DNA of 64,000 bases from NCBI GenBank assembly GCA_030647655.1, contig JAUSJH010000002.1, positions 43,711 to 107,710 of the forward strand, given 5' to 3'. The first letter of the stretch is position 1; every line of letters starts with the position of its first letter. Shown one piece after another: positions 1 through 64,000 of the stretch. The translations under genes were made by a program, and so were the position numbers. The DNA comes from a bacterium (GTDB lineage: Bacteria > Patescibacteriota > Minisyncoccia > Phycocordibacterales > UBA2100). Below the pieces are notes generated by a model. The model made no database searches. It saw only the letters and a list, made by a program, of their open reading frames with translations, and was not told the origin of the DNA.

Positions 1-91
1 TGCGCGTGGAACCTTTTTCAGGGAAACTTCGAATGCGCGCACCAAACATCTTACTAACCGCTCGTAATCCGTCGGCGCAATTTAAGACACT

Positions 92-2599
92 ATGGCAAAG
101 TCTAGTGACGGGGCACGCGGAAAAGATGACCCAATACCTGTTCCGAAGGCACGACCCGAAGGGGTCGTATCGCGTAGCATCTCGACCGAAATGCGCGAGT
201 CGTATCTCGACTATGCGATGTCGGTCATCACCGCCAGAGCACTTCCCGACGTGCGCGATGGGCTGAAGCCTGTGCACCGTCGTATTCTCTTTGCGATGCA
301 AGAGGCGGGCCTCTCCGTCTCCGCGAAGACGCGGAAATCGGCGACCGTCGTCGGAGATGTCTTGGGCAAATACCATCCGCATGGCGACGCATCGGTCTAC
401 GACGCGATGGTAAAAATGGCGCAAGATTTCACCATGCGTTATCCGCTCATCGTCGGGCAGGGCAACTTTGGCTCTATCGATGGCGATGGCGCCGCCGCGT
501 ATCGGTATACGGAAGCCAAGATGTCGCGTCTCGCTGGTGAGATGATGAAGGACATCGAAAAAGAGACCGTTGACTTCGTTCCGAATTACGACAACACCAA
601 ACAAGAGCCCGCTGTATTACCGTCCGCGACGCCTAATCTGCTCCTGAACGGCACTTTGGGCATTGCAGTCGGTATGGCAACGAATATCCCGCCCCACAAC
701 CTGCGCGAAGTGTGCGAAGCGGCGGTGCATCTTATCGAAAACAGTTCAGCGACGACCGAAGACCTTCTGCACTTCGTACAGGGTCCGGATTTTCCGACCG
801 GCTGTATCGCGTTCAACCAGAAGGACATTGCGCACGCGTACGCGACCGGCCGTGGCGGGGTCGTGGTGCGCGGAGACGCAGAAATAGTCGAAGGCAAGAA
901 GGGCGATTATCAAATAGTCATCACCTCGATACCGTTCCGTGTCAACAAATCCGATTTGCTGACCAAGATCGCCGACCTTGTGCATGAAAAGAAGCTCGAA
1001 GGAGTGCGCGATATCCGTGATGAGTCCACCAAAGACATCCGCGTCGTCGTCGAATTGAAGAACAATGCAAATGCCCAGACAGTATTAAACTATCTCTACA
1101 AACACACACAGCTCGAAGAGACCTTCCATTACAACGTCGTCGCACTCGTCGATGGCGTGCCGCAGACGCTTTCCCTGAAGGCACTCCTCGAATACTTCAT
1201 CGCGCATCGCAAGGAAGTAGTCACGCGCCGCACAAGGTACGACCTCAAAGTGGCGACTGCGCGCGAGCACATCTTGCTTGGTCTCAAAAAAGCGCTCGAC
1301 CACATCGACGAGATAATCGCCCTCATAAAGAAATCAAAGGATGTAGACGATGCGCGGGCGGGCCTCATGTCGAAGTTCAAGTTCTCCGTCTTGCAGGCCA
1401 ATGCCATTCTCGAGATGCGCCTCTCCAAGCTCGCCGGTCTCGAGCGCAAAAAGGTAGAAGACGAACTGAAAGAAATCCAAGCGCTCATCGAGGAATTGAC
1501 GGCGCTCTTGAAGAGCGAGAAGAAGCTCATGGGCCTTATCACCAAAGAGATACGCGAGGTTATCGAGAAATACGGCGATGACCGTCGCACCAAGATAGTG
1601 AAGCGCGGAGCGACGATACTCTCTGCTGAAGACCTTATCGCGGACGAGGATTCGGTCCTCGTCCTCACACAGGGCGGCTACATCAAGCGCACGAATCCTG
1701 CGGAATATCGCCGACAAAAGCGCGGCGGAGTGGGCGTCGTCGACCTCGATACCAAAGAAGAGGACTTCGTCACGCAATTTCTGACCGCCTCCGCGCACAG
1801 CGACCTCCTTTTCTTCTCTGACCGCGGCAAAGTGTATCAATTGAAAATGTACGACCTGCCGGAAGGCAAGCGCGCGACCAAAGGCAAATCCATCATGAAC
1901 TTCATTTCGCTCGAACAGGGTGAGCAGATAACCTCCATCCTAGCGATGCCGAAAGAAAAGAAAGCGGTCGAGGGCCTCTCGCTCATCATGGCGACGCGAA
2001 ATGGCACGGTAAAGCGCATCGCCGCCAAAAGTTTCTACGAAGTCCGCCGAAGTGGCCTTATCGCAATCGGTCTGGATAAGGGTGATGCGCTTATTTCCGC
2101 GCAATTTGTATATACCGGTGACGATGCGGTCCTAGTGACCTCGAAAGGACAGGCGATACGATTTGCCGCAAAGCAAGTACGCGAGATGGGGCGGCAGGCG
2201 GCGGGTGTGCGCGGCATGAAGCTCCGAAGCGGGGATTCGATAGTTGGCGCGGGTATCGTGCCCAAGGGCGCGAAAGACGCCCAACTCCTCGTTCTCTCCT
2301 CGACCGGCTATGGAAAAAAGACCAAACTGACCGAATACAAGACACAAGGCAGAGGCGGCTCGGGCATTAAGACAATGTCTATTACTCCGAAGACCAAACA
2401 GCTCGTGGGCGCGGCGGTCGTTCTCGCAAGGGGCGGGGAGCTTGTCGCGATGTCCAAGAAGAGCCAGACCATTCGCACGGGTCTTGATGAGATTTCCACG
2501 CTCTCGCGCGCGACCCAAGGCGTGCGCGTCATGAAAATGCGTGAAGGGGATTCGGTCGCGTCATTCGTGGTGTTCGAGGCACAAGTAGCTGGAGAGTAG
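92..2599 (+). CDS. gyrA: DNA gyrase subunit A
   Basis: 835 aa ORF. N-terminal region [28 protein letters not shown] with the active-site Tyr region YHPHGD, and the C-terminal beta-pinwheel repeats typical of GyrA. Confidence 0.95.
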
Positions 2600-2650
2600 T
2601 TTCCCCACGTATGCGGCACGCGGGCTCGAAGCCCTAACGTCCGCGGTATA

Positions 2651-3241
2651 ATGAACGCAATGCAACATGTGCAAACGCATGGTCCTTTGTCCGCACACGG
2701 GTTTGCGCATCCGCGGCGCAATGTCGCGGCACTCGGCGTCGAGCCGGGGATGTCGGTTGCTGATTTTGGTTCGGGGAGCGGCATTTATGTTCTCCATATC
2801 GCCGAAGCACTCGAAAATTTCGGGCATGTGTATGCGATAGACGTGCAACGCGATTTGCTTCAGCGTGTCAAGAACGAAGCGCACCGGCGCGGATTCAAAA
2901 ACGTCGAAGTTATCTGGACCGATCTTGAACACGAAGGCGCTTCAAAGATTGCCGATGGAAAGCTTGACCTCGTCCTCATTTCCAACCTTCTATTTCAGAT
3001 AGACAACAAGGCAGCGCTCTTCCATGAGGCGGCGCGGATACTGCGCCCTACGGGCAGGCTTGCTGTCATTGATTGGCGCGAGTCATATGGCGGCATGGGG
3101 CCACAGAAGGCGGATGTCGTCACGCAAGAGAAAGCACTCGCGCTCGCCCACGAACATGGATTTGAATTACAGCGTGAATTTCCCGCGGGCGCTCACCACT
3201 ACGGGCTTATTTTCCGATTAACAGTCCACCCCAAAACATGA
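2651..3241 (+). CDS. class I SAM-dependent methyltransferase
   Basis: Motif I VADFGSGSGIYVLHIA, an acidic post-I residue (AIDVQ), and a motif II-like LDLVLISN. Small 196 aa Rossmann-fold methyltransferase. Confidence 0.7.
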   Translation: MNAMQHVQTHGPLSAHGFAHPRRNVAALGVEPGMSVADFGSGSGIYVLHIAEALENFGHVYAIDVQRDLLQRVKNEAHRRGFKNVEVIWTDLEHEGASKIADGKLDLVLISNLLFQIDNKAALFHEAARILRPTGRLAVIDWRESYGGMGPQKADVVTQEKALALAHEHGFELQREFPAGAHHYGLIFRLTVHPKT

Positions 3242-4536
3242 GAAAACTTTCGATGTTCCAGATCATGCTTCTCGTCATCTTCGGCGGTCTTGCCGTATCT
3301 GGTGTCTTGATATTCGCACTTGCCATAGGCGGCGGCGACACGAACACGATCGGTGCCGTCAAGATTTGGGGCACGCTTGACCAAGGGGCGTTTTCCATCG
3401 TCATCCGACAGGCGACAGAACGCGATGGACAATTGAGCCAAGTCACCTACGAGCAAAAAGACCCGGCGACCTACGAGAGCGAGCTCACCAATGCGCTTGC
3501 AAGCGGCACGGGGCCAGACCTCTTCCTGATGCGGCAGGATTACGCACTTAAAGACGCCGGCAAGGTTGCCCTCATTCCGTTCTCGGCGCTTTCGCAGGCG
3601 CAATTCGAGAACGCTTTCATCGAAGCGGCAAGTCCATTCCTTACGCAAAAAGGTGTTACTGCAGTCCCCCTCTTAGCCGATCCTCTCATTTTGTATTGGA
3701 ACAAAGATATGTTGGCTGCAGGTGGATTCGCACAGCCACCGAAATATTGGGACGAGCTTTTCAACATGGCGCAGAAGATAACGACGAAAGACGACACAGG
3801 CTCTATCCGCAAATCCACGGTTGCATTCGGTGAATATCAGAACGTAACGAATGCCAAAGATATCGTCGCGACCATGATACTCCAATCCGGTAGCACCATC
3901 ACAGCGTACGACAACGGAGGGCACCTCACTCCCGCGCTCGCGCCGCGCGCTGGGGGCGCCACACAAGCAAGCGTGTCGGCCCTGCGTTTCTACACGGAAT
4001 TCGCGGACCCTTCCAAGAACAGTTACTCATGGAACCGCTCGCTTCCGGAAGCGCAAAAAGCATTCGCTTCGGGCGATGTAGCGCTCTACATCGGGTATGC
4101 AAGCGAGGCACCACTTATCGCGCGCACGAATCCAAACCTTAATTTTACCGCCTCGCCTATGCCGCAAATACGCACCGGCGGTAAGACACTCACCGCCGCG
4201 CGTGTCTATGCACTCGGAGCTTCCCGCGCAGGCAAGAATCCGACCGCTGCCATTACCGCGGCGTTCCTTCTGGCATCGTCCGAGAATGCGAAAGCGCTCT
4301 CGAGTGCGCTCGGGATACCGAGTGCACGCCGCGACGTCGTGGGGCAATCTGCGCAAGGCACTGACGACCTCTTCAACAAACAAGCCATTCTTGCCAACTC
4401 ATGGCTTGATCCTGATCCTGAAAAGACAGCTACGCTCTTTCGCGCTATGATCGAAGGTACGACAAGCGGAACCTTGCAGGTAAGCGAAGCAATCCAGCGC
4501 GCGGACCAGCAATTGGCACAAATTCTTGGCCTATGA
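3238..4536 (+). CDS. extracellular solute-binding protein (SBP family 1-like), membrane-anchored
   Basis: N-terminal transmembrane/signal anchor (MFQIMLLVIFGGLAVSGVLIF). About 430 aa periplasmic-type binding-protein composition. Start overlaps the upstream stop (ATGA). No adjacent permease genes. Confidence 0.55.
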   Translation: MRKLSMFQIMLLVIFGGLAVSGVLIFALAIGGGDTNTIGAVKIWGTLDQGAFSIVIRQATERDGQLSQVTYEQKDPATYESELTNALASGTGPDLFLMRQDYALKDAGKVALIPFSALSQAQFENAFIEAASPFLTQKGVTAVPLLADPLILYWNKDMLAAGGFAQPPKYWDELFNMAQKITTKDDTGSIRKSTVAFGEYQNVTNAKDIVATMILQSGSTITAYDNGGHLTPALAPRAGGATQASVSALRFYTEFADPSKNSYSWNRSLPEAQKAFASGDVALYIGYASEAPLIARTNPNLNFTASPMPQIRTGGKTLTAARVYALGASRAGKNPTAAITAAFLLASSENAKALSSALGIPSARRDVVGQSAQGTDDLFNKQAILANSWLDPDPEKTATLFRAMIEGTTSGTLQVSEAIQRADQQLAQILGL

Positions 4537-4991
4537 GCAAAACCGACAAACCGACCCCATCTGCGTCGTTGCAGGGCCCCAGCAGCTTTCTCGCCGTACA
4601 TGTACGTACGACTCGTTCGCTGCTCTCCCCGCGCCTCGCATCTCGGGCCGTCTTGTCACTTTTGTCTGTTATTGCATTTTATATACTCACCACCGCTGTT
4701 GCCCACGCACAAAGCACCGGTCTGGAAAATCCACTCAACAGTAATTTCAGCACCATCCCCGCCTTTATCGCGGGAGCTTTGAAGGTCCTCGTCATCGTGG
4801 CGCTACCTGTCATAGCGCTCTTCATCGTCTATTCCGGATTTTTGTTTATCTTTGCCCGCGGCGATCCTACAAAACTCACGAAAGCAAAAGAAAATTTCGT
4901 CTACGTTATTATTGGGGCGCTCCTCATTCTCGGGGCATGGGTCATCGCGACTCTCATCGGAGGGACCGTAACTCAATTAGTTGGGAATTAA
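4533..4991 (+). CDS. TrbC/VirB2-like pilin family small membrane protein (paralog A)
   Basis: Signal/TM segment AVLSLLSVIAFYILTTAVAHA-QS, then two hydrophobic helices separated by a short K/E loop (ARGDPTKLTKAKENF). This architecture is typical of the TrbC/VirB2 pilin-like proteins abundant in CPR genomes. The N-terminal extension may be over-called. Confidence 0.5.
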   Translation: MSKTDKPTPSASLQGPSSFLAVHVRTTRSLLSPRLASRAVLSLLSVIAFYILTTAVAHAQSTGLENPLNSNFSTIPAFIAGALKVLVIVALPVIALFIVYSGFLFIFARGDPTKLTKAKENFVYVIIGALLILGAWVIATLIGGTVTQLVGN

Positions 4992-4992
4992 T

Positions 4993-5379
4993 ATGCGACA
5001 TGCTCGGACCATATTACCTATACTATTGCTCGCGGCGCCAGCGGTCGCCAGCGCCGCCGCACCACGCACATTTCAGGAGCTTGCGAGCCTCATCGTCCTC
5101 ATACTCGACAATGCTACGGCAGTCCTCATTGTCGCCGGTATCGTTATCTACTTCTGGGGCATCTCGACCAACATCCTAAAACTCAGCGACGAAGGCGGAG
5201 CAAAACTCAAACTATATCTTTTCTGGGGGATCATCGTGCTTTTTGTGATGGTATCCATTTGGGGAATTCTGCGGCTTCTACAAAGTACGATTTTTGGTAG
5301 TAGTGCATATAGTCAATCGTCGGAATTGACCGAGAGCAGGTCACCGGATCTTTTCCAGCCTCCGGTCTTTAGCGAATAA
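4993..5379 (+). CDS. TrbC/VirB2-like pilin family small membrane protein (paralog B)
   Basis: ATG lies 1 nt after paralog A's stop. Signal peptide ILPILLLAAPAVASA, two TM helices, and the motif FVMVSIWGILRLLQST shared with paralog D. Confidence 0.55.
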   Translation: MRHARTILPILLLAAPAVASAAAPRTFQELASLIVLILDNATAVLIVAGIVIYFWGISTNILKLSDEGGAKLKLYLFWGIIVLFVMVSIWGILRLLQSTIFGSSAYSQSSELTESRSPDLFQPPVFSE

Positions 5380-5386
5380 CATTACT

Positions 5387-5830
5387 ATGCAAAGCCCACG
5401 ACTTCTTCCGCGCGCGCTCATGCTGGAAACGGCGGGACTTGCGTTTCTCACGACAGTGGCTCCGATGATGGCCTCGGCACAGGCGCTCACAAAAGCTGTC
5501 GGAACCTTCAACGTCTTTGTCGGGCTAATGCTCACTGCCTCCATCTTGGTATTTGGCACCGGATTCGTAGTCTGGTCCGTGCGTCTCGGGACGTGGCCGA
5601 CCTACCGCACGGAAGGCGTAAGGATAATGGAGTGGGGGGTCGTGATACTGTTTGTGCTTGTAGTAATCCTCGCTATCGTGCAGTTCTTCCAGAGTCATGC
5701 GCGGGCGGCCGCATATATCGTATCAACCATTGTTCTCATACTCGTCGCGGCCGCTATACTGGTGATGGCGGCCAAGGGCGAGAAAAAGAAGGAAGAGAGA
5801 AGGCCCCCGAGTCAGCAGGGGTTCCCATAG
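5387..5830 (+). CDS. hypothetical polytopic membrane protein
   Basis: Signal-like N-terminus (LAFLTTVAPMMASAQA), four predicted hydrophobic helices, and a lysine/glutamate-rich C-terminal tail. Confidence 0.45.
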   Translation: MQSPRLLPRALMLETAGLAFLTTVAPMMASAQALTKAVGTFNVFVGLMLTASILVFGTGFVVWSVRLGTWPTYRTEGVRIMEWGVVILFVLVVILAIVQFFQSHARAAAYIVSTIVLILVAAAILVMAAKGEKKKEERRPPSQQGFP

Positions 5831-6072
5831 GCCCGTCCGTCTGCGAGCTTGGCACACACGTACTCGTGCGTGCACCACCACTCTCATATCGGCTTCGCCA
5901 ACATTCGAGCCCTTCGGGCGCCTCGCGGCGGGGTCGGTTATCCACATCAAGTTTATGTTGTCTATTGTGTTTTCTGCTCCTATCTATACCATTGAAGTAC
6001 TCCCGCCTGCGCCGAAGGCTTCGGCGGGCAGGTAGAAATAGCGTCCACATTTATATATAGAATAAACAGAAT

Positions 6073-6435
6073 ATGCGGAAAATCATTGTTTCGTCCGGTT
6101 TTGGCGCAGCTCTCATCGCGCTCCCCGCACTTGCTTCTGCGGCGACACTGCTCGATACACTCGCTCTTTTCAATACCTTCCTGAATGCCCTCATTGGGCT
6201 TTTCATCACACTTGCCATCGTGGTCTTCTTCTGGGGCCTCATTGAGTACCTCGTGAACGCGGGGGAAGAAAAGTCCAAAGGCCTGCAAACTATGTTCTAC
6301 GGCGTTATTTGCATCTTCGTCATGGTTTCCATCTGGGGTATCATCCGGCTTCTGCAGACTACCTTCAAAGTCACTTCGACCGATCCTGTAATCCCGAAAG
6401 GTATACAGATAAATACCGGAGGCACCTATTACTAA
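6073..6435 (+). CDS. TrbC/VirB2-like pilin family small membrane protein (paralog D)
   Basis: Signal peptide ALIALPALASAAT, two TM helices with loop GEEKSKG, and the motif FVMVSIWGIIRLLQTT nearly identical to paralog B. Confidence 0.55.
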   Translation: MRKIIVSSGFGAALIALPALASAATLLDTLALFNTFLNALIGLFITLAIVVFFWGLIEYLVNAGEEKSKGLQTMFYGVICIFVMVSIWGIIRLLQTTFKVTSTDPVIPKGIQINTGGTYY

Positions 6436-6484
6436 TGGGTCTCATGGCCGCGTCTTAAAAGGCTGAACGAAACGGCCGCGCTCT

Positions 6485-6793
6485 ATGGATGCTCTCGGAA
6501 ACGTAATGGATAAGTTCTGGGCCTATATCATCTCTCCGGCCATTCTTGTCATTTTCGCCTGCGGGTTCTTTCTGTTCGTTTTTGGACTCGTTGAGTTTCT
6601 CTGGAAGTTGAACGAAGGGGGAGATAATAAAGATGGGAAACAACACATGGTGTGGGGCATCGTCGGAATGCTCATCATGGTATCAGTGTGGGGTATTCTC
6701 GACCTACTCGACAACACCTTCGGCCTCGACTATAAGAATCCCGATGTCGGCCGCGCGCAGAACGTGCAAATCCCCGTCAATTTCGGGAATTGA
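6485..6793 (+). CDS. TrbC/VirB2-like pilin family small membrane protein (paralog E)
   Basis: Two TM helices with loop NEGGDNKDGK and the motif LIMVSVWGILDLL related to paralogs B and D. No obvious cleavable signal. An alternative start is possible at the internal Met, 6506. Confidence 0.5.
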   Translation: MDALGNVMDKFWAYIISPAILVIFACGFFLFVFGLVEFLWKLNEGGDNKDGKQHMVWGIVGMLIMVSVWGILDLLDNTFGLDYKNPDVGRAQNVQIPVNFGN

Positions 6794-6818
6794 GAAATAT
6801 TGTTAGGATACGCGAGTA

Positions 6819-6900
6819 GGGCAGGTGGCGTAATTGGTAGCCGCGCTAGGCTTAGGACCTAGTCCCGCAAGGGGTGCGAGTTCGAGTCTCGCCCTGCCCA
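6819..6900 (+). tRNA. tRNA-Leu (anticodon TAG)
   Basis: Acceptor stem GGGCAGG/CCTGCCC. Anticodon stem CTAGG/CCTAG with loop CTTAGGA. Long variable arm and T-loop GTTCGAGTC. CCA is not encoded. Confidence 0.8.
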
Positions 6901-6960
6901 CTGACGATTTCTAGGAGCGACGATGTTTCCAAATGGTGAAAGTTATGTACAATCGTTGAA

Positions 6961-7033
6961 CCGCCTATAGCTCAGCTGGTAGAGCAACTGCCTCTTAAGC
7001 AGTGGGTCCCTGGTTCGAATCCAGGTGGGCGGA
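6961..7033 (+). tRNA. tRNA-Lys (anticodon CTT)
   Basis: D-arm GCTCAGCTGGTAGAGC. Anticodon stem ACTGC/GCAGT with loop CTCTTAA. T-arm CCTGGTTCGAATCCAGG. Confidence 0.8.
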
Positions 7034-7100
7034 CTAACAAGGAATCGGTAGTGGGCAAAAGCGAACGAATCAATGAGTGATTACCCTCCCGTTATTTTTT

Positions 7101-7880
7101 CTAGAGCTTCTTCGAAAAATAGTGCGATTCTCGAACTTTCCAATTCCTTTTAAGAGGGTCTAGTACTTTTTCCCCGTATTTCTCTATTACTTCATCTGCC
7201 GTTTTGTTCTTAACCTCGTCATCTTCATTAGCCATGCCTTTAACAAGTTCCTCAAGGTGTGGATCCCTCTTTTTTAATTCGTATAATGTCCAAGTGGAAT
7301 CAAGGCCAGCTTTTCTTTCTATTTTTGCCAACGATGAATCGTTTGCTCTCGCACACTCCCAATAGACTACCGTAGCCTCAAAATAGTCGCGAAGTAAATC
7401 AGGAATGCTCATCGTCTTGAGTTTGTTTTCCATTTTTATAGTGAAGAGCAAATGTTGAACAGCGAGGATGAACATTGGGACAGAGAGCACCGTAATGAGC
7501 ACGTCCAACGACAATGTAGTTACTAAGTATGGTTCAGCTTGGATTAGCGAGAGTCCTAGATTCTCCACCCACAAATAAATCAGAAAGACTGTCGCGAAAA
7601 AGGCTACAAGCGCATATAATGCGATGAAGGTGTACGCAAGTTTGCCTCGCCATCGTAGGAAAGAGAGCAAAGCCACGAGACCAATTATTTCGACAGCCAG
7701 TGAAGTCAGGATGTCTATCGCTCCGTCATGATTGTGAAAATTGCCATATTGAGTCCGAATGGTGGTCGTTAGCCAGAGTCCAATCACGATCCAGAGGAGC
7801 CGATTTCGACTCTTCAAAAGTAGCAGAATCTCGTTCCACAGAAACGCATGGTAATTCTTCAGTTTTTCTTTTTCAGCCAT
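7101..7880 (-). CDS. hypothetical membrane protein (low-GC)
   Basis: 259 aa ORF with about 5 hydrophobic helices and a charged C-terminal domain. The local GC is markedly lower than the flanks. It lies between tRNA-Lys and tRNA-Leu. Confidence 0.5.
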   Translation of the reverse strand: MAEKEKLKNYHAFLWNEILLLLKSRNRLLWIVIGLWLTTTIRTQYGNFHNHDGAIDILTSLAVEIIGLVALLSFLRWRGKLAYTFIALYALVAFFATVFLIYLWVENLGLSLIQAEPYLVTTLSLDVLITVLSVPMFILAVQHLLFTIKMENKLKTMSIPDLLRDYFEATVVYWECARANDSSLAKIERKAGLDSTWTLYELKKRDPHLEELVKGMANEDDEVKNKTADEVIEKYGEKVLDPLKRNWKVRESHYFSKKL

Positions 7881-7911
7881 ACTGAGATTTTAACAACAAT
7901 ATATTGTTTTG

Positions 7912-7995
7912 TGCCGGGGGTGGGAGTCGAACCCACAAACCTGTTTAAGGTCAAAGATTTTAAGTCTTCTGCGTAAACCATTCCGCCACCCCGGC
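7912..7995 (-). tRNA. tRNA-Leu (anticodon TAA)
   Basis: The reverse complement reads GCCGGGGTGGCGGAATGG...CTTAAAA (anticodon TAA), a long variable arm, T-arm GGTTCGACTCC, and acceptor CCCCGGC. Confidence 0.8.
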
Positions 7996-8001
7996 AGATC
8001 C

Positions 8002-8586
8002 CTATGTCGCAGGATTTCTGCGCACTATGAGTATACACACGGTTGAGGCATAGGCGAGAAATAAGTACACAGGGTAGAGGATATTCTGAAGCTCTAGGTT
8101 GTTTGAGGAAAGTAGCCCGAATAGAGCACCAGCTGAGAGCAAGACATAGGTCATCATAGTTTCGCTGTGTGGTAATCGGTACGACTTGATGGATGTCGGC
8201 AAAAGGAATAGGATATCGGCGATAATCGAAATGATAATTGCTGAAAGGGGTTCTTTGGTCGCAATCCAACTGATAATTGCTACTACGCCAAGCACGAAAC
8301 ACACTTTGTCGAGCGTATTGAATTTCGCATACCCATACCGGATGCCTAACACAGCAATAGTGGCGGTGCCGATCGTAGAGGCAATAGGCACAACTAGTGA
8401 GAGATTGGTGCCTTTCGCGAACTGAGCAACTATGGTTATTGTCGTCAGTAACGACCAGCCGACCCAAGAAACAATATTAGGATGAGTAGTGCGTGACAAA
8501 ACATCCCGTATATAGGGAATAGTCCCGGCAACCAGAAGAAGTCCAGATAAAATCGCGCATCCTATACGGATCGCATCTATGCTCAT
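8002..8586 (-). CDS. hypothetical 6-TM membrane protein
   Basis: Hydrophobic throughout (MSIDAIRIGCAILSGLLLVAG...). Start chosen at the Met immediately next to tRNA-Cys; the upstream extension in the ORF track would overlap the tRNA. Confidence 0.45.
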   Translation of the reverse strand: MSIDAIRIGCAILSGLLLVAGTIPYIRDVLSRTTHPNIVSWVGWSLLTTITIVAQFAKGTNLSLVVPIASTIGTATIAVLGIRYGYAKFNTLDKVCFVLGVVAIISWIATKEPLSAIIISIIADILFLLPTSIKSYRLPHSETMMTYVLLSAGALFGLLSSNNLELQNILYPVYLFLAYASTVCILIVRRNPAT

Positions 8587-8587
8587 G

Positions 8588-8659
8588 AGGCCACGGCGGG
8601 ACTCGAACCCGCGCATAAGAGTTTTGCAGACTCCCGTGTTACCCCTTCACCACGTGGCC
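8588..8659 (-). tRNA. tRNA-Cys (anticodon GCA)
   Basis: The reverse complement reads GGCCACGTGGTGAAGGGGTAACAC-GGAGT-CTGCAAA-ACTCT...GCGGGTTCGAGTCCCGC-CGTGGCC. Confidence 0.8.
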
Positions 8660-8692
8660 ACGTGTCGAACGCCCAACGGGGCAACTATAGCA

Positions 8693-9016
8693 TCAGTTTC
8701 TCGTTAATTCATCGACCCGTTGGCGGTTCTTTTCGCCGATGTCGAGGAGGAAATCAACGACAGGAATCGGGTGGAGACGGCTGTGGTTTTTTATGTACGC
8801 GCGGAAGTCTGTGCGGCTACGCTTTGCGAATTTGAGGGCTTGTGCTTCCATCGTCTGCGGCAGGACGGAGAAAAATATCTTCACCTCTTTGAAACTTGGG
8901 GAGACATCCGCATGCGTCACGGTGATGAGTGCTTTGACGGCTGATTCGCGCGCGAGAAAATCTCCCGCCATATGCGCGATTACTTCTGAAACCTGTGTTT
9001 GTCTCCGTGATTCCAT
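8693..9016 (-). CDS. rbfA: ribosome-binding factor A
   Basis: 107 aa. KH-like RbfA signature (VKALITVTHADVSPSFKEVKIFFSV) and the classic position immediately downstream of infB with a 4-nt overlap. Confidence 0.8.
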   Translation of the reverse strand: MESRRQTQVSEVIAHMAGDFLARESAVKALITVTHADVSPSFKEVKIFFSVLPQTMEAQALKFAKRSRTDFRAYIKNHSRLHPIPVVDFLLDIGEKNRQRVDELTRN

Positions 9017-9019
9017 GGG

Positions 9020-10516
9020 TTATTGCATAGAGCTTGTGAATGCCTCTATGACGTCGCCTTCGGCTATCTCGCACTCGCAAGCAACCTGTGCCCCGAATTC
9101 GCGGCCCTCCTCGATTCTGTCTACATCTTGTTTGTTAGCTTGGACATTCTTCAACTTTCCTGTCCCAACGAGCTCGTTGCGTCTCATGATGCGGACTGTG
9201 GCACCTCGCGAGAGAAATCCGTCGACGACTTTGCCACCGACGACCTGCGCATCTTTGCGGCTTGAGAAATGTTTCAGGATGCGGGCGCGCCCCGTGGTAT
9301 TTTCGACGAGTCTCTTGGGCGCACGCTCTCCCAAAAGTTCCTCGAGACGCTCGGTGAGTTTGTAAATGATGGTAAAAGTCTCGATTTTGATACCGTGCTG
9401 AAGCGCGAGCGCAAAGGCCGGCGCGTCGATTACTACGTTGAACCCGACGACCACCGATCCATTACTTGCGATTGCGGCCTTCACGTCATTTTCCGACACA
9501 GCGCCGATGCCCGATTGTACGATGCTCACACGCGCATGTTCATCTCCCAGCTTCTCGGTCTCTTGTGCGATAGCTTCGAGTGAGCCGGAGACGTCTGCGC
9601 GCACTATTACAGGCATGGTAAATGGACCCACTTCTCCTTCGGCAAGTAGATGAGGGGCCGCGTGCGTGCTTCCGGCAGGCGCTTCCGCAGGGCGGGCGTC
9701 TTCAGCCTCGTGCTTTGTCTCATACGCGTAAAATTCTTCACCAACATTCGGTAGCTCGTCGAATCCTATGAGCTGTACTGGCGAGGAGAAGCTCGCTTCT
9801 TCAAGGGCCACTCCCGAATAATCTTCCATAATACGCACAGGAGCGATAGCGCGCCCCGCACGTACCGACATGCCGGAGTGCAGAGTTCCGTTCTTTACGA
9901 TGAGTGTCGCGGCGAGTCCGCGCTTTTGGTCTCGATGAGACTCAATGACATAGCCTTGCGCCGCGGCGCTTGGGTCTCCGGTGAATCCCTCCATCTCCGC
10001 TACCAAGAGGATGAGGTCCAAAAGCTCTTCGACACCGGTCCCCACCTTGGCCGAAACGGCGGCCCACGGCACGTCGCCGCCGAATTTTTCGAGGTACACA
10101 TTCTGCTCCAAAAGCATCCTCTGTGTGCGCGCGATATCCGCTGTCGGCTTGTCTATCTTGTTGAGGGCGACGATGAAAGGGGTGTTTGTATCGCGGATGC
10201 TTTTCAGAGCTTCGAGCGTCTGCGCTTTCACCCCATCGTCCGCGGCAACGACGAGTATGGCGATGTCGGCGGCCGAGGCACCGCGTGCGCGTATCGCGGA
10301 GAATGCTGCGTGTCCGGGAGTATCAATAAAAGTGATGCGCTTGTTTTTGTGCACTACTTCGTACGCCGCGACGTGCTGTGTGATGCCGCCCGCTTCAGTG
10401 GCGACCACGTTTGATTTGCGGATGAAATCGAGGAGCGTGGATTTACCGTGATCAACGTGTCCCAAAACTGCCACAATAGGCGGACGCTCTGTTGAATTGT
10501 TCGGTTTTGGGGTCAT
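9020..10516 (-). CDS. infB: translation initiation factor IF-2 (N-terminally short form)
   Basis: G domain AVLGHVDHGKSTLLD...DTPGH...NKID, followed by the IF-2 domain II/C-terminal beta-barrel. Only 498 aa, so it lacks the long N-terminal region. Confidence 0.95.
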   Translation of the reverse strand: MTPKPNNSTERPPIVAVLGHVDHGKSTLLDFIRKSNVVATEAGGITQHVAAYEVVHKNKRITFIDTPGHAAFSAIRARGASAADIAILVVAADDGVKAQTLEALKSIRDTNTPFIVALNKIDKPTADIARTQRMLLEQNVYLEKFGGDVPWAAVSAKVGTGVEELLDLILLVAEMEGFTGDPSAAAQGYVIESHRDQKRGLAATLIVKNGTLHSGMSVRAGRAIAPVRIMEDYSGVALEEASFSSPVQLIGFDELPNVGEEFYAYETKHEAEDARPAEAPAGSTHAAPHLLAEGEVGPFTMPVIVRADVSGSLEAIAQETEKLGDEHARVSIVQSGIGAVSENDVKAAIASNGSVVVGFNVVIDAPAFALALQHGIKIETFTIIYKLTERLEELLGERAPKRLVENTTGRARILKHFSSRKDAQVVGGKVVDGFLSRGATVRIMRRNELVGTGKLKNVQANKQDVDRIEEGREFGAQVACECEIAEGDVIEAFTSSMQ

Positions 10517-10601
10517 ACTGGTTCATATAAATCGTGCCACCCGCCACCGCCTTGGCTTCGGCGGGCAACGGTAGGGCAATTTTCCGCAGTATACTCCTTC
10601 C

Positions 10602-11789
10602 ATGTGGGGATTCAAGAAACGTATTTACCTCGATTATGCGAGTGCCACACCCGTTCTTCCGAAGGCCGCGTCCTCTATGGAGGACGCGGCCTCGGCTTTC
10701 GCAAATCCCGGCGGGCTTCACGCGGAATCTGTAGTAGCCAAACGAGTACTTGAACATTCGCGAGATAAGATAGCGGCACATCTAGGATGCAAAGCGCGAG
10801 AGCTCATTTTTACTTCAGGACTCACGGAAGCGAACAATCTGGGAATAGTCGGCGCCGCGCGCGCTCTCGAGCGCACGCGGCGCACGCTCAAAGGAACGGA
10901 TTGGATTGTCAGCTCTATCGAGCATTCGTCCGTGCTCGAATGTTTTGCCGAAGTCGAGCGCATGGGCGGCAAGGTGACGCATGTGGAACCGGAGCCAAGT
11001 GGAATTATTCCTGCCGAGAAAATCGCGGCTCTGTTGCGGCCCGAGACGGTGTTCGTGTCAGTAGGATGGGGGAACAACGAAATTGGCACTATCCAGCCAC
11101 TTTCCACTATCGCACGCATTCTGCGCGAGCACGAAAGAAAACACCTCTCGACAAGCTCGGGGCAAGCGCGACATATTATTTTTCACAGCGACGCAGGACA
11201 GGCCCCGCTATATCGTTCGCCGCAGGTCCATACGCTCGGCGTTGATATCCTCGCGCTCGGAAGCGGCAAACTCTACGGGCCGCGCGGTATCGGTGCTTTA
11301 TACATTTCCAACAAAGTATCTCTTTTGCCGGTTATGTTTGGCGGAGGACAGGAGCGGGGCTTGCGAAGTGGCACAGAAGATGTGGCGCTCGCGGCAGGAT
11401 TCGCCGAAGCACTCGATATCATTACCCGCGAGCGCGAAAGCGAGTCGAAGCGATTGCAGAAACTGCGCGACGATTTCGCGCGTAAAATTGTTGCACACGT
11501 CCCCGACGTCGTCATCAATGGCGATCTGCGTCACGCACTTCCGCACATGCTCAATGTCTCGATACCGGGCGATAAAACAGGCGAGTATCTTGCATTACAA
11601 CTTGACCACGCAGGTATCGCACTTTCGACCAAAAGCGCCTGCAACGAAGGGCAGCAATCCTCGCACGTTGTCGAAGCGTTGGGAGTGGAGGGGTGGCGCG
11701 CAAAAAACACCCTCCGTTTCTCTCTCGGCCGCGAAACTACCGCGCGCGATATCGCTCGCACGTTGAAGGCACTCATACAACTCTCATGA
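10602..11789 (+). CDS. cysteine desulfurase (NifS/IscS family, class V aminotransferase)
   Basis: N-terminal IYLDYASATP, the PLP-lysine region HSDAGQ...ALGSGKLYGPRGIGALY, and the C-terminal active-site Cys loop STKSAC. Confidence 0.9.
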   Translation: MWGFKKRIYLDYASATPVLPKAASSMEDAASAFANPGGLHAESVVAKRVLEHSRDKIAAHLGCKARELIFTSGLTEANNLGIVGAARALERTRRTLKGTDWIVSSIEHSSVLECFAEVERMGGKVTHVEPEPSGIIPAEKIAALLRPETVFVSVGWGNNEIGTIQPLSTIARILREHERKHLSTSSGQARHIIFHSDAGQAPLYRSPQVHTLGVDILALGSGKLYGPRGIGALYISNKVSLLPVMFGGGQERGLRSGTEDVALAAGFAEALDIITRERESESKRLQKLRDDFARKIVAHVPDVVINGDLRHALPHMLNVSIPGDKTGEYLALQLDHAGIALSTKSACNEGQQSSHVVEALGVEGWRAKNTLRFSLGRETTARDIARTLKALIQLS

Positions 11790-11798
11790 GCTTGCTTT

Positions 11799-12638
11799 TT
11801 GGAGGTTTCGTACTATAAAGATGGCATGGACATGGAACAACTCTCAAAATCGCAAATTGTTCTTCTCACACTCCTCGTTTCTTTCGTTACCTCCATCGCT
11901 ACCGGCATCGTCACCGTCTCACTCATGGACCAGGCGCCGCCTGTAGTCGCACAAACGGTCAATCGCATTATAGAGCGCACGGTCGAGAAGGTGACGCCCG
12001 CGGGCCTCGCCGCGGCGACCGCCGTCACCCAAGAAAAGACCGTCATCGTCAAAGAAACCGACCTCATTTCGGCGGCTGTACTGCGGGCCAATCCTTCGAT
12101 TGTGCGGCTCTATACGACGAGCACCGACACCCCCGCATTCTTAGGGCTCGGGGTCGTGATGGATACATCGGGTACCATCGTGAGTGATGCGGGCGTGTTC
12201 AAAGACGGAGATGTGGCAATCGCAGAACAATCGAGCGGCTCTCGCGTGCGCGCGTCGCTTACTTCGCAAGACGCGACGTCTTCGCTAGCGTTCTTCGCTT
12301 CGGCAACATCTTCAATCGATGGGAAGCCGGTCACGTGGAGTCCGATTGCGATTGCCGGTACACACCCCACGTTGGGCACAACCGTCATCGCGCTTGCTGG
12401 TAAATCGGTTGCTCGTATTGCCGCGGGGATCGTTACTACATTGATTGCGCTTAGCGAAGGGGGGCCACAGGTCATCGATACCGACATAGGGCCCGAGGCC
12501 ATTCTTCCCGGCTCTCCTTTGATAACGACCGAAGGCAATCTTCTGGGCATACGAACCGAAGCGGCGCGCACGAGCTCGGCTTCGGGTTTTATATCGGCGA
12601 GCGTCCTCATAAAGCCCGACGAAAAGAAAGCTGAATAA
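11799..12638 (+). CDS. membrane-anchored trypsin-like (S1C/HtrA-fold) domain protein, probably catalytically inactive
   Basis: N-terminal TM anchor. The C-terminal region LPGSPLITTEGNLLGI resembles the GNSGGPL substrate-binding strand of HtrA-type proteases, but no catalytic His/Ser context is present. Confidence 0.35.
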   Translation: MEVSYYKDGMDMEQLSKSQIVLLTLLVSFVTSIATGIVTVSLMDQAPPVVAQTVNRIIERTVEKVTPAGLAAATAVTQEKTVIVKETDLISAAVLRANPSIVRLYTTSTDTPAFLGLGVVMDTSGTIVSDAGVFKDGDVAIAEQSSGSRVRASLTSQDATSSLAFFASATSSIDGKPVTWSPIAIAGTHPTLGTTVIALAGKSVARIAAGIVTTLIALSEGGPQVIDTDIGPEAILPGSPLITTEGNLLGIRTEAARTSSASGFISASVLIKPDEKKAE

Positions 12639-12725
12639 GCAGCCGGATTAGGGTATTTTTCCCCTTCATTTTTTGTACCCGATGCGCTATACTGCGCTTA
12701 GGATTATGCACATCAAATAGTACGT

Positions 12726-15431
12726 ATGGCACCATTCAATAATTACACAACCAAGGCGAAGGAAGCTATCCATCGCTCGCACCAGCTCGCGGTCGAGCGT
12801 GGCCACAATCAGGTATCCACGCTGCACCTTTTTGCCGCACTTTTGATGCAGGAAGAGACGATGGTTGTCCCCATGCTCGAGCAGATCGAGACAGATGTCG
12901 CGCACCTTTCCGATTCGATATTGGAATTGATCGAAGGCACGAGCGGGAACACCGCAGTATCTCCTTCCTTCCAGCTCTATCTCACGCCGGAATTGGTGCG
13001 AGTATTCGAAGCGGCGCCACGCATCGCGGCAAGTTTCAACGACCAGTTCGTCTCGCCCGAGCACCTTTTGCTCGGAATCGCAGAACACCCTGGACCTGCG
13101 TCCGATATCCTTAGCCGTTTCCGGATCGATCGCACCGCACTCGCGCGTGTGCTGACCGATATCAAAGAAGGAAAAATACGAGATACCGACACACCAGCAA
13201 AGCCCCGTGCGCTCGCGCGCTTCGCGCGCTCGCTCACTGACCGCGCGCGCGAGAACAAGCTCGATCCGGTCATCGGTCGCGACGCCGAGATTACGCGCGT
13301 CATTCAGATACTCTCCCGCCGCACCAAGAATAATCCCGTCCTCATCGGCGAAGCCGGCGTGGGCAAGACTGCGGTTGCCGAGGGGCTCGCACAGCGTATC
13401 GCCTCGAGCGACGTTCCGGAGTCACTCCGCGGCAAAGAGCTCATCCAACTTGATCTGGGGCTCCTAATCGCCGGCACGAAATACCGCGGGGAATTTGAAG
13501 AGCGTCTCAAGGCAGTCATGAAAGAAGTTGAGCGTTCGGAAGGCAAGATAATTCTTTTCATAGATGAAATGCATACGCTCGTGGGCGCCGGCGCCGCCGA
13601 AGGCTCGATGGATGCCTCCAATATGTTGAAGCCGGCGCTCGCGCGAGGGGACATCCGCGTCATCGGCGCGACTACACTCAAGGAATATCAAAAGCACATC
13701 GAGCACGACGCCGCGCTCACTCGCCGCTTCCAGCCGGTGTACGTCAACGAGCCTTCTATTGAGGACGCCATCGCCATCCTGCGAGGTCTCAAAGAGCGCT
13801 ATGAGCTCTACCACGGGGTGCATATTACCGATGACGCGATGATTTCTGCGGTCCAGCTTTCCGCGCGTTACATCACCGAGCGTTTTTTGCCGGACAAAGC
13901 CATCGACCTCATCGACGAAGCCTCTTCGGCACTGCGTCTCTCGCTCGAGAACAAACCACCGGCGCTCGAGGAAGCGCATCGTAAGGTAACGCGTCTCGAG
14001 ATAGAGCGCGAAGCTCTGAAAAAAGAATCAGAAGCTGGTGAAGGCAAGGCGCGCACGCGCGTGAAATCGATAGACAAGGAAATCGCAGACCTCCGCGATG
14101 GGACCCGTGAGCTCGAAATGAAGTGGAAGAATGAAAAAGAAACACTTACCGAGATCAGGCGCGCGAAAGGCGAGCTGGAATCGGCACGCATCGAATCTGA
14201 CGCGGCCGAGGCGATAGCGGATTTCACAAAGACCGCTGAGTTGCGCTACGGCAAAATACCGCTTTTGGAAAAGGAAATCGAAACGGCCACGAAGCGCCTA
14301 AAGAAATTACAGCAGACGCGTCGTGTACTCAAGGAGGAAATCACAGAAGAAGACATCGCCGGTGTAGTCTCACGATGGACGGGCGTACCAGTCTCGCGCA
14401 TGCTAGAGGAAGAGGCGGAAAAGCTCTCACGTATGGAGGAGGAGCTCAAAAAGCGGATTGTGGGGCAGGATGAGGCGGTCTCCAAAATCTCCGACGCTAT
14501 TAAGAGAAGCCGTGCTGGCATAAGTGATCCCAATCGTCCGGTCGGCTCCTTTCTCTTCCTAGGGCCCACGGGCGTAGGCAAGACAGAATTGACACGCGCA
14601 CTTGCAGAATTCCTCTTCAACAGCGAGAAGGCGCTCATACGCGTCGACATGTCGGAATACATGGAGAAGCACTCTGTGTCAAAGATGATAGGCTCGCCAC
14701 CAGGATACGTGGGATATGACGAGGGGGGCGGCCTCACGGAGCTCGTACGACACCGGCCGTACTCGGTCATCCTTTTCGATGAGATAGAAAAGGCGCATCC
14801 GGAAGTATTTAATATCCTCCTGCAGGTCCTCGACAACGGCCGTCTCACCGACGCCAAAGGTCGCGTCATCAATTTCAAAAACACAGTCGTCATCATGACC
14901 TCCAACATCGGCTCGGAACACATCGACAAGATGTCGGGTCTCGGATTCGGGAGCGGCTTGAGCAAGACCGAAGGCGAGCGTTATGAGCAGGTCAAGGAGA
15001 AGGTCATGAGCTCTCTCAAAGAGTTTTTCCGCCCAGAATTCTTGAACCGCTTGGATGAGATAATTCTCTTCAACATCCTTTCGACGGATGCCATCAAAGA
15101 TATCGTGCGGATGCAGATAAGTATCGTAGCGAAGCGTTTGGAGGAAAAACAGATAAAACTCTCGCTCACCGACGCGGCACTTGCTCACCTCGCCAAAGAA
15201 GGCTACAGCCCGCAATACGGTGCGCGGCCTCTCAAGCGCCTCATTCAGACCAAAATACTCACTCCTATCGCCAACATGATGGTCGCGCGCGGGGTGATGG
15301 AGGGCGGGTCTGTGGCGGTGGATTTCGACGCGGAAGGCGGTGCGGACAAAAAAGGCGACTTCAAATTCGACGTACGCAAAGGGCCGGAGCGGCACCGCAG
15401 CGCTCGCGTGCGAGCCGCAGTAAGGGCTTAA
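12726..15431 (+). CDS. clpB: ATP-dependent chaperone ClpB
   Basis: 901 aa. Clp N-domain, two AAA+ modules (Walker A GEAGVGKT and GPTGVGKT) and the long coiled-coil middle domain specific to ClpB. Confidence 0.95.
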
Positions 15432-15457
15432 ATCTTCTGCGCAATGAGCAAGATGAT

Positions 15458-16507
15458 CTAGTTATCTCGGTTTGCTGTTTGGTTAATTCTGAAAGAGCTT
15501 AAGATTGATTGAACGTCTGCGTCGTACCGCATAGAACCCTTTGGCACATCAGCTGTTAGTCTCCAAAAGAAATAAGCGGAATCTGATGTCTGCCTGCTCC
15601 ACGCACGGTCGTAAATGTAATAAACATACCTCTTCGGCCCATCTAGTTCCGTATAGACAACACGCGCCTCATTGACACTTGAAGGACCTGTCATTTCTAC
15701 CGTTTCGACCGTGAGATTGTTCTCAGTGCCGTACGTTGCCGCTTCATCACTCGCCATTTTTAGGAAGGCATCTTGGTTGAATAGTGCAGTAGGTGCAATG
15801 CTCCATGGTTGCCATCGCTCAATCTGAACCGTTACGTTTGAATCATCTCTTGGATTCAACGTCACGTTGCCGTATTGAAGGGGCGGCTGGTCGTACATCC
15901 AATCTTTCGGAAACTCGAAAGTGTATTTATCCAGTGGCTCGTAGTATTCAATGAGGGTGCCCTTCTCAGTTAACGTCACTTCGTTTCTGGTGTGATTCCA
16001 AAAATGGACTGGTGGAAGGAGAAAACCAGCAAGCGTCAAAATGAATATTGCCACCAAAGCCCACATAACCCATTTGGACCGCGGCAGTTTTTCGTTGTTC
16101 TTTTGCCAGTCATAGGTCTTGAAGACCACTAGAGCGATTTGCAGTGCAACGACAGCCAGAATCAGTCCCATGGCAGGTGGAGTAACGTTACCTGTATAAG
16201 AAACCTTCATCATCCATGTTGAGATGAGTCCATATGCAGCGACGATTAAGAGTAAGACTGCGATAATACGAGAATTGAAAAAATACAGAATCACCGCGAA
16301 GATGAGAAGTAATAGACCGTCAAAATTCGGCCATGTGAGTATGGGAACAGAGAGCGCATTACTGCTTACACTTATCCACCAAAAAAATAAAAGTCCTGCT
16401 GCTTGAATCCCAGTCACAACGCATAGGCCGAGTAACGCAGACCTCTTCGCCTTAACAGTCTCTTCGGCAGACTTGTAAGGTTCTCCAAGCAGAAATATTG
16501 AAGCCAT
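15458..16507 (-). CDS. hypothetical membrane protein with large extracytoplasmic domain
   Basis: 349 aa with 4-5 N-terminal TM helices, then a Trp/Tyr-rich soluble domain. Lower GC than the flanks. Confidence 0.5.
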   Translation of the reverse strand: MASIFLLGEPYKSAEETVKAKRSALLGLCVVTGIQAAGLLFFWWISVSSNALSVPILTWPNFDGLLLLIFAVILYFFNSRIIAVLLLIVAAYGLISTWMMKVSYTGNVTPPAMGLILAVVALQIALVVFKTYDWQKNNEKLPRSKWVMWALVAIFILTLAGFLLPPVHFWNHTRNEVTLTEKGTLIEYYEPLDKYTFEFPKDWMYDQPPLQYGNVTLNPRDDSNVTVQIERWQPWSIAPTALFNQDAFLKMASDEAATYGTENNLTVETVEMTGPSSVNEARVVYTELDGPKRYVYYIYDRAWSRQTSDSAYFFWRLTADVPKGSMRYDADVQSILSSFRINQTANRDN

Positions 16508-16563
16508 AAGATTTCTTCATAATCCTAACACCTAATCACGCGGTTATTAATTCAGCTCAATTT

Positions 16564-16646
16564 TGCGTCGGGAGGGATTCGAACCCCCGAAGACCGAAGT
16601 CGCGTGGTCTACAGCCACGTGCATTTGACCACTCTGCCACCGACGC
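16564..16646 (-). tRNA. tRNA-Tyr (anticodon GTA)
   Basis: The reverse complement reads GCGTCGGTGGCAGAGTGG...CGTGG-CTGTAGA-CCACG, a long variable arm, T-arm GGGGGTTCGAATCCCTC, and acceptor CCGACGC. Confidence 0.8.
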
Positions 16647-16692
16647 AACAGCGTACAGTATGCCGTATTTTCCTGCATGCTACAATATTTGC

Positions 16693-17133
16693 ATGACCCG
16701 CAGGCAGGTGGTTCGATTGGCCGTACTCTTCCTCCTAGTCTTTATAGTGGCGCCCTCGCTTGTGCTTGCGCAGGGCAATATTTTGCCCGGCCAAATCGTG
16801 CCCCAACAGTGCAACGACCCCGGTGGCTGTAAATCAATATGCGACTTGGCACAGGTCGCGCAGAATGTTCTCAATACCGGCATCTACATCGCTGTTTTTC
16901 TCTCCGCAGTCCTTTTCGCGTGGGCAGGATTCTTATATCTCACGAATTCCGCGAATTCAAGCGGCATATCGAAGGCCAAGGAAGTATTCCTCAACGTGGG
17001 GATTGGACTCGTCATCATCCTTGCCGGCTGGCTTCTCGTAGACACGCTCATCAAGGTCCTTGCGGGAGGGAAGTTCGGCACATGGAATAAAGTGTGCGAG
17101 CTTCTTCTGCATCACGTATCGGCTTTCGTATAA
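16693..17133 (+). CDS. TrbC/VirB2-like pilin family small membrane protein (paralog F, Cys-containing)
   Basis: Signal peptide RLAVLFLLVFIVAPSLVLAQG, a Cys-rich loop (QQCNDPGGCKSICD), then two TM helices with loop NSANSSGISKAKE. Start moved to the internal Met to avoid tRNA-Tyr. Confidence 0.5.
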   Translation: MTRRQVVRLAVLFLLVFIVAPSLVLAQGNILPGQIVPQQCNDPGGCKSICDLAQVAQNVLNTGIYIAVFLSAVLFAWAGFLYLTNSANSSGISKAKEVFLNVGIGLVIILAGWLLVDTLIKVLAGGKFGTWNKVCELLLHHVSAFV

Positions 17134-17174
17134 AAGGTTGCGAAATACAAGGCTTTCGGCTATAGTCTCGCGGT

Positions 17175-17333
17175 ATGTCACAGAATCAACTCATAAAAAT
17201 CGCCTGCTCGAAGTGCGACCGCACCAATTATTGGTCGCGCAAGAACAAGAAGCTCGTTACCCGCAAGATCGAATTGAAGAAATATTGCAAGTGGTGCCGC
17301 AAACACACACCGCACAAAGAGGCTAAGAAGTAG
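17175..17333 (+). CDS. rpmG: 50S ribosomal protein L33
   Basis: 52 aa (MSQNQLIKIACSKCDRTNYWSRKNKKLVTRKIELKKYCKWCRKHTPHKEAKK) with the two CxxC zinc-ribbon pairs of L33. Below the ORF-track size cutoff. Confidence 0.8.
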   Translation: MSQNQLIKIACSKCDRTNYWSRKNKKLVTRKIELKKYCKWCRKHTPHKEAKK

Positions 17334-17350
17334 CGCGTACGAACGAAATC

Positions 17351-17377
17351 AAAGAGCCTGCGCATAGCAGGCTCTTT
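17351..17377 (+). terminator. stem-loop terminator downstream of rpmG
   Basis: Arms AAAGAGCCTGC and GCAGGCTCTTT around the loop GCATA, with a T-rich 3' arm. Confidence 0.6.
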
Positions 17378-17424
17378 TGACGTATACCTTGATATGATGT
17401 ATGTAACCACTAACGAAGGTTCAT

Positions 17425-18093
17425 ATGTTGCCCAAAAAACCAGAAAAGAAGAAAGCGATTCGTTTGCGTGAGCAAGGTCGTTCTCTGAACGAAATCGCAA
17501 GGCAACTTAAAGTCTCAAAGGCATCTGTCTCTATTTGGGTACGGGACACAGTTTTGTCGAAACGTGCGCAGGAAAGAATTGAAAGGAAGAAGCTCGAGGC
17601 GCGCATGAAGGCCGCGAAGACTAATCGCGAACGGACAGAGCGCCTTCTACAGAACGCCGCCGCGAATGCTGATGCCGCGGTATCTAGCCTCAAACTTGAT
17701 GTCGAACTTATGCAAGTAATGTGCGCACTTATTTACTGGTGCGAGGGAGAGAAGGCGAAAAATGATAAAACGCTGACGTTCGCGAATTCCGACCCACGTC
17801 TTGTGACGACATTCCTGTTCCTATTACGCAAAAGCTTCGAGTTAGATGAGGGAAAACTCAGAGTCTGCCTACACTTACACGACTATCACAAAGAAAAGGT
17901 TCAGGTGCAGTTTTGGTCGCGGGTAACGAGGATACCGCCCACTCAGTTTCTAAAAACTTACCACAAGCAACACACGGGAAAACGTACGCGAGAAGGATAT
18001 GCAGGATGCGCGAGTATACGGTATTATGACACTCGGATTGCTCGGCAACTGCAAGCGCTCGCCCGGGCATTCCTAAAGAAAACGGGTCCATAG
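17425..18093 (+). CDS. HTH-domain protein with single-motif LAGLIDADG-like (homing endonuclease-like) domain
   Basis: N-terminal HTH (RSLNEIARQLKVSKASVSIWV). Central ALIYWCEGEK followed by LTFANSDP...LLRKSF...GK, which matches the LAGLIDADG motif and the downstream scaffold of I-CreI-like enzymes. The stop codon overlaps the first 10 nt of tRNA-Trp. Confidence 0.45.
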   Translation: MLPKKPEKKKAIRLREQGRSLNEIARQLKVSKASVSIWVRDTVLSKRAQERIERKKLEARMKAAKTNRERTERLLQNAAANADAAVSSLKLDVELMQVMCALIYWCEGEKAKNDKTLTFANSDPRLVTTFLFLLRKSFELDEGKLRVCLHLHDYHKEKVQVQFWSRVTRIPPTQFLKTYHKQHTGKRTREGYAGCASIRYYDTRIARQLQALARAFLKKTGP

Positions 18094-18157
18094 TTCAATG
18101 GTAGAATATCTCTCTCCAAAAGAGCAGACCTAGGTTCGATTCCTAGTGGGCCCGCCA
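18084..18157 (+). tRNA. tRNA-Trp (anticodon CCA), CCA end encoded
   Basis: GGGTCCATAGTTCAATGGTAGAAT; anticodon loop CTCCAAA; T-arm CTAGGTTCGATTCCTAG; acceptor TGGGCCC-G-CCA. Confidence 0.75.
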
Positions 18158-18167
18158 ACAAAGCGAT

Positions 18168-18656
18168 ATGCAAGAAACGCCTAATGAATTCGGAGATATC
18201 TCAGTAATTCCGGATGTCTCTTCAGGTGATTCCAGATTTGCAGAATATTGGAATATAGTCTTATCAGAGTTTCGCGGCAAGATTCCATGGGTCGAAGAGG
18301 TAGACATCTCACAAGTGAGCGCCCACCTTGTAGTAGAAAATCAGAAAGTCATTGGAGGTCTGGCGCTATTTAAACAGTCTCCTGAAAGTAAACCGCTTAT
18401 TGAGGACAAAGAAGCTAAATTTGGGAAAGGTGGCTTATATGTCAGTTGCTTCGTAATGGATAAAGAACATAAAGGGAAAATCACGCAAACAATTTTTAAC
18501 ACAACCTTGAACTCGATATTGCACGCACATGGACCAATATGGTTCGTAGCTGATTCGAAGATGGCACCGTACTATGAGAGATTCGGTGCAAAGCATACCG
18601 CAACAATAAACAACCTAGAAATTTACTCCATACGGGACAAGGAAATTACTTCTTAA
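18168..18656 (+). CDS. GNAT-fold acetyltransferase-like protein (tentative)
   Basis: 162 aa with lower GC. VIGGLAL...GGLYVSCFVMDKEHKGKKIT resembles the GNAT beta4/motif A. Weak similarity only. Confidence 0.35.
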   Translation: MQETPNEFGDISVIPDVSSGDSRFAEYWNIVLSEFRGKIPWVEEVDISQVSAHLVVENQKVIGGLALFKQSPESKPLIEDKEAKFGKGGLYVSCFVMDKEHKGKITQTIFNTTLNSILHAHGPIWFVADSKMAPYYERFGAKHTATINNLEIYSIRDKEITS

Positions 18657-19560
18657 GCCACTCCCGGACCGTTTTCGACATACGCTGCCTCTCTGACGGC
18701 TTAAACCACAGAATATCATTATTTCGTTTCCAATATGTGAGTTGGCGCTTCGCATAGCGGCGGATGTCGCGATTAAGCTTCTCTATCATCTGGGGTCTAG
18801 TCGTCTTGTTTTGGAGCAGGGAAGCGAGGGCTCGGTATTCAAGCCCGAGCTCCTCCATACGCTTGTATGAAAGTCCCTGTTTATGCAACCGTTTCGCCTC
18901 TGCAATCATTCCGAGCCTTATACGATGTGTCAGTCGCTCATGTATCCTACGTTCCAACACTTTACTTTGTAAAGCGACACCGAGCCAGCAGACATCGAAA
19001 TATGGAAACTGGAGTGACTGATTTCGTAAATCAATCATCGGAACTCGGCCGATGGAGTCGACTATTTCTAGCGCTCTAATAAGGCGGCGCTTGTTGTGAC
19101 GGTCAATATTTCTTGCACGTCGCGGGTCGCTTTTTTGCAACATGGCAAAAAGTTCGGTGGTCGACTTGTTCTCGAGCAGTGCGCGAAGCTTTTTGTTGGG
19201 CGGGACGTTGGGCAATACGATGCGGCCAACAAGTGCGTCGATATAGAATCCCGTGCCGCCGGTTACTATCGGCAATTTGCCGCGCGACGAAATATCCTCG
19301 ATCGCAGTACGGCCATGCCTCACAAAATCGTCGGCGCTAAAGTCCTTCTTTGGTGATGCGATATCAAGCAGGTGGTGGGGCACGCCTTTCATTTCACGCT
19401 TTGTGATTTTACCCGTGCCGATATCGAGACCTCGATACACCTGCCGCGAATCCGCGGAAATTATCTCTCCATCAAAGCGGCGCGCGAGCTCGACCGCGAG
19501 CGCGCTTTTGCCAGAGCTGGTCGGGCCGACGATTATTAACACCTTTTGTTTCTTGTTCAT
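18646..19560 (-). CDS. miaA: tRNA dimethylallyltransferase
   Basis: P-loop LIIVGPTSSGKSALAVELA, SADSRQVYRGLDIGTGK, and the HHLLDI motif. Confidence 0.9.
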   Translation of the reverse strand: MNKKQKVLIIVGPTSSGKSALAVELARRFDGEIISADSRQVYRGLDIGTGKITKREMKGVPHHLLDIASPKKDFSADDFVRHGRTAIEDISSRGKLPIVTGGTGFYIDALVGRIVLPNVPPNKKLRALLENKSTTELFAMLQKSDPRRARNIDRHNKRRLIRALEIVDSIGRVPMIDLRNQSLQFPYFDVCWLGVALQSKVLERRIHERLTHRIRLGMIAEAKRLHKQGLSYKRMEELGLEYRALASLLQNKTTRPQMIEKLNRDIRRYAKRQLTYWKRNNDILWFKPSERQRMSKTVREWLKK

Positions 19561-19593
19561 TGCTGGCGTATTATAGACGCTCTGCCCGCCTCT

Positions 19594-19607
19594 CCGCCAA
19601 TTGGCGG
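19594..19607. promoter_or_regulatory. perfect 14-bp palindrome CCGCCAATTGGCGG upstream of parB
   Basis: A perfect inverted repeat. It shares CCGCCA/TGGCGG arms with the two other sites at 20771 and 20846. Confidence 0.3.
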
Positions 19608-19622
19608 ATTCGGCGCGGCAAT

Positions 19623-19644
19623 GCTGGGATGGCGGAATTGGTAG
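19623..19644 (+). repeat. 22-nt near-identical copy (21/22) of the 5' end of tRNA-Leu(CAA), not part of a foldable tRNA
   Basis: GCTGGGATGGCGGAATTGGTAG here against GCCGGGATGGCGGAATTGGTAG at 19702-19723. No complementary 3' acceptor strand lies downstream. Confidence 0.6.
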
Positions 19645-19701
19645 TGCTGGGACATCGGTGCCATGATAGCGAAGGTCATTACAGGTTAAGATTCACAATA
19701 A

Positions 19702-19783
19702 GCCGGGATGGCGGAATTGGTAGACGCGCACGACTCAAAATCGTGTATCGCAAGATGTGAGAGTTCGAGTCTCTCTCCCGGCA
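19702..19783 (+). tRNA. tRNA-Leu (anticodon CAA)
   Basis: Acceptor GCCGGGA/TCCCGGC. Anticodon stem CACGA/TCGTG with loop CTCAAAA. Long variable arm. T-arm GAGAGTTCGAGTCTCTC. Confidence 0.85.
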
Positions 19784-19804
19784 CAATGGTATAATTCTTT
19801 TCAT

Positions 19805-20830
19805 ATGGACAGTCCGTATCAAGGCGATTCGATTTTCTGGGTGGAGGTGGAGCGCATAAAGCCTAATCCGTTTCAGCCACGCAAAATCTTCGATGAAGCG
19901 GCACTTTCATCGCTCGCGGAATCCATCCGCCAGTACGGCGTCCTCCAGCCACTCACTGTGACGCGCAAGGAGATAGAGCGGCCCGGTGAGGGTATATACG
20001 TCGAATACGAGCTTATAGCAGGCGAGCGGCGTCTACGCGCCGCTCGCATCGCTGGCATCGTTCAGGTGCCCGTTGTCATCCGCCATGGCGAGGATTCAGA
20101 CCGGATGAAGCTCGAGCTCGCGATCATCGAGAATTTGCAGAGAGAAGATCTCAATGTCGTGGACCGTGCTATCGCGTTCGAGCGATTGACCAAAGAATTC
20201 GGGCTCAAGCACATCGAGGTGGGGAAACGCGTGGGCAAAAGCCGAGAATACGTCTCCAACACCCTGCGCATCCTCCTTCTTCCGCAGTACATGCGAGACG
20301 CACTTGCCGCGGGCGAGATCAGCGAGGGCCACACCCGCCCCCTCCTCATGCTTATAGATCGCCCAGCGGAACAAAAGACATTCTTCCAAGAAATAATCAC
20401 GCGTCGTATGACGGTGCGCGATGCAGAACAATTCGCGCGCCGGATAGCGACAGAACGTACAAGAAAGCCTGACCTCACCCCAGAGCTATTGCTCCTCGAA
20501 CGCGAGTTTACCGAGAAATTGGGCACGCGGGTGCGCATCGAGAAGAAGGACCAAGGCGGCAAAGTCCTCATTGATTTCTTTTCGGTGGACGACCTCGCAC
20601 ACATTAGGGACGTCTTGAATCGGGAACATGAAGTACGCGCGCCATCCGCGCCTGCAGAAGCACCGTCTTCAGCGCAAGTACAGAATGAAAGTCCGATAGC
20701 AGAAGCGGCTCCTTCGGAGCCGGAGGAGAAGAAAAATACTCCTTCTGTCTCCGGACAAGAAACGGGTTCTCCGCCAGCTGGCGGATCACCGCAAGACGAC
20801 CTCTATTCGATAAATAATTTCAGCGTTTAG
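19805..20830 (+). CDS. parB: ParB/Spo0J-like partition protein
   Basis: ParB N-terminal box (VERIKPNPFQPRK...LAESIRQYGVLQPL...YELIAGERRLRAA), an HTH region, and a low-complexity Pro/Ala/Ser/Glu C-terminal tail. ATG start chosen just after tRNA-Leu; the track's GTG start overlaps the tRNA. Confidence 0.85.
   Translation: MDSPYQGDSIFWVEVERIKPNPFQPRKIFDEAALSSLAESIRQYGVLQPLTVTRKEIERPGEGIYVEYELIAGERRLRAARIAGIVQVPVVIRHGEDSDRMKLELAIIENLQREDLNVVDRAIAFERLTKEFGLKHIEVGKRVGKSREYVSNTLRILLLPQYMRDALAAGEISEGHTRPLLMLIDRPAEQKTFFQEIITRRMTVRDAEQFARRIATERTRKPDLTPELLLLEREFTEKLGTRVRIEKKDQGGKVLIDFFSVDDLAHIRDVLNREHEVRAPSAPAEAPSSAQVQNESPIAEAAPSEPEEKKNTPSVSGQETGSPPAGGSPQDDLYSINNFSV
20771..20784. promoter_or_regulatory. 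perfect 14-bp palindrome CCGCCAGCTGGCGG in the 3' end of parB
   Basis: Same arm sequence as the 19594 site, and followed by GAT. Confidence 0.3.
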
Positions 20831-22398
20831 CCGGATTTCTTTTTTCCGCCAAAGGCGGATCCGCCTTTGGCGGATGCTTCCATAGCGGCGAGCGCCGCGC
20901 GGATATGTTTCTTTGCCATATTGGTCTTTGCGATATCGTGCCATTTTCGGGAGGGTTTTGCCGACGGCTTGGTGATTATTTCGACCATATCTCCGTTGCG
21001 CAAAGCGGTCTCGAGCGAAACCATTTTGCCGTTCACGCGTGCGCCAGACATTCTGTTGCCCAAATCGGAATGGACCGCGTAGGCGAAATCAATGGGCGTT
21101 GCCGCGACGGGCAGGTCTATGACATCTCCTTTGGGAGTGAAAACGAACACTCGATGACTGAAGAAATCGGACTTGAGAGTATCGAGATACTCTTCGGAGG
21201 CCTCTCCCCCTTGATGTACGCGTGCTAGTTCCTGAAGCCACTCAGGAGTATTCTCTTTGAGAGTTACGGGCTCACTCGGTTTGGGGCCTGCGCGTCTCGG
21301 GAAAAACTGCCGCATCCATTCGAGTCCGCCGCGTTTGCCTTCTTGCCCTCCTTCCCGCATCTCCTTGTAGGTCAGGTGCGACGCGATGCCGTAGAGCGCC
21401 TCGCGGTGCTGTGCCTCGGTACGGAGTTGCATTTCCAAGGCACTCCCGTCGCCGGTATAAACCGTCGTGTGGATGCTCTGGTATCCGTTTGGCTTCGGGA
21501 AGGCAATATAATCCTTGATTTTTCCAGGTACCGGCCGCCAGTGGCCATGAATGATACCAAGGGCCGAATAACAGTCGGCGACTGACGGGAAGATAACGCG
21601 GAGTGCGAGAATGTCGTATATCTTGCTAATGTCCCGCCGACCGAGCTTCAGATAGAGGCTGTAGATACCCTTGATACGAGCCTCGGTGCGGAAGTTGCGC
21701 AGTCCCGCTTCAGCAAGCTCACGCTTGAGGTCGTGCTCGACTTTTTCGAGCCGTTTCTCGTTCTCTTTCCTGCGCTCTTTGAGAAGTTCGCGCGTTTTCT
21801 CGTATTCTTTTGGGAACGCATGGGGGAATGCCGCGTCTTCCAATTCTTGTTTGGTAACGCTCATACCGAGCCTATCGGCGATGGGAGCGTATATCTCGAG
21901 CGTCTCTTGCGCGATGCGCGTGCGTTTTTCCACTTTGGGCACGTGCCCGAGCGTGCGCGCGTTGTGGAGACGATCCATCAGTTTGATAATAAGTACGCGG
22001 ATGTCTTTGGCAGTTGCTGCAAAAAGCTTGCGGAGAGATTCTGTGTGCCGCTCGAGACCGCGATAGCGAAGCGTTCCTAATTTTGTAACACCTTCGACGA
22101 GCGAAAGGACCTCGTGCCCGAATTGTTCCTCCATTATTTTTGGCTTTATACCGGCATCCTCAATGGTGTCATGCAAAAGTCCGGCGGCTATTGCTTGCGC
22201 GTCCATACCGGCTTGCGCCAATAGGCACCCTACTTCCGCGGGATGGATGAAATATGCATCGCCCGAATAACGTTTTTGCTCTTTATGGGCCTCTTTCGAG
22301 AATTCGTACGCCTTTGTAACGAGCGCGATATCCGCCGCGCTTTTTCCCGACATTGCGGCGAGGATTTCGGAGAGGGGGCGGGGATTGACGGGACCCAT
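20827..22398 (-). CDS. bifunctional (p)ppGpp synthetase/hydrolase, RelA/SpoT family (short form)
   Basis: HD hydrolase domain (HPAEVGCLL...HDTIEDAG), the synthetase domain (RVIFP...YQSIHTTV), and a TGS domain. 523 aa, so no ACT domain. Confidence 0.9.
   Translation of the reverse strand: MGPVNPRPLSEILAAMSGKSAADIALVTKAYEFSKEAHKEQKRYSGDAYFIHPAEVGCLLAQAGMDAQAIAAGLLHDTIEDAGIKPKIMEEQFGHEVLSLVEGVTKLGTLRYRGLERHTESLRKLFAATAKDIRVLIIKLMDRLHNARTLGHVPKVEKRTRIAQETLEIYAPIADRLGMSVTKQELEDAAFPHAFPKEYEKTRELLKERRKENEKRLEKVEHDLKRELAEAGLRNFRTEARIKGIYSLYLKLGRRDISKIYDILALRVIFPSVADCYSALGIIHGHWRPVPGKIKDYIAFPKPNGYQSIHTTVYTGDGSALEMQLRTEAQHREALYGIASHLTYKEMREGGQEGKRGGLEWMRQFFPRRAGPKPSEPVTLKENTPEWLQELARVHQGGEASEEYLDTLKSDFFSHRVFVFTPKGDVIDLPVAATPIDFAYAVHSDLGNRMSGARVNGKMVSLETALRNGDMVEIITKPSAKPSRKWHDIAKTNMAKKHIRAALAAMEASAKGGSAFGGKKKSG
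20846..20873. promoter_or_regulatory. perfect 28-bp palindrome CCGCCAAAGGCGGATCCGCCTTTGGCGG just downstream of parB
   Basis: A perfect 28-nt inverted repeat lying in the convergent parB/relA junction (it codes the GGSAFGG tail of relA). Same CCGCC/GGCGG arms as the other two sites. Confidence 0.3.
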
Positions 22399-22451
22399 AT
22401 AAAAGGATAATACTGCGTGTTAGGAAGTTGGCAATGAAGGAAAACACCATG

Positions 22452-24632
22452 CTACTTTTTCAGTTTGTGAGGATTGTGATTTGGACAACTTTTATTACTG
22501 CAACGCTCAGGAATCGTCTTTGTGCCTTCCATCATGAGCGAATTGCACATTTCACACATGCGCCCAGTCGGCTTTGCTTTGATGGCATTTTTGCATTCCG
22601 GATAATTTGAGCAGGAAAAGAAAATACCGAAACGGCCACGACGCTCTACCATTTCGCCATTCCGCCGGCCGGCGGATGCACAATCGGGGCAGGCGACGCC
22701 GGTTTTCGTACGCGCTTCTTCCAAGGCATCCTTTCGCACGAATTTGCACTTCGGAAAATTCGAGCATGCAATGAATCTCCCGAAGCGGCCTTCGCGCTCC
22801 ATCAGCTTGCCGTTCTTGCACTGCGGGCATGCCTCGCCGATGTCTTTTGGTGGAGCTATTTCAGTTCCGTCTTCTTTGCGTGCGCCGAGGCATTCGGGGA
22901 ATTTGGCACAGCTCATAAAGCGGCCGTTTTTAGACAATTTGTAGACCATTGGTCCGCCGCACAGCGGGCAAGGAAATTCTTTTGGCGCGTCGCCCATATT
23001 GGTTATTTTCTCTATTTTATTCTTGCTTTTAATCGCCTTATTGAATGGGCCGTAAAAATCTTTGAGCGTCTTTTCATACTTGCGCTTTCCCTCGGCTATC
23101 TCGTCAAGCTCATTCTCCATTTCTGCGGTGAAGGTATCGCTTATGTACTCTGCGAAGTTGCCTTCGATGAATGTGGAAACGACATCGCCGGTTGCTGTCG
23201 GGAGAAGTGTGCGCCCCTGTTTGTCTACGTAGCCGCGCGTCTCGAGCGTCCTGATTATCGAGGCGTAGGTCGAGGGTCGGCCGATGCCGCGCTTCTCCAG
23301 CTCTTTCACCAAGCCCGCTTCGGAATATCTGCTTGGCGGTTGCGTCTCTTTGCCTTCTGAACGCGCTTCGACAAGCGTGAGCGCCTCACCCGCAACTGCT
23401 TTTGGCAATTCAACATCTTCTCCGCGCGCGTCGGGGTCGGCCGCGAGCCAGCCGTCGAACATCACGCGTGAGCCATTCGCGGCGAAGTCGGGAATGGAGC
23501 CATCTGTAATATTCGCGCGTATCTTCGTGCGCATTATCTTTGCATCTGCCATCTGTGAGGCGAGGGCACGGGCGCGAATGAGCGCGTACAATTTTTTCTG
23601 CTCCTCATTGTGGCCGAGACTGCGCTTGCTCGGGTCGGTCGGGCGCACCGCTTCGTGCGCCTCCTGTGCGCTTTTGCTCTTTGTCTTGTACACGCGCGCT
23701 TCGACGTACTTGTCGCCGAATTCGCTACGTGCGGCACTAATCAAATTATCCTGCGCTTCCTTTCCGAGATTCGTGCTGTCGGTGCGCATGTAGGTGATGA
23801 ATCCCGCTTCGTACAATTTTTGCGCTATGCCCATCGTGCGCGATGGCGAGAGGCCTAGGCGCGTGGATGCTGCCTGCTGGAGAGTTGAGGTCGTGAAGGG
23901 GGCTTTTGGGGTTCTCGATTGCTCCGATTCCTCGACGCCTGTCACATTCCATTTTCCGCTTTTCGCCGCTGTGAGAATTCGTTCAGCTTCTTTCTCCGTC
24001 TTCGGCTCCTCGGTGCAAATCACAGTGAATTGTTCGTTCTTCCGCGTCTTCACGTCAGCGCTTATCACCCAGAATGGCTCCGGTATGAATGCGCGTATCT
24101 CACGTTCGCGCTCCATAATGATGCGCAGTGCTGGGGATTGGACACGGCCGGCCGAAAGACCGTAGCGCACCTTTTTCCAAATGAGACCGGAGAGGTCGTA
24201 GCCGAAGAGGCGGTCCAAAACGCGCCGTGCCTCTTGAGCGTGCACAAGCTCTTCATCTATCAGGCGGGGGTGAGCTAGCGCTTCTTGCATCGCCTTCTCG
24301 GTAATCTCGTGGAATACGATGCGTTTAGGCTTTTTGAGGCCTATGGTTTCCGCCAAATGCCACGCTATCGCCTCGCCCTCGCGGTCGGGGTCGGTCGCGA
24401 GGATGACCTCATCTGCGCGCGCCGCTACTTCGTGGAGTTCGTCTATTATCTTCTGCTTCTCTTTGACGACGATATAGCGCGGGACGAACCCGTTCGCCAC
24501 ATCGACGGCGTCTTTGTTGCTCTTGGGCAAGTCGCGAATGTGGCCGACGGATGCGCGCACGGTAAAACCCTTCCCGAGATATTTCTCGATGGTCTTCGCT
24601 TTTGCGGGTGATTCAACTATTACAAGCTTCAT
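22452..24632 (-). CDS. topA: DNA topoisomerase I
   Basis: Canonical start MKLVIVESPAKAKTIEKYLG, the TOPRIM and catalytic Tyr domains, and multiple C-terminal Cys4 zinc ribbons. The upstream extension in the track was trimmed. Confidence 0.95.
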   Translation of the reverse strand: MKLVIVESPAKAKTIEKYLGKGFTVRASVGHIRDLPKSNKDAVDVANGFVPRYIVVKEKQKIIDELHEVAARADEVILATDPDREGEAIAWHLAETIGLKKPKRIVFHEITEKAMQEALAHPRLIDEELVHAQEARRVLDRLFGYDLSGLIWKKVRYGLSAGRVQSPALRIIMEREREIRAFIPEPFWVISADVKTRKNEQFTVICTEEPKTEKEAERILTAAKSGKWNVTGVEESEQSRTPKAPFTTSTLQQAASTRLGLSPSRTMGIAQKLYEAGFITYMRTDSTNLGKEAQDNLISAARSEFGDKYVEARVYKTKSKSAQEAHEAVRPTDPSKRSLGHNEEQKKLYALIRARALASQMADAKIMRTKIRANITDGSIPDFAANGSRVMFDGWLAADPDARGEDVELPKAVAGEALTLVEARSEGKETQPPSRYSEAGLVKELEKRGIGRPSTYASIIRTLETRGYVDKQGRTLLPTATGDVVSTFIEGNFAEYISDTFTAEMENELDEIAEGKRKYEKTLKDFYGPFNKAIKSKNKIEKITNMGDAPKEFPCPLCGGPMVYKLSKNGRFMSCAKFPECLGARKEDGTEIAPPKDIGEACPQCKNGKLMEREGRFGRFIACSNFPKCKFVRKDALEEARTKTGVACPDCASAGRRNGEMVERRGRFGIFFSCSNYPECKNAIKAKPTGRMCEMCNSLMMEGTKTIPERCSNKSCPNHNPHKLKK

Positions 24633-24704
24633 ATTATTGAACGCCTCTGCGTTTGAGGCGTAGTCATACTCCAGAAGACTACCACATGTCAAATCACTAA
24701 AGGA

Positions 24705-24731
24705 AAATGCTCGGCGCAAGGCCGAGCATTT
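24705..24731 (-). terminator. 11-bp stem-loop between small ORF and topA
   Basis: AAATGCTCGGC-GCAAG-GCCGAGCATTT. A weak T tract follows on the minus strand. Confidence 0.4.
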
Positions 24732-24752
24732 CAAAGGCAGCGTCCGCCTGAA

Positions 24753-24974
24753 CTACTCACGGACGAACTCCGCTGGAGCGTTGAACCGATGATCGAAGAC
24801 GTGTGTTCGATCGCCACGGTTAAGTCGAACGGCGAAGCCGTTGTACCAATCGACAATCAGCTCGAATGGCGCGTCGACACTATCGGCTTTTTCACCGGCA
24901 TGAGCAATCAGGATGCCCAGTGTCCGCAGTTGCCCAGCGCTCATCGCTATCCGTATGGGTGTATTCAATTGCAC
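24753..24974 (-). CDS. small hypothetical protein (uncertain)
   Basis: A 73-aa ORF with ordinary composition in the topA-dprA gap. A strong hairpin (24705-24731) lies just downstream on the same strand. No recognisable family. Confidence 0.25.
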   Translation of the reverse strand: MQLNTPIRIAMSAGQLRTLGILIAHAGEKADSVDAPFELIVDWYNGFAVRLNRGDRTHVFDHRFNAPAEFVRE

Positions 24975-25041
24975 GGGACTCTCCCTCGGTTAGCCGAATC
25001 AACTTCGGCGAAATGCCACTATGTATCTTTTTATACTTCTG

Positions 25042-25908
25042 TCAACGCACTCGCACCACACCCAACTCCTCCACTATCAATCCCTTTATTTCCATCGTAC
25101 TAAGCAGCACGTTGGCTTCGGAAATTGGGAGTTCGAGCTCCGTTATCAGTTCGTCGCGAGAGACTGGCGAATGGATTATCTCGAAGACACGCAATTCATC
25201 GGGAGAGAGGTCGTCGCGCAATTCTGCCCATGAAGCAGGACCTTCGCGCTTCGCGATGCCGAGCGCCACGAGGATATCTTCCGCAGATGTGGCCGCCGTG
25301 GCGCCGAGCCGCAGGAATTGGTGTGTGCCTTTGCTCTCCGCGCTGAAGATAGAGCCGGGGACGACCAGTAAGTCGCGGTTGTATTCGGTGACGAGCTTGG
25401 CCGTAATGAGCGAGCCGGATTTTTCTTTCGCCTCGATGATGAGTGTGGCATGCGAAAGCCCCGCCATTATTCTGTTGCGCTTGGGGAACATATAATCCAT
25501 CGTCTTTGCATCGGGTTTTTCTTCCGAAATGAGTGCGCCACCGGCTTTGAGTATCTCGCGTGCGAGGCCTACATTTGCCTTCGGGTACACAACATTCCAA
25601 TCCAATCCCGAGCCTGGGACGCCGACCGTCGTAAGGCCGGCATCGAGCGCGCATCGATGCGCCTCGGCATCAACTCCATACGCGAGCCCCGAAACGATCA
25701 CGATAGGGTAGCCGCGCAAGCCTTCTATCAGATGCCGGCACGCCTGTTTGCCGTAGGTACTCATCGCGCGGCTTCCGACGACCGCGAGCCATTTCTTCTC
25801 GAAGCTTGGCCACTCCCCACGCATACACAACTGCTTCGGCGCGTCAGGAATTTCCCGCAGAAGAGGCGGAAAATCAGCGGGGGAAAGCAGTTTGAGCGCA
25901 TCGTCCAT
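25042..25908 (-). CDS. dprA: DNA processing protein DprA (Smf)
   Basis: Rossmann-like DprA core (AVVGSRAMSTYG...IVSGLAYGVDAEAHRCAL...KRNRIMAGLSHATLIIEA) and a C-terminal winged helix. Start placed at MDDALKLL; the longer track ORF would run antisense through serS. Confidence 0.85.
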   Translation of the reverse strand: MDDALKLLSPADFPPLLREIPDAPKQLCMRGEWPSFEKKWLAVVGSRAMSTYGKQACRHLIEGLRGYPIVIVSGLAYGVDAEAHRCALDAGLTTVGVPGSGLDWNVVYPKANVGLAREILKAGGALISEEKPDAKTMDYMFPKRNRIMAGLSHATLIIEAKEKSGSLITAKLVTEYNRDLLVVPGSIFSAESKGTHQFLRLGATAATSAEDILVALGIAKREGPASWAELRDDLSPDELRVFEIIHSPVSRDELITELELPISEANVLLSTMEIKGLIVEELGVVRVR

Positions 25909-25930
25909 ATAATGGTATGATTTTAACATC

Positions 25931-27205
25931 ATGTTGGACATCAAATTTATACGAGAGAATAAGGACATCGTCGCGGCGGGGGCGAAGAAGAAGCGCGTCA
26001 CGGTGGATATCGACAGACTCCTTGTGGTGGACGACAAGCGACGGGAGCTCCAACTTACCATCGACCAGAAGCGCGCCGAGCAAAATACGGCTTCCGATTC
26101 GATAGCGAGCGCAAAAAATGATACGGAGAGAAAGGAGATAATAACGCGCATGCAGGGAGTGAAAGAGGTGCTTAAATCCGAAGAAGAATCAATGCAGGAA
26201 ATCATGAAAGAGTGGCGCTCTCTCATGGTGATGGTGCCGAATGTGCCCGATATGTCAGTGCCGGATGGGGAGTCTGACGCAGATAACAAGGAAGTGCGTC
26301 AATGGGGTAAGGTACCAAAATTTGATTTCGAGCCCAAGAGCCATAGTGAGCTTCTGCTCGCGAACGATATGGCCGATTACGAGCGCGGGGCCAAGGTCGC
26401 GGGCTTTCGCGGCTACTTCCTCAAGAACGATGGTGCGCGTTTGGTATGGGCGCTCGAGCGCTTTGTGCAGGACAGATTCATGACGCGCGATGGTTTTACG
26501 CCGATGATAGTACCGAGTCTTGTACGGCGAGAAAGTTTCGTCGGCACGGGATATCTGCCGCAGAGCGAGGAGGATCTCTACAAGACGCAGGACGGCGAGT
26601 ACCTCGCGGGCACCGCCGAAGTCGCCTCGATGGGGTACTACATGGGGGAGATAGTGGATAAAAAAGATCTTCCCATCAAATTTTTCTCGTTCTCGCCCTG
26701 TTTCCGTCGCGAAGCGGGGAGTCACGGCAAAGATACTAAAGGCATATTCCGAATACATGAATTTGTGAAATATGAACAGGTCGTGCTTTGCGAAGCGAGC
26801 CACGAAGAATCGGTTCGATTACATGAAGAGCTCACCACGAACGCCGAGACGCTTTTACAGGAATTGAAATTGCCCTATCGCGTTGTTGTGAATTGCGGCG
26901 GAGACCTAGGATTAGGGCAAGTGAAAAAGTATGATATCGAAGCGTGGATGCCGAGCGAGAAAAAATATCGCGAGACGCACTCATCTTCATATTTTCATGA
27001 TTTCCAGACGCGGCGGCTCAATATCCGCTATCGCGGAGAGGATGGTGTGGTCCGATACGTACACTCACTCAACAACACCGCGCTCGCGATGCCGCGTATT
27101 CTCTGTCAGATAGTAGAGAACAACCAACGCGCGGAGGGCTCGATTGCAATCCCGGAGGCACTTCGGGCGTACATGGGCAAAGATGTCATCACGAGGACTC
27201 ATTGA
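25931..27205 (+). CDS. serS: serine--tRNA ligase
   Basis: N-terminal coiled-coil arm (MLDIKFIREN...) and class II motifs (FRRE...GLGQ...). 424 aa. Confidence 0.95.
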   Translation: MLDIKFIRENKDIVAAGAKKKRVTVDIDRLLVVDDKRRELQLTIDQKRAEQNTASDSIASAKNDTERKEIITRMQGVKEVLKSEEESMQEIMKEWRSLMVMVPNVPDMSVPDGESDADNKEVRQWGKVPKFDFEPKSHSELLLANDMADYERGAKVAGFRGYFLKNDGARLVWALERFVQDRFMTRDGFTPMIVPSLVRRESFVGTGYLPQSEEDLYKTQDGEYLAGTAEVASMGYYMGEIVDKKDLPIKFFSFSPCFRREAGSHGKDTKGIFRIHEFVKYEQVVLCEASHEESVRLHEELTTNAETLLQELKLPYRVVVNCGGDLGLGQVKKYDIEAWMPSEKKYRETHSSSYFHDFQTRRLNIRYRGEDGVVRYVHSLNNTALAMPRILCQIVENNQRAEGSIAIPEALRAYMGKDVITRTH

Positions 27206-28139
27206 TCTACGGAAGCGGTCGCCGCAGGGGCAGCAGCGACTTTTTACGCCCCTGCCACGGCGGGGTGAACCGGAAAGTCCGAAACGTCCTATGCCACTGC
27301 GCGCGCGCCGTCGGCGACGGTACGCGCTTATCGCGTTTGCAGCCCTCATACTCATCGTGGTGGCAGTCTATGGCGTGAGCTTCATCTCATACCTTCCACG
27401 CTACACTATTCAGTCCATATCTATCGAGGGGGCACGTGAGGTGCCCGAGGAGCTTATCCGCCGCTATACCGAGACCATTCTCAACGACGGCTCATACACA
27501 ATACTCTCCCGCGAAAATATCTTCCTCTATTCGCGCACTGAAATAGAAAAAGGGCTCGAAAGTTTCTTGCCTCGCATAGAATCTGCGCACGTCGTGGCTC
27601 AGTCTGTGCTTTCAACTGATCTTCATATCGTCGTGGAAGAACGCGAGCCGTATGCCCTCTGGTGTCTCGTAGAAGGAGGAGCGTGTTATCTGATGGACAA
27701 AAACGGATTCATTTTTTCTGCGATGGCCTCATCGAGTCCTGGAGAGCGCACAACGCAGTACATCTTCGGGGGTTCGATTTTAAGCAGCACGGATTCGACG
27801 GGCTCACAGCAGGTAAATCCGATAGGACAGAAATTCATCCCCGCCCATCTCCCCGGACTTCTTTCGCTTCTTGAAATATTGGGCCAGTCCGGATTCGAAC
27901 CAAAAGGAGCCGTGGTAGACAACGACCAAGATTTCTTTGTGTCGCTCCGAAAAGGCTTCACGTTAAAAGCGTCGTTTGGTCAGGATACGAATACACTCAC
28001 CAAAAATCTCGAGCTCGTATTGTCTTCCGATGCGTTGCGCGGAAAGGAAAAAAGTATCGAATACATCGACCTGCGTTTTGGAAATCGCGTATATTACAAA
28101 TTGAAAGGAGAGGCGGAGGTATCAAACACCAGGCCATGA
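27183..28139 (+). CDS. FtsQ/DivIB-like cell division protein (POTRA domain)
   Basis: Basic cytoplasmic N-terminus, a single TM helix (YALIAFAALILIVVAVYGVSF), then a POTRA-like region (YTIQSISIEGAREVPEELIRRY). The start is uncertain: 27183 or 27291. Confidence 0.5.
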   Translation: MSSRGLIDLRKRSPQGQQRLFTPLPRRGEPESPKRPMPLRARRRRRYALIAFAALILIVVAVYGVSFISYLPRYTIQSISIEGAREVPEELIRRYTETILNDGSYTILSRENIFLYSRTEIEKGLESFLPRIESAHVVAQSVLSTDLHIVVEEREPYALWCLVEGGACYLMDKNGFIFSAMASSSPGERTTQYIFGGSILSSTDSTGSQQVNPIGQKFIPAHLPGLLSLLEILGQSGFEPKGAVVDNDQDFFVSLRKGFTLKASFGQDTNTLTKNLELVLSSDALRGKEKSIEYIDLRFGNRVYYKLKGEAEVSNTRP

Positions 28140-28214
28140 AAATATGAGAGGAGTTGCGAGTGACAGGAAGTGCGGCGTGAATGCTACTATGTTCAGAGTC
28201 GGACCGTATAACTC

Positions 28215-29570
28215 ATGCCCCGCCACGACCATCTTATGATAATAGAGCAGATTAACCAGAACATCAGGGAAAATAGGCAAAATTCTACGCTCGATTTTGT
28301 CTATCAGCGAATGTCGACATCCTTGCCCGTAGACAGAAAACTTGTCGCCGGATTCCTCCAGAAAGAAGGTGGACTATCTGAGGGTTTTTTATTGTTCGTT
28401 GAAGCACTCAGCGACAGACGAAAACGCTACTCTCCCGAAGATCTCGAAGAACGAGATGCAAAGGCTGTAGAACAGGCGAGTCCGTATGTGCCGAATGAAA
28501 GTGCGAGCAGGAATGTCGTACTCCGACGCGAGGATGAGGGAATACCGAGTGCCCTCGAGCTATTCTTCTTGATGCTCCTGTCGAGCAAGGAATGGGAGCA
28601 GATCTGCACTACGAAAGAAGAGGGAACTGCTCTCGGAGAGATGTCGACGCGCAATGTCATCGAGAATGTATTGGGTGACACGCCTCGCACCAAGAAATTC
28701 ACCCATGCGGTACAAGCAGAAGTGCGAAAATTCGCGGAGTCCGCTTCTGTCGTATGCGACGCAGGTTGCGGACCGTTTCCAATCTTAGGTCTTTCGGCTG
28801 CGCTCGCATCTCCACGAGCTGCAGTAACGTGTATAGAATTGAACCCGCTTTCTGCAAGGATAGCGCAGGCAATCGTGGATAAATTCGTTGCGAACGGCAG
28901 CATCGCGGCGGGACAGATCCTCGTAAAAAGCGGCGATGCATTGACCGAACCCCTTCCTCCTGAAGGAAGTATCGACCTCTTTATTTCCGAGACGCTCGGT
29001 GCCGGACTTATGGATGAGCCGGGACCCGATATATTTTCGCGTTTTGCCCCGTGCATTAATCGAGATCGTGGTTCGACTATTCCATACCGCGCCAAACTTT
29101 CTGCGGCAGTCGTCCCGGTAAATAAAGGCATATCGCACGGCAAAGATGGGAGAAAGATTACGAGGTATCCGAACTTCGTTCTCAATACGAATGGTACAGA
29201 ATTACCGGTCGTTCCTGCAGGTGAGTGGGTCCCGCTCGAAGGCGGAAAAGAGTTGCCGCTTACCGATATTCCCAAATGCATCAATGGCGTTATCGACCTT
29301 CCGTCCGGGTTGAGCCGCGCTGAGTTTGATGGGAACTATGATGTTGCGATATCCACGGAGTTTGTTATTAATCAAGATAGGCGAGAAGCCGTGGCCCGAT
29401 ACGAAACATTCATCACATCACCCGTAATGTTAGGAGTGGGTTTCGTTACGATTCCACAAAAGCTACAGAAGTCCGCTCTCGCATCTCTTAGGATTAAATT
29501 TTCGTTCGTACCGGGAGGTAACTCGCGTTTAGCATCAAAAGTCGAGGTGGTGCGGAGAGGCGATATTTGA
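28215..29570 (+). CDS. PRMT-like (protein arginine N-methyltransferase-type) class I SAM methyltransferase with N-terminal extension
   Basis: Motif I VVCDAGCGPFPILGL, post-I AAVTCIELN, the motif II/double-E region ILVKSGDALTEPLPPEGSIDLFISETLGAGLMDEPGP (compare PRMT [26 protein letters not shown]), then a beta-barrel-like C-terminus. Confidence 0.55.
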   Translation: MPRHDHLMIIEQINQNIRENRQNSTLDFVYQRMSTSLPVDRKLVAGFLQKEGGLSEGFLLFVEALSDRRKRYSPEDLEERDAKAVEQASPYVPNESASRNVVLRREDEGIPSALELFFLMLLSSKEWEQICTTKEEGTALGEMSTRNVIENVLGDTPRTKKFTHAVQAEVRKFAESASVVCDAGCGPFPILGLSAALASPRAAVTCIELNPLSARIAQAIVDKFVANGSIAAGQILVKSGDALTEPLPPEGSIDLFISETLGAGLMDEPGPDIFSRFAPCINRDRGSTIPYRAKLSAAVVPVNKGISHGKDGRKITRYPNFVLNTNGTELPVVPAGEWVPLEGGKELPLTDIPKCINGVIDLPSGLSRAEFDGNYDVAISTEFVINQDRREAVARYETFITSPVMLGVGFVTIPQKLQKSALASLRIKFSFVPGGNSRLASKVEVVRRGDI

Positions 29571-29574
29571 TACG

Positions 29575-30543
29575 GTGCCGAAAACCGGTATGCAATCGTT
29601 TTGGGGAAAATTGCCGAAGCCGTTTTTTGCGCTTGCGCCGATGGAAGATGTGACGGATGCCGCGTTTCGCCGCCTCATCGCGAAGTACGGCAAACCGGAT
29701 GTGATGTTCACAGAATTCACTTCGGCCGACGGTCTTGCGCGCGCGGATGAAGAAGGGAAAAAGAAACTCTTGAAAAAGCTCGAATATTCTGAATCCGAGC
29801 GTCCCATCGTCGCACAGCTTTTCACATCTAATCCCGAATACATGGAAGCGGGCGCGAAGCTTTGTGCGGAACTCGGCTTTGATGGCTTTGATATCAACAT
29901 GGGTTGTCCCGACAGGGCGGTGGAGAAAAGCGGCTGCGGTGCGGCGCTCATAAAGAATCCTGCGCTCGCGCGCGAGCTCATCCGTGCGGCGAAGAAGAGC
30001 GGCCTGCCTGTGTCGGTGAAGACGCGTATCGGGTACAACAGTGATGAACTTGATACATGGCTTCCTGAATTGCTTGCCGAAGAGCCCGCGGCAATAATCA
30101 TCCACGCACGTACGCGCAAGGAAATGTCGGACGTACCTGCGCGGTGGGACACGATTGCGCGCGCGGTCGCAATTCGCGACTCATCGAAATCAAAGACACT
30201 CATCATTGGTAATGGTGACGTGAAAGATATCGCCGAGGCGCGCGCCAAAGCGGCAGAAACAAAATGCGACGGTGTCATGCTCGGCTGTGCGATTTTCGGC
30301 AACCCGTGGCTGTTTGTGGGGCGCACAGAGCCGCCATCGCGCGAAGAAAAGATACAAGCACTTATCGAGCACCTTGTGCTTTTCGATGAGTTGCTCGGCG
30401 ACACGACCAATTACGCGACGATGAAAAAGCATTTCAAAGCATACGTTTCAGGCTGGGACGGAGCAAAAGAATTACGTGTGAAATTGATGGAAACCCAATT
30501 TGCAAAAGAGGCTCAACAGGTTATTCAAAGTGTTGTTTTTTAA
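29575..30543 (+). CDS. tRNA-dihydrouridine synthase
   Basis: FMN TIM-barrel Dus signature (LAPMEDVTDAAFRRL...VAQLF...DINMGCP...VSVKTRIG). Confidence 0.9.
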   Translation: MPKTGMQSFWGKLPKPFFALAPMEDVTDAAFRRLIAKYGKPDVMFTEFTSADGLARADEEGKKKLLKKLEYSESERPIVAQLFTSNPEYMEAGAKLCAELGFDGFDINMGCPDRAVEKSGCGAALIKNPALARELIRAAKKSGLPVSVKTRIGYNSDELDTWLPELLAEEPAAIIIHARTRKEMSDVPARWDTIARAVAIRDSSKSKTLIIGNGDVKDIAEARAKAAETKCDGVMLGCAIFGNPWLFVGRTEPPSREEKIQALIEHLVLFDELLGDTTNYATMKKHFKAYVSGWDGAKELRVKLMETQFAKEAQQVIQSVVF

Positions 30544-30625
30544 GACGAACAAGAGTATCGTCTGCATCGGACGGCACATTCACGTAACCCATATCCTATA
30601 CCCATGCAGGAAAGAAAGGCTCCAA

Positions 30626-31243
30626 ATGAAAGAACCCAAGCTAATATGGCGGCCTTATGCGCCGAAGGACATTGCTCGGCCGATGCCCCCACAAGTGGTG
30701 GCCAAAGCAAGTCCAGAGAAGAGTGCCTTAACCACTGGTGCTCGTGCGCCTCTGCCGCTACCCCCGAAACCGGCGGTTCGCGTAGAAGACAAAGCAGCAC
30801 CAGCCGGACAAAGAACGCGAAGTACAGTCAAGGCTCCGGTTATTCGTGGTGGAGCTTTGCTCGACATGATGGCGGAAATCAAACGACAGCACAAACTCGT
30901 TCTTAATCTAGCCTATATTGCTAGGCAGATGGGCATGCCGGTCCAGCTTGTACGTAAGCTGTACTTAGCTGGGAACTTCACTCCCGAAATGGAGGCGCTC
31001 ATTAGAACCGAAGATCTTTGGCTCGAAATAGCGTTTGCTATCCAGCAGTATCCACCAGCGCTTCGTGCTCCGATTGCAAAGACCTTCAAGTCGGCTGGGC
31101 GAACGCCAAGGAATCTCGGTCGCATCCTACGCGATGCGGAATCTGACGGCATGCAGATGAAGACTCTTCGGTTTCGGCTCGAAAGCCTAGGAGTCGTGTG
31201 GCCGAAAGGTCTGAATAATGACGGTACGCCGAAACAGGTGTAA
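30626..31243 (+). CDS. hypothetical protein (Pro-rich N-terminus, HTH-like C-terminus)
   Basis: Start trimmed to MKEPKLIW. A Pro/Ala-rich linker, then LAYIARQMGMPVQLVRKL, a helix-turn-helix-like segment. No confident family. Confidence 0.4.
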   Translation: MKEPKLIWRPYAPKDIARPMPPQVVAKASPEKSALTTGARAPLPLPPKPAVRVEDKAAPAGQRTRSTVKAPVIRGGALLDMMAEIKRQHKLVLNLAYIARQMGMPVQLVRKLYLAGNFTPEMEALIRTEDLWLEIAFAIQQYPPALRAPIAKTFKSAGRTPRNLGRILRDAESDGMQMKTLRFRLESLGVVWPKGLNNDGTPKQV

Positions 31244-31309
31244 CGGGATAATGGGAGGGTAGGCCGGCCGCTATGCGACCGGCCTCTCTTCTTTCTGTAT
31301 AATGCTTTC

Positions 31310-32350
31310 ATGTCAAAAGAAGCTCGGCACGCGACGCTCTATCGCACGTATCGACCGGCCACGTTTGCCGAAGTGCGCGGGCAAGCACATGTGGTAGACG
31401 TGCTCGAGAAGGCAATCAAGAATAACAAGCCCGCGCATGCGTACCTCTTTTCCGGAGGGCGGGGGACGGGGAAAACCTCTGTCGCGCGTATCCTTGCACG
31501 TGAGCTCGGTGTCACCGACAAAGACCTATACGAGATAGACGCCGCTTCCAATACCGGTGTCGACGACATCCGCGAATTGCGCGAAGGCGTTCACACCGTG
31601 CCGTTCGAATCGCCGTACAAGTTTTACATAATCGACGAAGCACACATGCTTTCGCGTGCCGCGTGGAACGCATTTCTTAAAACACTCGAAGAGCCGCCCG
31701 CGCACGTGATTTTTGTCCTCGCGACGACCGCGCTCGAGAAAGTGCCCGATACCATCCAATCGCGCTGCGAGGTCTATGCCTTCAAGCAGCCGACGAGGGT
31801 GATGCTTGCGGAGGCGGTTGCCGATATTGCGAAAAAAGAGGGATATGCGCTCGAACGCTCCGCGGCGGAACTGGTCGCACTTCTTGCCGAAGGCTCGTTC
31901 CGCGACGCGCTTTCTATTTTACAGAAAGTGCTTTCGGTTTCGGACAACAAAAAAATAGAGGTCACAGAGGTGGAGATGGTCTCCGGCGCTCCGCGCAGTG
32001 AGATGATACGGCAGTTGCTTTCGGCAATCGCGAAGAAGGATTGCACGAACGCGCTCGGGGTGATACAGCAAGCTGTATCGGAAAACATGGACGCGCGTAC
32101 GCTCATGAAACTTCTCATTCATCGTATGCGCGTCGTGCTCCTTCTGCGCTCCGCGCCCGATCTAGGGCATCAGCTCTCGCACGAACTCACCGAAGCCGAC
32201 TTGGCACTTGCACTTGAGCTCTCCAAGGAAGCCGGTGTGAATTCCAATACATTACGAACACTGCTCGAAGCGTACTCGCAGACAGCTTATGCCGCCGTGC
32301 CGCACTTGCCGCTTGAGCTTGCGCTCATCGATATATGCGCCGCGAAGTAA
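31310..32350 (+). CDS. dnaX: DNA polymerase III subunit gamma/tau (short form)
   Basis: AAA+ clamp-loader motifs (YRPATFAEVRGQ, GGRGTGKTS, YIIDEAHML, the SRC motif in QSRCEVY) and domain III. Confidence 0.85.
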   Translation: MSKEARHATLYRTYRPATFAEVRGQAHVVDVLEKAIKNNKPAHAYLFSGGRGTGKTSVARILARELGVTDKDLYEIDAASNTGVDDIRELREGVHTVPFESPYKFYIIDEAHMLSRAAWNAFLKTLEEPPAHVIFVLATTALEKVPDTIQSRCEVYAFKQPTRVMLAEAVADIAKKEGYALERSAAELVALLAEGSFRDALSILQKVLSVSDNKKIEVTEVEMVSGAPRSEMIRQLLSAIAKKDCTNALGVIQQAVSENMDARTLMKLLIHRMRVVLLLRSAPDLGHQLSHELTEADLALALELSKEAGVNSNTLRTLLEAYSQTAYAAVPHLPLELALIDICAAK

Positions 32351-33144
32351 AGAAAGGCAGGCCCGCGCCTGCGCGCGGGCCGGCTAAGTCGCCCAAAAAA
32401 GAGACTTCGTGGGGACACGTGGCCAATTGGTATCACGAACACGTGAGCGAATCCGGCGATACGTATCACGAGAAGGTTATCAAGCCCAATCTGCTCCGCG
32501 TGCTCGGCGACGTGCAGGGAAAATTGATCTTGGACGTTGCCTGCGGACAGGGTTTTTTCTCCCGAGCGCTTGCGGCGAAGGGCGCTCGAGTGACAGGCGT
32601 CGATATCGCGCCGGAGCTCATCGCTATCGCGCGTCAACTCGGCCCTGCCGACATTTCCTACATCGCCGCTTCCGCCTCGCGCATGCCGCTACCGGATTCG
32701 TCATTCAATGCGGCACTGTGCGTACTCGCACTCCAAAACATCAAAGACCTTTCAGGCGCGCTCGCACAAGTCGCGCATCTCTTGAAAAAAGACGGTTCGT
32801 TCGTAATCGTGCTCAATCATCCATGTTTTCGTATACCGCGGCATTCCGAGTGGGGATTTGACCCGGATGCCTCCGTACAATTCCGCCGCATCGACAGGTA
32901 TCTCTCCGAGAGTTCATATGCTATCCAGATGCACCCGGGGAAGAATCCCGACGTGACGACGCTCTCGTACCACCGCCCGCTCCAGCTCTATATGAAAGAA
33001 CTCGCGAAACACGGCTTCGTCCTCGCGGGCCTCGAAGAATGGATATCACATCGCGTGAGCGAAAAAGGGCCGCGCGCGGGGGCGGAAGACCGCGCGCGCA
33101 AGGAGTTCCCATTGTTCCTGATGCTCAACGCGCGTAAACAATAA
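32335..33144 (+). CDS. class I SAM-dependent methyltransferase (Methyltransf_11-like)
   Basis: Motif I ILDVACGQGFFS and post-I VTGVDIAPE. The start overlaps the dnaX stop. Confidence 0.7.
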   Translation: MRREVKKGRPAPARGPAKSPKKETSWGHVANWYHEHVSESGDTYHEKVIKPNLLRVLGDVQGKLILDVACGQGFFSRALAAKGARVTGVDIAPELIAIARQLGPADISYIAASASRMPLPDSSFNAALCVLALQNIKDLSGALAQVAHLLKKDGSFVIVLNHPCFRIPRHSEWGFDPDASVQFRRIDRYLSESSYAIQMHPGKNPDVTTLSYHRPLQLYMKELAKHGFVLAGLEEWISHRVSEKGPRAGAEDRARKEFPLFLMLNARKQ

Positions 33145-33150
33145 TTTTTA

Positions 33151-33168
33151 CTGGGGGACTTGGAATCG
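33151..33168 (-). repeat. 18-nt exact copy of the 3' end (T-arm/acceptor) of tRNA-Gln
   Basis: CTGGGGGACTTGGAATCG occurs at 33151-33168 and again at 33270-33287, the true tRNA 3' end. The copy at 33151 is not part of a foldable tRNA. Confidence 0.6.
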
Positions 33169-33269
33169 CCTCTCGTTGCTGCTGCAACTCGAAACCTTCG
33201 CTCCCTCGTCGGGAGCTGCGGCCCGCGGTTCGTATTCAAGTCTACCCCACTTTTCCGCTTCGCTTCAAA

Positions 33270-33340
33270 CTGGGGGACTTGGAATCGAACCAAGATTCAC
33301 AGCTCCAAAGGCTGCTGTCCTACCGTTAGACGATCCCCCA
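33270..33340 (-). tRNA. tRNA-Gln (anticodon TTG)
   Basis: The reverse complement reads TGGGGGATCGTCTAACGGTAGGAC-A-GCAGC-CTTTGGA-GCTGT-GAAT-CTTGGTTCGATTCCAAG-TCCCCCA-G, with a U1-A72 pair as in E. coli tRNA-Gln. Confidence 0.75.
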
Positions 33341-33399
33341 ATGTTTGTCGATACTACGGATTATATCCTCTTTTAGCAACCGGAAGGAGGTGTGGTAGC

Positions 33400-33792
33400 A
33401 TGGGCCACATGAACAAACTATTAGGCATCGCAGTCCTTATTATTCTCATCGGCGGGGGTTTTTGGTATATGCAATCTAACAAGCAGTCTAACAAATTTGT
33501 GAATACTGCAGATATGTGGGGCAAATACCCATATGAATGTGATGAGCATGTAACCTTTACAATGACACCAGCATCAGACATGAGTTCCATTCAGGTCGCG
33601 CCTTCCAACAATGGAACGTATCCGCCTGCGAGTACGCTTATGAAAAAGGAGAGCGCCTCGGGGGTTCGCTATGAGGGCAACGGCATCGTCTTTGCGGGAA
33701 GAGGAGAGACGGTAACGCTCGGAGAGGGGGACTCGGCCATCAACTGCTCTCCTATCCCGCAAGAGTGGGGGTCATTTAATTTTGGCGACTAG
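33400..33792 (+). CDS. small secreted/membrane-anchored hypothetical protein
   Basis: Strong RBS GGAAGGAGG 8 nt upstream. Signal anchor LLGIAVLIILIGGGFWY. 130 aa. Confidence 0.5.
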   Translation: MGHMNKLLGIAVLIILIGGGFWYMQSNKQSNKFVNTADMWGKYPYECDEHVTFTMTPASDMSSIQVAPSNNGTYPPASTLMKKESASGVRYEGNGIVFAGRGETVTLGEGDSAINCSPIPQEWGSFNFGD

Positions 33793-33889
33793 TTTGGAAA
33801 AGAAAAAACGTCGCGATTTTCTGTGAGGGAAATGGTGCTGGGCACCATTTCCCTCTATCGGCGATTGGTCAAGGAGTCACCTGCGAGAA

Positions 33890-34420
33890 TCAGGAGCCTG
33901 CGGAGAATTTCACGTACGTCGGGATAACGAAGAACTTCACGTCCTTTGCCCAGTCGTGACAGTCCCAGCCGACGTTATCGGCGCTCACACCGAAGTTTGC
34001 TCCGCTCGTGAGGTCGTTGGGGATGACTTGAGGAAGTTCAGAGATAGATTTGATGCTCGACTTCTTACCGACCGTCGCGCCCTCCTTCCAACTGTAGAGA
34101 AAGCCGCCGTCGTATATCATGAGGTTTGCCGAAGTTTCGTTGCTTGATACCGTCCGGAACTCGCCGCGCATTTTTCCGTCGGCGATATATACCCTGCTAC
34201 TACTTTTCCCGGACGAGCTGACCTGCTCGTACAAGCATTCGTGATTTCCGGATTGAGTAAAGATGCTACGGAACGTGTTGGAGCCTGTTGGTTTTACGGC
34301 TGTGTTGCCGGTAGTGCCTTGTGTTTCAGTTACGTCGTTGTTTGAAGGTGAGAAATACCAAATACCAAGCGCGGCGATAATGATGACGACAATGCCTCCG
34401 ATGAGTATATTCTTGTTCAT
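33890..34420 (-). CDS. secreted hypothetical protein
   Basis: Start trimmed to MNKNILIGGIVVIIIAALGIWYF (a signal anchor). Thr/Ser/Gly-rich mature domain. Confidence 0.45.
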   Translation of the reverse strand: MNKNILIGGIVVIIIAALGIWYFSPSNNDVTETQGTTGNTAVKPTGSNTFRSIFTQSGNHECLYEQVSSSGKSSSRVYIADGKMRGEFRTVSSNETSANLMIYDGGFLYSWKEGATVGKKSSIKSISELPQVIPNDLTSGANFGVSADNVGWDCHDWAKDVKFFVIPTYVKFSAGS

Positions 34421-34566
34421 AGATTGATTTGAGAATAGATTATGTCTTTTACACGGTGACGAGGATGAGATCCAGCGACCTTTCGCGTGGATTATAGCAC
34501 ACATGTGGAGATATCGGAAGGTGGGAGGTACGTCGGTCCGCTTACGTGCGCCGCTCTCGCATCCCT

Positions 34567-35271
34567 CTAGAATCCGAGAGACTTGAGGAAGGCAGATAGT
34601 TCCGCGCCTTCTATCGCGCGGTGTTCACCCGCCTTCAGGCCGCCGAGTTTGATATTCATTATACGTGTCCGTTGCAGGTCAATTGCATCGTTGTGCAAGG
34701 CCGCGCACATGCGGCGTATCTGGTGTTTCTTACCTTCGGTCAGCACTATCGAGAATAGCCGAGGACCAAGTAGAGTAACCGAGCATTTTTTGGTGGTGTA
34801 GTCGCCGATATCAACACCTTTTTCCATGTGCTCCTTGAAACTCGGACGCATTTTTGTCGCGGTTTCCACGCGATACTCTTTTTCGTGCTCGTACTCTGGA
34901 TTAAGAAGCTTGTCGGTAATGCGTCCGTCGTCGGTCAGAATGATGAGGCCGTAGGAATCCTTGTCGAGCCTCCCTACAGGGAAAACTCCTTTCAGAGGAA
35001 TACTGCCCACGATATCCTCTTCGTCATCTTGCGAAGAATGCGTGGTAATGCCGCGGGGTTTGTTGTATGCATAATAGCGATACTTCGGAGCTCGCCATTT
35101 CACGTCCACGACATCACTCTCGGAGACCTTGTCGCCGAGGATCGCACGTTTGCCGTTGATGAAAACTTTGCCCTCAGAGATTATGTCGTCCGCCTCGCGG
35201 CGCGTGCAGTACCTCTTGGAAGCGAGGTACTTGTTGATGCGCATCGGATATTGTGGTTTTTCTATGGTCAT
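34567..35271 (-). CDS. pseudouridine synthase, RsuA/RluB family
   Basis: S4 domain (MRINKYLASKRYCTRREADDII) and the catalytic motif VGRLDKDSYGLIILTDDG. Confidence 0.85.
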   Translation of the reverse strand: MTIEKPQYPMRINKYLASKRYCTRREADDIISEGKVFINGKRAILGDKVSESDVVDVKWRAPKYRYYAYNKPRGITTHSSQDDEEDIVGSIPLKGVFPVGRLDKDSYGLIILTDDGRITDKLLNPEYEHEKEYRVETATKMRPSFKEHMEKGVDIGDYTTKKCSVTLLGPRLFSIVLTEGKKHQIRRMCAALHNDAIDLQRTRIMNIKLGGLKAGEHRAIEGAELSAFLKSLGF

Positions 35272-35365
35272 AGATAGAGAGAATAGTACACCCCGTGAGA
35301 TAAAGAAGTTTTGTGTTTGTTGCTAAAGCCAAAAGTAGCTATCTCACGGGGTACACTAGCACTGT

Positions 35366-35659
35366 ATGCACCATTTCGTCTACATTCTTGAATGCGCCGA
35401 CACAACGCTCTACGTAGGATGCACGAATGATTTGAATAAAAGATTGAAAGAGCACAACGGCGCAAAAGCGGGAGCTCATTACACCAAAATCCGCCGGCCC
35501 GTCGTTCTTAAGTACTCTGAAAGGTTTGTGACACTTGGAGAAGCTCGGGCACGAGAATATGAAATAAAAGGCTGGCGACGAGAGAAAAAAATTGCCTTAT
35601 TCACTCGAGGAGCTAGTCCTGAACGCAGTGAAGGACGCGCGCCCGAGAGGCGGAGATAA
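35366..35659 (+). CDS. GIY-YIG nuclease domain protein (UPF0213 family)
   Basis: [28 protein letters not shown], with the GIY-YIG motif and the conserved Arg/Glu. Confidence 0.7.
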
Positions 35660-35740
35660 AATGCTTGACGCGAGCGGAGAAACTGGAGCTGATAAAAGCC
35701 TGATAGGGCAGTTTGTCCACGTCTGCATGTGTGGTTGCGC

Positions 35741-35758
35741 ATACCCCCTAGGGGGTAT
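35741..35758. promoter_or_regulatory. CsoR-type operator (inverted repeat ATACCCCCTAGGGGGTAT) overlapping the csoR promoter
   Basis: A perfect 18-bp palindrome matching the ATACCC-N-GGGTAT consensus of copper-sensing CsoR operators. It sits 12 nt upstream of the csoR ATG, next to a TATATACT -10-like box. Confidence 0.6.
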
Positions 35759-35769
35759 ATACTGCCGCC

Positions 35770-36045
35770 ATGGCACACACGCATGACGCGAGCAAGAAGA
35801 GGCTGATGCGGCGCCTCAAGATTATCGAAGGTCAGATAAGGGGCCTTCAGAACATGATTAAGAAAGACATCTACTGTGTTGATGTCATTACACAAACATC
35901 GGCGGTAAAGCAGGGACTCTCCAATGTGGAGAATATGATTTTGGAGAACCACCTTTCGACCTGTGTCGTGAAGCAGATACAAGGCGGCAATTCGAAAAAG
36001 GCGGTTGACGAAGTACTCAAGGTCTACAAACTCAAGAGAAAATAG
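35770..36045 (+). CDS. csoR: copper-sensing transcriptional repressor, CsoR/RcnR family
   Basis: 91 aa. RLKIIEGQIRGLQNMIKKDIYCVDVITQTSAVKQGL...LENHLSTCV with the conserved Cys/His metal ligands, immediately upstream of copA. Confidence 0.8.
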   Translation: MAHTHDASKKRLMRRLKIIEGQIRGLQNMIKKDIYCVDVITQTSAVKQGLSNVENMILENHLSTCVVKQIQGGNSKKAVDEVLKVYKLKRK

Positions 36046-36046
36046 T

Positions 36047-38350
36047 ATGGCGCACGACACGTACAGGGTAAAAGGCATGCACTGCGCGTCGTGCGCGAGC
36101 ATTATTGAGAAGACGCTCAAGAAGGTGAACGGCGTGCAGAGCGTCGAGGTCAATTACGGGACCGAGACGGCCAAGGTGACTTTTGATGAAGCAAAAACAA
36201 ATCCACGCCACCTTTCACAAAAAATAGAACCGCTTGGATATTCTCTCTCGCTCTCGGCGCCGGCGTCCGCAGAGCCCACAGCGGCGTCCATGGGCATGTC
36301 GGAGAACGAACACGCAGCGCACCTCGGGCTCAATCAGACAAAAGAAGAAAAACTGGCCGAGCTTGCAGGAATGAAGCGCATGCTTATGAGTGCTTTGCCG
36401 CTTGCGGCACTCGCCGCCGCGGGAATGATGTGGGGGATAGCGGTACGACTCGCGTTTCTGCCAAATTCTTCTGCACTTACCTCCGCGCTCGGGTTCTTCA
36501 CGCCGCTTGCGGCTACGTACATGCTTTTCGTTGTGGGCAGGCCCTACCTCTTGGGTTTCTACCGCTTTTTGCGCTATGGGCATGCAAATATGGATACCCT
36601 CATCGGTATCGGCACATCCGCCGCCTATATCTACAGCGTTGCAGTATCAATATTCGCGAAAGAGCTGACCCCATTCATCAACGTGGACAGTACCTACTAC
36701 GACGTCACCATCATTGTGATAGCGTTCATTACTCTCGGGAAATATCTTGAAGCGCAGTCAAAATTGAAAACAGGGGACGCGATAGAGAAGCTTTTGAATC
36801 TGCAAGCGAAAACGGCCCTCATCATCCGCGATGGTAAGGAGCTAGAAATTCCGGTAGACCAAGTTGTGCAGGGAGATCTTATCGTCGTGAAGCCAGCGGG
36901 GAGAATACCCGTGGACGGAATACTCACCGAAGGTTCGTCATATGTCGATGAGTCAATGATCACGGGAGAGCCCATGCCGGTAAAAAAGGCGGCGGGGGAT
37001 ACGGTAGTTGCGGGAACGCTCAATACGAGTGGGTCGTTCACATTTAAGGCGACGAAGGTTGGTTCAGAAACGATGCTCGCGCACATCGTCAAGATGGTGG
37101 AAGAGGCGCAGGGCTCTCGTGCCCCTATTCAGGCGCTTGCCGACAAGATTTCAGGCGTTTTCGTGCCCATCGTGCTCATCGTCGCGTTTCTCGCGCTGGC
37201 GAGCTGGCTTGTCGTCGGCTCGCAGTACCTCGGCTTCGCGCAGGCGCTTTCTTTCGGGCTCGTGTCATTTGTGGGCGTTCTTGTCATCGCATGCCCGTGC
37301 GCTCTCGGCCTCGCGACGCCGACTGCGATTATTGTTGGCGTAGGCAAAGGCGCGAGGGAGGGTATCCTCATCAAAGACGCGGCAACGCTGGAGAAACTTC
37401 ACAAGGTGGACGTCATTCTCGTGGATAAGACTGGCACCATCACGCGAGGTAGGCCGGAACTTATGTCAATAAAGAATCTGTCCGAGAAAAGCGATACAGA
37501 TATCATCGCGATACTTTCATCTCTTGAAAACAGGTCTGAGCATCCTATAGCGCATGCGGTTGTGAATTATGCAAAAGAGAAAGATATTGCGCTTTTACCC
37601 GTAGAGCAATTTGAAATAATCAAAGGAAAAGGACTCGGCGGTGTCATAAACGGCGTAGAATATCGGGTTGGGAGTGAGAAGCTCGCCCGTGAACTAGGAG
37701 CCACGTTCGCTTCACTTGAGAAAGACACATCAGAGGGAAAAACACCGGTCATTTTGGCAGCGAGCGGGAAAGCGCTCGCGGTCGTAATGGTAGCCGACCA
37801 AGTGAAGCCGGAGTCAGTACAGGCTGTGAAGGATTTGCACGTACTCGGAATTAAAATAGTGATGTTGACGGGAGACGACAAGAACACCGCACGATTCATT
37901 GCGGACCAAGTCGGCATCGACGAAGTAGTCGCGGAGGTCTTGCCGGAAGATAAGCTGAAAAAAATACAGGCGCTTCAGGCAAGTGGTCTCGTAGTCGCCA
38001 TGGCAGGCGATGGCGTTAATGACGCGCCTGCTTTGGCACAGGCGGATGTGGGCATCGCGATGGCGACAGGGACCGACGTTGCCATTGAATCTGCGGGCAT
38101 CACTCTCTTGCATGGCGATATCTCAAAGTTGGTGAAGGCTGTCCGCCTTTCAAAAATGACGATGCGCGGCATCAAGCAGAATCTCTTTTGGGCATTCATC
38201 TACAACATCGTCGGCATCCCGCTTGCGTCGGGAGTATTTTTCCCATTCTTCGGATGGCTCTTGAGCCCTGTCTTTGCGGGACTTGCCATGGCTTTCAGTA
38301 GTGTTAGTGTTGTAGTGAACTCCCTTCGTCTTAAGGCAAAAGCACTATGA
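36047..38350 (+). CDS. copA: copper-translocating P1B-type ATPase
   Basis: N-terminal HMA domain (GMHCASCASIIEKTL), TM CPC motif (IACPCALGLATP), and the DKTGT, TGD and GDGVNDAPAL motifs. Confidence 0.95.
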   Translation: MAHDTYRVKGMHCASCASIIEKTLKKVNGVQSVEVNYGTETAKVTFDEAKTNPRHLSQKIEPLGYSLSLSAPASAEPTAASMGMSENEHAAHLGLNQTKEEKLAELAGMKRMLMSALPLAALAAAGMMWGIAVRLAFLPNSSALTSALGFFTPLAATYMLFVVGRPYLLGFYRFLRYGHANMDTLIGIGTSAAYIYSVAVSIFAKELTPFINVDSTYYDVTIIVIAFITLGKYLEAQSKLKTGDAIEKLLNLQAKTALIIRDGKELEIPVDQVVQGDLIVVKPAGRIPVDGILTEGSSYVDESMITGEPMPVKKAAGDTVVAGTLNTSGSFTFKATKVGSETMLAHIVKMVEEAQGSRAPIQALADKISGVFVPIVLIVAFLALASWLVVGSQYLGFAQALSFGLVSFVGVLVIACPCALGLATPTAIIVGVGKGAREGILIKDAATLEKLHKVDVILVDKTGTITRGRPELMSIKNLSEKSDTDIIAILSSLENRSEHPIAHAVVNYAKEKDIALLPVEQFEIIKGKGLGGVINGVEYRVGSEKLARELGATFASLEKDTSEGKTPVILAASGKALAVVMVADQVKPESVQAVKDLHVLGIKIVMLTGDDKNTARFIADQVGIDEVVAEVLPEDKLKKIQALQASGLVVAMAGDGVNDAPALAQADVGIAMATGTDVAIESAGITLLHGDISKLVKAVRLSKMTMRGIKQNLFWAFIYNIVGIPLASGVFFPFFGWLLSPVFAGLAMAFSSVSVVVNSLRLKAKAL

Positions 38351-38763
38351 ATACATTCTCACAAAGAAATATCCTAGCGGCGCTCATGCTGGTGTCGTTT
38401 CTCGCGGTCGTACTTTTCAGTTTTGCCGCCATGGCGCATGGGGAGGAAGGAGGCATGCAGGGTGACTGCCCGTTTTCCGCCATGGGATTACCACTGTGTC
38501 CACAAAACATAGATGCCGCCGTTGTCCACCATATATCGGCATATCAATCATTTCTCGCGGTGTTCGTGGGCCCGAGCATAACGGTCGCTATAATCTCCTT
38601 GCTCTCCGGTCTGTTTGCCGCATTTCTACTCTCGACCGGACCGCCTTTATACAGGTCATATGTGTTTAAGACACGTTTCCACAGCATTTCGTCCCCAGCT
38701 CCGCGAGATAGAAAGACAGCTCGCTGGCTCTCGCTTTTAGAGAACAGTCCCTCCGTCGCCTAG
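38347..38763 (+). CDS. small membrane protein with CPF/LCP Cys motif (hypothetical, copA-linked)
   Basis: Signal anchor plus a second TM. GDCPFSAMGLPLCPQN between the helices. Overlaps the copA stop (ATGA). Confidence 0.45.
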   Translation: MNTFSQRNILAALMLVSFLAVVLFSFAAMAHGEEGGMQGDCPFSAMGLPLCPQNIDAAVVHHISAYQSFLAVFVGPSITVAIISLLSGLFAAFLLSTGPPLYRSYVFKTRFHSISSPAPRDRKTARWLSLLENSPSVA

Positions 38764-38793
38764 AACACCCAAAAGCAGAGGCTTTTGGGTGTT
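38764..38793 (+). terminator. 12-bp stem-loop after the copA-linked small gene
   Basis: AACACCCAAAAG-CAGAGG-CTTTTGGGTGTT. Confidence 0.55.
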
Positions 38794-38851
38794 CACGCTC
38801 GCCAAACCGGCGGGACGTGTATTTCTTTATCTATCTATAAATCTAAAAACT

Positions 38852-39352
38852 ATGAAAAACAAAACATTAATCTACTCTGTCGTTTTCTTCCTTGCGATCA
38901 TGGGCCTCTTCGCATGGGGCAATGCCGCAAAGGGCGGGGATACATCAGGATCGAATAGTCAAAAAAGCGCTCTTGTCGCGCCGGAAGTTCTCTACGACTT
39001 CGGCATAATCTCAATGAAAAACGGCAATGTCACCAAAGAGTTCACCGTGACCAACCCCACGCAAGAGGACATCACCGTAAAGACCGTGTTCACTTCCTGC
39101 ATGTGCACGGAGGCCTTCATCGTGGAGTCAGACGGGAGCGCCAAGGGGCCATTCGGCATGCCGGGTCATGGCGGCGCAGTTCCGCCTGCCAACGAACTCA
39201 TTAAGGCGGGCGAGAGCCGCTCCATCCGTGTTGTCTACGACCCGAATGCGCACGGCCCGGCCGGAGTAGGCGTTATTGACAGGTTCGTAACGCTCACTGA
39301 CACATCTGGTAATACGGTCGAACTAGAAATCAAGGCAAACGTGACCCCTTAG
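38852..39352 (+). CDS. DUF1573-like secreted protein
   Basis: Signal peptide MKNKTLIYSVVFFLAIMGLFAWG. YDFGIISMKNGNVTKEFTVTNPTQEDITV...SCMCT...SIRVVYDP matches the DUF1573 Ig-like fold pattern. Confidence 0.55.
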   Translation: MKNKTLIYSVVFFLAIMGLFAWGNAAKGGDTSGSNSQKSALVAPEVLYDFGIISMKNGNVTKEFTVTNPTQEDITVKTVFTSCMCTEAFIVESDGSAKGPFGMPGHGGAVPPANELIKAGESRSIRVVYDPNAHGPAGVGVIDRFVTLTDTSGNTVELEIKANVTP

Positions 39353-39354
39353 TT

Positions 39355-40134
39355 ATGAAGCGAATCCTTATCATCGCGGGTGTCATAGGCGCATTCATTC
39401 TTGCCGTCATTGTCCTCAAATTCAGTCCCGCAACATCAACACTCATCTGGAGCGCGAGCCAGGGCGGCGCGTGGCTTTTGCCGCTCGTGCTCATATCGTC
39501 GCTTCTCGACAGCGTACATCCGTGCTCGTTCTCCATCCTCCTTATCACGATAGCGTTCTTGTTCGGACTGCAGTTGACGCGCGAGAAAATCCTGCAAATT
39601 GGAGGCGTCTACATCGCCGGCATATTCGCGGCGTATCTCGCGATAGGGCTCGGCTTACTCAAGGTCTTGCACCTCTTCAATACTCCGCACTTCATGGGGA
39701 AGCTGGGCGCCTCGCTTCTCATCCTCTTCGGCATCATCAACTTGCTGAACCGGTTCTTCCCGAATATGCCGATCAAACTCAAAATGCCGTCCCTAGTAAA
39801 TCGGCCTATGGCGAAACTCTTGGAGCAGACGTCTATCGCTGCGGCATTCGGGCTCGGTATCTTGGTCGGCATATGTCAGTTCCCCTGCATGGGCGGGCCG
39901 TACCTAATGGTCATCGGGCTTCTGCGCGACAGCCAGACGTATCTCGCAGGGTTCTGGTATCTACTCTTGTACAATGTAATCCTCATCGTGCCGCTCGTCC
40001 TCGTCTTGTGGTTCTCTGCCGATAAAACCGTGGTAGACAAGATGCAGGAATGGAAACGCGAGAACCTCTCGCACGTACGGCTCATAGCCGGCATCACCAT
40101 GATCGTACTCGGCGCGCTTATTCTCATCGTCTGA
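39355..40134 (+). CDS. CcdA/DsbD-like thiol-disulfide transporter membrane protein
   Basis: Six TM helices with Cys in TM1 (HPCSFSILLITIAF) and TM4 (CQFPCMGGPYLM), as in the cytochrome c biogenesis CcdA/DsbD_2 family. Confidence 0.6.
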   Translation: MKRILIIAGVIGAFILAVIVLKFSPATSTLIWSASQGGAWLLPLVLISSLLDSVHPCSFSILLITIAFLFGLQLTREKILQIGGVYIAGIFAAYLAIGLGLLKVLHLFNTPHFMGKLGASLLILFGIINLLNRFFPNMPIKLKMPSLVNRPMAKLLEQTSIAAAFGLGILVGICQFPCMGGPYLMVIGLLRDSQTYLAGFWYLLLYNVILIVPLVLVLWFSADKTVVDKMQEWKRENLSHVRLIAGITMIVLGALILIV

Positions 40135-40141
40135 TAACGCT

Positions 40142-40591
40142 ATGCTCATTACTATCACCGTCGTCTCAATTCTGGCCGTTACTGTACTGGTATGGCTCGC
40201 CAACAGGATACTGCCGTTCAAGGTTTGTCCGGTATGCGCCGGAGTATTTCTCACGTGGGTGTGGCTTCTCGGCGCATACTTCTTGGGCTACCAGATTGCT
40301 CTCGTGGTCCCCGCGCTTCTCATGGGCGGGTCGGTTGTCGGCATCGTGTATCAGGTGGAGAAGAAATTGCGGAACGTATCGGCCGGTGCGTTTCTGCTCT
40401 GGAAAGCGTTCTTTATCCCGGCTGGATTTGTCGCCGCGTACGCCGTTCTCGAACAATTGTGGACCGGACTCTTTCTCGCGGTCGCTTTTCTCGTGGCGAT
40501 ATCAGCTTGGTTCTTGTCTTCAAACAGTAGACCAGACTCGCGCAAAGAAACCGCCGAGGAAATTGAGAAGAAAATGAAAGATTGCTGCTAA
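40142..40591 (+). CDS. membrane protein with TM CPVC motif and C-terminal CC
   Basis: Four TM helices, KVCPVCAG in TM1/2, and a charged tail ending in DCC. Confidence 0.45.
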   Translation: MLITITVVSILAVTVLVWLANRILPFKVCPVCAGVFLTWVWLLGAYFLGYQIALVVPALLMGGSVVGIVYQVEKKLRNVSAGAFLLWKAFFIPAGFVAAYAVLEQLWTGLFLAVAFLVAISAWFLSSNSRPDSRKETAEEIEKKMKDCC

Positions 40592-40604
40592 TTAAAATTA
40601 AATT

Positions 40605-41585
40605 ATGGAACAACAAACACTCATAAAGAAAATAGATGTTGCATATCGCGAGTACGGCACTCCCGTTAGCATTGTGATTGCGGCAGTTATTATTGCGAAC
40701 GCGATGTCCCTGACACAGGGTAGCGGCACCGCTGGATTTCTCGGAGGTAATCTTTCGGGAGCGGATGCAAAGCTCTCGGCGTTGGAGGAGGCGGTACTTC
40801 CCGCGGAAGGCGTGAAGTTGCCGATTGTGTGGGGCGACCTCGGTGCCCAGCTTGTAGAAGCGGGAGCAATTGACCCAGTAGCGTTCAAAAAGATATATCA
40901 GTCTCGCGGAACATTTTCTGCCGAGTACGAGAAGCTTCTCTCCGGACGCACGAATGGCCCGCTCACGATTACGGCAGACAATGCCGGATATCTCCTCAAT
41001 TTGCTCTGGGCTTTCGGACTTGCCAACAAAAATCCGATACTCGAAGACAAAAAGGAAATGATGAACCCGGAGTACGGTGAAGTGGGCAACTTCGCCTCGA
41101 CTGGCGGGTGGACAATCGCCAAAGGAAACGCGATGGACCACTACAGCAAGCACGCGCTCGTTACGCTTACCGCAGAGCAACAGAAGCTTGTCGATGAGGT
41201 ATCACGCAACATCTACCGGCCGTGTTGCGGCAATTCGGTACACTTTCCCGACTGCAATCATGGCATGGCGATGCTCGGACTCCTTGAGCTCATGGCCTCG
41301 CAAGGTGTAAGCGAGAAAGACATGTACAAAACAGCGCTCGTGGTCAATTCCTATTGGTTCCCGGACACATATCTTACGATTGCGATGTACATGCAAAGCA
41401 AGGGTGTTTCGTGGGGAGCTGTGTCACCGAAGGAAATGCTCGGTGCCGATTATTCGAGCGCGGCGGGTTTCCAGAACATCTCGTCGCAAGTCAACGTTCC
41501 TTCGGGTAATGGCGGAGGAGGCGGCTGTGGCGTAGATACAGGAGCGTCGGCTGCGCCGCAGCAGCAAAGCGGGTGTGGGGTGTAG
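40605..41585 (+). CDS. membrane-anchored hypothetical protein with Cys cluster
   Basis: N-terminal TM anchor. YRPCCGNSVHFPDCNHG Cys/His cluster. Gly-rich C-terminus ending in CGV. Confidence 0.45.
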   Translation: MEQQTLIKKIDVAYREYGTPVSIVIAAVIIANAMSLTQGSGTAGFLGGNLSGADAKLSALEEAVLPAEGVKLPIVWGDLGAQLVEAGAIDPVAFKKIYQSRGTFSAEYEKLLSGRTNGPLTITADNAGYLLNLLWAFGLANKNPILEDKKEMMNPEYGEVGNFASTGGWTIAKGNAMDHYSKHALVTLTAEQQKLVDEVSRNIYRPCCGNSVHFPDCNHGMAMLGLLELMASQGVSEKDMYKTALVVNSYWFPDTYLTIAMYMQSKGVSWGAVSPKEMLGADYSSAAGFQNISSQVNVPSGNGGGGGCGVDTGASAAPQQQSGCGV

Positions 41586-41625
41586 AATTAGAAGTCAACA
41601 CTTATTACGTAACAAAATAACAAGT

Positions 41626-42282
41626 ATGAAAACAAACACATTGGTATCAGTGCGAAACGCCTTACTCATTCTGGTGTTTGCGAGTGCGTTGCCGATCTTG
41701 GCCTTCGGACAAACTACGTCGACCGACACCACTACAGATGAAGTCGCCGCCGGTCAGCAACTCTGGCAGAAGCTCGGAGCGAAGCAAATCTCGTGCAATA
41801 AGCTGACGGACTCCGATTACGAACACCTCGGCGAGTACTTCATGAGCCAAATGATGGGAAGTTCCCACGAGGCTATGAACGAGACACTCAAAAGCCGTTT
41901 GGGAGCGAGTGGTGAAGAGCAAATGCATCTCGCTATGGGGAAGCGCTTGAGCGGTTGTGACACGCAGGCCGCGTATCCTTCTGGCTTCCAGGGCTTCATG
42001 CCAATGATGGGCGGAGGGTCAGGTTATTACGGGTCTAACAATGGAACTTCTATGATGGGAGGATATGGCGGTTGGCTGATGGGATTAGGCGGTATCTGGA
42101 TGCTCTTCAATGTTCTGTGGTGGGTTGTTGTAGTAGCCGCAATCATCTGGCTAGTGAGGCGATTCTTTGGTACGTCTAGAAGTGGAGGAGGTTCGCCGCT
42201 CGATATACTCAAAGGTCGCTATGCGAAAGGGGAGATAGACAAGGAAGAATTCGAGTCAAAGAAAAAGGACCTCACTGCATAA
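41626..42282 (+). CDS. membrane protein with C-terminal SHOCT domain
   Basis: Signal peptide, a Met/Gly-rich region, a TM helix, then DILKGRYAKGEIDKEEFESKKKDL, the SHOCT motif. Confidence 0.5.
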   Translation: MKTNTLVSVRNALLILVFASALPILAFGQTTSTDTTTDEVAAGQQLWQKLGAKQISCNKLTDSDYEHLGEYFMSQMMGSSHEAMNETLKSRLGASGEEQMHLAMGKRLSGCDTQAAYPSGFQGFMPMMGGGSGYYGSNNGTSMMGGYGGWLMGLGGIWMLFNVLWWVVVVAAIIWLVRRFFGTSRSGGGSPLDILKGRYAKGEIDKEEFESKKKDLTA

Positions 42283-42291
42283 CAACAAACT

Positions 42292-42393
42292 ATGCACAAC
42301 CATAACGGCAAGGGGGATAATTCAATGATGTGGATGACGGTGCTCTGCTGCGCACTGCCGCTCGTTGTCCTCCTTGTCCTGGCGCTTCGATGA
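42292..42393 (+). CDS. 33-aa hydrophobic peptide (tentative)
   Basis: MHNHNGKGDNSMMWMTVLCCALPLVVLLVLALR. A His-rich N-terminus plus one TM helix. Below the ORF-track cutoff. Confidence 0.25.
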   Translation: MHNHNGKGDNSMMWMTVLCCALPLVVLLVLALR

Positions 42394-42423
42394 CACAGTC
42401 GTAATTACTAACGAACAATCTCT

Positions 42424-42678
42424 ATGATTAATACAACTCATCTTCTCAAAGTTACGGCGGCGTGGATAAGCATCGTGTATGCCGTTTGCTTTCTTGGCGT
42501 AGCGCTCTTCCCCGGAATCAGGTCAGCGTTCATGTATTACGGGCTTCATACGACGGCAAGCGTGGGCGAGAACATAATGACGCTCACTACATTCCTCTCC
42601 GGCCTCGTGGTATGGAACGTAGTCGCACTTCTGGCGGTTGGCCTGTTCGCCGCGCTCTTCAACAAAATCAAGGCGTAA
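42424..42678 (+). CDS. small 2-TM membrane protein
   Basis: 84 aa with two hydrophobic helices. Confidence 0.35.
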   Translation: MINTTHLLKVTAAWISIVYAVCFLGVALFPGIRSAFMYYGLHTTASVGENIMTLTTFLSGLVVWNVVALLAVGLFAALFNKIKA

Positions 42679-42761
42679 AGAAGGCGGGTGTGATAGGATG
42701 GTCGCTTACATGCCGGATTCGGGTCAAAAGACATGGACACTTATCGACTATTTAGGAATCT

Positions 42762-43178
42762 ATGAAAACAGGATTTATCATTGCCGGCATCGTGGCGGTG
42801 CTCCTAATCGGTGGCGTATGGTGGACAAACAGTCTCCAAAACAATGATTCGGACGTTATAGCCAGAAGCGGCTTACACTGGCATCCGACCCTTGCTATCT
42901 ACGTGAAAGGAGAGAAAGTTGAAATTCCGCAGAACGTCGGGCTGGGCGCGGTGCATAAGCCGATGCATACGCATGAGGACCTGCCGCTCATACATCTCGA
43001 ATTTAGTGGTGTCGTAAAGAGAGAGGACCTCATGCTCGGGCAGTTCTTCAAGAATTGGGAACGTGACATGCGCTCGTTCGGAGAGAACATGCGCATGACG
43101 GTAAATGGAGTCGAAAATACAGAATATGATAGTTATGTCATGAAGGATAAGGATGCAATAGAATTACATTTTGACTAA
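42762..43178 (+). CDS. secreted hypothetical protein
   Basis: Signal anchor MKTGFIIAGIVAVLLIGGVWW. His-rich segment LHWHP...HKPMHTHEDLP, a possible metal-binding site. Confidence 0.45.
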   Translation: MKTGFIIAGIVAVLLIGGVWWTNSLQNNDSDVIARSGLHWHPTLAIYVKGEKVEIPQNVGLGAVHKPMHTHEDLPLIHLEFSGVVKREDLMLGQFFKNWERDMRSFGENMRMTVNGVENTEYDSYVMKDKDAIELHFD

Positions 43179-43202
43179 AACGGACATAATCATCATCCCG
43201 GC

Positions 43203-44036
43203 TCAATCCCGCACGATGACGGGCGTGCCCACATCGGCCCACAGGTAGAGCGTGTGCGCTTGCTCAAGCGGAAGGTTCACACATCCATGCGACCATCGTT
43301 TCCCGAACTTATCGTGCCAGTACGCACCATGGATGACGCCGCCCTCACGGGTGAAATATAAATTCCACGGCACGCCGGGGAGATCGTAGTATTGGGCGCT
43401 CACGCCGGGCAGGGGCCCCTGCATATAGCGGGTCGGAGTCTTTTTGTAGACGGTGAATGTGCCGCGCGGCGTGGGCGTGAATGCGAGTCCGGAAGATATT
43501 CGCTCCTGCATGAACAGCGTGTCGCCTTCGTATGCATAGAGCATTTGTGCGGAGCGATCGACGAGAATGCGCTTTGTGCTCGAAGCTCTTGTGCCTCCCG
43601 CCAAGTTGATGATGCCTTCGTCGCTGAACGGGCGGACGAATTCTCCAGCCACATACCAATTTCTGCTCACGCGCTCGGGGTAACGGACGGGTTCGTCAAA
43701 TGCGATTTTGTACCACGTGCGCCCATCACGCTCGAGCGTTTCCCCTACCTTGAGCACCACGCCCGTGCGCAACCGCGTGACCACGGGATATTTTTCGCCG
43801 GGACCGGAGCGGACATGTACGCATGTTCCCTCAAAGTACGGCCCGCAGCTGTCCATTACCTCAATGTATTGAAAGAGTGGCGGTGCGACGATGGGCTCTG
43901 TTTGTTCTATTGGCGCCGTTGCGACTGCCGGCACGGCACTTCGCGTGATTTCTTGCAGGGTCAGGTCGGTTACGAGGACAATCGCTACTGTGGCCAAGAG
44001 CACAAGAAATATCCTCTGTCGCACAAGCACGCTCAT
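43203..44036 (-). CDS. L,D-transpeptidase (YkuD domain)
   Basis: Catalytic motif HGAYWHDKFGKRWSHGCVNL and an N-terminal signal anchor. Confidence 0.8.
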   Translation of the reverse strand: MSVLVRQRIFLVLLATVAIVLVTDLTLQEITRSAVPAVATAPIEQTEPIVAPPLFQYIEVMDSCGPYFEGTCVHVRSGPGEKYPVVTRLRTGVVLKVGETLERDGRTWYKIAFDEPVRYPERVSRNWYVAGEFVRPFSDEGIINLAGGTRASSTKRILVDRSAQMLYAYEGDTLFMQERISSGLAFTPTPRGTFTVYKKTPTRYMQGPLPGVSAQYYDLPGVPWNLYFTREGGVIHGAYWHDKFGKRWSHGCVNLPLEQAHTLYLWADVGTPVIVRD

Positions 44037-44108
44037 GGGGGCATTCTATGTATTTTTTGAAAGCGCACAATCAGGACTCAATACATATGATTGTGCTAGC
44101 ATGCCCCC

Positions 44109-45077
44109 ATGCTGGTAGATGAAATAACCATAACGACCAAAGCGGGCGATGGCGGCAAAGGCTGCGTTGCTTTCAATAAGGTCAAGCTCTCGCGGGGCCC
44201 CACGGGGGCAGATGGAGGGCTCGGTGGAAGCGTCTACTTCGAGGGCACCTCGGATATCAATGCGCTCATGAACTACGCCAGCCAGAAAGAAGTGGCGGGA
44301 GAGAAGGGGCATGATGGCCGCGGGCAATTCCTCGACGGTCGTCGCGGGGAAGATCTCGTCGTGAAAATCCCGACGGGGACCACTATCACCAATATAGAAA
44401 CGAACTATACCCAAGAGATAACAAAAGTGGGTGAGCGCATCCTTGCCGCAGGCGGGGGCATCGGCGGGCGGGGGAATTTCAAATTCCGTTCAGCTATAAA
44501 TACAACGCCGATGGAATCGGAAGAAGGCACGCCGGGCGACCGCGCGACTTACCGACTCGAGCTCCGGCTCATCGCCGACGTGGGCCTCGTTGGCTTGCCC
44601 AATGCAGGCAAATCGAGCCTGCTCAATGAGCTCACCGCCGCCAAAAGCCGTGTGGCTAATTACGCCTTCACCACGCTTGAGCCGCACCTTGGCTCGTACT
44701 ACGGAATTATCCTCGCCGATATCCCCGGCATCATCGAAGGGGCGTCGGGCGGCAAGGGGCTCGGCGTCAAATTCCTCAAACACATTGAGCGCACCAAGGT
44801 ACTCTTTCATCTCATCGATGCAGAATCCGACGACGTCGTGCGCGACTACAAAGTCATTCGCAACGAATTGCAGACGTATAACCCAGAGCTCACCAAGAAA
44901 ATCGAACATATCCTCCTTACGAAGACTGATGCAGTGCCTCCCGAGGAGTTAAAAGAAAAGATTGCGGCACTAAAAAAAGCCAAACTCAAGCCACTTCCGA
45001 TATCCATCCTCGAACCAGCAAGCCTCGAAGAAGTGAAAAAAATCCTCAACAAGATCAAGGACGAGAAAGGGTTGTAG
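44109..45077 (+). CDS. obg: GTPase Obg (short form)
   Basis: Gly-rich Obg fold (DGGKGCVAF...GGLGGSV) and G domain (GLPNAGKSSLL, DIPG, TKTD). Confidence 0.9.
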   Translation: MLVDEITITTKAGDGGKGCVAFNKVKLSRGPTGADGGLGGSVYFEGTSDINALMNYASQKEVAGEKGHDGRGQFLDGRRGEDLVVKIPTGTTITNIETNYTQEITKVGERILAAGGGIGGRGNFKFRSAINTTPMESEEGTPGDRATYRLELRLIADVGLVGLPNAGKSSLLNELTAAKSRVANYAFTTLEPHLGSYYGIILADIPGIIEGASGGKGLGVKFLKHIERTKVLFHLIDAESDDVVRDYKVIRNELQTYNPELTKKIEHILLTKTDAVPPEELKEKIAALKKAKLKPLPISILEPASLEEVKKILNKIKDEKGL

Positions 45078-45152
45078 GTCCGAGCTTCGAGAAAGGGTTC
45101 CTGACACCCTTCCTCCCACAGCAAAATCAAGACGATTTATCGGATCGGTAGC

Positions 45153-45179
45153 CGACACCAAGGTCCGGCCTTGGTGTCG
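45153..45179 (+). terminator. 11-bp stem-loop after obg
   Basis: CGACACCAAGG-TCCGG-CCTTGGTGTCG. No clear U tract. Confidence 0.4.
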
Positions 45180-45266
45180 TAAGCCACTTCACAATCAGGT
45201 GCCAATCCCGTCGTATACTTGCAACAATGAGGTTCGAACCGCTGGTTTATCTGATACACTTATCCT

Positions 45267-45986
45267 ATGAGTTACAGTAAAAAATTATTTGTAATTGCAA
45301 CAATTATTGCATTAAGCGGAATAGTCGGGGCTTTATTATTGACCGTTTTTATACCTGGGTTTTATCTTTGGTACATAGGTATCCCTTTAATGCTCATAGT
45401 TTTTTTATTTGCATTAAGAAAACTTTTTCAATCTACAACAGTACAGAAAGATAAAATATATATTGTAATCACGCTTGTTATCAGCATTTTATATTTACTT
45501 CCTACTAGTAGTACTTTGTGGTCTCGGTTTAATTATAATCTTAGAAATTACGGAATGGAAAAAGTGCAAAACTTTGAGCAATGTGGAAGCATTCCCTATG
45601 TATCTCAAAAGGATGAGTGTATTACTCACGTTGCAAAAGTAAAAGGTGATGCTGACGGATGTAATCAAATATCAGATATACATACTCAGAATTCATGTAA
45701 ACGATTTGCCACAGCAACACTAGCAGGGATTATGAATGATGTCTCCCTATGCTTTAAGATAGAAGATTATATTGAAAAAGATTATGAACGTATTCAACGT
45801 CTTATAATCCCTATTTGTATAGGAGAAGTCGCTAGGATCAATAATAACCAGGACGCATGCAATGCATTTCGTGATGTTGAAGGATTTGTAAAAGAACATG
45901 GTGAAGTAGAAGTGAAGCAATATATTGATGAATGTAAATCCAGAGCCGCTGGAACCCCTGTTCAACTTCCAATTATCTCACGGTAA
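45267..45986 (+). CDS. low-GC Cys-rich membrane-anchored hypothetical protein (likely foreign)
   Basis: 239 aa with GC far below the window average. Two N-terminal TM helices and 12 Cys in the soluble domain. Confidence 0.5.
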   Translation: MSYSKKLFVIATIIALSGIVGALLLTVFIPGFYLWYIGIPLMLIVFLFALRKLFQSTTVQKDKIYIVITLVISILYLLPTSSTLWSRFNYNLRNYGMEKVQNFEQCGSIPYVSQKDECITHVAKVKGDADGCNQISDIHTQNSCKRFATATLAGIMNDVSLCFKIEDYIEKDYERIQRLIIPICIGEVARINNNQDACNAFRDVEGFVKEHGEVEVKQYIDECKSRAAGTPVQLPIISR

Positions 45987-46032
45987 ATAAATGGGGACAA
46001 TAAACGGGTATAAACGGGGATATAAACGGGGA
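45986..46032. repeat. four tandem copies of an 11-12 bp unit ATAAAYGGGGA
   Basis: AATAAATGGGGAC / AATAAACGGGT / ATAAACGGGGAT / ATAAACGGGGAC, directly after the stop of the low-GC gene. Confidence 0.7.
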
Positions 46033-46089
46033 CAGGCACAGTTTATCTCCCTTTTTTGTGGCGTGAAAAGCACAAAGGTCGGTTCTTTG

Positions 46090-46200
46090 TGCTTCGAGGA
46101 CTTTTAGACGCTGTTTCCGGCGACGAAGCCGGTGGTCCAGCAGAGCTGGAGCGAGTAACCTCCCGATGGGCGATTGATGTGGAGCACGTCGTCCGTGAGA
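46090..46200 (-). pseudogene. orphan duplicated 3'-end fragment of the HI0933-like flavoprotein gene
   Basis: About 100 nt that are roughly 90% identical to 46910-47010, including a 59-nt exact core. The minus strand translates to DDVLHINRPSGGYSLQLCWTTGFVAGNS, which equals the C-terminus of the 46914-48161 gene. Confidence 0.7.
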
Positions 46201-46273
46201 AAAGGATAGGCGCAGTTTATTTCACTTTTCTGGGGTGTAATGTTTTTCGGTGGGCGACCCGCGATGAAGGAGG

Positions 46274-46612
46274 TTACTTAATGAGGGTTACAGTGCGCAT
46301 GAGACTGTTGAGCGCTCGCCGGTCTTTCGCTCCGAGAGTGCCAATGCATTTGAGAAGGCGCCGCGAGTCGAGAGCGCGCAGTTGAAACACAAGAGCTACG
46401 GATGGTTTGGTAAGCTTGTTAGTCGCGTCGGGCAAAATGCGCAGGGTGGCATTGAACCGCAAGCGGGCAGTATTTGAAGAAAGTGGAATAATGAGAGAAA
46501 CGCCCCCTTCTCCATACAAAAATATCCCCGGCCGGATGCCTGCCTGTTCGCGCCCCGAGGGAATAGTGCCGAGATCTACGAGGACAATGTCCCCCGGCAC
46601 CACGCTGGTCAT
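46274..46612 (-). CDS. MazF/PemK-family toxin (mRNA interferase)
   Basis: GDIVLVDLGTIPSGREQAGIRPGIFL...LIIPLSS matches the PemK/MazF fold signature. 4-nt overlap with the upstream antitoxin. Confidence 0.75.
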   Translation of the reverse strand: MTSVVPGDIVLVDLGTIPSGREQAGIRPGIFLYGEGGVSLIIPLSSNTARLRFNATLRILPDATNKLTKPSVALVFQLRALDSRRLLKCIGTLGAKDRRALNSLMRTVTLIK

Positions 46613-46809
46613 AGGTTGCGGGCTTTTGCGAATTGCGCGAAATCTCTCAAGGACGTCTCGTCCCAGAGACGCATCTCCGCGGCCATATCATTCTCCGCCT
46701 CAATGGCTTGTTTGAGTGCGGTACGGACATACTCTGTCTGCGTCACACCGTGCCTCTGCGCACGCTGGCGAACTTGTTTTTCGAGGCTCTTTGGGATGAC
46801 TACGTTCAT
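46609..46809 (-). CDS. antitoxin (RHH/MazE-like)
   Basis: 66 aa. MNVVIPKSLEKQVRQRAQRHGVTQTEYVRTALKQAIE is a ribbon-helix-helix. Translationally coupled to the toxin. Confidence 0.6.
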   Translation of the reverse strand: MNVVIPKSLEKQVRQRAQRHGVTQTEYVRTALKQAIEAENDMAAEMRLWDETSLRDFAQFAKARNL

Positions 46810-46913
46810 GCGATTAGTATAGCGCTATAAATCCTTCAATGCCACTCATAGATAAACGGAGATTCTCCTTCGCCAAGGCTACGCAAGGGCGCAGCAGGCG
46901 CAGTTTGCCTCTT

Positions 46914-48161
46914 TTAGACACTGTTACCGGCGACAAATCCGGTGGTCCAGCAGAGCTGGAGCGAGTAACCTCCCGATGGGCGATTGATGTGGAGCACATC
47001 GCCGATGAGGTAGAGATTGGGGACTTTTAGGGAGCGCATGGTGCGCGTGTCTACTTCAGTGAGCGGCACGCCGCCGTCGGAGATGACCGCTCTATCGAAC
47101 CCCATGAGTCCCGAGATTGTGAGTGGCGCGCCTTTTAAGAGATGAACGAGTCGTTTGCGCTCTTCTTTTGTCACGTTGTGGGCTTTGAGATTTACATCGG
47201 GAAGCGCAAGCAGAATGAGAATTCCTTTTGCCATTCCATTCGGAAGAATCTCTGCCAGTACATTTTTAAAATCCTTATTCTTGTTGGCATCCATCTTGGC
47301 AATTATCTGCCGCTCGAGGGCGGCGAAGTCTGTATCGGGATACATGTCGATGGTCGCGGTAACCTCGGCATTCTTGAGCAATTCCGCAACGGCGCTCGCG
47401 CTGTTCAATATGAGGGGTCCCGAGAGTCCGAAGTGGGTGAAGAGTAGCCCGCCCGTCTTTGAGAATGCGCGTTTGCCGTCGGAGAAGAAGGTGATTTTCA
47501 TACGCTCGAGCGAGATGCCCGCGAGCGACTTTACCCAGCTCTCGCTTACTTTCAAGGGCACGATAGTCGGAGTTGGCTCCTGCACGGTATGTCCAAGCTC
47601 TGTGAGCCATTTGAATCCATCGCCCGTCGAGCCCGTCTCGGGATGCGAGACGCCGCCGGTTGCGATTATGAACGTATCAGCACGATAGGTGCCGTGTTCG
47701 GTCTTTGCCTCCGCGATGCGATTGCCGACGGCGGAGAGATTCTTCACAGACGTTTTCATCATCACGGTAACGCCTGCGTCGGTAAGATATTTTTTCATGA
47801 CGCGCGTTACGTCGGGAGATTTTTGCGTCTCGGGGAAAGCCCGCCTGCGCGCTTCTACGACGAGCGGGAGCCCGCGTACGCCAAAAAAGTCGAACGTATT
47901 CTGCACTCCGAATTGTGAGAGCGGGGAATAGAGGAATTGCTCCGCTGAGCCGTAGTGTTTGGCAAATGCATGTCGGTCAAACTCGGCATTAGTGATGTTG
48001 CAACGGCCGCCACCAGTGATATCAAGTTTCTTCCCGAGCGTCGCATTTTTCTCGAGCAGCAAGACCGATCTGCCGCGCTCGGCCGCACGCCCCGCCGCCA
48101 TCATTCCCGAAGCTCCGCCGCCGATGACGATGACCTCGTATTTTTTGGTCTCTGCGCTCAT
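46914..48161 (-). CDS. HI0933-like FAD-dependent flavoprotein (YhiN/aminoacetone oxidase family)
   Basis: YEVIVIGGGASGMMAAG Rossmann motif. ...GGGRCNITN and the C-terminal GGYSLQLCWTTGFVAG are typical of the family. Start trimmed to MSAETKKYEV. Confidence 0.85.
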   Translation of the reverse strand: MSAETKKYEVIVIGGGASGMMAAGRAAERGRSVLLLEKNATLGKKLDITGGGRCNITNAEFDRHAFAKHYGSAEQFLYSPLSQFGVQNTFDFFGVRGLPLVVEARRRAFPETQKSPDVTRVMKKYLTDAGVTVMMKTSVKNLSAVGNRIAEAKTEHGTYRADTFIIATGGVSHPETGSTGDGFKWLTELGHTVQEPTPTIVPLKVSESWVKSLAGISLERMKITFFSDGKRAFSKTGGLLFTHFGLSGPLILNSASAVAELLKNAEVTATIDMYPDTDFAALERQIIAKMDANKNKDFKNVLAEILPNGMAKGILILLALPDVNLKAHNVTKEERKRLVHLLKGAPLTISGLMGFDRAVISDGGVPLTEVDTRTMRSLKVPNLYLIGDVLHINRPSGGYSLQLCWTTGFVAGNSV

Positions 48162-48436
48162 AAAAGATGTATAACAGGCTTCCGTGGCTCGTGCGAGTTG
48201 AAATTTGATTTTTTGGCCGAGTGTGTTATTATCACTAGATGAACCTGCCCTCCAAGACATTTCATCGCAATGGCAGGTGGATAGAAAAACCGGATACGAC
48301 CAAAGTGGCGGTCTGTGCCTGTGAGAATAAGTACATCAAAACGCGTCCGGAGCAGAGCCAGTGCCTCAAGTGTATCTACAGGCGACCCGCGACCCGCTAG
48401 TACCTCGTCTGGTAGAATTATAGTTTCTATACCTGC

Positions 48437-49150
48437 GTGAGCCGGAATTGCATGAATGATATTAAGAACTTCATAAAATATATCGAGCCCGGTGCTTTTT
48501 ATTTTGCGCTCGCGGCTGTCTTTACCATAGTTACGCTTGTGCGAGAGCCGCTGGGCCTGCCCGGTGTCGACACGCTTGCGAATATCGCTACGGGATTCTT
48601 CGAACGATACGGTCTCATGGCGCTCTACGTAGCCGCGCTCATCGAGAGCCTTTTTATGATAAGTTTTTATTTTCCCGGCTCGCTCGTTGTCATTCTCGCG
48701 ATACTCGTCTCAGACCGCAGTTTTTTGGCGCTTACCATTATCATCGCGATCGGCTGGGCGAGCGTTATGACGGCGACCGTCATCAATTACTGGCTCGGCA
48801 AAGAAGGATTTTATCGTCTGCTTCTGTACCTCGGAAGCGAGGACGGCGTGCATGACATGCAAAAGTGGCTCGAAAAGCGCGGGAAATGGGCCATATTTCT
48901 CTCTGCGGTGCATCCCAACATTCTCGCCATCACGAATATTTGTATGGGCATTGCTAGGGCCGGTCTCGCAAAGACGCTCGCATTTTCTTTTGTCGCTATT
49001 GCCTTCTGGATACCGGTCCAAGTCTATGTTCTCGGTTTCCTGCTCCCTGATCCGAAAGAAAGTGCCGCGTTCTTGCAGTGGATAATCGTGGTAGGCATTT
49101 TCGTCCTCGGCGTGCGCGCCGTGCGCAAAAAAAGCGCAGAATTGGTGTAA
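48437..49150 (+). CDS. DedA/TVP38-family membrane protein
   Basis: A polytopic membrane protein with DedA-like re-entrant helix composition (FPGSLVVILAILVSD...). Confidence 0.6.
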   Translation: MSRNCMNDIKNFIKYIEPGAFYFALAAVFTIVTLVREPLGLPGVDTLANIATGFFERYGLMALYVAALIESLFMISFYFPGSLVVILAILVSDRSFLALTIIIAIGWASVMTATVINYWLGKEGFYRLLLYLGSEDGVHDMQKWLEKRGKWAIFLSAVHPNILAITNICMGIARAGLAKTLAFSFVAIAFWIPVQVYVLGFLLPDPKESAAFLQWIIVVGIFVLGVRAVRKKSAELV

Positions 49151-49167
49151 AATATTGGGAAACCTTT

Positions 49168-49443
49168 ATGAACAAAGAAATCAAACGGATACTGGTCGTC
49201 AGTGCGGGCGTTGCATTTATCGTGCTCGGCCTTATCGGCCTCGCATTGCCCTTCTTGCAGGGATTTCTTTTCATGGCCATCGGCCTTATCTTGCTTTCCA
49301 TGTCATCCACCCGCGTGCGCACGTGGATGAAAGTGCGCACCACACCTTATCCCAAACTTCATGCAGGGGTTGAGAAAATAGAAGCGTGGATGTTGCGCAT
49401 TATCGGACGGGTGGACGAGGAGGATGGTCAGCCTCACGCCTAA
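49168..49443 (+). CDS. small 2-TM membrane protein (YbaN/DUF454-like)
   Basis: MNKEIKRILVVSAGVAFIVLGLIGLALPFLQGFLFMAIGLILL. Confidence 0.45.
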   Translation: MNKEIKRILVVSAGVAFIVLGLIGLALPFLQGFLFMAIGLILLSMSSTRVRTWMKVRTTPYPKLHAGVEKIEAWMLRIIGRVDEEDGQPHA

Positions 49444-49458
49444 CTGCGTATTACGCTC

Positions 49459-50739
49459 ATGGAGATAATAAAAGAATTCGGCTCAAAGACATTTTCTTCG
49501 CTCAAGATACGAAATTACAGGCTCTATTTTCTGGGGCAGGGGCTCTCCCAGTGCGGCAATTGGATGCATATCGTCGCTTTGGGCTGGCTCGTCCTCGAAT
49601 TGACCGGCTCGGGAGCGGCGCTCGGTAGCGTTCTTGCGTTCCGTTTTGCGCCGATGCTTCTCGGAGGTCTGTTCGCAGGCATCATTGTAGATAGATTCGA
49701 CAAGCGGCGCATTCTGTATGTAACACAATCCCTTTTTTCACTTCTCGCGCTCTGCTTAAGTATTTTGGTCTACACGGACACAATCCAGATTTGGATGCTT
49801 TTTGCGAACGCACTCATCATCGGTCTCATCGATGTCGTCGATAATCCGACGCGCCAGACCTTCGTCCACGGAATGGTGGGGAGGGACAATGTGCGCAACG
49901 CGGTCACATTGAGCTCGACGCAGGCGAATCTCGCCCGCGCACTGGGACCTTTGATCGCCGGCTCGCTTATCGCAAGCGTCGGCATCGCCTTCTGCTTTTT
50001 TGTTAACGCTGTTTCTTTTGGCGCGGTACTCATCGTCCTCTCTCTCATGCGGGAGAGCGAATTTCACAGGGAACACAGTGAGCACAAAGCGCTCGGGCAT
50101 ATCTTGGAGGTCCTCTCGTATGTCGCGTCGATGCCTATCATCCGTACCGTCCTTCTCGTCATGGCGGCAATCGGGGCCTTTTCCTATGAATTTCAAGTCA
50201 GCTTGCCCTTGCTTGCACAGCAGACTTTCTCCGGCGCCGCCGCTGATTATGCGGCACTTCTCTCGGCGATGGGCGCGGGCTCGGTCGCGGGCGGCCTTTT
50301 TGCCGCAAGCCGGCACAGGATCGCCCCGCATGAATTCGTCATCTCGGCTTTGCTTTTTGGACTTTCCATTGTGCTCACTTCCATCATGCCGACCCTTTCG
50401 CTTGCGATAGTCGGAATGATGTTTGTGGGATTCTTTTCCATCAATCTCACATCGCTCGGAAATACGATGATACAGCTCGATGCGGCCGCGCATATGCGCG
50501 GCCGCGTTATGTCGCTGTGGGCCATGAGCATCTTCGGATCGACGCTTATCGGCGGACCAATAATCGGTCTCATCGGGCAATATGCGGGCGCGCGATGGGG
50601 GCTCGCCTTGGGCGGTGTCGTAGCCATTTTTGCCGGCCTCTATGCGGCGCGGACACTTCTTAAAAAAGACGAGACACAGCCGCTACCCGATGTCGAATTT
50701 GAGAGTGAGGACAGCACAGCAGAAAATCTGAAACTTTAA
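49459..50739 (+). CDS. MFS transporter
   Basis: 12 TM helices and the MFS motif GIIVDRFDKRR between TM2 and TM3. Confidence 0.85.
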   Translation: MEIIKEFGSKTFSSLKIRNYRLYFLGQGLSQCGNWMHIVALGWLVLELTGSGAALGSVLAFRFAPMLLGGLFAGIIVDRFDKRRILYVTQSLFSLLALCLSILVYTDTIQIWMLFANALIIGLIDVVDNPTRQTFVHGMVGRDNVRNAVTLSSTQANLARALGPLIAGSLIASVGIAFCFFVNAVSFGAVLIVLSLMRESEFHREHSEHKALGHILEVLSYVASMPIIRTVLLVMAAIGAFSYEFQVSLPLLAQQTFSGAAADYAALLSAMGAGSVAGGLFAASRHRIAPHEFVISALLFGLSIVLTSIMPTLSLAIVGMMFVGFFSINLTSLGNTMIQLDAAAHMRGRVMSLWAMSIFGSTLIGGPIIGLIGQYAGARWGLALGGVVAIFAGLYAARTLLKKDETQPLPDVEFESEDSTAENLKL

Positions 50740-51198
50740 TATTTCTGTCAGGCGGAGGCGGATTACGAAACAAACCTTGCGGCGAAGAGGGAAATCGAAG
50801 AATTACAAATCAGGCCTGCACGCATCGAGGACGAGAAACTTGAAAAGATTTTGAAGATTTTGGAAAGTAAATAAATCACTCTGGCCGGCGACCTTCCAGC
50901 TCCTCTTGTTCCTCTCTGGTAGCTTTTTCTAATTCCGTTTCATTTTCGACTTGCGCGGCGCTTTTCTTTGGGATAGTTTCGTACAAATCGGCACGCGTAT
51001 CAGACTCCGTGCCCTTTTTCTCTTCTTGACGCTCTATTTCGGCATCCCTTTCGGCGCCATACAGCCGCCTGCGCACTTCTTCGGGGGATATGCGCTTATC
51101 TTTTTCTGCATCTTCAGGCATGTGTGGATTCTAACATATCCACACATGTAGCGGGTGCTTTACTTGACTAAATCGCTGCACTTTGGTAAAGTGGATGC

Positions 51199-51507
51199 AT
51201 GAACTGGAATTTGCCGCAAAATAAGGCTTTAATAAAGGCGATTTTGTCGCTCGAAAACTCTGACGAAGCGCGGCGCTTTTTACGCGATCTTCTTACCGAA
51301 GGGGAGATAGAGGAGTTCACACGACGTTTCGAGACGGCCGAGCTACTTACCGAAAAGGTTCCGTATTCAATGATAGAGAAACAAACCGGGCTTAGCTCAA
51401 CGACCGTAGCGAGAGTTTCGAAATGGCTCAACGGCAAGGAGGGCGGCTACCGCCAAGTCATCAGCAAACTCCATCACCACTCAACATCTCTGGCGAGAGG
51501 GAGTTGA
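51199..51507 (+). CDS. TrpR-like (YerC/YecD family) DNA-binding protein
   Basis: 102 aa. LLTEGEIEEFTRRFETAELL...SMIEKQTGLSSTTVARVSKWL, a Trp-repressor-fold HTH. Confidence 0.6.
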   Translation: MNWNLPQNKALIKAILSLENSDEARRFLRDLLTEGEIEEFTRRFETAELLTEKVPYSMIEKQTGLSSTTVARVSKWLNGKEGGYRQVISKLHHHSTSLARGS

Positions 51508-51537
51508 GTTGATATTTCATTTCAGATTTTCAAACCA

Positions 51538-51561
51538 ACCCCCTCTCGCGAGGGGGTTTTT
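51538..51561 (+). terminator. rho-independent terminator
   Basis: ACCCCCTC-TCGC-GAGGGGGT followed by TTTT. Confidence 0.75.
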
Positions 51562-51895
51562 GCTACGTGCCTCGGCCTCTGTGGCCGGAAAGAAAATCTG
51601 CTCTTTGAGGTACGAAAATGGCTCAGGAACGACCGAATAGGATCTTGGATGAAGAGGATCTTTCTGAGTGGAGGCCGCTAATTGGGCCCGCTTGGACGGC
51701 ATATGTGCTCGAATCGGTGAAAGCTCGCGTTGAAGTTTGGCTGTTTGGTCCGAATGACGATGTCAACGCCTGTTGCGAGCTCTAGAACTCCGATCAAGAG
51801 AGGCTCAAAGAACTACTTCAAGACGGCATGGGTGTTGCCGGATTGTTCCTCCACCCACCATTGAACGACGAACCACCACTCTGAAAGGAAATGTC

Positions 51896-52783
51896 ATGTC
51901 TTCCATCCTCCTGCCTTCAAGCAAGAGCGTCAACCAACGTACGTTGGACATTCTTAGTTCTGCCGGCATCGCATTGGACCGAATGGGTTCAAAACGCGAT
52001 ACCAACATCCTCCTGACTGGCATCAAGTGGCCGATGACGGCGGCGCTCGTTCATCAGTCACGTATTCCGCAACTAGTCGCAGACGGTGCGTATACGCTCG
52101 GTATCGTCGGCCTCGATTCCGTTAAAGAGAGCGGCGTCGATGTGGAAGTGTGTGCCGACCTTCTGTTCAACCGTTCGACGTGGAACAAGGCAAAAATTGT
52201 CCTCGTTACGAAAGAAGGCGGTCTGACTGATGCGACCAGCGTTCCGAACGGCGCGCAAGTCCTGACGGAATATCCGCGTCTTACGCGTCAGTTCTTCGGG
52301 AAACTCGGCCGCAAGGTGGTTATCGTACCCTCGCGCGGCTCCATTGAGGCGGAGATTCCGAATCCGTATCCGTTTGGCGTCTGCCTTACGGAAACCGGAC
52401 AAAGCCTCCGGGCCAACGGTCTTCGTGTCATCAGGACTCTGATGGAGACCAGCACTGTCCTAATCGCCAACAAGAAGGAGTACAGGGATCCGGAAACGCA
52501 ACGAAGTATCCGGGCCTTTAAAACAATCCTGCTCGGCGTCATCGCCGCACGGGAAAAGGTTATGCTCGCGGCAAACGTGCCTGTAACGAATCTTAACGAA
52601 GTGCTTGCCGCTTTGCCGGCACTTCGGAGCCCGACCGTCACAAAACTTGCCAACGAACGATACGTCTCGGTGAGCGTTGTCGTATCGCGTGACAAGCTCA
52701 ATGATCTGCAAGAGCGGCTTCTGGTTCTTGAAGCGGAAGGACTTGTCGTGATGCCGCTCTTTTCACTCATCCAATCCCGGTAA
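51896..52783 (+). CDS. hisG: ATP phosphoribosyltransferase (long form with C-terminal regulatory domain)
   Basis: Catalytic core with CLTETGQSLRANGL (the PRPP-binding signature) and a C-terminal HisG_C domain. Start at MSSILLPS. Confidence 0.85.
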   Translation: MSSILLPSSKSVNQRTLDILSSAGIALDRMGSKRDTNILLTGIKWPMTAALVHQSRIPQLVADGAYTLGIVGLDSVKESGVDVEVCADLLFNRSTWNKAKIVLVTKEGGLTDATSVPNGAQVLTEYPRLTRQFFGKLGRKVVIVPSRGSIEAEIPNPYPFGVCLTETGQSLRANGLRVIRTLMETSTVLIANKKEYRDPETQRSIRAFKTILLGVIAAREKVMLAANVPVTNLNEVLAALPALRSPTVTKLANERYVSVSVVVSRDKLNDLQERLLVLEAEGLVVMPLFSLIQSR

Positions 52784-52801
52784 ACCTGAAAGGAGACAGG
52801 A

Positions 52802-53122
52802 ATGGAATGGAGTATCCGAACTTTGGAGAACCGACTCGAGGAGCGGGCGAAGGCTCCGGCGAGCGAATCGTACACGCGGCAGTTGATCGACAAGGGGGTT
52901 CGCGAATGTGCCAAGAAGTTCGGCGAAGAAGCCGTCGAGGTCGTCGTTTCCGCGACGAGTGAAGATGGTCCACAAATCATCGCCGAATCGGCCGACATGA
53001 TATATCACCTGCTCGTGTTGCTCATGTCGCACGGCCTTACCTTTGCGATGGTTGAAGAAGAACTTAAACGTCGCGAAGGGCAATCGGGGTTGGCTGAGAA
53101 AGCTGCACGCAAACCGACGTAG
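52802..53122 (+). CDS. hisE: phosphoribosyl-ATP pyrophosphohydrolase
   Basis: MazG-like all-alpha domain (LENRLEERAKAPASESYTRQLIDKG...EEAVEVV...ESADMIYHLLVLL). Confidence 0.85.
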   Translation: MEWSIRTLENRLEERAKAPASESYTRQLIDKGVRECAKKFGEEAVEVVVSATSEDGPQIIAESADMIYHLLVLLMSHGLTFAMVEEELKRREGQSGLAEKAARKPT

Positions 53123-53167
53123 GGCGGCAGTCGCTTTCCGCCAAAAGGGTAACTGTTCTTTTCAACG

Positions 53168-53196
53168 GGCGCGCTTCGGCGCGCCCGCAATCTTTT
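53168..53196 (+). terminator. GC-rich stem-loop terminator after hisE
   Basis: GGGCGCGC-TTCG-GCGCGCCC followed by a T-rich stretch. Confidence 0.6.
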
Positions 53197-53375
53197 AGTT
53201 GCGCGAAATGGGGGATATGATATTGTGTACGTACATGCTTTCAATGACACATAACATCCGACGAACAGCTTCATTTGAGGCTGTTTAGAGTGTTTGTACC
53301 CCCACACGAACTTTCCAAAACGGCCTCAATCAGGGCCGTTTTTCGTTAGATGCAACCGAAAGAACGCATCTGACG

Positions 53376-53765
53376 ATGCGTTCTTTCACAATGGAGGAAA
53401 TGAAGATGTCAAAGTGGAAAGAAAAACCCGCTATGACTGCGAAAGATGCGCTGCTTGAACGTATCGAACAGTGGAAACGTGCTTCAGTCACACACGTGGT
53501 CAACGATCTCTACCTGACCATCGGCAAAAAGGTTAGCGACCGACTACAAACCAGTCTCATGACCAGCAAGTTTTCGGCGGTGTGGATCGATCCCATCTTG
53601 GCGTTCATCGAGTCTTCGGCGAAGCAGCTTTACGAGTCGGGCAGTACGGCCGATGACCTCAACGCCAACCTAATCGCCGAAGTTGCTGCACTTCGCTTTG
53701 AGAGTCTGGAATTCGAAGCGAGGATTCGAACTCTCGAACGCGCACGTAGTCGCACCGAGAAGTAA
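53376..53765 (+). CDS. hypothetical protein
   Basis: A 129-aa ORF that is predicted helical with no TM. Possible internal starts. Confidence 0.35.
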   Translation: MRSFTMEEMKMSKWKEKPAMTAKDALLERIEQWKRASVTHVVNDLYLTIGKKVSDRLQTSLMTSKFSAVWIDPILAFIESSAKQLYESGSTADDLNANLIAEVAALRFESLEFEARIRTLERARSRTEK

Positions 53766-53792
53766 GCACACCACACCCAGCAGGAGATTCCG

Positions 53793-54305
53793 ATGAACTT
53801 GAATTGGAATGCCTTAGTGGCGAAAATGAAGGTCACTGGGGAGTTCGATCCCGATGGTCTCGAGGCAGATTCGCTTGAACATGACTACAACGAAGGTCGG
53901 ACTGTCATCCGCACCTACGGCTCTCGGATCACGGCACATGCTTCGGTTGGGGGCGGCGGGTACTTTCCTTGGTACCCGGAGTACGAAATTCGACGCATCT
54001 ACGTTGCCTCTGGAGCCAACGGCAAGGGCAAGGGTCGGGAAATTGTGACGGAGCTGATGGAGCGATTCACGCGGATCGAACTCGGACTTCCGAGGAAGGT
54101 TCCCACCTTCTTTCTCATCAGCAAGAATCCGGCTGTCTGGCACATTGCAAAATCGCTTGACTTTGCGGCCGTAACGATACACTCGATGCCGTATGTCGTA
54201 GATTGGGCGAACAGAGGGGGGCTTTACTATCGACTACCTGAATCCGCGCGTTGCGACGAGCCGTGGAAGCTGAAGGAGCCGCAGCGGTGGTTGTACCTCA
54301 AATGA
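53793..54305 (+). CDS. hypothetical protein, possible GNAT-like acetyltransferase
   Basis: IRRIYVASGANGKGKGREIV resembles GNAT motif A. Weak. Confidence 0.35.
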   Translation: MNLNWNALVAKMKVTGEFDPDGLEADSLEHDYNEGRTVIRTYGSRITAHASVGGGGYFPWYPEYEIRRIYVASGANGKGKGREIVTELMERFTRIELGLPRKVPTFFLISKNPAVWHIAKSLDFAAVTIHSMPYVVDWANRGGLYYRLPESARCDEPWKLKEPQRWLYLK

Positions 54306-54310
54306 CGACG

Positions 54311-54349
54311 GGCGCACGCGGATGATTCCGCGTGCGCCTGTACTTTTTT
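54311..54349 (+). terminator. rho-independent terminator
   Basis: GGCGCACGCGGA-TGAT-TCCGCGTGCGCC followed by TGTACTTTTTT. Confidence 0.8.
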
Positions 54350-54355
54350 AATTGT

Positions 54356-54372
54356 GTAATACAATGGTAGCC
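54356..54372 (+). repeat. 17-mer GTAATACAATGGTAGCC (copy 1)
   Basis: Shares 16 of 17 positions with 55341-55357. Both lie just upstream of a biosynthetic gene start. Confidence 0.4.
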
Positions 54373-54377
54373 ACCGT

Positions 54378-55325
54378 ATGAGACACCTTATATCGCTCAA
54401 AGAACAGAGTGCGGATGATATCCGCGATATTATTGCGCTCGCGGCGCGTATCAAGAAAAAATATCGTGCGGGGGAAACGACGGATATTTTGCACGACAAG
54501 ACGCTCCTAATGTTCTTCCAGAAGGGTTCGACTCGGACGCGAATTTCATTTGAAGCGGGAATGACGGAGCTTGGCGGTCACGCCATCTACCTCGATGCCG
54601 CGAAGACGCAATTTGCTCTCGCCGATTTCCGTGACGAGATACGGGCCGCGATGCGTTTCGGGGATATCCTGATGATGCGCCTTATGCGTGTAGAAGACGT
54701 CGCGCTCGCGGCTTCGTTTGATCAGGTTCCTGTTATCGATGGCTGTAGCGAGAAATATCATCCCTGCCAAGCGCTTGGGGATATTTTCACGATGGCGGAG
54801 CACTCTAAGGGGTTGAAAAATGTCAAAAAGGTCGCATGGCTTGGTATTGAGAACAACATGTCAAATACTCTCAAGCTTGCGTGCGCTAAGCTCGGGATAG
54901 AGGTGGCCCTTGTCACTCCTGAGGTGAATGCCGCGAGCGTGGATAAGGAACTAAATACAATGGCAAATGCGACCGGAAAAGTGAAAAAAGTCCTTGATAT
55001 CAAAGAAGCACTTCACGGGGCTGATTATGTGCACACCGATACGTGGATGGATACGGAATACTTTAAATCGGGGAAACCACTCCCCGAATTTGCCGCGGAA
55101 TTCGAGCGTCGCATGAAGGTCTTTATGCCATACCAACTTAATGCCGCGCTCATCGAGAAATACGCTCCAAAGGCCGGCATTATGCATTGCATGCCTATGC
55201 ACGTAGGATACGAAATTACTCGCGACGCCATTGAGCACAAGAACTCGGTCATCTTCGATCAGGCGGAGAATCGCAAGCATGTCCAAAAGGCGATTTTACT
55301 CTGGCTGTTGGAGAAGGGCCTGTAA
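54378..55325 (+). CDS. ornithine/aspartate carbamoyltransferase-family enzyme (OTC-like; substrate uncertain)
   Basis: STRTR carbamoyl-phosphate motif, HPCQALGD, and the C-terminal HCMPMH (compare HCLP). The second-substrate loop reads DTWMD rather than the canonical DVWxSMG. Confidence 0.75.
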   Translation: MRHLISLKEQSADDIRDIIALAARIKKKYRAGETTDILHDKTLLMFFQKGSTRTRISFEAGMTELGGHAIYLDAAKTQFALADFRDEIRAAMRFGDILMMRLMRVEDVALAASFDQVPVIDGCSEKYHPCQALGDIFTMAEHSKGLKNVKKVAWLGIENNMSNTLKLACAKLGIEVALVTPEVNAASVDKELNTMANATGKVKKVLDIKEALHGADYVHTDTWMDTEYFKSGKPLPEFAAEFERRMKVFMPYQLNAALIEKYAPKAGIMHCMPMHVGYEITRDAIEHKNSVIFDQAENRKHVQKAILLWLLEKGL

Positions 55326-55340
55326 TATACCAATGCCGCG

Positions 55341-55357
55341 GTAATACAACGGTAGCC
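55341..55357 (+). repeat. 17-mer GTAATACAACGGTAGCC (copy 2)
   Basis: See copy 1. Located 43 nt upstream of the purF ATG. Confidence 0.4.
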
Positions 55358-55399
55358 CATACCGTCTTTTGTTTTTTCTGGTACAATTCCACTTTAGAT

Positions 55400-56869
55400 A
55401 TGCTAACCCTTGGAGAAAAATGTGCGGTCTTCGGAGTCTATGGAAAAGGATTCGACGTCGCGCGGCTCTCTTTCTTCGGACTTTTCGCACTCCAGCATCG
55501 CGGGCAGGAGAGCTCCGGAATTGCAACGGGAAATGGAGAGACGGTGTGTCTTCACAAGGGAATGGGACTTGTCTCACAGGTGTTCAATGAGGATGTCATG
55601 GAGTCGCTCAAGGGTCACATAGCGGTCGGACACAATCGGTATTCGACGACCGGCGGCTCCAAGGTGAAGCATGCCCAGCCGATGCTCGCCGCTGGCGCTC
55701 GCTCGCTCCAGCGAATCGTCTACGACGACGCCAATCCAAGCCTTCATGATTCCGTTTCGCTCTGTTCCACACCTGACGACGGCGCAATCGCGCTTGTGCA
55801 TAACGGTAATCTTCCCTCGACCACAGTGCTTCTCGAATTTCTCAAAGAGAAGGGAGTCGACTCGTCCGAATTCTCGGACTCCCGCATGATCGTTGAGGCC
55901 ATTGCGGCATCCATGCGCGAGGGCGTTGGCCTCGAGGGGGCTATCAAGAATATCTATCCGCTCCTCACCGGTGCATTCTCAATTCTCATCATGTCCAAGG
56001 ATAAGCTCATCGCCATTCGCGACGTATGCGGCATTCGCCCGCTCTCCATCGCAAGCTTGAATGGCGGGTACATCATCGCTTCGGAGACATGTGCCTATCC
56101 GCCGATTGGTGCAGTGTATCTGCGCGATGTGGCTCCGGGGGAGATGGTGGTGATAGACGAAGGAGGTATTCACGCGCAGGAGCTAGCCACTCCGAATCCC
56201 AAGCTCGACATATTCGAGTTCGTCTACTTCGCACGACCCGACAGTGAGCTCCTCGGTAAGTCTGTCTATGAAGTGCGGCGCAATTTCGGCGTTCAGCTTG
56301 CGAAGGAATATCCGCTTGAAGCCGACGTCGTGATACCCGTGCCGGAAACAGCGATTGCTTCGGCCATCGGCTACGCCCAGACTCTCGGCATTCCTTTCGA
56401 AATGGGGCTTACCAAGAATCGCTACATCCATCGCACTTTCATCACACCCGAACAGCACATACGCGAACAAGGGGTCAAAGCGAAACTCACGCCGATACCG
56501 GAAGTCGTTCGGGGGAAGCGTGTTGTCGTGTTCGATGATTCCATCGTACGCGGTACGACCTCTCGCCAGATAGTGAAAATGCTTTTTGAAGCCGGCGCAA
56601 AAGAAGTACACTTCCTCGTCGCTTCGCCGCCCGTGAAATACCCAGATTTTTACGGCATCGACACACCTAGACAGTCAGACCTCATCGCGGCCACGAAATC
56701 CGTGGAAGAGATGCAGGCATATCTCGGTGCTACATCGTTGCGATTTCTCTCATACGAAGGAATGATAAAAGCCACGGGGCTTCCGGAGGGCCGTTTTTGC
56801 ACCTCGTGTTTTACCGGCGTCTATCCGATAGATATCAAAGAACGCGCGAAGGAGGTGAAAAAGGTGTAA
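55400..56869 (+). CDS. purF: amidophosphoribosyltransferase (with short propeptide)
   Basis: Propeptide MLTLGEK, then the Ntn Cys in CAVFGVYG. Glutaminase domain followed by the PRTase motif VVVFDDSIVRGTTS. Confidence 0.9.
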   Translation: MLTLGEKCAVFGVYGKGFDVARLSFFGLFALQHRGQESSGIATGNGETVCLHKGMGLVSQVFNEDVMESLKGHIAVGHNRYSTTGGSKVKHAQPMLAAGARSLQRIVYDDANPSLHDSVSLCSTPDDGAIALVHNGNLPSTTVLLEFLKEKGVDSSEFSDSRMIVEAIAASMREGVGLEGAIKNIYPLLTGAFSILIMSKDKLIAIRDVCGIRPLSIASLNGGYIIASETCAYPPIGAVYLRDVAPGEMVVIDEGGIHAQELATPNPKLDIFEFVYFARPDSELLGKSVYEVRRNFGVQLAKEYPLEADVVIPVPETAIASAIGYAQTLGIPFEMGLTKNRYIHRTFITPEQHIREQGVKAKLTPIPEVVRGKRVVVFDDSIVRGTTSRQIVKMLFEAGAKEVHFLVASPPVKYPDFYGIDTPRQSDLIAATKSVEEMQAYLGATSLRFLSYEGMIKATGLPEGRFCTSCFTGVYPIDIKERAKEVKKV

Positions 56870-56977
56870 ATGTAAGCAGATGTGGGATAATGCGTCTTCA
56901 TGATGAGGGTCGTAACTCGAGTAGCGAGAATATGGCTTTGAATCAAGACTTTATAAGTATTAACTGTATAATCCATT

Positions 56978-57679
56978 ATGAACATCATTCGTAACTCGGC
57001 GGTCATGGCCGCACTCGTTCTTTCTCTCGGGTTCGCACTGCCTGCTTTTGCTCAAGGAGCTTATGGGACAATTGATTCGAAAACGCAGGGCACTGTCGAT
57101 GTGGGGACTGCTCGCGTCGGCGCTGACGCCGACATCAATGTGAAGGTTAACGCAAACGTTAAGGCCTCCAGCAGCCCGGCTTCCGGCTCGTCAGACATCC
57201 GCGTCCAAGGGGGCGATGTCAACGGTGACGGAGTGGCGGGTATAGCCGCTACGGGAACCTCCATGGGTGACCCCGATTTCGATCTCGCCGCCATGCAGGC
57301 GGAGAGCGCCGAAGACCACGTCGCACTTACCTCCAAGCAATCAGTAAAGCTCTTCGGATTCATTCCGGTCACGGTGAAAATGAAGGTGAACGTGGATGCG
57401 AACGGCGACGTTACAGTCTCATATCCGTGGTGGACGTTTCTCGCAGTGACCAACAGGGATAATCTTGAATCAAAGATAGAAGCACAAACCAAAGTGATTA
57501 CAGCGCGTGAAGCTGGCTCGGGCATGGCAACGGGCCGTGTCGCAGCCGGCGATGTGAGTGGAGACGGCGTCGAGGCTTCAGTGAAGCTCTCGGCAGACAT
57601 ACAGGCGCGTCTCATCGAATCGGTACAAGCGGCATTACAGTTCCAGTGGAAGGTAGACACACAGGGACCGACGATCTAA
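56978..57679 (+). CDS. secreted hypothetical protein with internal VNANVKA/GDVNGDG repeats
   Basis: Signal peptide AALVLSLGFALPAFA-QG. Repeated Val/Asn/Gly/Asp-rich beta-like segments. Confidence 0.5.
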   Translation: MNIIRNSAVMAALVLSLGFALPAFAQGAYGTIDSKTQGTVDVGTARVGADADINVKVNANVKASSSPASGSSDIRVQGGDVNGDGVAGIAATGTSMGDPDFDLAAMQAESAEDHVALTSKQSVKLFGFIPVTVKMKVNVDANGDVTVSYPWWTFLAVTNRDNLESKIEAQTKVITAREAGSGMATGRVAAGDVSGDGVEASVKLSADIQARLIESVQAALQFQWKVDTQGPTI

Positions 57680-57695
57680 AATTATTCACAACCTC

Positions 57696-57719
57696 AAAAC
57701 GCCCCGCACGGGGCGTTTT
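57696..57719 (+). terminator. rho-independent terminator
   Basis: AAAACGCCCCG-CA-CGGGGCGTTTT. Confidence 0.8.
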
Positions 57720-57757
57720 GTGTACTAGACAAACATACCGTCGGCGAGTAGTCTGGG

Positions 57758-59011
57758 ATGATGTCATTCAACAAACCATATTTACCGAGCGAGAAGATAT
57801 TAAAAAACTACGCGGATGTGCTCGTGAATTTCGCGCTCGGAGGCGGGAAGGGAATTAAAAAAGGGGACGTCGTGCGCGTTTCCGCGTCGGAGTCCACCAA
57901 GCCGCTTTTTATGGCCGTGTGCAATGCTGTTGTGGACGCCGGAGGTCACGTGCTTTCGCACTACGGGCCGGACGATGAAAAAGGTGACAAGCGCCGGAAT
58001 ATCAGCGTTTCGCGGTATTTTTATGAACACGCACAGCCGCACCAACTATCGTTTTTCCCCAAAAAATATTTGAAGGGACTTGTGGAGCAAATGGACCATT
58101 CAGTCTTCCTCCTTGCAGAGAAGGACCCGAAGGCGCTTGCGGGCGTGGACGGCAAAAAGATAATGCAGAGAGGACTTGCCATGAAGCCTTTCATGGACTG
58201 GCGGCATGAAAAAGAATGGAAAGGAAAGTTCACGTGGACCATCGCGCTCTACGGCACTCCCGCTATGGCGCGTGAGGCAGGGCTTTCCGAGAAAGAATAT
58301 TGGGACCAGATAATCAAGGCATGCTTCCTGAATGAGAAGAATCCGATAGCGAAATGGAAGGCCGTGTATCGCGATATCGAGAAATATCGTAGCCGTCTTA
58401 ATAAACTCTCGCCAAAGATAGACAGGCTGCACGCCAAAGGCCCCGACATGGACATTTGGTACAAGCTCGGCGAAAAACGTGCGTGGCACGCGGGCTCCGG
58501 AAGGAACATTCCAAGCTTTGAGATATTCACGTCGCCGGATTGGCGGGGGACCAACGGTTGGATACGCGTCAATCAGCCGCTCTATCGCTACAGCAACAAG
58601 ATTACGGGCATTCAATTATGGTTCAAGAACGGTCGTGTGATAAAAAGCTCGGCGAAGACCAACGAGAAATTATTGAAGGAAATGATAGCGACGAAAAACG
58701 CCGACAAGATAGGCGAGTATTCGCTCACCGACAAACGTCACTCGCGCATCACTAAATTCATGGCGGAGACGCTTTTCGACGAGAACATGGGCGGTCCCTA
58801 TGGCAATTCGCACATCGCGCTCGGTATGAGCTACCGCGACACCTATGCCGGTGACGTTTCGAAGCTTACCGACAAAGAGGCAAAGCGTCTCGGCTTCAAC
58901 GACTCATCGGTACACACCGATGTCGTCTCGACGACGGACAGGACGGTCACAGCGCACCTCAAAGACGGCTCGAAGAAAGTTATCTACAAAGCCGGCAAGT
59001 TCGTACTGTAA
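57758..59011 (+). CDS. M29-family aminopeptidase (AmpS/PepS-like)
   Basis: 417 aa. N-terminal YADVLVNFALGGGKGIKKGDVVRV and overall M29 (thermophilic metalloprotease) architecture. Confidence 0.8.
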   Translation: MMSFNKPYLPSEKILKNYADVLVNFALGGGKGIKKGDVVRVSASESTKPLFMAVCNAVVDAGGHVLSHYGPDDEKGDKRRNISVSRYFYEHAQPHQLSFFPKKYLKGLVEQMDHSVFLLAEKDPKALAGVDGKKIMQRGLAMKPFMDWRHEKEWKGKFTWTIALYGTPAMAREAGLSEKEYWDQIIKACFLNEKNPIAKWKAVYRDIEKYRSRLNKLSPKIDRLHAKGPDMDIWYKLGEKRAWHAGSGRNIPSFEIFTSPDWRGTNGWIRVNQPLYRYSNKITGIQLWFKNGRVIKSSAKTNEKLLKEMIATKNADKIGEYSLTDKRHSRITKFMAETLFDENMGGPYGNSHIALGMSYRDTYAGDVSKLTDKEAKRLGFNDSSVHTDVVSTTDRTVTAHLKDGSKKVIYKAGKFVL

Positions 59012-59020
59012 ACTAGAGGA

Positions 59021-59668
59021 ATGAAAACGGTTTACTTCGTACGGCACGGGGAGAGCGAGGATAATGCGGCCAAGCGCTACAATGCGTTCGATACACATCT
59101 CTCGCAGAAAGGTGAGCGGCAAGCCATCGGAATCACCAAACGTTGCTCGTACCTTCCCGTCGAGATCATTATTTCGAGCGATATGGAGCGGGCGCGGCAG
59201 ACAGCCCATGTCATCGCAGAACACGTTCCACACACCATCACGGAGAGTGCCTTGTTCAGGGAAAGAATCACCGCAGCACGCCTTTTGGGCAAGTCGCATG
59301 ATGACCCCGAAGCAATTAAAATTGTAGAAGAGTCGCGAAAAAATTTCCACGTCCCTGGATGGAGGCATGAGGGCGGAGAGAATTTTGAGGACTTGAAGGC
59401 CCGTGCGCTACAAGGTCTCGCGTACCTCACGGGACGGACAGAAGACTCAATACTTGTTGTGACCCACGGTTTTTTCATGCGCGTCATTGTCTCCGCCGTG
59501 CTCTTTGGAAAAGAACTCACCTCACATGAGTGTCTGGACGTAATCGACGGACTCGGAGAACTTGAAAATACCGGATTGACGGTAATTCATAGCAAAGAAG
59601 GAAAAAAACTCCGCGGTCGCTCTCCGTGGCGGCTTGCAGTATGGAACGACCACGCGCACCTCGGGTAA
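59021..59668 (+). CDS. histidine phosphatase family protein (phosphoglycerate mutase-like)
   Basis: The RHGE catalytic motif (VYFVRHGESEDN) and a downstream His (VVTHGFFMR). Confidence 0.8.
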   Translation: MKTVYFVRHGESEDNAAKRYNAFDTHLSQKGERQAIGITKRCSYLPVEIIISSDMERARQTAHVIAEHVPHTITESALFRERITAARLLGKSHDDPEAIKIVEESRKNFHVPGWRHEGGENFEDLKARALQGLAYLTGRTEDSILVVTHGFFMRVIVSAVLFGKELTSHECLDVIDGLGELENTGLTVIHSKEGKKLRGRSPWRLAVWNDHAHLG

Positions 59669-59718
59669 CGCACCGGAAGATATTGCAGTTGCAAGGGAAT
59701 AGTCTACACTGACTTTCG

Positions 59719-60630
59719 ATGGAACATCTTGTTGAGACCCAGCAGTTTGATAGGAAGTCACTCAAGAAGCTTTTCGAACTTGCCACATCTATCGAAGGCA
59801 AGCGCGACGAGTCACTCAAAGGAAAAATATTAGTTTCTCTTTTTTTCGCCCCTTCAACTCGTACGCGCCTTTCTTTTGAATCCGCCATGTTTCGTCTCGG
59901 CGGTGACGTGATAACAATGGAAAGCGGAGAGTCATCGTCGCAATCGAAAGGCGAGACTCTTGAGGATTCCATACGGGTTGTCTCTCAGTACGGAGATATC
60001 ATTGTCATGCGTCATGGGGAAGTCGGCACCGCCGCGCGCGCCGCGGCTGTTTCAAAAGTCCCAATCATCAACGCTGGGGATGGCAACATGGGCCAGCACC
60101 CCACGCAAGCATTGCTCGATCTCTACACGATTCAGCGAGAGCTCGGGTGCGAGGATGGCATACACGTTGCGATAGTCGGCAATCTGAAATATTACCGCTC
60201 GCCGCGCTCTCTTGCGTATCTCTTGAGTAAATATAAAGACATGCATGTGACGTTTATTTCATCACCCGAGCTGCGAATGGAGGGGGACGTAAAGGAGCAT
60301 TTGAAAGAGAGCGGAGTCCAATTTATCGAGACCGAAGACATGATTGAGGGTATACGTGACGCCGATGTCGTGTATCAAACGCGAATTGCAAAGGAGTGGA
60401 TAAAGAACGACGAAGAATATGAGCGGCAGCGGGGCCGCTACATCATCACGCGTGCGGTAGCCGATTCTATGAAGAAAGGTGCCATCATTATTCACGCCTT
60501 GCCTCGCGTCGGTGAAATAGAAGCGGAGGTGGATGATTCACCGCATGCTGTGTACTTCAAACAGGTCGGTTACGGCCTCATCGTGCGCATGGCGCTTTTG
60601 AAGACGATGCTCGGAGGAAAGAAAATTTAA
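59719..60630 (+). CDS. pyrB: aspartate carbamoyltransferase catalytic subunit
   Basis: STRTR, HPTQALLD, and the ATCase-type HALPRV motif. 303 aa. Confidence 0.9.
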   Translation: MEHLVETQQFDRKSLKKLFELATSIEGKRDESLKGKILVSLFFAPSTRTRLSFESAMFRLGGDVITMESGESSSQSKGETLEDSIRVVSQYGDIIVMRHGEVGTAARAAAVSKVPIINAGDGNMGQHPTQALLDLYTIQRELGCEDGIHVAIVGNLKYYRSPRSLAYLLSKYKDMHVTFISSPELRMEGDVKEHLKESGVQFIETEDMIEGIRDADVVYQTRIAKEWIKNDEEYERQRGRYIITRAVADSMKKGAIIIHALPRVGEIEAEVDDSPHAVYFKQVGYGLIVRMALLKTMLGGKKI

Positions 60631-61178
60631 TCTCGTTGTTCGAGTTTTTTGACGACCACGCTTCCTATCCACGCAAAGAGGCCCCCCAATACCAGCCCCG
60701 CGAGAACGTCGGTCATATAGTGTACGCCAAGATACATGCGACTGAAAGCGATGGCCGCAATGAGGACGGCGAGTAGTATCGTTGCCGCGATACGCCACGG
60801 ACCCGCGGGTATCGTGCGCCACGCGAGATAGATACAAAATCCGTAGAGCACCGAGGCGAGAGTCGCATGCGCGCTGGGGAAAGAAAATCCCGTTTCGGTA
60901 TATGCCTGAAAAACGAGGTCAGGTCGCGCACGATGCACAAGAGATTTTATTGCGAGTACAGCGCCGGCACTTCCAACGACACTTACAACAAGACCCGCGA
61001 GGTAGACGTATCTGCATCGTAGCAACAAGTACAGGCCTACGCACACGGCAAGCCCGAAGATGAAAAACGCACCGCCCAATTCACTGATGCTGATGAATAT
61101 CTTAGTCGTCGCAAGAGCGCGATGCGCGTAGAGTGTTTCGAGTACGGAGGCGTCGAGCGATGCTAGGAACGTCGTCAT
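60627..61178 (-). CDS. PAP2-family phosphatase (undecaprenyl-diphosphatase-like)
   Basis: KxxxxxxRP (KSLVHRARPDL), PSAH (FSFPSAHAT) and SRxxxxxHxxxD (SRMYLGVHYMTDV) motifs. Start at the Met directly after the dgkA stop. Confidence 0.75.
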   Translation of the reverse strand: MTTFLASLDASVLETLYAHRALATTKIFISISELGGAFFIFGLAVCVGLYLLLRCRYVYLAGLVVSVVGSAGAVLAIKSLVHRARPDLVFQAYTETGFSFPSAHATLASVLYGFCIYLAWRTIPAGPWRIAATILLAVLIAAIAFSRMYLGVHYMTDVLAGLVLGGLFAWIGSVVVKKLEQRD

Positions 61179-61537
61179 ATGAGGCGAACGATGTACGGTA
61201 TAAAAATAACGAGACCGATTATGGTCGCCGTGATACCCATCAAAAGCGCCGCTCCAGACCCGAGGTCTTTCACTTTCCCAATGCTTGGATGTTCTTCGGG
61301 CGTGACGTGATCGCAAAGCTCCTCGATAGCGGTATTGAGTGCCTCTACCGCCAGCACCGCGCCGATGGTAAGTAGCACTATAAGAAATTCCGTCGTCGAA
61401 ATCTGGAGTGCGTACGAAAGGGCAAGTATCACGACGGCAGTAACAGTCTGTACCCTAAAACTAAATTCTTCCCGCCACAGCGTCACAATTGCCAGCCACG
61501 ACGGCCGTATATTTTGTATCTTCTTCCTGAACGACAT
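61175..61537 (-). CDS. dgkA: diacylglycerol/undecaprenol kinase DgkA family
   Basis: 120 aa with 3 TM helices and the motif LAVEALNTAIEELCDHV. Confidence 0.8.
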   Translation of the reverse strand: MSFRKKIQNIRPSWLAIVTLWREEFSFRVQTVTAVVILALSYALQISTTEFLIVLLTIGAVLAVEALNTAIEELCDHVTPEEHPSIGKVKDLGSGAALLMGITATIIGLVIFIPYIVRLI

Positions 61538-61556
61538 ACTCCCAAGTATACGTCAC

Positions 61557-62270
61557 TTAAAGTCCAGCCAGAGATACTGCAACGTAGAGGACCCCGATAC
61601 CGAGCACGGTCGCACAACTCGTCCACATGGTCGGGTGGCGGTGGTGGCTTTCGGGCAAGAGGTCAGAAGCGCCGATGTAGAGGAAAAATCCGCAGAATGA
61701 AGCGAGCATGACTCCGAGCGCTTGCTCCGGCAGTACAAACAGGAAAGTTGAGAGGATACCGACGGCGGGCGCCACGGCATCAAGAAGAAGCCAGCGGAAA
61801 GCATTGTGCCGCGAGCCGCCGCTTTTCAATATCATGTTGACTGTGTTGATGCCGTCGGAGAAATCATGCGTGAGGACCGCGACGGCGACTATCGCACCCA
61901 CGGCGGGTGATACCTGAAAGGCGAAGCCGATGCCGACACCGTCAAGAAAACTGTGGAATGAGAGCGAGCCGGCACCCAATATGCCGCGACTTCCATGCCC
62001 CTCCTCGTCGGTATGCGCGTGCAATAGGACGATACGGTCGAGGAAGAGATAGATGACAAATGCGAGCGCGACGATGCTCGTGACCGTCGATATATCAAAA
62101 TAAGTACTCCCGAGCTTGAGCGCCTCCGGCAGAAGATCAAAGAAGGCAACTCCGATAACCGCGCCCGCGCTAAAGCCAAGTATGAGATGCAGTTTATCTT
62201 TAAATCGGAGCGCAAAAAGTCCGCCCAAGAGCGTGGCCACGAACGTGGCTGCGGCAACTGCGAACAACAT
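61557..62270 (-). CDS. ZIP-family metal (Zn/Fe) transporter
   Basis: His-rich cytoplasmic loop (HAHTDEEGHGSRG) and the ZIP signature HSFLDGVGIG...HDFSDG. The upstream extension in the track was trimmed. Confidence 0.75.
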   Translation of the reverse strand: MLFAVAAATFVATLLGGLFALRFKDKLHLILGFSAGAVIGVAFFDLLPEALKLGSTYFDISTVTSIVALAFVIYLFLDRIVLLHAHTDEEGHGSRGILGAGSLSFHSFLDGVGIGFAFQVSPAVGAIVAVAVLTHDFSDGINTVNMILKSGGSRHNAFRWLLLDAVAPAVGILSTFLFVLPEQALGVMLASFCGFFLYIGASDLLPESHHRHPTMWTSCATVLGIGVLYVAVSLAGL

Positions 62271-62613
62271 GCCATGAACTATATCGCATGATGCCAAAAT
62301 TGACACGTGCGTAGGATGCGTGCGTAGAATATGCAAGAAGAGATGAATCTGATAAACTTCTCCGATGCCGGAAGATGATTCGTACGACAAGAACAACCCG
62401 TGGATTCTCAATAAGATGATAGCTTTTTCAGAACGCCTGTTTGAGTCTGACAAAAGCGCAAACCTCGTCGTCATCGCCTTCGTTGTGCTTTTTGTCCTTA
62501 TGGCCCTTGGAATCGGGATTACACTCACGCGCGCTACCGCTCCTGTTCATCAGGTCGAGGCCAGCAATTGATGGCTCTTTATTGTGCCGCAAATTTGCTA
62601 CTATTAAGGCACT

Positions 62614-64000
62614 ATGAGTGAGCAAGATATCCGGCAAGAGCGTCTGAAGAAGCTTGAGATGCTGAAAGCCGCGGGGATGGAAGGCTATCCGGCCGATTCG
62701 CACCGCGACACGAGAAACGCAGACGTCGTCACCGGTTTCGATGAGTTGGAGAAAAATGGCCGCAAGGTTCATATAGGGGGGCGTGTTATGTCTCTGCGTG
62801 GACAGGGCGGCATTATCTTCGCCGATCTGTACGACGGGACCGGACGCATTCAAATTGTATTGCAACAAGAAGAAGTGGAGGAAAAGCTCTTCGGCCTTTT
62901 CGCGAACACAGTAGACATAGGCGATTTTGTCGAGGCTTCGGGCACGATGTTCAAGACAAAGCGCGGGGAACGCTCTCTGAAAGTGCAGAAATGGCGTATG
63001 CTCGCAAAATCACTCCTACCCATTCCGACCGAACATTTTGGTCTCAAAGACGAAGAATTGGTCTTGCGCCAGCGATATCTCAATATCCTTCTCAATCCGG
63101 ATGTACGCGCAATGTTCGAGCGGCGCGCACGATTTTGGCAGGCCGCGCGCTCGTTTTATCTCGCGCGCGGATTTCTCGAAGTAGAAACTCCTGTACTAGA
63201 AACAACGCCGGGAGGGGCTGACGCGCGGCCTTTCAAGACGCATCACAACGCGCTCGACATCGATATATATTTGCGCATCGCTCTCGAATTGTGGCACAAG
63301 CGACTTTTGGTCGCCGGATTTCCCAAAGTATTCGAGATAGGACGCGTCTTTCGCAACGAAGGCCAATCACGCGAGCACTTGCAGGATTTTACGTTCCTCG
63401 AGTCATACGAGGCATACAGCGACCTCGAGAAGGGAAGTGAGTTTCTCAAAGAGCTGTATCGACATATCGTGAAAGAGGTCTACGGAAAATATACGTTCGA
63501 TATCAACGGACACACGGTGGATTTCGCAGAAGAGTGGCCAACTATCGATTTCAGCACGGTCATCAAGAAAGAATTTGGTATTGACCCTATTTCATGCCCC
63601 GAAAAAGAGGCCATTAAAGCCGCGAAGGATGCTGGCGTAACGTTCGGTGATTCACCGAACAAAGCACGTGCGGTGGATCATCTCTGGAAGCAGGTCAGGA
63701 AATCTATCGCCGGCCCTGCGTTTCTCGTCGGTGTTCCGGCATATCTCGAACCACTCGCGAAAAGATCAATCGAGAATCCGGATATCGTCGAGCGGCTACA
63801 GGTCATTCTCGCAGGCTCGGAAATGGGCAAGGGTTTCAGCGAGCTTAATGACCCGCAAGACCAGCGTGCACGATTTGAAGAACAGCAAAAATTACGCGAT
63901 GCCGGCGATGATGAGGCACAACGGCTCGACGAAGACTACATTCGTGCGATGGAGTACGGCATGCCGCCCGCCTTCGGTTTCGGTGTCTCCGAACGCCTCT
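62614..64000 (+). CDS. lysS: lysine--tRNA ligase, class II (3' partial, runs off window)
   Basis: OB-fold anticodon-binding domain (RVMSLRGQGGIIFADL), then class II motifs 1-2 (FEIGRVFRNEG...) and the motif 3 region. No stop before the window end. Confidence 0.9.
   Translation, partial: MSEQDIRQERLKKLEMLKAAGMEGYPADSHRDTRNADVVTGFDELEKNGRKVHIGGRVMSLRGQGGIIFADLYDGTGRIQIVLQQEEVEEKLFGLFANTVDIGDFVEASGTMFKTKRGERSLKVQKWRMLAKSLLPIPTEHFGLKDEELVLRQRYLNILLNPDVRAMFERRARFWQAARSFYLARGFLEVETPVLETTPGGADARPFKTHHNALDIDIYLRIALELWHKRLLVAGFPKVFEIGRVFRNEGQSREHLQDFTFLESYEAYSDLEKGSEFLKELYRHIVKEVYGKYTFDINGHTVDFAEEWPTIDFSTVIKKEFGIDPISCPEKEAIKAAKDAGVTFGDSPNKARAVDHLWKQVRKSIAGPAFLVGVPAYLEPLAKRSIENPDIVERLQVILAGSEMGKGFSELNDPQDQRARFEEQQKLRDAGDDEAQRLDEDYIRAMEYGMPPAFGFGVSERL

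What the first reader, a model, noticed from the sequence alone, without database searches (positions are those of the whole stretch)
38347..43178. Copper-linked thiol/disulfide and metal-handling membrane gene cluster downstream of csoR-copA
Nine same-strand genes with short or no gaps follow copA. They are:
- a small membrane protein with CPF/LCP cysteines;
- a DUF1573-like secreted Ig-fold protein;
- a CcdA/DsbD-like thiol-disulfide transporter;
- a membrane protein with a CPVC motif and a C-terminal CC;
- a 326-aa anchored protein with a PCCGNSVHFPDCNHG cluster;
- a Met/Gly-rich SHOCT-domain membrane protein;
- a 33-aa His-rich peptide;
- a small 2-TM protein;
- a secreted His-rich protein (HWHP...HKPMHTHED).

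In an organism unlikely to make c-type cytochromes, a CcdA homolog embedded with Cys-, Met- and His-rich extracytoplasmic proteins points to an envelope copper- or metal-detoxification and disulfide-reduction system. It has not been characterised as a unit.
Basis: partly seen in the sequence, partly recalled or inferred. Interest (0 to 1): 0.65.

Follow-up and report, generated by a model that had tools for sequence, protein, structure and literature searches.

The report
Copper-regulated envelope cysteine-protein gene module
Behind the copper pump of an uncultured ultra-small (Patescibacteria) bacterium sits a conserved set of membrane and surface cysteine proteins that shares a copper sensor's binding site; it looks like a new version of the copper-stress thiol systems known from Salmonella, built around a widespread protein family that has never been studied.

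Summary
The nine ORFs exist exactly as described and, with csoR and copA, form one 11-gene same-strand block behind a perfect CsoR-type palindrome. The organism is a Kaiserbacteria-like Patescibacteria MAG.

Comparative genomics splits the block.
- **Conserved core:** G2 (2-Cys membrane protein), G3 (DUF1573, invariant CxC), G4 (divergent DsbD/CcdA-superfamily protein), G5 (CPxC plus C-terminal CC) and G6 (326 aa, PCCGN..FPDCNHG).
- **Variable accessories:** SHOCT protein, 33-aa peptide, DUF5676 and the His-rich protein. These also recur in copper islands.

G6 is the hub. It has more than 7,000 homologues, no Pfam family and no structural match. In 68 of 68 informative loci it lies within 4 kb of an extracytoplasmic dithiol protein, and in 65 of 68 near a DsbD-fold membrane protein. 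copA is present in 45 of 48 long loci. In six genomes the palindrome sits directly upstream of the G2 homologue.

G6 homologues also occur on Burkholderia plasmids, beside cueR, a P-type ATPase, CcdA, TlpA and SCO genes.

Best reading: a copper-induced envelope thiol and Cu(I)-handling module that works like Scs or CcdA–TlpA–Sco but uses new parts. The copper link is well supported. The biochemical mechanism is inferred.

The parts
35741..35758 (.). CsoR-type operator: perfect 18-bp G-tract palindrome ATACCCCCTAGGGGGTAT, 11 nt upstream of the csoR ATG
   Evidence: unique in the window, 0.01 matches expected by chance. TACCC-N4-8-GGGTA occurs 48 times in related loci (3.6 expected). Of these, 35 lie just upstream of csoR and 6 lie 9-22 nt upstream of the G2 homologue.
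35770..36045 (+). csoR, a copper-sensing repressor (91 aa)
   Evidence: Pfam Trns_repr_metal E 2.1e-25; the best NCBIfam hit is the Cu sensor RicR, 1.7e-19, below that model's cut-off. The sequence shows Cys (..IYCVD..) and His-x3-Cys (..NHLSTC..), the C-H-C ligand pattern of Cu(I)-sensing CsoR (the ligand pattern is from my own knowledge).
36047..38350 (+). copA, a Cu(I)-exporting P1B-type ATPase with an N-terminal HMA domain
   Evidence: TIGR01511 copper-translocating ATPase, 600 bits (cut-off 397); the sequence has GMHCASC, the CPC motif in ACPCALGLATP, YN, and MAFSS.
38347..38763 (+). G2: a 138-aa two-TM protein. Its short outer segment carries C41 and C51 plus HH. The cytoplasmic end has the motif WLSLxENSPS. 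It is the first gene of the conserved module.
   Evidence: among 54 sequences, C41 is present in 54 and C51 in 53; within 4 kb of G6 in 46 of 68 loci; no Pfam or NCBIfam family.
38852..39352 (+). G3: an anchored or secreted DUF1573 Ig-like protein with the invariant motif TSCMCT (C84-x-C86), invariant H135, and a His/Met-alternating position 107
   Evidence: DUF1573 1.3e-10, plus HYDIN/VesB Ig-like. OS_HP2 (seleno)protein 3.2e-4, below cut-off; some DUF1573 proteins are selenoproteins with a UGC motif. Cys present in 57 of 57; position 107 is His in 34 and Met in 23.
39355..40134 (+). G4: a 259-aa polytopic membrane protein, a divergent member of the DsbD/CcdA (LysE-clan) superfamily. It has 'PC' motifs in two TM helices (C57; C174, C178) and invariant H106 and H112 in a predicted outer loop.
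   Evidence: the identical NCBI protein is named CcdA, and homologues carry PF11139 or PF02683; 15 of 23 family members hit SfLAP and 7 of 23 hit DsbD_TM; hhalign against DsbD_TM-type neighbours gives probability 89.5%, E 2e-6, with the Cys motifs aligned; the window protein itself has no Pfam hit.
40142..40591 (+). G5: a 149-aa five-TM protein with CPxC at the cytoplasmic start of TM2 and a cytoplasmic tail ending in ..KKMKDCC
   Evidence: all four Cys present in 22 of 22; fused to a G6 domain in P0128; in other genomes it is replaced by an unrelated soluble ~164-aa protein that shares only the 17-aa ..KLADCC tail. The topology is inferred from the positive-inside rule, from TM1-less variants that start at ..ICPIC, and from the fusion.
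40605..41585 (+). G6: the hub protein, 326 aa. It has an N-terminal TM anchor and an extracytoplasmic, mostly helical domain with invariant PCCGN..FPDCNHG, FASTGGW and NSYWF motifs, and a flexible Gly-rich C-terminal tail ending ..GGCG(V/I).
41626..42282 (+). G7: an accessory protein with a signal peptide, a Met/Gly-rich ectodomain, a TM helix and a cytoplasmic SHOCT domain
   Evidence: SHOCT 3.4e-10; present in 31 of 86 loci, often upstream of csoR; only the TM and SHOCT parts are conserved.
42292..42393 (+). G8: a 33-aa His/Met-rich peptide with CC in its TM helix. It is a truncated form of a 91-100 aa two-TM family that ends ..CCH.
   Evidence: full-length relatives in L010, L014, L040, L030 and others; the same short form in L013; no significant match to Pfam DUF2933 or to a Burkholderia DUF2933 protein.
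42424..42678 (+). G9: an accessory DUF5676 two-TM protein with conserved H6, C22 and H42
   Evidence: DUF5676 2.6e-10; recurs beside P-type ATPases and G6 in other loci.
42762..43178 (+). G10: an accessory, membrane-anchored 138-aa protein with an invariant His cluster (H39, H41, H69, H71, H78, E80) and a beta-grasp-like predicted fold

Best explanation
This is a CsoR-controlled copper-stress operon. Besides the Cu(I) efflux pump CopA, it encodes a self-contained envelope module, G2-G3-G4-G5-G6.

Proposed working (inferred): when cytoplasmic Cu(I) releases CsoR from the palindrome, the whole block is transcribed and CopA expels Cu(I). On the outer face of the single membrane, the anchored protein G6 acts as a Cu(I)-binding hub or sink. 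It would use its buried Cys-Cys/Cys/His site and a flexible Cys-bearing C-terminal tail. The DUF1573 protein G3 would contribute a CxC site plus a His/Met position and a His. The 2-Cys protein G2 may also take part.

The DsbD/CcdA-fold protein G4 would be the membrane conduit that keeps these exposed thiols reduced and functional, passing reducing equivalents from the cytoplasm. G5, or in other genomes a soluble protein with the same C-terminal CC tail, would be the cytoplasmic partner of this conduit.

The SHOCT, G8, DUF5676 and His-rich G10 genes are exchangeable copper-island accessories.

Shown by the data: gene content, operator, invariant residues, synteny, non-orthologous replacement, fusion, and occurrence on Burkholderia plasmids.

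Inferred: Cu(I) binding by G6, G3 and G2; electron flow through G4; the topology; and a net protective effect.
For: 1. **Copper regulation.**
- A perfect CsoR-type palindrome sits 11 nt before csoR.
- The same type of site occurs 48 times in related loci against 3.6 expected. Of these, 35 are before csoR and 6 lie 9-22 nt before the G2 homologue, in genomes where csoR/copA lie downstream or are not next to the module.
- CopA is a Cu-type P1B ATPase.

2. **Co-conservation** (80 loci from GTDB species representatives).
- G6 has an extracytoplasmic dithiol protein within 4 kb in 68 of 68 informative loci.
- It has a DsbD-fold membrane protein within 4 kb in 65 of 68.
- It has a CC-tail protein within 4 kb in 47 of 68, and G2 in 46 of 68.
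- copA is present in 45 of 48 loci of at least 12 kb.
- Flanking genes are not conserved beyond the closest relatives, so the module travels as a unit.

3. **Non-orthologous replacement.** In 16 loci, DUF1573+G4 are replaced by a DsbD_TM protein (Pfam 7e-7) plus an anchored Sco/AhpC-TSA-like protein with CxxxC and GHT. Other loci add a CPHC thioredoxin-like protein. These are families known for thiol reduction and copper chaperoning.

4. **G4 is homologous to DsbD_TM proteins**.

5. **Fusions.**
- A G5::G6 fusion exists (P0128).
- Another TM domain with a GCxxCG motif is fused to the G6 domain in a csoR-ATPase-fusion-CuA-cupredoxin operon.

6. **Conserved residues.**
- Every Cys of the core proteins is invariant or nearly so.
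- G3 position 107 alternates between His and Met, as copper ligands often do (the ligand comparison is my own knowledge).
- DUF1573 has selenoprotein members with UGC at the CxC position.

7. **An independent phylum.** G6 homologues on Burkholderia and Paraburkholderia plasmids sit beside cueR, a P-type ATPase, CcdA, peroxiredoxin/TlpA/thioredoxin and SCO genes.

8. **Precedent.**
- Caulobacter ScsC binds Cu(I) with subpicomolar affinity (PMC8900818).
- TlpA keeps the Cu-binding cysteines of ScoI and CoxB reduced (PMC6669012).
Against: - There is no experimental or expression data for any of these genes.
- G6 has no recognisable fold or family, so copper binding is inferred only from motif chemistry and context.
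- The metal-site loop of the model has only moderate confidence (pLDDT about 64-67).
- G4 and the alternative CcdA-like protein carry more conserved Cys and His than an electron-only CcdA needs. G4 has C57, C174, C178, H106 and H112. The alternative protein has two vicinal CC pairs.
- G5, the type-B protein and G8-like proteins have cytoplasmic C-terminal CC tails. These fit metal hand-over at least as well as electron transfer.
- The window G4 itself gets no Pfam hit.
- Some G6 neighbours point to oxidising or cuproprotein-maturation roles rather than detoxification: a CPHC thioredoxin-like protein and a CuA-type cupredoxin.
- The 80 loci were selected as the best G6 matches, so the percentages describe the close family, not all 699 clusters.
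Confidence: 0.5

Rival explanations
1. Cu(I) relay rather than electron relay. The cargo that crosses the membrane through the DsbD-fold protein G4 is Cu(I) itself. It would be handed from cytoplasmic CC-tail proteins (G5, or the soluble type-B protein) to the membrane Cys/His of G4, then to G3 (CxC) and G6 outside. This would be a thiolate bucket brigade like MerP-MerT-MerA for mercury, giving a second export or sequestration route beside CopA.
For: - Extra invariant Cys and His in G4, and vicinal CC pairs in both Cys motifs of the alternative CcdA-like protein.
- Three unrelated proteins have cytoplasmic C-terminal CC tails. G5 and the type-B protein share only that 17-aa tail.
- G5 and the fusion-type TM domain carry membrane-embedded CPxC or GCxxCG motifs.
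- The LysE/DsbD clan also contains metal transporters (my own knowledge).
- His/Met alternation in G3.
Against: - No DsbD/CcdA-family protein is known to carry copper.
- A passive carrier beside an ATP-driven CopA seems redundant.
- The replacement partners (TlpA/peroxiredoxin-like and CPHC thioredoxin-like proteins) are classic redox proteins.
- NCBI and JGI annotate G4 homologues as CcdA.
Confidence: 0.2
2. Cuproprotein maturation rather than detoxification. G6 and its dithiol partners would form an extracytoplasmic copper-chaperone pathway, a functional analogue of TlpA-Sco-PCuAC. It would load copper exported by the ATPase into surface cuproproteins such as CuA-type cupredoxins, multicopper oxidases or NirK.
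For: - Sco-like proteins with CxxxC and His sit next to G6 in 16 or more loci.
- A CuA-motif cupredoxin follows the G6 fusion in L087.
- G10 lies next to a multicopper oxidase in L091.
- SCO, TlpA and cytochrome genes occur in the Burkholderia island.
- TlpA/ScoI/PcuC is a precedent (PMC6669012).
Against: - CsoR control implies expression when cytoplasmic Cu(I) is in excess, not when it is needed.
- No cuproprotein gene is present in this operon, nor was one detected in most of the 80 loci (cupredoxin query).
- The ATPase has the N-terminal HMA domain and high similarity to efflux-type CopA.
Confidence: 0.15
3. Housekeeping thiol-disulfide or cytochrome c maturation genes (as the database name 'CcdA' implies) that merely happen to lie next to copA.
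For: - The source's name for G4.
- CcdA classically serves cytochrome c maturation and sporulation proteins (my own knowledge).
Against: - No CXXCH motif in any ORF of 100 aa or more in the 64-kb window.
- No Ccs/Res/Ccm genes in the cluster.
- CsoR-box-like sites lie directly upstream of the module in six genomes.
- The link to copA holds in 45 of 48 long loci and in a second phylum.
- Patescibacteria generally lack respiratory chains (my own knowledge).
Confidence: 0.03

Closest known systems
Scs (suppressor of copper sensitivity) system, scsABCD of Salmonella, with ScsB/ScsC of Caulobacter and Proteus
   Same: - A copper-induced envelope module.
- It couples a DsbD-type membrane protein to extracytoplasmic Cys proteins; in Scs the ScsC/ScsB pair binds Cu(I) and has thiol-oxidoreductase activity.
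- It includes a small membrane protein (ScsA; compare G2).
- Sources: PMC10907172, PMC8900818, PMC3322552.
   Different: - No thioredoxin-fold protein is encoded in the window cluster. The soluble partners are a DUF1573 Ig-like CxC protein and the new G6 family.
- G4 lacks ScsB's periplasmic domains.
- Regulation is by CsoR, not the Cu-stress regulators of Salmonella.
- The host has a single membrane (my own knowledge).
CcdA / TlpA(ResA) / ScoI / PcuC thiol-reduction and copper-chaperone pathway
   Same: - A DsbD_TM-type membrane protein plus anchored dithiol proteins that keep Cu-binding cysteines reduced or carry copper (PMC6669012).
- In 16 related loci the G3+G4 pair is literally replaced by a DsbD_TM protein plus a Sco/peroxiredoxin-like CxxxC..H protein.
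   Different: - Here the module is under a copper-excess sensor and has no cytochrome oxidase client.
- G6 is helical and Cys-based, unlike the beta-fold, His/Met-based PCuAC.
- No SCO1/PCuAC Pfam match occurs in the window.
merR-copA-cupredoxin-DUF2933-ICMT copper genomic island of Alteromonas and other Gammaproteobacteria (PMC8478169)
   Same: - Copper-sensor and P-type ATPase operons that drag along small His/Cys-rich membrane proteins.
- In related CPR loci these come with ICMT/PEMT-family genes and, in L087, a cupredoxin.
- The Burkholderia islands that hold G6 homologues also hold DUF2933 and ICMT genes.
   Different: - That island has no G6, DUF1573 or DsbD-fold genes.
- G8 could not be shown to be DUF2933.
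- The window itself has no ICMT or cupredoxin gene.
Mercury relay MerP-MerT-MerA (mechanistic analogy only)
   Same: - Soft-metal hand-over between Cys pairs: an extracytoplasmic CxxC, vicinal Cys in a TM helix, and a flexible C-terminal CC tail feeding a buried Cys site (my own knowledge).
- Compare the G5, type-B and G8 CC tails and G6's C-terminal Cys tail.
   Different: - No homology: no Mer family hits for G2-G10.
- The sensor and the pump are copper-type.
- The direction of transport, if any, would be outward.

Membership tests
CsoR/RcnR family, Cu(I)-sensing CsoR type | Pfam Trns_repr_metal domain above the gathering score | tested here: met
   89.4 bits against a cut-off of 22.8.
CsoR/RcnR family, Cu(I)-sensing CsoR type | Cys-His-Cys ligand set (x-C-H-C signature) rather than the RcnR/FrmR pattern | tested here: met
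   Read from the sequence..IYCVD.. and ..NHLSTC... The best NCBIfam hit is the Cu sensor RicR, but below that model's cut-off. The ligand rule is from my own knowledge.
CsoR/RcnR family, Cu(I)-sensing CsoR type | G-tract pseudopalindromic operator at its own promoter | tested here: met
   The operator type is described in the abstract of PMC3902906. Binding itself was not tested.
P1B-1 copper ATPase (CopA) | TIGR01511 model above cut-off; CPC, YN and MxxSS transmembrane motifs; N-terminal MxCxxC domain | tested here: met
   (600 bits against 397) and the sequence.
DUF1573 (PF07610) - G3 | Pfam model above the gathering score, and the family's Cys-x-Cys motif | tested here: met
   41.6 bits against 26.1. 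CxC present in 57 of 57; selenoprotein members have UGC.
CcdA/DsbD_TM (PF02683) - G4 | Significant match of the protein itself to the DsbD_TM model | tested here: not met
   no Pfam hit for the window protein. NCBIfam DsbD E 0.046 and ArsG 7e-6, both far below their cut-offs.
CcdA/DsbD_TM (PF02683) - G4 | Homology at superfamily level (LysE/DsbD clan) | tested here: met
   7 of 23 family members hit DsbD_TM (best 1.4e-7) and 15 of 23 hit SfLAP; hhalign probability 89.5%, E 2e-6, over 190 columns; source names and precomputed Pfam.
CcdA/DsbD_TM (PF02683) - G4 | One conserved Cys in a Pro-Cys motif in each of two symmetry-related TM helices | tested here: met
   HPC57 and FPC178 (plus C174) are invariant, and they align with the Cys motifs of the DsbD_TM neighbours.
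CcdA/DsbD_TM (PF02683) - G4 | Transfers electrons from cytoplasmic thioredoxin to extracytoplasmic dithiol proteins | not testable with these tools
   Needs thiol-trapping or complementation experiments.
Cytochrome c maturation system | CXXCH apocytochromes and CcsBA/ResBC or Ccm genes | tested here: not met
   no CXXCH in any ORF of 100 aa or more in the window; none of the cluster proteins matches such families. Only 64 kb of the genome was seen.
Scs system (ScsABCD) | Thioredoxin-fold ScsC/ScsD and a ScsB-type DsbD with periplasmic N-terminal domains | tested here: not met
   no thioredoxin-fold domain in G2-G10, and G4 is a bare TM protein. The cluster is therefore filed as a functional analogue, not a member.
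SCO1/SenC | Thioredoxin-like domain with CxxxC and a distal His | tested here: not met
   No such protein is in the window. Partners of G6 in other loci do meet it weakly: L020 has SCO1-SenC at 24.2 bits against 22.8, with CYPAC..GHT.
   no hits for any of the nine proteins at E up to 0.1 (up to 5 for G8 and G10). The G10 model is beta-grasp-like, not a cupredoxin/CopC-type sandwich.
SHOCT (PF09851) - G7 | Pfam model above the gathering score | tested here: met
   39.8 bits against 27.
DUF5676 (PF18926) - G9 | Pfam model above the gathering score | tested here: met
   41.5 bits against 27.6.
DUF2933 - G8 (a lead from memory) | Match to PF11666, or to an annotated DUF2933 protein | tested here: not met
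   no hit for G8 or for the full-length L030 relative. BLASTP against a Burkholderia DUF2933 protein gives E 0.068.
Any solved fold - G6 | Significant sequence or structure match to a PDB entry | tested here: not met

The most novel reading that the evidence does not exclude
The G6 family (PCCGN..DCNHG plus a Cys-bearing Gly-rich tail, with no known fold) is the founding member of a new class of extracytoplasmic copper-handling proteins. The DsbD-fold proteins that always accompany it would carry Cu(I) thiolates rather than electrons across the membrane. They would be fed by cytoplasmic proteins with C-terminal Cys-Cys tails. This would be a Mer-like cysteine bucket brigade for copper and a new transport function for the DsbD fold. 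It is widespread in Patescibacteria and is also found on Burkholderia plasmids, where cross-phylum transfer is a possibility I did not test.
Probability: 0.2. Interest if true: 0.8.

Novelty: new variant of a known kind. Interest (0 to 1): 0.62.

Why it matters
Patescibacteria make up a large share of bacterial diversity, yet almost none of their lineage-enriched proteins have a function.

This is a highly conserved protein family:
- more than 7,000 database homologues;
- 699 clusters at 50% identity;
- at least 575 confirmed matches in GTDB species-representative genomes.

Its genomic context gives a clear, testable hypothesis: copper-induced envelope thiol and Cu(I) handling.

The family also occurs in culturable, genetically tractable Burkholderia, so the hypothesis can be tested directly.

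If confirmed, it would add a new protein fold and a new partner set (a DUF1573 CxC domain and C-terminal CC-tail proteins) to the known ways cells protect their envelope from copper. It would also give functions to DUF1573 and to a divergent DsbD branch that is now mislabelled 'cytochrome c biogenesis' in organisms thought to lack cytochromes.

Tried and rejected
- **Exact look-up of G6 in the contig index:** not on record. The identical protein was then found by homology search.
- **Fold assignment of G6:**
  - AFDB50 was unavailable.
- **Pfam on long G6 fusions:** no domains except a BNR repeat in one. The fusion partners had to be read by eye.
- **G4 against PDB sequences:** only spurious K-channel hits.
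- **G8 as DUF2933 (from memory):** not confirmed.
- **G10 as DUF3105:** rejected. The DUF3105 protein next to G6 in L004-L006 is unrelated.
- **G5 homology to the gene in the same slot of L004:** rejected. Only the 17-aa C-terminal tail is shared.
- **Type-B and G5 profiles against PDB:** nothing.
- **Organism names for the distant fusion proteins:** none available.
- **Literature searches** for this gene combination or for copper systems in Patescibacteria: nothing relevant.
- **Promoter and terminator consensus scan of the operon:** counts close to shuffled expectation, so uninformative.

Full report
**1. What is in the window**

ORF listing confirms eleven consecutive + strand genes from 35770 to 43178.
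- copA and G2 overlap by 4 nt. The other gaps between adjacent genes are 2-88 nt.
- The block ends at a convergent gene (43203-44036).
- Base composition is uniform across the region.
- Domain searches confirm CsoR (2e-25), a copper-type P1B ATPase (TIGR01511, 600 bits), DUF1573 in G3 (1.3e-10), SHOCT in G7 (3.4e-10) and DUF5676 in G9 (2.6e-10).
- G2, G5, G6, G8 and G10 match no Pfam or NCBIfam family.
- G4 has only sub-threshold NCBIfam hits (ArsG, TsoB, DsbD).
- None of the suggested CopC/CopD/PCuAC domains is present.
- Eleven nucleotides upstream of csoR lies a perfect 18-bp palindrome, ATACCCCCTAGGGGGTAT. It is unique in the window, with 0.01 matches expected by chance. It is the G-tract pseudopalindrome type described for CsoR operators (abstract of PMC3902906).

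**2. The organism**

- The identical G6, G4 and G10 proteins come from an NCBI MAG ('bacterium', locus tags Q7S50_) on a 197,796-bp contig.
- The closest named relatives are Candidatus Kaiserbacteria and other Parcubacteria/Paceibacteria.
- No ORF of 100 aa or more in the window contains CXXCH.

**3. G6 is the hub**

- G6 has 7,382 homologues with E up to 0.001 among 8,000 scored candidates. None has a Pfam domain and all are 'hypothetical'.
- An exhaustive profile search finds 699 clusters at 50% identity, 262 of them below 1e-30.
- A scan of GTDB species representatives gave at least 575 confirmed matches. The best 80 are essentially all Patescibacteria.
- An alignment of 25 members shows about a third of positions invariant. 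These include RPCCGN..FPDCNHG, FASTGGW, NSYWFP and a C-terminal Gly-rich tail ending GGCG(V/I/A).
- The Cys motif and the tail persist in the most distant members and in Burkholderia.
- The AlphaFold model is mostly helical (pLDDT 71.5 overall, core mostly above 80).

**4. Co-conservation**

tblastn of all window proteins against the fetched loci shows a fixed order, (csoR-copA)-G2-G3-G4-[G5 or another gene]-G6, on one strand.

Among the 80 GTDB loci:

| Arrangement | Loci |
|---|---|
| DUF1573+G4 version | 54-56 |
| G2 - DsbD_TM protein with two CC motifs - anchored Sco/AhpC-TSA-like protein (CYPAC..GHT) - G6 | 16 |
| DUF1573 fusion without G4 | 3 |
| Too short to judge | 5 |

Among the 68 loci with at least 3 kb upstream of G6:

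| Feature within 4 kb of G6 | Loci |
|---|---|
| Extracytoplasmic dithiol protein | 68 |
| DsbD-superfamily membrane protein | 65 |
| CC-tail protein | 47 |
| G2 | 46 |

- copA is present in 45 of the 48 loci of at least 12 kb, and csoR in 32.
- G7, G8, G9 and G10 occur in 31, 13, 11 and 3 of 86 loci (six of them duplicates), so they are accessories.
- Flanking housekeeping genes are shared only with the closest relatives. The module therefore behaves as a self-contained unit.

**5. Copper regulation of the module itself**

- A TACCC-N4-8-GGGTA palindrome occurs 48 times in the loci, against 3.6 in shuffles.
- Thirty-five sites are just upstream of csoR.
- Six sites (L004, L018, L030, L056, L058, L071) are 9-22 nt upstream of the G2 homologue, in genomes where csoR/copA lie downstream or are not next to the module (L030 read in full).
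- This is the strongest evidence that G2-G6 respond to copper, not merely that they sit near copA.

**6. The partners**

G4:
- NCBI and JGI name it CcdA.
- Family members hit Pfam SfLAP (15 of 23) and DsbD_TM (7 of 23).
- A profile-profile comparison with the bona fide DsbD_TM proteins found next to G6 in other loci gives probability 89.5%, E 2e-6, over 190 columns, with the Pro-Cys motifs aligned.
- G4 is therefore a divergent DsbD-fold protein.
- It carries three invariant Cys and two invariant His. The alternative protein carries two vicinal CC pairs.

G3:
- The CxC is present in 57 of 57 sequences and H135 is invariant. Position 107 is His in 34 sequences and Met in 23.
- DUF1573 proteins include selenoproteins with a UGC motif (PMC9312934). 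This marks the motif as a reactive site.

G5:
- It has an invariant CPxC at the cytoplasmic start of a TM helix and an invariant terminal CC.
- In most loci its slot is taken by an unrelated soluble helical protein ending ..KLADCC(D/N/K)E. The two share only the last 17 residues.
- G5 is fused to G6 in P0128, downstream of G2-DUF1573-G4.

Other links:
- Other G6 domains are fused to a different TM domain with GCxxCG. One of these lies in a csoR-ATPase-fusion-cupredoxin operon, and that cupredoxin has the CuA motif CSIYCGAGHSSM.
- Full-length G8 relatives also end in ..CCH.

**7. The accessories**

- G10 is a family of 241 detected members, all named ones from Patescibacteria.
- In three of three contexts examined it lies near a P-type ATPase, next to DUF305, a multicopper oxidase or a DsbA-like gene.
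- It has six invariant His/Glu.

**8. Outside Patescibacteria**

- tblastn against plasmids finds G6 homologues in Burkholderia contaminans, B. thailandensis and Paraburkholderia fungorum: 35-37% identity, E about 1e-30 against the whole plasmid collection.
- They are annotated as hypothetical proteins. They have a twin-arginine signal, and the motif YRPCCDNSTFYQDCNHG is intact.
- In B. contaminans the neighbourhood reads cueR - DUF2933 - CcdA - peroxiredoxin-family - thioredoxin - ICMT - peroxiredoxin - P-type ATPase - G6 homologue - SAM methyltransferase - cytochrome c - TlpA. Further along come DUF411, a DsbD-domain protein, CcdA, TlpA and SCO. B. thailandensis is similar.
- The CPR DsbD_TM and Sco-like partners are 35-38% and 27% identical to the Burkholderia CcdA and 'peroxiredoxin family' proteins.
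- The association of G6 with copper sensors, pumps and CcdA/Trx-type proteins therefore holds in a second phylum, one with culturable hosts.

**9. Interpretation**

The data establish a conserved module tied to a CsoR-type operator and to a copper pump. The best mechanistic reading combines two known ideas.
- Copper stress damages or occupies exposed thiols. Cells answer with DsbD-fed reducing systems that include Cu(I)-binding thiol oxidoreductases (Scs: PMC10907172, PMC8900818, PMC3322552).
- Copper-binding cysteines of chaperones must be kept reduced (TlpA-ScoI: PMC6669012).

Here G4 would be the conduit, G3 (or Sco-like or Trx-like proteins elsewhere) the dithiol partner, and G6 the anchored Cys-rich hub that captures or hands on Cu(I) expelled by CopA.

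Which cargo G4 carries (electrons or Cu(I)), and whether the output is detoxification or cuproprotein loading, cannot be decided from sequence. The surplus Cys and His in the membrane proteins, and the cytoplasmic CC tails, keep a Mer-like copper relay alive as a rival.

**10. Novelty**

- No publication on this gene set was found.
- Only the accessory pattern resembles a described but uncharacterised island: sensor-copA with small His/Cys membrane proteins, and ICMT or cupredoxin genes in related loci (PMC8478169).
- The system logic is known. The parts are not: the G6 fold, DUF1573 as dithiol partner, CC-tail proteins and a divergent DsbD branch.
- I therefore rate it a new variant of a known kind.

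Noticed in passing
window 35366-35659 (+): A 97-aa GIY-YIG-like ORF ([31 protein letters not shown]..) lies directly upstream of the CsoR box. Similar ORFs flank the module in L035 (90% identical), L086 and the L004 group, and one lies next to the G10-multicopper-oxidase pair in L091. It may be a mobility or homing element tied to the copper island.
   Followed up: partly
window 42292-42393; L014 10020-10295, L010 8722-9006, L030 9881-10174: The 33-aa G8 peptide is a truncated form of a 91-100 aa two-TM protein (MHNHN..MMWMM..CC..HGGHG..CCH). The same short form occurs in L013. Only 30 nt separate G8 from G9, so the rest of the gene is deleted, not frameshifted.
   Followed up: yes
L004 12243-12884, L030 10184-10825, L053 7069-7722, L093 3664-4323: ICMT/PEMT-family methyltransferase genes recur in the same copper islands as proteins with C-terminal CC, CCH or CCDE tails. 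In Burkholderia a class I SAM methyltransferase directly follows the G6 homologue in two plasmids and directly precedes it in a third. No such gene is in this window. The coincidence is unexplained.
   Followed up: no
L093 7935-8885 (Burkholderia contaminans plasmid): The proteobacterial G6 homologues carry a twin-arginine (RRRFL) signal instead of the TM anchor seen in Patescibacteria. This hints that the domain folds or binds a cofactor before export.
   Followed up: partly
L087 8491-8913: A 140-aa anchored cupredoxin with a complete CuA-type motif (H..CSIYCGAGHSSM) follows a TM::G6 fusion in a csoR-ATPase operon. The organism is unknown and nothing respiratory is nearby.
   Followed up: partly
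L018 (labelled Thermodesulfovibrionia) and L052 (labelled Ignavibacteriaceae): Two contigs (6.9 kb, and 12.4 kb of which 11.1 kb is held) assigned to non-Patescibacteria MAGs carry a typical Patescibacteria-type module with 62-63% identical G6. This is probably mis-binning, but transfer is possible.
   Followed up: no
L001/L017, L024, L072 (Yonathbacteria), about 6400-7980: In these loci the DUF1573 domain forms the C-terminus of a 520-aa YNCE/beta-propeller protein directly upstream of G6, and no G4 or CcdA-like gene is nearby.
   Followed up: no
window 33160-33792 (+), 33890-34504 (-), 33270-33340 (-): Two small ORFs with N-terminal hydrophobic segments and no assigned function, plus a tRNA gene, lie between the upstream housekeeping genes and the copper operon. 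They were not analysed.
   Followed up: no
L091 5001-6948: A G10 homologue overlaps the start of a 513-aa three-domain multicopper oxidase gene. This suggests that G10 may work with copper oxidases in some Patescibacteria.
   Followed up: no

What the first reader, a model, noticed from the sequence alone, without database searches (positions are those of the whole stretch)
45230..46914. Small accessory island: low-GC Cys-rich gene, tandem 11-mers, MazEF-type toxin-antitoxin and a duplicated host-gene 3' end
A 1.7-kb segment lies between obg and the flavoprotein gene and is compositionally and structurally foreign. It contains:
- a gene about 20 points lower in GC than the background, encoding a 12-Cys membrane-anchored protein;
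- four tandem ATAAAYGGGGA repeats directly after that gene;
- an orphan roughly 100-nt copy of the flavoprotein 3' end (about 90% identical, with a 59-nt exact core);
- a translationally coupled RHH-antitoxin/MazF-toxin pair.

The two copies of the flavoprotein 3' end bracket the toxin-antitoxin module like attL/attR of an element that integrates into the 3' end of a protein-coding gene and restores it. No integrase is present, so this is probably a decayed integrative element whose addiction module survives.
Basis: seen in the sequence. Interest (0 to 1): 0.7.

Follow-up and report, generated by a model that had tools for sequence, protein, structure and literature searches.

The report
Toxin-antitoxin cassette with spare gene end
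A two-gene toxin-antitoxin module has been spliced into the last ~100 bases of a flavoprotein gene in an ultra-small groundwater bacterium, bringing its own copy of the gene's end so the gene stays intact; the same trick recurs in relatives with no integrase in sight.

Summary

The window comes from a Patescibacteria (Kaiserbacteria/Nomurabacteria-like) genome. In its relatives, obg and an HI0933-family flavoprotein gene converge, and in three of them only 3-36 nt separate the two genes. Here 1.8 kb sits between them, and it reflects two separate events.

1. A GC-poor orphan gene (33.5% GC) followed by a REP-like hairpin lies in the old intergenic hotspot.
2. An RHH-MazF operon with host-like GC (55%) lies between two copies of the flavoprotein 3' end (99 nt, 92% identical, 59-nt exact core).

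The downstream "orphan" copy is the ancestral gene end. It keeps the native terminator, orthologous to that of relative L006, and it carries consensus bases at the sites where the copies differ. The gene-proximal copy is imported and differs only synonymously over the last 28 codons.

The same architecture recurs elsewhere:
- a Phd/ParE module at the same gene end in L009;
- a homologous RHH-MazF at a methyltransferase gene end in L162-L171.

In every case the insert contains only the toxin-antitoxin pair and leaves no room for an integrase.

Best reading: this is a minimal, integrase-less toxin-antitoxin cassette carrying a gene-end mimic, integrated attL/attR-style. The "decayed large element" idea is only partly supported. 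It is a new variant of a known kind, of moderate interest.

The parts
44109..45077 (+). obg GTPase gene: left boundary of the conserved convergent junction
   Evidence: Pfam GTP1_OBG plus MMR_HSR1. Orthologues 75-91% identical lie next to the flavoprotein gene in L002-L010, L087-L100.
45153..45179 (.). Perfect 11-bp-stem hairpin on the obg side; probable terminator bounding the variable spot
   Evidence: It loosely resembles the flavoprotein terminator hairpin (16/21 matches), but this is not significant.
45267..45986 (+). Low-GC orphan gene: 239 aa, three N-terminal hydrophobic helices, all-helical C-terminal domain with 8 Cys. This is a separate insertion in the old intergenic spot.
   Evidence: GC 33.5%, GC3 23%. 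No Pfam or NCBIfam hit. One close homologue (86%) among 5.8 billion proteins. Weak hits to unannotated Cys-repeat proteins. AF2 pLDDT 62, helical, no significant fold match. No phage or plasmid match.
45987..46057 (.). REP-like element: about 4 tandem ATAAAYGGGGA units plus one inverted copy. These form the hairpin GGGGATATAAAC/GTTTATCTCCC followed by T6, which is terminator-like for the low-GC gene. The core is TGTGCCTGTCCCC on the minus strand.
   Evidence: TRF and folding at z=-3.5 to -4.8. The same core flanks a Y1_Tnp pseudogene in inverted orientation in L144. It also follows MazF in L162 and L172.
46068..46094 (-). Ancestral intrinsic terminator of the flavoprotein gene (10-bp stem plus TTTT); it now ends the toxin-antitoxin transcript
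   Evidence: Folding. It is orthologous to the hairpin directly after the L006 flavoprotein stop.
46101..46219 (-). Orphan (displaced, ancestral) 3' end of the flavoprotein gene. Clear homology runs to about 46101-46203 and is fuzzy up to 46219. There is no start codon, so it is non-coding.
   Evidence: At sites where the copies differ it carries the relatives' majority base. In the last 36 nt it is closer than the gene copy to 13 of 14 relatives.
46208..46218 (-). AAACTGCGCCT: short site at the right end of the toxin-antitoxin cassette. It is one of three direct copies; the others are at 46034-46044 and 46896-46906.
   Evidence: All three copies in the window lie here; about 0.06 are expected by chance in 64 kb (my estimate). 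Their meaning is unresolved.
46274..46612 (-). MazF/PemK-family toxin gene (112 aa)
   Evidence: PF02452 E=2e-13, 50.9 bits against a cut-off of 23.1. A profile of 7 homologues matches solved MazF/EndoA structures at E=1e-10. Homologues are 60-79% identical in groundwater metagenomes.
46609..46809 (-). Antitoxin gene (66 aa), probably with an RHH N-terminus; overlaps MazF by 4 nt
   Evidence: Sub-threshold CopG, FitA and RelB RHH hits. VapB26 RHH matches at E=0.01 with the family profile. It is conserved upstream of every MazF homologue examined.
46816..46845 (-). Promoter-like site of the toxin-antitoxin operon (GTGGCA-18-TATACT). The palindrome TAGCGCTA (46820-46827) overlaps the -10 and is a putative operator.
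   Evidence: The motif is conserved in L162. A role as operator is inference.
46896..46906 (-). AAACTGCGCCT: short site at the left end of the cassette, 7 nt after the flavoprotein stop
46911..47029 (-). Gene-proximal repeat copy: the imported 3' end that now completes the flavoprotein ORF
   Evidence: It holds minority (non-consensus) synonymous bases at -25, -22 and -7 and at the I codon (-92/-91). There is no native terminator behind it.
46914..48161 (-). HI0933/TIGR00275 FAD flavoprotein gene (415 aa), intact
   Evidence: It aligns over full length at 80-87% identity to relatives.

Best explanation
The toxin-antitoxin part (about 46204-47030) is a minimal integrated cassette. It consists of an RHH-antitoxin/MazF-toxin operon with its own promoter. 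It arrived joined to its own copy of the last ~100-120 nt of the flavoprotein gene.

One reciprocal, Campbell-type crossover at the upstream edge of that homology placed the cassette inside the chromosomal gene. The gene now finishes in imported sequence with an unchanged protein end. The native 3' end and its terminator were pushed ~810 nt downstream as a silent orphan. This is an attL/attR arrangement.

The cassette encodes no recombinase. Integration was therefore catalysed in trans, either by a site-specific or other recombinase encoded elsewhere, or by host recombination after DNA uptake.

The toxin-antitoxin pair then acts as an addiction module. Cells that delete the cassette by recombination between the flanking repeats lose the labile antitoxin and are poisoned by the MazF ribonuclease, so the insert persists.

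The low-GC gene with its REP-like hairpin is an unrelated, earlier or later insertion into the same hypervariable spot between two convergent core genes.

Shown: the anatomy, the polarity of the two copies, empty sites in relatives, and recurrence of the architecture. Inferred: the crossover mechanism, the enzyme, toxin activity and the addiction role.
For: 1. **Empty sites.** Flavoprotein and obg converge with gaps of 3-36 nt in L002, L010/L097 and L100. The L100 obg is 91% identical. Other relatives carry unrelated cargo at the same spot.
2. **The orphan is ancestral.** The orphan plus its downstream hairpin match the L006 gene end plus terminator at 88% over 136 nt. The gene-proximal copy matches only through the coding part.
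3. **Polarity of the copies.** At 5 sites the orphan has the base held by most of 14 relatives and the gene copy has the minority base. These are -25, -22, -7 and -92/-91; a sixth site (-85) is nearly split (8 vs 6). The orphan has one private change, at -89, and it is non-synonymous. This is the reverse of what a local duplication followed by decay of the orphan would give.
4. **Synonymous differences.** All differences within the last 28 codons are synonymous. By my own count over all three cases, synonymous changes outnumber non-synonymous ones about 16 to 3.
5. **Recurrence.**
   - In L009, a Phd/ParE pair (E=4e-8 and 4e-9) lies between the flavoprotein end and a 62-72-nt orphan copy.
   - In L162-L171, from more than 10 independent assemblies, an RHH-MazF 66% identical to this one lies between a Methyltransf_24 gene end and a 60-nt orphan (87% identical). 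That orphan matches the native gene end of syntenic L172 better than the gene copy does (55 vs 50 of 60).
6. **No room for a recombinase.** At most 38-115 nt of spacer lies on either side of the toxin-antitoxin pair in every case.
7. **Host-like composition.** The toxin-antitoxin pair has 55% GC and GC3 of about 0.6, so the donor was probably a related Patescibacterium.
8. **Competence.** Patescibacteria are reported to be naturally competent and to keep homologous-recombination genes (PMC12455944).
Against: - No recombinase, excised circle or unoccupied allele was observed for this genome.
- The three cases share no common sequence at the crossover edge, so a single site-specific enzyme is not indicated.
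- The repeats in L009 and L162 have identity runs of only 21 and 12 nt. That is short for RecA-dependent crossover unless they diverged afterwards.
- The 59-nt exact core in the window needs an extra assumption: later gene conversion, or a crossover within it. If the crossover were in the core, the bases upstream of it should be native in the gene copy, and they look non-native there.
- Several homologous RHH-MazF cassettes have no flanking repeat at all (L172, L191, L193).
- Toxin and antitoxin activity are untested.
Confidence: 0.55

Rival explanations
1. Remnant of a larger integrase-encoding integrative element. A phage-like or ICE-like element integrated site-specifically into the flavoprotein 3' end. 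It then lost everything except its addiction module and both att sites, which would make it a classical CIME.
For: The attL/attR-like geometry, with the imported end next to the gene and the native end displaced, is exactly that of integrase-driven elements targeting gene 3' ends. CIMEs are defined as elements that lost integration and transfer genes but kept attL and attR (PMC5704250). Toxin-antitoxin modules are the genes most likely to survive decay.
Against: Three independent inserts are all exactly toxin-antitoxin-sized (550-810 nt between repeat starts), with spacers too short for any remnant. No integrase lies in any flavoprotein-obg gap of relatives. No second copy of the flavoprotein end lies within 6-8 kb in 158 other loci. 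Ten unassigned window ORFs checked with Pfam showed no recombinase domain. The viral collection has no match to the att-like core or to the toxin.
Confidence: 0.2
2. Homology-facilitated illegitimate recombination of linear DNA taken up from a relative in which the toxin-antitoxin pair already lay directly downstream of the flavoprotein gene. One end recombined homologously within the gene. The other end joined illegitimately ~100 nt before the recipient's stop codon, leaving a partial duplicate by accident.
For: L172 shows the proposed donor-type state for the methyltransferase locus: the toxin-antitoxin pair directly follows the stop codon with no repeat. The imported copy carries non-consensus bases at sites across the repeat, outside the 59-nt core that is identical in both copies. 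Competence and recombination genes are reported in the phylum.
Against: In all three cases the left junction (native to foreign) and the right junction fall at nearly the same position of the gene. That is what a single-point or Campbell event predicts, not two independent junctions. The duplicates are always short (60-119 nt) and always in frame with an intact gene.
Confidence: 0.12
3. A locally generated duplication: a long target-site duplication or replication slippage at the moment a bare toxin-antitoxin cassette inserted. Both copies were then originally identical host sequence.
For: Many Patescibacteria loci in this data set carry 40-170-nt direct repeats around 1-3 cargo genes, including duplicated 5' gene ends in L109 and L007. 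This hints at a general duplicative insertion process. The three AAACTGYGCCT sites at the cassette borders could be short target duplications.
Against: The unconstrained orphan is the copy that stayed consensus-like, while the constrained gene copy holds the divergent bases. Nearly all differences are synonymous. In L162 the orphan matches a syntenic relative's native end better than the gene copy does. Both results are the opposite of what duplication followed by decay would give.
Confidence: 0.06
4. Assembly artefact: two strain variants, or a chromosome and a small circular molecule, stitched together through the shared 59-nt core.
For: The Logan contig breaks inside the exact core. The exact MazF, antitoxin and flavoprotein products were not found as called genes in the contig index.
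Against: A break at a 59-nt exact repeat is expected for a k-mer assembler and does not contradict the join. The source-record contig that carries both the MazF and the low-GC gene is 197,796 bp long. The junction between the MazF end and the orphan is non-flavoprotein sequence, so it must exist physically.
Confidence: 0.05

Closest known systems
CIMEs (cis-mobilizable elements) and integrative elements that target the 3' end of protein-coding genes, such as the streptococcal ICE/IME/CIME family (definition in PMC5704250)
   Same: Direct repeats (attL/attR) consist of the target gene's 3' end. The gene is restored by element-borne sequence and the native end is displaced. No integration or transfer genes lie inside.
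   Different: No cognate integrase-bearing element was found for this att site. The content is only a toxin-antitoxin operon (0.55-0.8 kb), in three independent cases and at two different target genes. This argues for a minimal unit rather than random decay. The host is a CPR bacterium.
Toxin-antitoxin-only chromosomal islets flanked by a duplicated recombination site (Photorhabdus ParE/RelE flanked by a duplicated 24-bp res-like palindrome; PMC13617665)
   Same: A toxin-antitoxin operon is the sole cargo. The locus is empty in close relatives. The target sequence is duplicated on both sides, and no mobile-element gene is present.
   Different: There the duplicate is a 24-bp palindromic resolvase site. 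Here it is 60-119 nt of coding sequence of a host gene, with the imported copy taking over the coding function.
MazEF/PemIK type II toxin-antitoxin systems with an RHH antitoxin (for example Bacillus subtilis EndoA/EndoAI, Staphylococcus aureus MazEF)
   Same: The toxin matches PF02452 and solved MazF/EndoA chains. The small antitoxin gene lies upstream and overlaps the toxin gene. A palindrome overlaps the promoter.
   Different: Identity to characterised members is low. The RHH assignment is sub-threshold. Activity, cleavage specificity and autoregulation are untested.
REP elements with RAYT / IS200-like Y1 transposases
   Same: The tandem 11-mer region contains the core TGTGCCTGTCCCC inside a hairpin. 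Closely related cores flank Y1_Tnp genes in inverted orientation in L144 and L162.
   Different: Only one full copy exists in this 64-kb window, and the window has no Y1 transposase gene. No link to the gene-end duplication was demonstrated.

Membership tests
MazF/PemK toxin (PF02452) | Sequence match above the curated family threshold | tested here: met
   50.9 bits against a cut-off of 23.1, E=2e-13, covering 105 of 109 profile positions. The family profile hits solved MazF/EndoA chains at 1e-10 to 7e-8.
MazF/PemK toxin (PF02452) | Sequence-specific endoribonuclease activity neutralised by the cognate antitoxin | not testable with these tools
   Needs expression and cleavage assays.
Type II toxin-antitoxin operon with RHH antitoxin | Small antitoxin gene immediately upstream, co-oriented and overlapping or abutting the toxin gene | tested here: met
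   The 66-aa ORF overlaps MazF by 4 nt (ATGA). The same pairing occurs in all homologous loci.
Type II toxin-antitoxin operon with RHH antitoxin | Ribbon-helix-helix DNA-binding fold in the antitoxin N-terminus | tested here: inconclusive
   Only sub-threshold hits: CopG_antitoxin 19.7 vs 28, FitA-like RHH 18.1 vs 27, NCBIfam RelB-like 24.5 vs 50. The profile matches VapB26 at E=0.01. No structure was predicted.
Integrative element inserted in the 3' end of a protein-coding gene (attL/attR) | Direct repeats of the target gene's 3' end flank the insert, and the gene ORF is intact | tested here: met
Integrative element inserted in the 3' end of a protein-coding gene (attL/attR) | The gene-proximal copy is element-derived and the distal copy is the native end | tested here: met
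   The native terminator follows the orphan, and the orphan is consensus-like. The same polarity holds in L162 compared with L172.
Integrative element inserted in the 3' end of a protein-coding gene (attL/attR) | Unoccupied site in related genomes | tested here: met
   L002, L010/L097 and L100.
Integrative element inserted in the 3' end of a protein-coding gene (attL/attR) | Element-encoded tyrosine or serine integrase | tested here: not met
   No ORF besides the toxin-antitoxin pair lies between the repeats. None is present in L009 or L162 either.
CIME (cis-mobilizable element) | attL and attR retained, integration and transfer genes lost | tested here: met
   As above; definition from PMC5704250.
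CIME (cis-mobilizable element) | Derives from, and is mobilised by, a related integrase-bearing element using the same att site | tested here: inconclusive
   No such element appears in 160 flavoprotein loci within 6-8 kb or in viral contigs. Larger elements and the rest of this genome were not searchable.
Integron gene cassette | attC site with R''/R' cores (RYYYAAC...GTTRRRY) and an IntI integrase nearby | tested here: not met
   The border sites read GTTTGCC, GTTTATT and GTTTATC on the plus strand and do not fit GTTRRRY (read). No integrase was seen.
IS200/IS605-type element or REP/RAYT system | Y1 (HUH) transposase gene, or its cognate hairpin repeats at both ends | tested here: not met
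   tblastn of the L162 Y1_Tnp against the window gave no significant hit. A REP-like hairpin occurs on one side only, at 45987-46057.
Transposon-type target-site duplication | Flanking copies derive from one host sequence, so the unconstrained copy should be the more diverged | tested here: not met
   The orphan is the consensus-like copy, and differences are synonymous.

The most novel reading that the evidence does not exclude
Patescibacteria may harbour a class of minimal selfish elements made only of a toxin-antitoxin operon and a 60-120-nt mimic of the end of a conserved host gene.

These elements would spread between related genomes without any recombinase of their own. DNA would be taken up by natural competence. 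A single crossover would then occur at the gene end, and addiction would hold the insert in place. Loop-out between the flanking repeats would regenerate a transferable circle.

The same logic, a duplicated gene end that keeps the interrupted gene intact, may be a general route for adding cargo to genomes with almost no intergenic space. Other loci here show duplicated 5' or 3' gene ends around unrelated cargo.
Probability: 0.3. Interest if true: 0.75.

Novelty: new variant of a known kind. Interest (0 to 1): 0.5.

Why it matters
Toxin-antitoxin modules are known to be mobile, yet how isolated toxin-antitoxin islets enter chromosomes is still debated; PMC13617665 addresses exactly this question.

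This locus gives a clean, polarised example. The cassette brings its own replacement for the gene end it interrupts. Two toxin-antitoxin families and two target genes show the same design, with no recombinase on board.

If general, this would explain two things:
- how streamlined, gene-dense CPR genomes acquire accessory genes without damaging core genes;
- why toxin-antitoxin pairs sit at the ends of conserved genes.

It also yields a simple, searchable signature: a toxin-antitoxin operon between diverged direct copies of a neighbouring gene's end.

Tried and rejected
- **tRNA or known RNA at the borders.** None lies within the region. The GGTTCGAACC at about 45233 is only a palindrome.
- **Terminal inverted repeats around the low-GC gene.** A resemblance seen by eye (GTGCCAATCCC vs GTGCCTGTCCCC) did not survive a local-alignment test. 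The best hit was the two terminator hairpins, p about 0.2.
- **Mosaic test for a long donor tract in the flavoprotein gene.** Sliding identity first suggested an L009-like 3' end. Informative-site analysis reduced this to two codons (P and I) at -108 to -91. I therefore make no claim of an L009-like donor.
- **Integron reading of the AAACTGYGCCT sites.** Rejected because there is no GTTRRRY core.
- **Exact-sequence look-ups.** MazF, the antitoxin and the flavoprotein gave no hits.
- **Viral collection.** Searches for the att-like core and for the toxin found nothing.
- **Phage and plasmid tblastn of the low-GC protein.** Nothing was found.
- **Structure prediction of the low-GC protein.** The model was of low confidence (pLDDT 62) and had only insignificant matches to generic helical repeats.
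- **Further MazF contexts.** P0008 showed no repeats, and for P0009 no DNA was available.

Full report
**What is in the sequence**

The region lies between two convergent core genes. obg is at 44109-45077(+) and an HI0933/TIGR00275 FAD flavoprotein gene is at 46914-48161(-). Reading from obg towards the flavoprotein gene, the features are:

| Coordinates | Feature |
|---|---|
| 45153-45179 | strong hairpin |
| 45267-45986(+) | 239-aa gene, 33.5% GC, GC3 23% (neighbours about 55% and 65%) |
| 45987-46032 | 3.9 tandem 11-12-mers |
| about 46017-46057 | the tandem units plus one inverted copy form a hairpin followed by T6 |
| 46068-46094 | a second hairpin |
| 46101-46219 | orphan copy of the flavoprotein 3' end |
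| 46274-46612(-) | MazF/PemK toxin gene |
| 46609-46809(-) | 66-aa antitoxin gene, overlapping MazF by 4 nt |
| 46816-46845 | promoter-like site |
| from 46914 | the flavoprotein stop codon |

The two copies of the gene end are 86% identical over 119 nt and 92% over 99 nt, with a 59-nt exact core. This is the only long direct repeat in the 64 kb.

An independent Logan assembly of SRR13727527 reproduces the left part. It breaks inside the exact core, as a k-mer assembler should at a real repeat.

**Where it comes from and what relatives look like**

Flavoprotein homologues place the window in Patescibacteria, in a group labelled Kaiserbacteria or Nomurabacteria. The best matches are 80-87% identical.

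In this group the flavoprotein and obg genes converge. The junction is essentially empty in three lineages:
- L002, with a 3-nt gap;
- L010/L097, with 36 nt;
- L100, with about 5 nt between the stop codons and an obg that is 91% identical.

Other relatives carry 0.5-2 kb of unrelated cargo at the same spot. This cargo includes secreted proteins, a collagen-like protein, membrane proteins, an ArsR-like regulator and an IS30-like fragment. The junction is thus a hypervariable hotspot between two core genes. None of these gaps holds an integrase-like ORF.

**Which copy is the original**

The orphan copy continues into the hairpin at 46068-46094. Orphan plus hairpin align to the L006 gene end plus its downstream terminator at 88% over 136 nt. 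The gene-proximal copy aligns to relatives only within coding sequence and is followed by unrelated DNA.

I polarised the ten sites at which the two copies differ against 14 relatives.
- The orphan has the majority base at -25, -22, -7 and -92/-91 (a sixth site, -85, is nearly split, 8 vs 6).
- The gene copy has the minority base at those sites.
- The orphan's only private change is a non-synonymous G-to-A at -89.

Within the last 28 codons every difference is synonymous, and the encoded peptide is identical.

A local duplication followed by decay of the useless copy predicts the opposite pattern. I conclude that the orphan is the native 3' end with the native terminator. The present end of the gene was imported together with the toxin-antitoxin pair.

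The toxin-antitoxin pair has host-like GC and GC3, so its donor was probably another Patescibacterium. The low-GC gene is separated from the toxin-antitoxin pair by the ancestral terminator and orphan. It is therefore a different event in the old intergenic space.

**The architecture recurs**

- **L009.** This relative has a flavoprotein 70% identical to the window's. A Phd/YefM-ParE pair (E=4e-8 and 4e-9) sits directly after its flavoprotein stop. A 62-72-nt orphan copy of the gene end follows (92% identical).
- **L162-L171.** Homologues of the window's MazF (60-79% identical) are frequent in groundwater metagenomes. One of them is P0007. It was assembled the same way in at least ten samples. 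Its RHH-MazF operon lies directly after a Methyltransf_24 gene and is bracketed by a 60-nt repeat of that gene's end (87% identical, spacing 738 nt).
- **L172, the syntenic comparison.** Here the methyltransferase ends with the sequence found in the L162 orphan (...TMYWQLQSK*). The L162 gene copy ends ...TTYWQLQ*. Again the orphan is native and the proximal copy foreign.

In all three cases the insert is only a toxin-antitoxin operon, with at most 38-115 nt of spacer on either side of it. There is no space for a recombinase gene or its remnant. By my count, synonymous differences between the copies outnumber non-synonymous ones about 16 to 3 across the three cases.

Not every cassette of the family has such repeats (L172, L191, L193).

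**Mechanism**

The geometry is that of attL/attR after a single reciprocal crossover. One partner is the chromosome. The other is a molecule carrying the cassette next to a copy of the gene end.

Differences between the copies lie on both sides of the 59-nt exact core, and the whole orphan looks native. The crossover therefore lay at the upstream edge of the homology, as in integrase-driven elements that target gene 3' ends.

I could not identify the enzyme.
- The window has no Y1 transposase.
- Ten unassigned ORFs showed no recombinase domain.
- The three crossover edges share no motif.
- RecA-type recombination is possible for the window, with its 59-nt identity. It is less easy for L009 and L162, whose longest identity runs are 21 and 12 nt, unless those repeats diverged later.
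- Patescibacteria are reported to be competent and to retain recombination genes (PMC12455944).

The role of the toxin-antitoxin pair as an addiction module that penalises loop-out between the repeats is inference from the known behaviour of type II systems.

Family membership of the two proteins is uneven. The toxin is a solid MazF/PemK member. The antitoxin's RHH fold is only suggested.

**The tandem 11-mers**

The repeat region contains the core TGTGCCTGTCCCC inside the hairpin ATAAAC...GTTTAT. The same core occurs in several other places:
- in inverted orientation on both sides of a Y1_Tnp pseudogene in L144;
- about 85-100 nt after MazF in L162 and L172;
- in close variants (GGTACCTGACACC) flanking the intact Y1_Tnp of L162.

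The region is thus a REP-like element. In the window it probably also serves as terminator of the low-GC gene.

Three direct copies of AAACTGYGCCT lie at 46034, 46208 and 46896, and nowhere else in the window. They sit at the borders of the REP-like element, of the orphan segment and of the cassette. I cannot explain them.

**The low-GC gene**

- It has one close homologue (86% identical) among 5.8 billion proteins.
- An exhaustive HMMER search found weak similarity to unannotated proteins built of Cys-containing helical repeats.
- It has no Pfam or NCBIfam family and no phage or plasmid match.
- The structure model is of low confidence: three N-terminal helices and an all-helical domain, with no significant fold match.

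It is a foreign, probably membrane-anchored, protein of unknown function.

**Comparison with what is known**

[quoted passage not shown] A second parallel is the toxin-antitoxin-only islet recently described in Photorhabdus, one of which is flanked by a duplicated 24-bp res-like palindrome (PMC13617665).

This case differs in three ways:
- the duplicated site is 60-119 nt of coding sequence whose imported copy takes over the coding role;
- no integrase-bearing counterpart was found;
- the toxin-antitoxin-only format recurs with different toxin-antitoxin families and different target genes.

I therefore rate it a new variant of a known kind and of moderate interest (0.5).

The most novel reading not excluded is that these are self-sufficient minimal elements that need no recombinase of their own. 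I give that a probability of about 0.3.

Noticed in passing
L006 7260-7282, 8138-8160, about 9033-9061: The same ~29-nt terminator hairpin (orthologous to window 46068-46094) occurs three times. The copies bound each of two cargo genes between the flavoprotein gene and obg, giving a cassette-array-like layout.
   Followed up: partly
L188 4207-4228, 4735-4756, 5335-5356: In a toxin-antitoxin array downstream of trigger factor (ParE/RelB, HicBA, RHH-MazF), copies of the 22-nt direct repeat AAATCCCCCATAGGGCTACWGG bracket the HicBA and RHH-MazF cassettes (one before HicBA, one after each).
   Followed up: no
L109 89-178 / 1485-1574; L007 8535-8642 / 9804-9911: Direct repeats (98% and 86% identical) duplicate the 5' end of a gene around 2-3 cargo genes. 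Gene-end duplication around inserts is therefore not limited to 3' ends or to toxin-antitoxin cargo.
   Followed up: partly
L157 2325-3144; L028 1486-2240; L095 3173-4618: IS200-like Y1_Tnp genes are flanked by ~50-nt direct repeats that each contain a hairpin. The one in L157 sits immediately after the flavoprotein stop codon of an unrelated Patescibacterium.
   Followed up: partly
L162 3679-3721 / 5206-5248 and 4403-4426 / 5113-5136: A 43-nt direct repeat (93%) brackets the orphan methyltransferase end, a second PemK gene and a Y1_Tnp gene. The Y1_Tnp is itself flanked by 96%-complementary inverted REP-like arms.
   Followed up: partly
window 46034-46044, 46208-46218, 46896-46906 (minus strand): Three direct copies of AAACTGYGCCT lie at the borders of the REP-like element, the orphan segment and the toxin-antitoxin cassette. 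The motif occurs nowhere else in the 64 kb. Its meaning is unknown.
   Followed up: partly
window 45062-45073 and 45088-45099: The last 12 nt before the obg stop (CGAGAAAGGGTT) recur 26 nt downstream, next to a small hairpin. This may be chance or a tiny scar.
   Followed up: no
window 46810-46830: The palindrome TAGCGCTA overlaps the -10 box (TATACT) of the toxin-antitoxin promoter and is conserved in L162. The antitoxin ATG lies only 7 nt after the -10, which suggests a leaderless mRNA.
   Followed up: no
window 17425-18093: A 222-aa ORF with only an HTH_23 / resolvase-type HTH match overlaps the start of tRNA-Trp (18084-18157). No catalytic recombinase domain was detected.
   Followed up: no
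L086 5780-6243: An IS30-like transposase N-terminus, judged from its sequence by eye, lies in the flavoprotein-downstream variable region of a close relative and is cut off by the contig end.
   Followed up: no

What the first reader, a model, noticed from the sequence alone, without database searches (positions are those of the whole stretch)
46090..47010. About 100-bp direct repeats derived from a gene 3' end flank the toxin-antitoxin pair
The two copies are 46090-46200 and 46910-47010. Both include the stop codon and the last 30 or so codons (DVLHINRPSGGYSLQLCWTTGFVAGNSV) of the HI0933-like flavoprotein. The copy at 46910-47010 is attached to the full gene. The left copy is an orphan fragment downstream of the toxin-antitoxin pair. 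The plus-strand ORFs at 46056-46385 and 46839-47030 are antisense artefacts of these repeats, sharing GGPAELERVTSRWAIDVEH.
Basis: seen in the sequence. Interest (0 to 1): 0.55.

Follow-up and report, generated by a model that had tools for sequence, protein, structure and literature searches.

The report
Gene-tail duplication flanking a toxin-antitoxin cassette
A small toxin-antitoxin gene pair sits just behind a flavoprotein gene in a Patescibacteria chromosome, between two copies of that gene's last 28 codons, and the same scar recurs around related cassettes elsewhere, pointing to spread by ordinary recombination rather than by an integrase.

Summary
The core repeat is 97 nt (46096-46192 and 46906-47002, 92/97 identical). 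It covers the last 28 codons, the stop codon and 5 more bases of the HI0933-like flavoprotein. It is the only direct repeat of 35 nt or more in the 64-kb window. It brackets an intact MazF/PemK toxin and RHH antitoxin operon.

Relatives show a conserved convergent flavoprotein/obg pair, with empty sites (3 and 36 bp gaps) or other small cargo. The orphan copy plus its terminator hairpin matches the native gene end of a relative. So the tail now on the gene arrived with, or was exchanged alongside, the cassette.

All five differences between the copies are synonymous, and they flank a perfect 57-nt core. A second, interleaved 35-nt repeat shows that an occupied and an empty version of the site lie in tandem.

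The same architecture recurs: ParE/Phd at this gene, a PaaX-like gene at the obg tail, and MazF homologues at dnaG, a methyltransferase and two other genes. No integrase was found.

The best reading is recombination through gene-end homology between related lineages. The closest known analogue is "insertion with long target duplication" of restriction-modification systems. This is moderately interesting: a new cargo class and a new lineage for a known, mechanistically unsolved phenomenon.

The parts
46906..47002 (-). Gene-attached copy of the repeat (H_R): the last 28 codons, stop (46914-46916) and 5-8 nt downstream of the flavoprotein gene.
   Evidence: 92/97 identical to the orphan copy
46096..46192 (-). 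Orphan copy of the repeat (H_L): the same 28 codons plus stop (46104-46106), with no gene body upstream. Only weak similarity continues to about 46219.
   Evidence: 5 differences from H_R, all synonymous third positions
46068..46094 (-). Terminator-like hairpin T (10-bp stem followed by T-run), immediately downstream of the orphan stop codon. It is the ancestral terminator of the flavoprotein gene and now lies behind the toxin-antitoxin operon.
   Evidence: fold z = -3.8, 0 of 200 shuffles fold as well. The stop codon plus about 40 nt is about 92% identical to the native gene end of relative L005
46274..46612 (-). MazF/PemK-family toxin gene, 112 aa.
   Evidence: PF02452 2e-13 covering profile positions 2-106 of 109; PHROG MazF-like; homologues of 110-112 aa at 60-79% identity
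46609..46809 (-). RHH-type antitoxin gene, 66 aa. Its stop overlaps the toxin start by 4 nt.
   Evidence: weak CopG/FitA/Arc-like hits; 64-74% identical to the upstream partners of the closest toxin homologues
46818..46829 (.). Perfect palindrome TATAGCGCTATA just upstream of the antitoxin start. Probable operator/-10 region of the cassette.
   Evidence: read from the sequence; TAGCGCTATACTA is conserved upstream of the L109 antitoxin. Function is inferred
46204..46238 (+). m2: copy of a 35-nt motif (GGATAGGCGCAGTTTATTTCAC...) between the toxin 3' end and the orphan. It marks the right-hand end of the 'occupied' unit.
   Evidence: 80% identical to m1
46030..46064 (+). m1: second copy of the 35-nt motif, beyond the orphan and terminator. 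It is preceded by three tandem ATAAACGGGG units (46000-46033).
   Evidence: GGGGACAGGCAC is shared with L109 and L119 next to related cassettes
46893..46915 (+). m3: third, shorter copy of the motif (AGGCGCAGTTT at 46896-46906), between the antitoxin promoter region and the gene's stop codon. An ATAAACGGAGAT unit lies at 46852-46863.
46914..48161 (-). HI0933-like (aminoacetone-oxidase-family) FAD flavoprotein gene, the target gene. A longer ORF runs to 48260.
44109..45077 (+). obg GTPase gene, the conserved convergent neighbour that defines the other side of the insertion hot spot.
45267..45986 (+). Low-GC (about 0.30-0.37) ORF of 239 aa with no family match. A separate foreign cargo in the same gap.

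Best explanation
The repeat is the scar of a recombination event that placed a self-contained MazF/RHH toxin-antitoxin cassette between the flavoprotein gene and its own terminator.

Shown:
- Relatives have the flavoprotein and obg genes back to back, with nothing or with other cargo between them.
- The orphan copy together with the hairpin terminator is the ancestral 3' end of the gene.
- The gene is now completed by a second, slightly different copy of the last 28 codons, which adjoins the cassette promoter.
- The two copies differ only at synonymous sites on either side of a perfect 57-nt core.
- A second repeat (m2/m1) is interleaved with the first. The locus therefore reads [tail - TA cassette - m][tail - terminator - m]. 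That is an occupied and an empty version of the same site, from two related lineages, lying in tandem.

Inferred:
- The two versions were joined by host homologous recombination through the shared gene end. The simplest route is a circularised fragment carrying one version, integrating by a single crossover in the 57-nt core (Campbell-type). A one-ended homologous plus illegitimate joint would give the same product.
- No cassette-encoded or nearby recombinase is involved.
- Which version was resident cannot be told from the sequence.

Consequences: the host gene stays intact. The cassette sits inside the gene's transcription unit and uses the displaced native terminator. The direct repeats would allow later excision or amplification.
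For: 1. Empty sites. The gap between the flavoprotein and obg stops is 3 bp in L001 and 36 bp in L009. It is 540-1820 bp with unrelated cargo in L002-L005, L007, L008, L131 and L132.
2. The orphan's stop codon plus about 40 nt, including the hairpin, is about 92% identical to the native gene end of L005. The sequence after the gene-attached copy is unrelated.
3. There are 5 differences in 29 codons, all synonymous. P = 9e-4 under neutrality.
4. The differences cluster on both sides of a run of 19 identical codons. P = 0.008.
5. The coding repeat is 95% identical, while the interleaved non-coding repeat m1/m2 is 80% identical. This is as expected for orthologous sequence under different constraint.
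6. Recurrence of the same architecture:
   - L008: ParE/Phd cassette at the same gene tail.
   - L007: PaaX/Cas2-like gene at the obg tail.
   - MazF homologues at the dnaG 5' end (L081/L082), a glycosyltransferase-like 3' end (L086), another 3' end with a frameshifted orphan (L094) and a Methyltransf_24 3' end (L109-L118).
7. Pooled over these events, 28 differing codons are synonymous and 12 are non-synonymous. Mismatches by codon position are 6/9/29. P = 1e-4 against an in-situ duplication model.
8. The L109 orphan matches the allele of the sister lineage L119 (54/56) better than it matches its own gene copy (52/60). It is followed by the native terminator. L109 also has an interleaved second repeat.
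9. L119 has the same gene-cassette adjacency with no orphan, so a duplication-free occupied allele exists.
10. About 5 of 19-22 independent MazF loci are bracketed by such repeats, against a background of 0.3%. P about 4e-9.
11. No integrase or transposase domain was found in the gap or in the ORFs scanned between 36 and 57 kb. No terminal inverted repeats were found.
Against: - No closer relative than 86% protein identity is in the databases. Neither the donor allele nor a population polymorphism at this exact locus was seen.
- A circular intermediate is purely inferred.
- The perfect core could instead reflect later gene conversion between the copies.
- One event (L086) shows a neutral-like pattern of 3 synonymous and 7 non-synonymous differing codons. 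L081 and L082 orphans resemble their own gene copies most. Some events may therefore be in-situ duplications.
- The m motif occurs three times in the window. GGGGACAGGCAC also lies next to related cassettes in L109 and L119. The model does not require this, and it might mark a recombination site.
- The primary event that first put a cassette beside each gene remains unexplained.
Confidence: 0.5

Rival explanations
1. Failed allelic replacement. The lineage already carried the cassette directly behind the gene. DNA from a relative with the empty site (tail plus terminator) came in. A clean double crossover would have deleted the addiction module and killed or arrested the cell. Only recombinants that kept the cassette and added the incoming allele in tandem survived.
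For: The structure is the same as in the best explanation, so all structural evidence applies.

The empty-type unit (tail plus hairpin) is the type seen in relatives, whereas the cassette allele is seen in none of about 90 related loci.

Chromosomal restriction-modification systems are reported to resist replacement by allelic DNA through homologous recombination (Mruk & Kobayashi 2014, PMC3874152). I recall that survivors there keep both alleles, but I did not read that in the text.

This reading would also explain why repeats are enriched around addiction modules.
Against: The direction of transfer cannot be read from the sequence. A linear one-ended event does not predict the mosaic of a perfect core flanked by differences. 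L007 and several other repeat-bracketed cargos are not obvious addiction modules. Killing by this cassette is untested.
Confidence: 0.2
2. In-situ insertion with long target duplication. The cassette entered at staggered breaks about 100 nt apart, or by break repair. Both copies would then descend from the recipient's own tail and have diverged since.
For: This matches the published pattern for restriction-modification systems: repeats of more than 30 bp, of variable length, often spanning a start or stop codon, an empty site in a relative, and no mobility genes (Furuta et al. 2010, PMC2853133). L086 shows neutral-like divergence, and L081/L082 orphans are closest to their own genes.
Against: All 5 differences in the window are synonymous. 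Pooled, 28 of 40 differing codons are synonymous, with P = 1e-4 even allowing for selection on the gene copy. The non-coding interleaved repeat is four times more diverged than the coding one. The cassette lies inside one unit of an A-x-B A-y-B pattern, not between two identical targets. The L109 orphan carries the sister lineage's allele.
Confidence: 0.12
3. Site-specific integration. The repeats are attL and attR of a small integrative element whose attP mimics the gene's 3' end. The integrase has been lost or acts in trans, as for cis-mobilisable elements. The m motif or the tandem ATAAACGGGG units could be recombinase-binding sites.
For: Restoration of a gene's 3' end and an identity block at the presumed crossover are classic features of integrative elements (established knowledge). 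The 57-nt perfect core fits this. The m motif occurs three times at unit boundaries, and GGGGACAGGCAC is shared with L109 and L119 cassettes. Short tandem units at 46000-46033 resemble arm-type sites.
Against: No integrase was found in the 810-bp unit, in the 1.8-kb gap or in the scanned neighbourhood. Related cassettes are bracketed by ends of five different genes, including a 5' end, with repeat lengths of 45-164 nt, so there is no common att site. The m motifs show no significant structure.
Confidence: 0.13
4. Assembly artefact or chance similarity.
For: The window comes from a metagenome-assembled contig. No reads are available here.
Against: This is the only repeat of its size in 64 kb. 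The copies differ at 5 positions and have distinct flanks, so the pattern is neither a collapse nor a duplicate graph path. The protein-level identity of the 28 codons is not chance. Analogous structures were assembled independently in many samples.
Confidence: 0.03

Closest known systems
Insertion with long (about 100 bp, variable) target duplication of restriction-modification gene complexes (Nobusato et al. 2000; Furuta, Abe & Kobayashi 2010, PMC2853133; reviewed in Mruk & Kobayashi 2014, PMC3874152)
   Same: A small addiction-type gene unit without mobility genes is flanked by direct repeats far longer than transposon target duplications. Repeat length varies between events. The repeats span a translation stop or start, so the target gene stays intact. 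An empty site is present in relatives. The mechanism is unknown.
   Different: The cargo is a type II toxin-antitoxin pair (or another small gene), not a restriction-modification system. The host is Patescibacteria. The copies are not near-identical to one target; they differ as two alleles would (synonymous differences, and a sister-lineage allele in L109). A second interleaved repeat shows a tandem of occupied and empty alleles. In three further literature searches I found no report of this pattern for toxin-antitoxin cassettes.
Campbell-type (single-crossover) integration of a circular molecule carrying a gene end, as in insertion-duplication mutagenesis and homology-facilitated illegitimate recombination in transformable bacteria (established knowledge, not read here)
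   Same: The product has one intact gene copy plus one truncated orphan flanking the inserted DNA. The crossover lies in an identical block. No dedicated recombinase is needed.
   Different: This would be a natural event between related uncultured lineages. The circular intermediate and the uptake route were not observed.
Integrative elements that target the 3' end of tRNA or protein genes (attL/attR), including integrase-less cis-mobilisable elements
   Same: The direct repeats contain the gene's 3' end. The gene is restored by element-borne sequence. The original end is displaced.
   Different: There is no integrase, no shared att site among related cassettes, and one target is a gene's 5' end with its promoter.
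Type II MazEF/PemIK toxin-antitoxin modules
   Same: PemK-fold toxin, with a small upstream RHH antitoxin whose frame overlaps it by 4 nt, and a palindrome in the promoter region.
   Different: Nothing unusual in the module itself. Activity is untested.

Membership tests
Insertion with long target duplication (Furuta et al. 2010 criteria) | Insert flanked by direct repeats longer than 30 bp | tested here: met
   97-nt repeat, 92/97 identical
Insertion with long target duplication (Furuta et al. 2010 criteria) | A related genome has an empty site with a single copy of the repeat | tested here: met
   L001 (3-bp gap), L009 (36-bp gap), and L005 with a native tail plus the same terminator. The nearest relatives are only 80-86% identical in protein sequence.
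Insertion with long target duplication (Furuta et al. 2010 criteria) | Insert shorter than 20 kb, with no integrase, transposase or other mobile-element genes | tested here: met
   713 bp between the copies, holding only the toxin and antitoxin genes
Insertion with long target duplication (Furuta et al. 2010 criteria) | Insert contains restriction and modification genes | tested here: not met
   The cargo is MazF/RHH
Insertion with long target duplication (Furuta et al. 2010 criteria) | Both copies derive from the recipient's own target (near-identical to the empty site) | tested here: inconclusive
   Synonymous-only differences, the mosaic pattern and the interleaved second repeat argue for two alleles. 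No sufficiently close empty site is available.
Site-specific integrative element (attL/attR) | Integrase or recombinase encoded in or beside the element | tested here: not met
   No such domain in the gap or in the ORFs scanned from 36 to 57 kb. The rest of the genome was not seen.
Site-specific integrative element (attL/attR) | Related elements use the same att core | tested here: not met
   Homologous cassettes are bracketed by ends of five different genes
Site-specific integrative element (attL/attR) | Identity block at the crossover, and the gene end restored | tested here: met
   57-nt perfect core; intact reading frame
Type II MazEF/PemIK toxin-antitoxin module | PemK/MazF-fold toxin | tested here: met
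   PF02452, 50.9 bits against a cut-off of 23.1
Type II MazEF/PemIK toxin-antitoxin module | Adjacent small DNA-binding antitoxin, co-transcribed upstream | tested here: met
   66-aa ORF overlapping the toxin start by 4 nt. The RHH-type hits are weak (below Pfam cut-offs), but the protein is conserved with its toxin partners at 64-74%.
Type II MazEF/PemIK toxin-antitoxin module | Toxicity neutralised by the antitoxin | not testable with these tools
   Needs expression experiments
Integron gene cassette (attC-bounded) | attC site with paired R''/L'' and L'/R' cores and a folded bottom strand; an IntI integrase nearby | tested here: not met
   The m motifs lack GTTRRRY cores and do not fold better than shuffles (z from -1.6 to +0.6). 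No integrase was found. No dedicated attC model was run.
Transposon or insertion sequence | Terminal inverted repeats and a short (under 15 bp) target duplication | tested here: not met
   No inverted repeats bracket the cassette. The duplication is 97 nt.

The most novel reading that the evidence does not exclude
Small addiction cassettes in Patescibacteria (and in other groundwater bacteria) spread and persist without any recombinase of their own. They travel with a piece of the neighbouring conserved gene's end as a homology arm. Because losing them is harmful, incoming empty alleles cannot replace them. The result is tandem 'occupied plus empty' alleles, whose gene-end duplications are a readable record of allele-level post-segregational killing in nature.
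Probability: 0.25. Interest if true: 0.7.

Novelty: new member of a known kind. Interest (0 to 1): 0.45.

Why it matters
How chromosomal toxin-antitoxin modules move, and why they persist, are long-standing questions. Here a cassette with no mobility gene carries a clear insertion scar, and the scar recurs around related and unrelated cassettes in several uncultured lineages.

The mismatch spectrum indicates that the two repeat copies come from different lineages. That points to host homologous recombination through gene ends as the vehicle.

If general, three things follow:
- Gene-end duplications become a simple genomic marker for recent cassette traffic in organisms that cannot be cultured.
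- The Kobayashi 'long target duplication' phenomenon extends from restriction-modification systems to toxin-antitoxin systems.
- There is a testable link to resistance against allelic replacement.

For annotation, it warns that the orphan tail and the two antisense ORFs are not genes.

Tried and rejected
- Exact look-ups of the window's toxin and flavoprotein in the contig index returned nothing. The protein search later showed that both are in NCBI, on a 197,796-bp contig.
- No flavoprotein relative closer than 86% exists, so no population-level empty or occupied polymorphism could be obtained.
- I scanned viral contigs for the motif GGGGACAGGCACA..TT. It gave only scattered hits consistent with chance, and I did not pursue them.
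- I tested whether a hairpin family with a CCTG loop is expanded in the window. It is not: 10 found against 10.9 in shuffles.
- Folding the three m motifs gave no significant structure. Only the terminator hairpin is significant.
- Rfam searches found only tRNAs in the window, and nothing at E up to 1 in 44900-47200.
- I considered that the m motifs are remnants of the C-terminus of the secreted-protein gene that lies next to the flavoprotein in L002, L005 and L129 (GACAGGCAC...GTTT similarity). I could not decide this. The match to L109 and L119 non-coding sequence is longer.
- I compared L081 and L082 for cross-lineage alleles as seen in L109/L119. There are none.
- Three literature searches for toxin-antitoxin cassettes flanked by long direct repeats found nothing specific. 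The original Nobusato 2000 paper is not held.
Full report
**The observation**

The region was read directly and searched for repeats. One direct-repeat family stands out: 46101-46219 and 46911-47029, 119 nt at 86% identity, 810 nt apart. It is the only direct repeat of at least 35 nt in the whole 64-kb window.

A codon-level comparison refines this. The true homology runs 46096-46192 against 46906-47002. It comprises the last 28 codons (DVLHINRPSGGYSLQLCWTTGFVAGNSV), the stop codon and AAAAG. Identity is 92 of 97 nt, with a perfect 57-nt core. Upstream of that, 11 of 12 codons differ, so the rest of the tool's 119 nt is at best a decayed edge.

The right copy is the genuine 3' end of an HI0933-like FAD flavoprotein (46914-48161, minus strand; PF03486 8e-75). 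The left copy is an orphan. Between them lie a MazF/PemK toxin (46274-46612; PF02452 2e-13) and a 66-aa RHH-type antitoxin (46609-46809). Their frames overlap by 4 nt, and both are on the same strand as the flavoprotein.

**Context**

The flavoprotein's relatives place the window in Patescibacteria (Kaiserbacteria/Nomurabacteria-like MAGs). The best hits are at 80-86% protein identity.

In these relatives the flavoprotein and the obg GTPase are convergent neighbours. The distance between their stop codons varies:
- 3 bp in L001 and 36 bp in L009. These are empty sites.
- 540-1820 bp in others, each with different small cargo:
  - secreted proteins (L002, L005, L129);
  - an AsnC regulator (L131);
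  - a 118-122-aa ORF (L004, L132-L139);
  - a PaaX/Cas2-like protein (L007);
  - a ParE/Phd toxin-antitoxin pair (L008).

The window has 1836 bp. This holds the MazF cassette and a separate low-GC ORF (45267-45986; GC about 0.30-0.37 against about 0.52; no family match). The site is thus a hot spot for small accessory genes.

**Which copy is ancestral**

The orphan's stop codon is followed by AAAAGTCCTCG and a strong hairpin (46068-46094). The hairpin has a fold z-score of -3.8, and none of 200 shuffles folds as well. In L005 the intact gene is followed by the same sequence (TAAAAGTCCCCGAAGCACAGAGAACCGACCTATGTGCTTTTC, about 92% identical). The gene-attached copy in the window is instead followed, after AAAAG, by unrelated sequence leading into the antitoxin promoter.

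So the orphan with its terminator is the ancestral end of the gene. The tail that now completes the gene belongs to the cassette-bearing unit.

**Nature of the divergence**

The five differences between the copies are all synonymous third-position changes: GAT/GAC, GGA/GGC, TTT/TTC, GGT/GGA and AGT/AGC. Only 25% of random changes in these codons would be synonymous, so P = 9e-4.

One difference lies at the 5' edge and four lie in the last 25 nt. They flank 19 consecutive identical codons. P = 0.008 for such a run.

Each copy is much closer to the other (82/87) than to any orthologue (75/87 at most). The two tails therefore diverged while each was part of a working gene in closely related lineages. 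The mosaic is what a crossover, or a conversion tract, inside the core would leave.

**A second, interleaved repeat**

A 35-nt motif occurs at 46030-46064 (m1) and 46204-46238 (m2) at 80% identity. A shorter third copy (AGGCGCAGTTT) lies at 46896-46906 (m3).

Read in the gene's direction, the order is: gene - tail - [m3] - antitoxin - toxin - m2 - tail(orphan) - terminator - m1. This is an A-x-B A-y-B pattern. One unit carries the cassette (x) and one carries only the terminator (y). It amounts to an occupied and an empty version of the same site placed in tandem, with a single novel junction between m2 and the start of the orphan.

The coding repeat is 95% identical and the non-coding one 80%. 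This fits orthologous sequences under different constraint better than two segments duplicated at the same moment.

**Recurrence**

The architecture is not unique to this locus.
- **L008:** a ParE/Phd pair lies between the flavoprotein's tail and an orphan copy of its last 24 codons. The orphan carries an alternative, orthologue-like ending (GSNV instead of GNSV).
- **L007:** a PaaX-like gene lies between obg and an orphan obg tail.
- **MazF homologues.** A metagenome scan and protein search with the window's toxin gave about 19-22 independent loci. In five of them direct repeats of a neighbouring gene's end bracket the pair:
  - the window itself;
  - L081/L082: the first 15-26 codons of dnaG (in L082 plus its promoter region); blastn repeats of 78 and 96 nt;
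  - L086: a glycosyltransferase-like 3' end, 78 nt;
  - L094: a 3' end of 164 nt whose orphan has a frameshift;
  - L109-L118: the last 15 codons of a Methyltransf_24 gene, 60 nt, seen in at least ten independent assemblies.

In 783 kb of Patescibacteria control sequence, the chance that a 540-bp segment is bracketed by such repeats is 0.3%. That gives P about 4e-9 for five of 19.

In every toxin-antitoxin case the intact gene end adjoins the antitoxin/promoter side and the orphan follows the toxin.

Pooled over six gene-orphan comparisons (five independent loci; L081 and L082 share the dnaG site), 28 differing codons are synonymous and 12 are not. Mismatches by codon position are 6, 9 and 29. 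P = 1e-4 even against a model in which only the gene copy is under selection. One event, L086, looks neutral.

**The L109/L119 pair**

These two related genomes share the methyltransferase-cassette adjacency at about 86% nucleotide identity.
- L119 has no orphan.
- L109 has one, followed by a terminator hairpin.
- That orphan encodes the L119-type ending (TMYWQLQSK*). It matches L119's gene tail 54/56, but its own gene copy only 52/60.
- L109 also has an interleaved second repeat: 3644-3721 against 4360-4396 plus 5206-5248. Its second unit holds a different PemK gene, and a Y1 transposase has been inserted within that unit's copy of the repeat.

This is the same tandem of two alternative alleles, seen in an unrelated gene context.

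**Mechanism**

Firmly supported:
- a cassette insertion scar at a gene end;
- the native end displaced together with its terminator;
- no integrase or transposase in the unit, the gap or the ORFs scanned between 36 and 57 kb;
- no terminal inverted repeats;
- different target genes for related cassettes.

Inferred: the tandem arose by host homologous recombination through the gene end. The simplest route is a circularised fragment of one allele integrating by a single crossover in the identical core. A one-ended homologous plus illegitimate joint would give the same product. The direction (cassette into an empty genome, or an empty allele into a cassette-bearing genome) cannot be decided.

The second direction is attractive for one reason. 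Chromosomal restriction-modification systems are reported to resist replacement by allelic DNA through homologous recombination (Mruk & Kobayashi 2014, PMC3874152, citing Handa 2001 and Sadykov 2003). I recall that survivors there retain both alleles, but I did not read that in the text. This would also explain why addiction modules are the units bracketed by such repeats.

Functionally, the flavoprotein stays intact. The cassette lies between the gene and its former terminator. The repeats could support excision or amplification.

**Comparison with what is known**

The closest described phenomenon is 'insertion with long target duplication' of restriction-modification systems. These are repeats of tens to about 100 bp, of variable length, often spanning a start or stop codon. 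An empty site is present in a related genome, no mobility genes are present, and the mechanism is unknown (Furuta, Abe & Kobayashi 2010, PMC2853133; Mruk & Kobayashi 2014).

The present case meets those criteria except for the cargo. It differs in that the copies behave as two alleles rather than as one duplicated target.

Classical att-site integration shares the restored gene end and the identity block. It fails on the integrase and on the lack of a common site. Integron and transposon models are not supported (and the repeat searches).

In three further literature searches I found no report of this pattern for toxin-antitoxin cassettes. Absence from that library is not proof of absence.

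**Unexplained**

- The m motif occurs three times in the window. Its longest form, with the tandem ATAAACGGGG units, shares GGGGACAGGCAC with sequence at a similar position, about 80-100 nt downstream of the toxin gene, in L109 and L119. Its role is unknown. It could be a cassette-end signal, a recombination site, a relic of a neighbouring gene's end, or a terminator element. The motifs do not fold significantly.
- The primary event that first places a cassette beside a given gene is also unexplained.

**Verdict**

The finding is real and correctly described. It is a natural example, in an uncultured lineage and with a toxin-antitoxin cargo, of a known but poorly understood mode of gene insertion. 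The allelic signature and the recurrence give it more than routine interest. The enzymology and direction remain inferred, and no close relatives or reads were available to settle them.

Noticed in passing
window 45267-45986 (+): ORF of 239 aa with GC about 0.30-0.37 in a roughly 0.52-GC chromosome. It has N-terminal hydrophobic segments and a Cys-rich C-terminal half. It has no Pfam or PHROG match and no tblastn hit in the 80 related loci. It is a second, independent foreign cargo in the flavoprotein-obg gap.
   Followed up: partly
window 46000-46064 (+); L109 3707-3741; L119 4230-4262: Three tandem ATAAACGGGG units are followed by GGACAGGCACAGTTTATCTCCC. The 12-mer GGGGACAGGCAC, with neighbouring G-rich short repeats, also lies about 80-100 nt downstream of the toxin gene in two other genomes carrying related MazF cassettes. 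Its function is unknown.
   Followed up: partly
window 45062-45111 (+): The last 12 nt of obg (CGAGAAAGGGTT) are repeated 26 nt downstream. There they form the left arm of a hairpin, AAGGGT-TCCTGAC-ACCCTT. The same loop with covarying stems (AATGGT-ACCTGAC-ACCATT) flanks a Y1 (RAYT-like) transposase gene in inverted orientation in L109 (4403-4426 and 5113-5136), and a closely similar motif follows the orphan tail in L008 (about 6875-6910). This is possibly a REP-like element family in Patescibacteria. It is not expanded in this window.
   Followed up: partly
L005 6258-6286, 7133-7164, 8032-8062: The terminator hairpin that follows the window's orphan occurs three times in relative L005. The copies separate the flavoprotein, two cargo genes and obg. 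This looks like another repeat-bounded cassette series at the same hot spot.
   Followed up: partly
L022 8467-8581 / 9627-9739 and 6646-6684 / 8440-8478; L024 897-1016 / 1641-1760; L018 2014-2080 / 3426-3492; L103 708-745 / 1320-1357: Other Patescibacteria loci carry direct repeats of 38-120 nt (92-100% identical) that bracket small cargo. The cargo includes a 329-aa ORF, a Phd/ParE pair plus a 238-aa ORF, a 110-aa ORF, and a pair of 83-aa and 71-aa ORFs next to the closest MazF homologue. Whether these repeats derive from gene ends was not examined.
   Followed up: no
L027 537-1190 (-): An ORF beginning MRNIQISVGEYYHILNRG (a Y1/RAYT-like motif, recognised by eye only) is flanked by inverted and direct repeats.
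   Followed up: no
window 17425-18093 (+), next to tRNA-Trp at 18084-18157: A 222-aa protein with an N-terminal HTH_23 / resolvase-type HTH. Its 3' end overlaps the start of a tRNA gene. No catalytic recombinase domain was detected.
   Followed up: no
window 48161-48260 (-): The longest flavoprotein ORF starts at 48260 (448 aa). Homologues and the NCBI protein (415 aa, 100% identical) indicate the start at 48161.
   Followed up: yes
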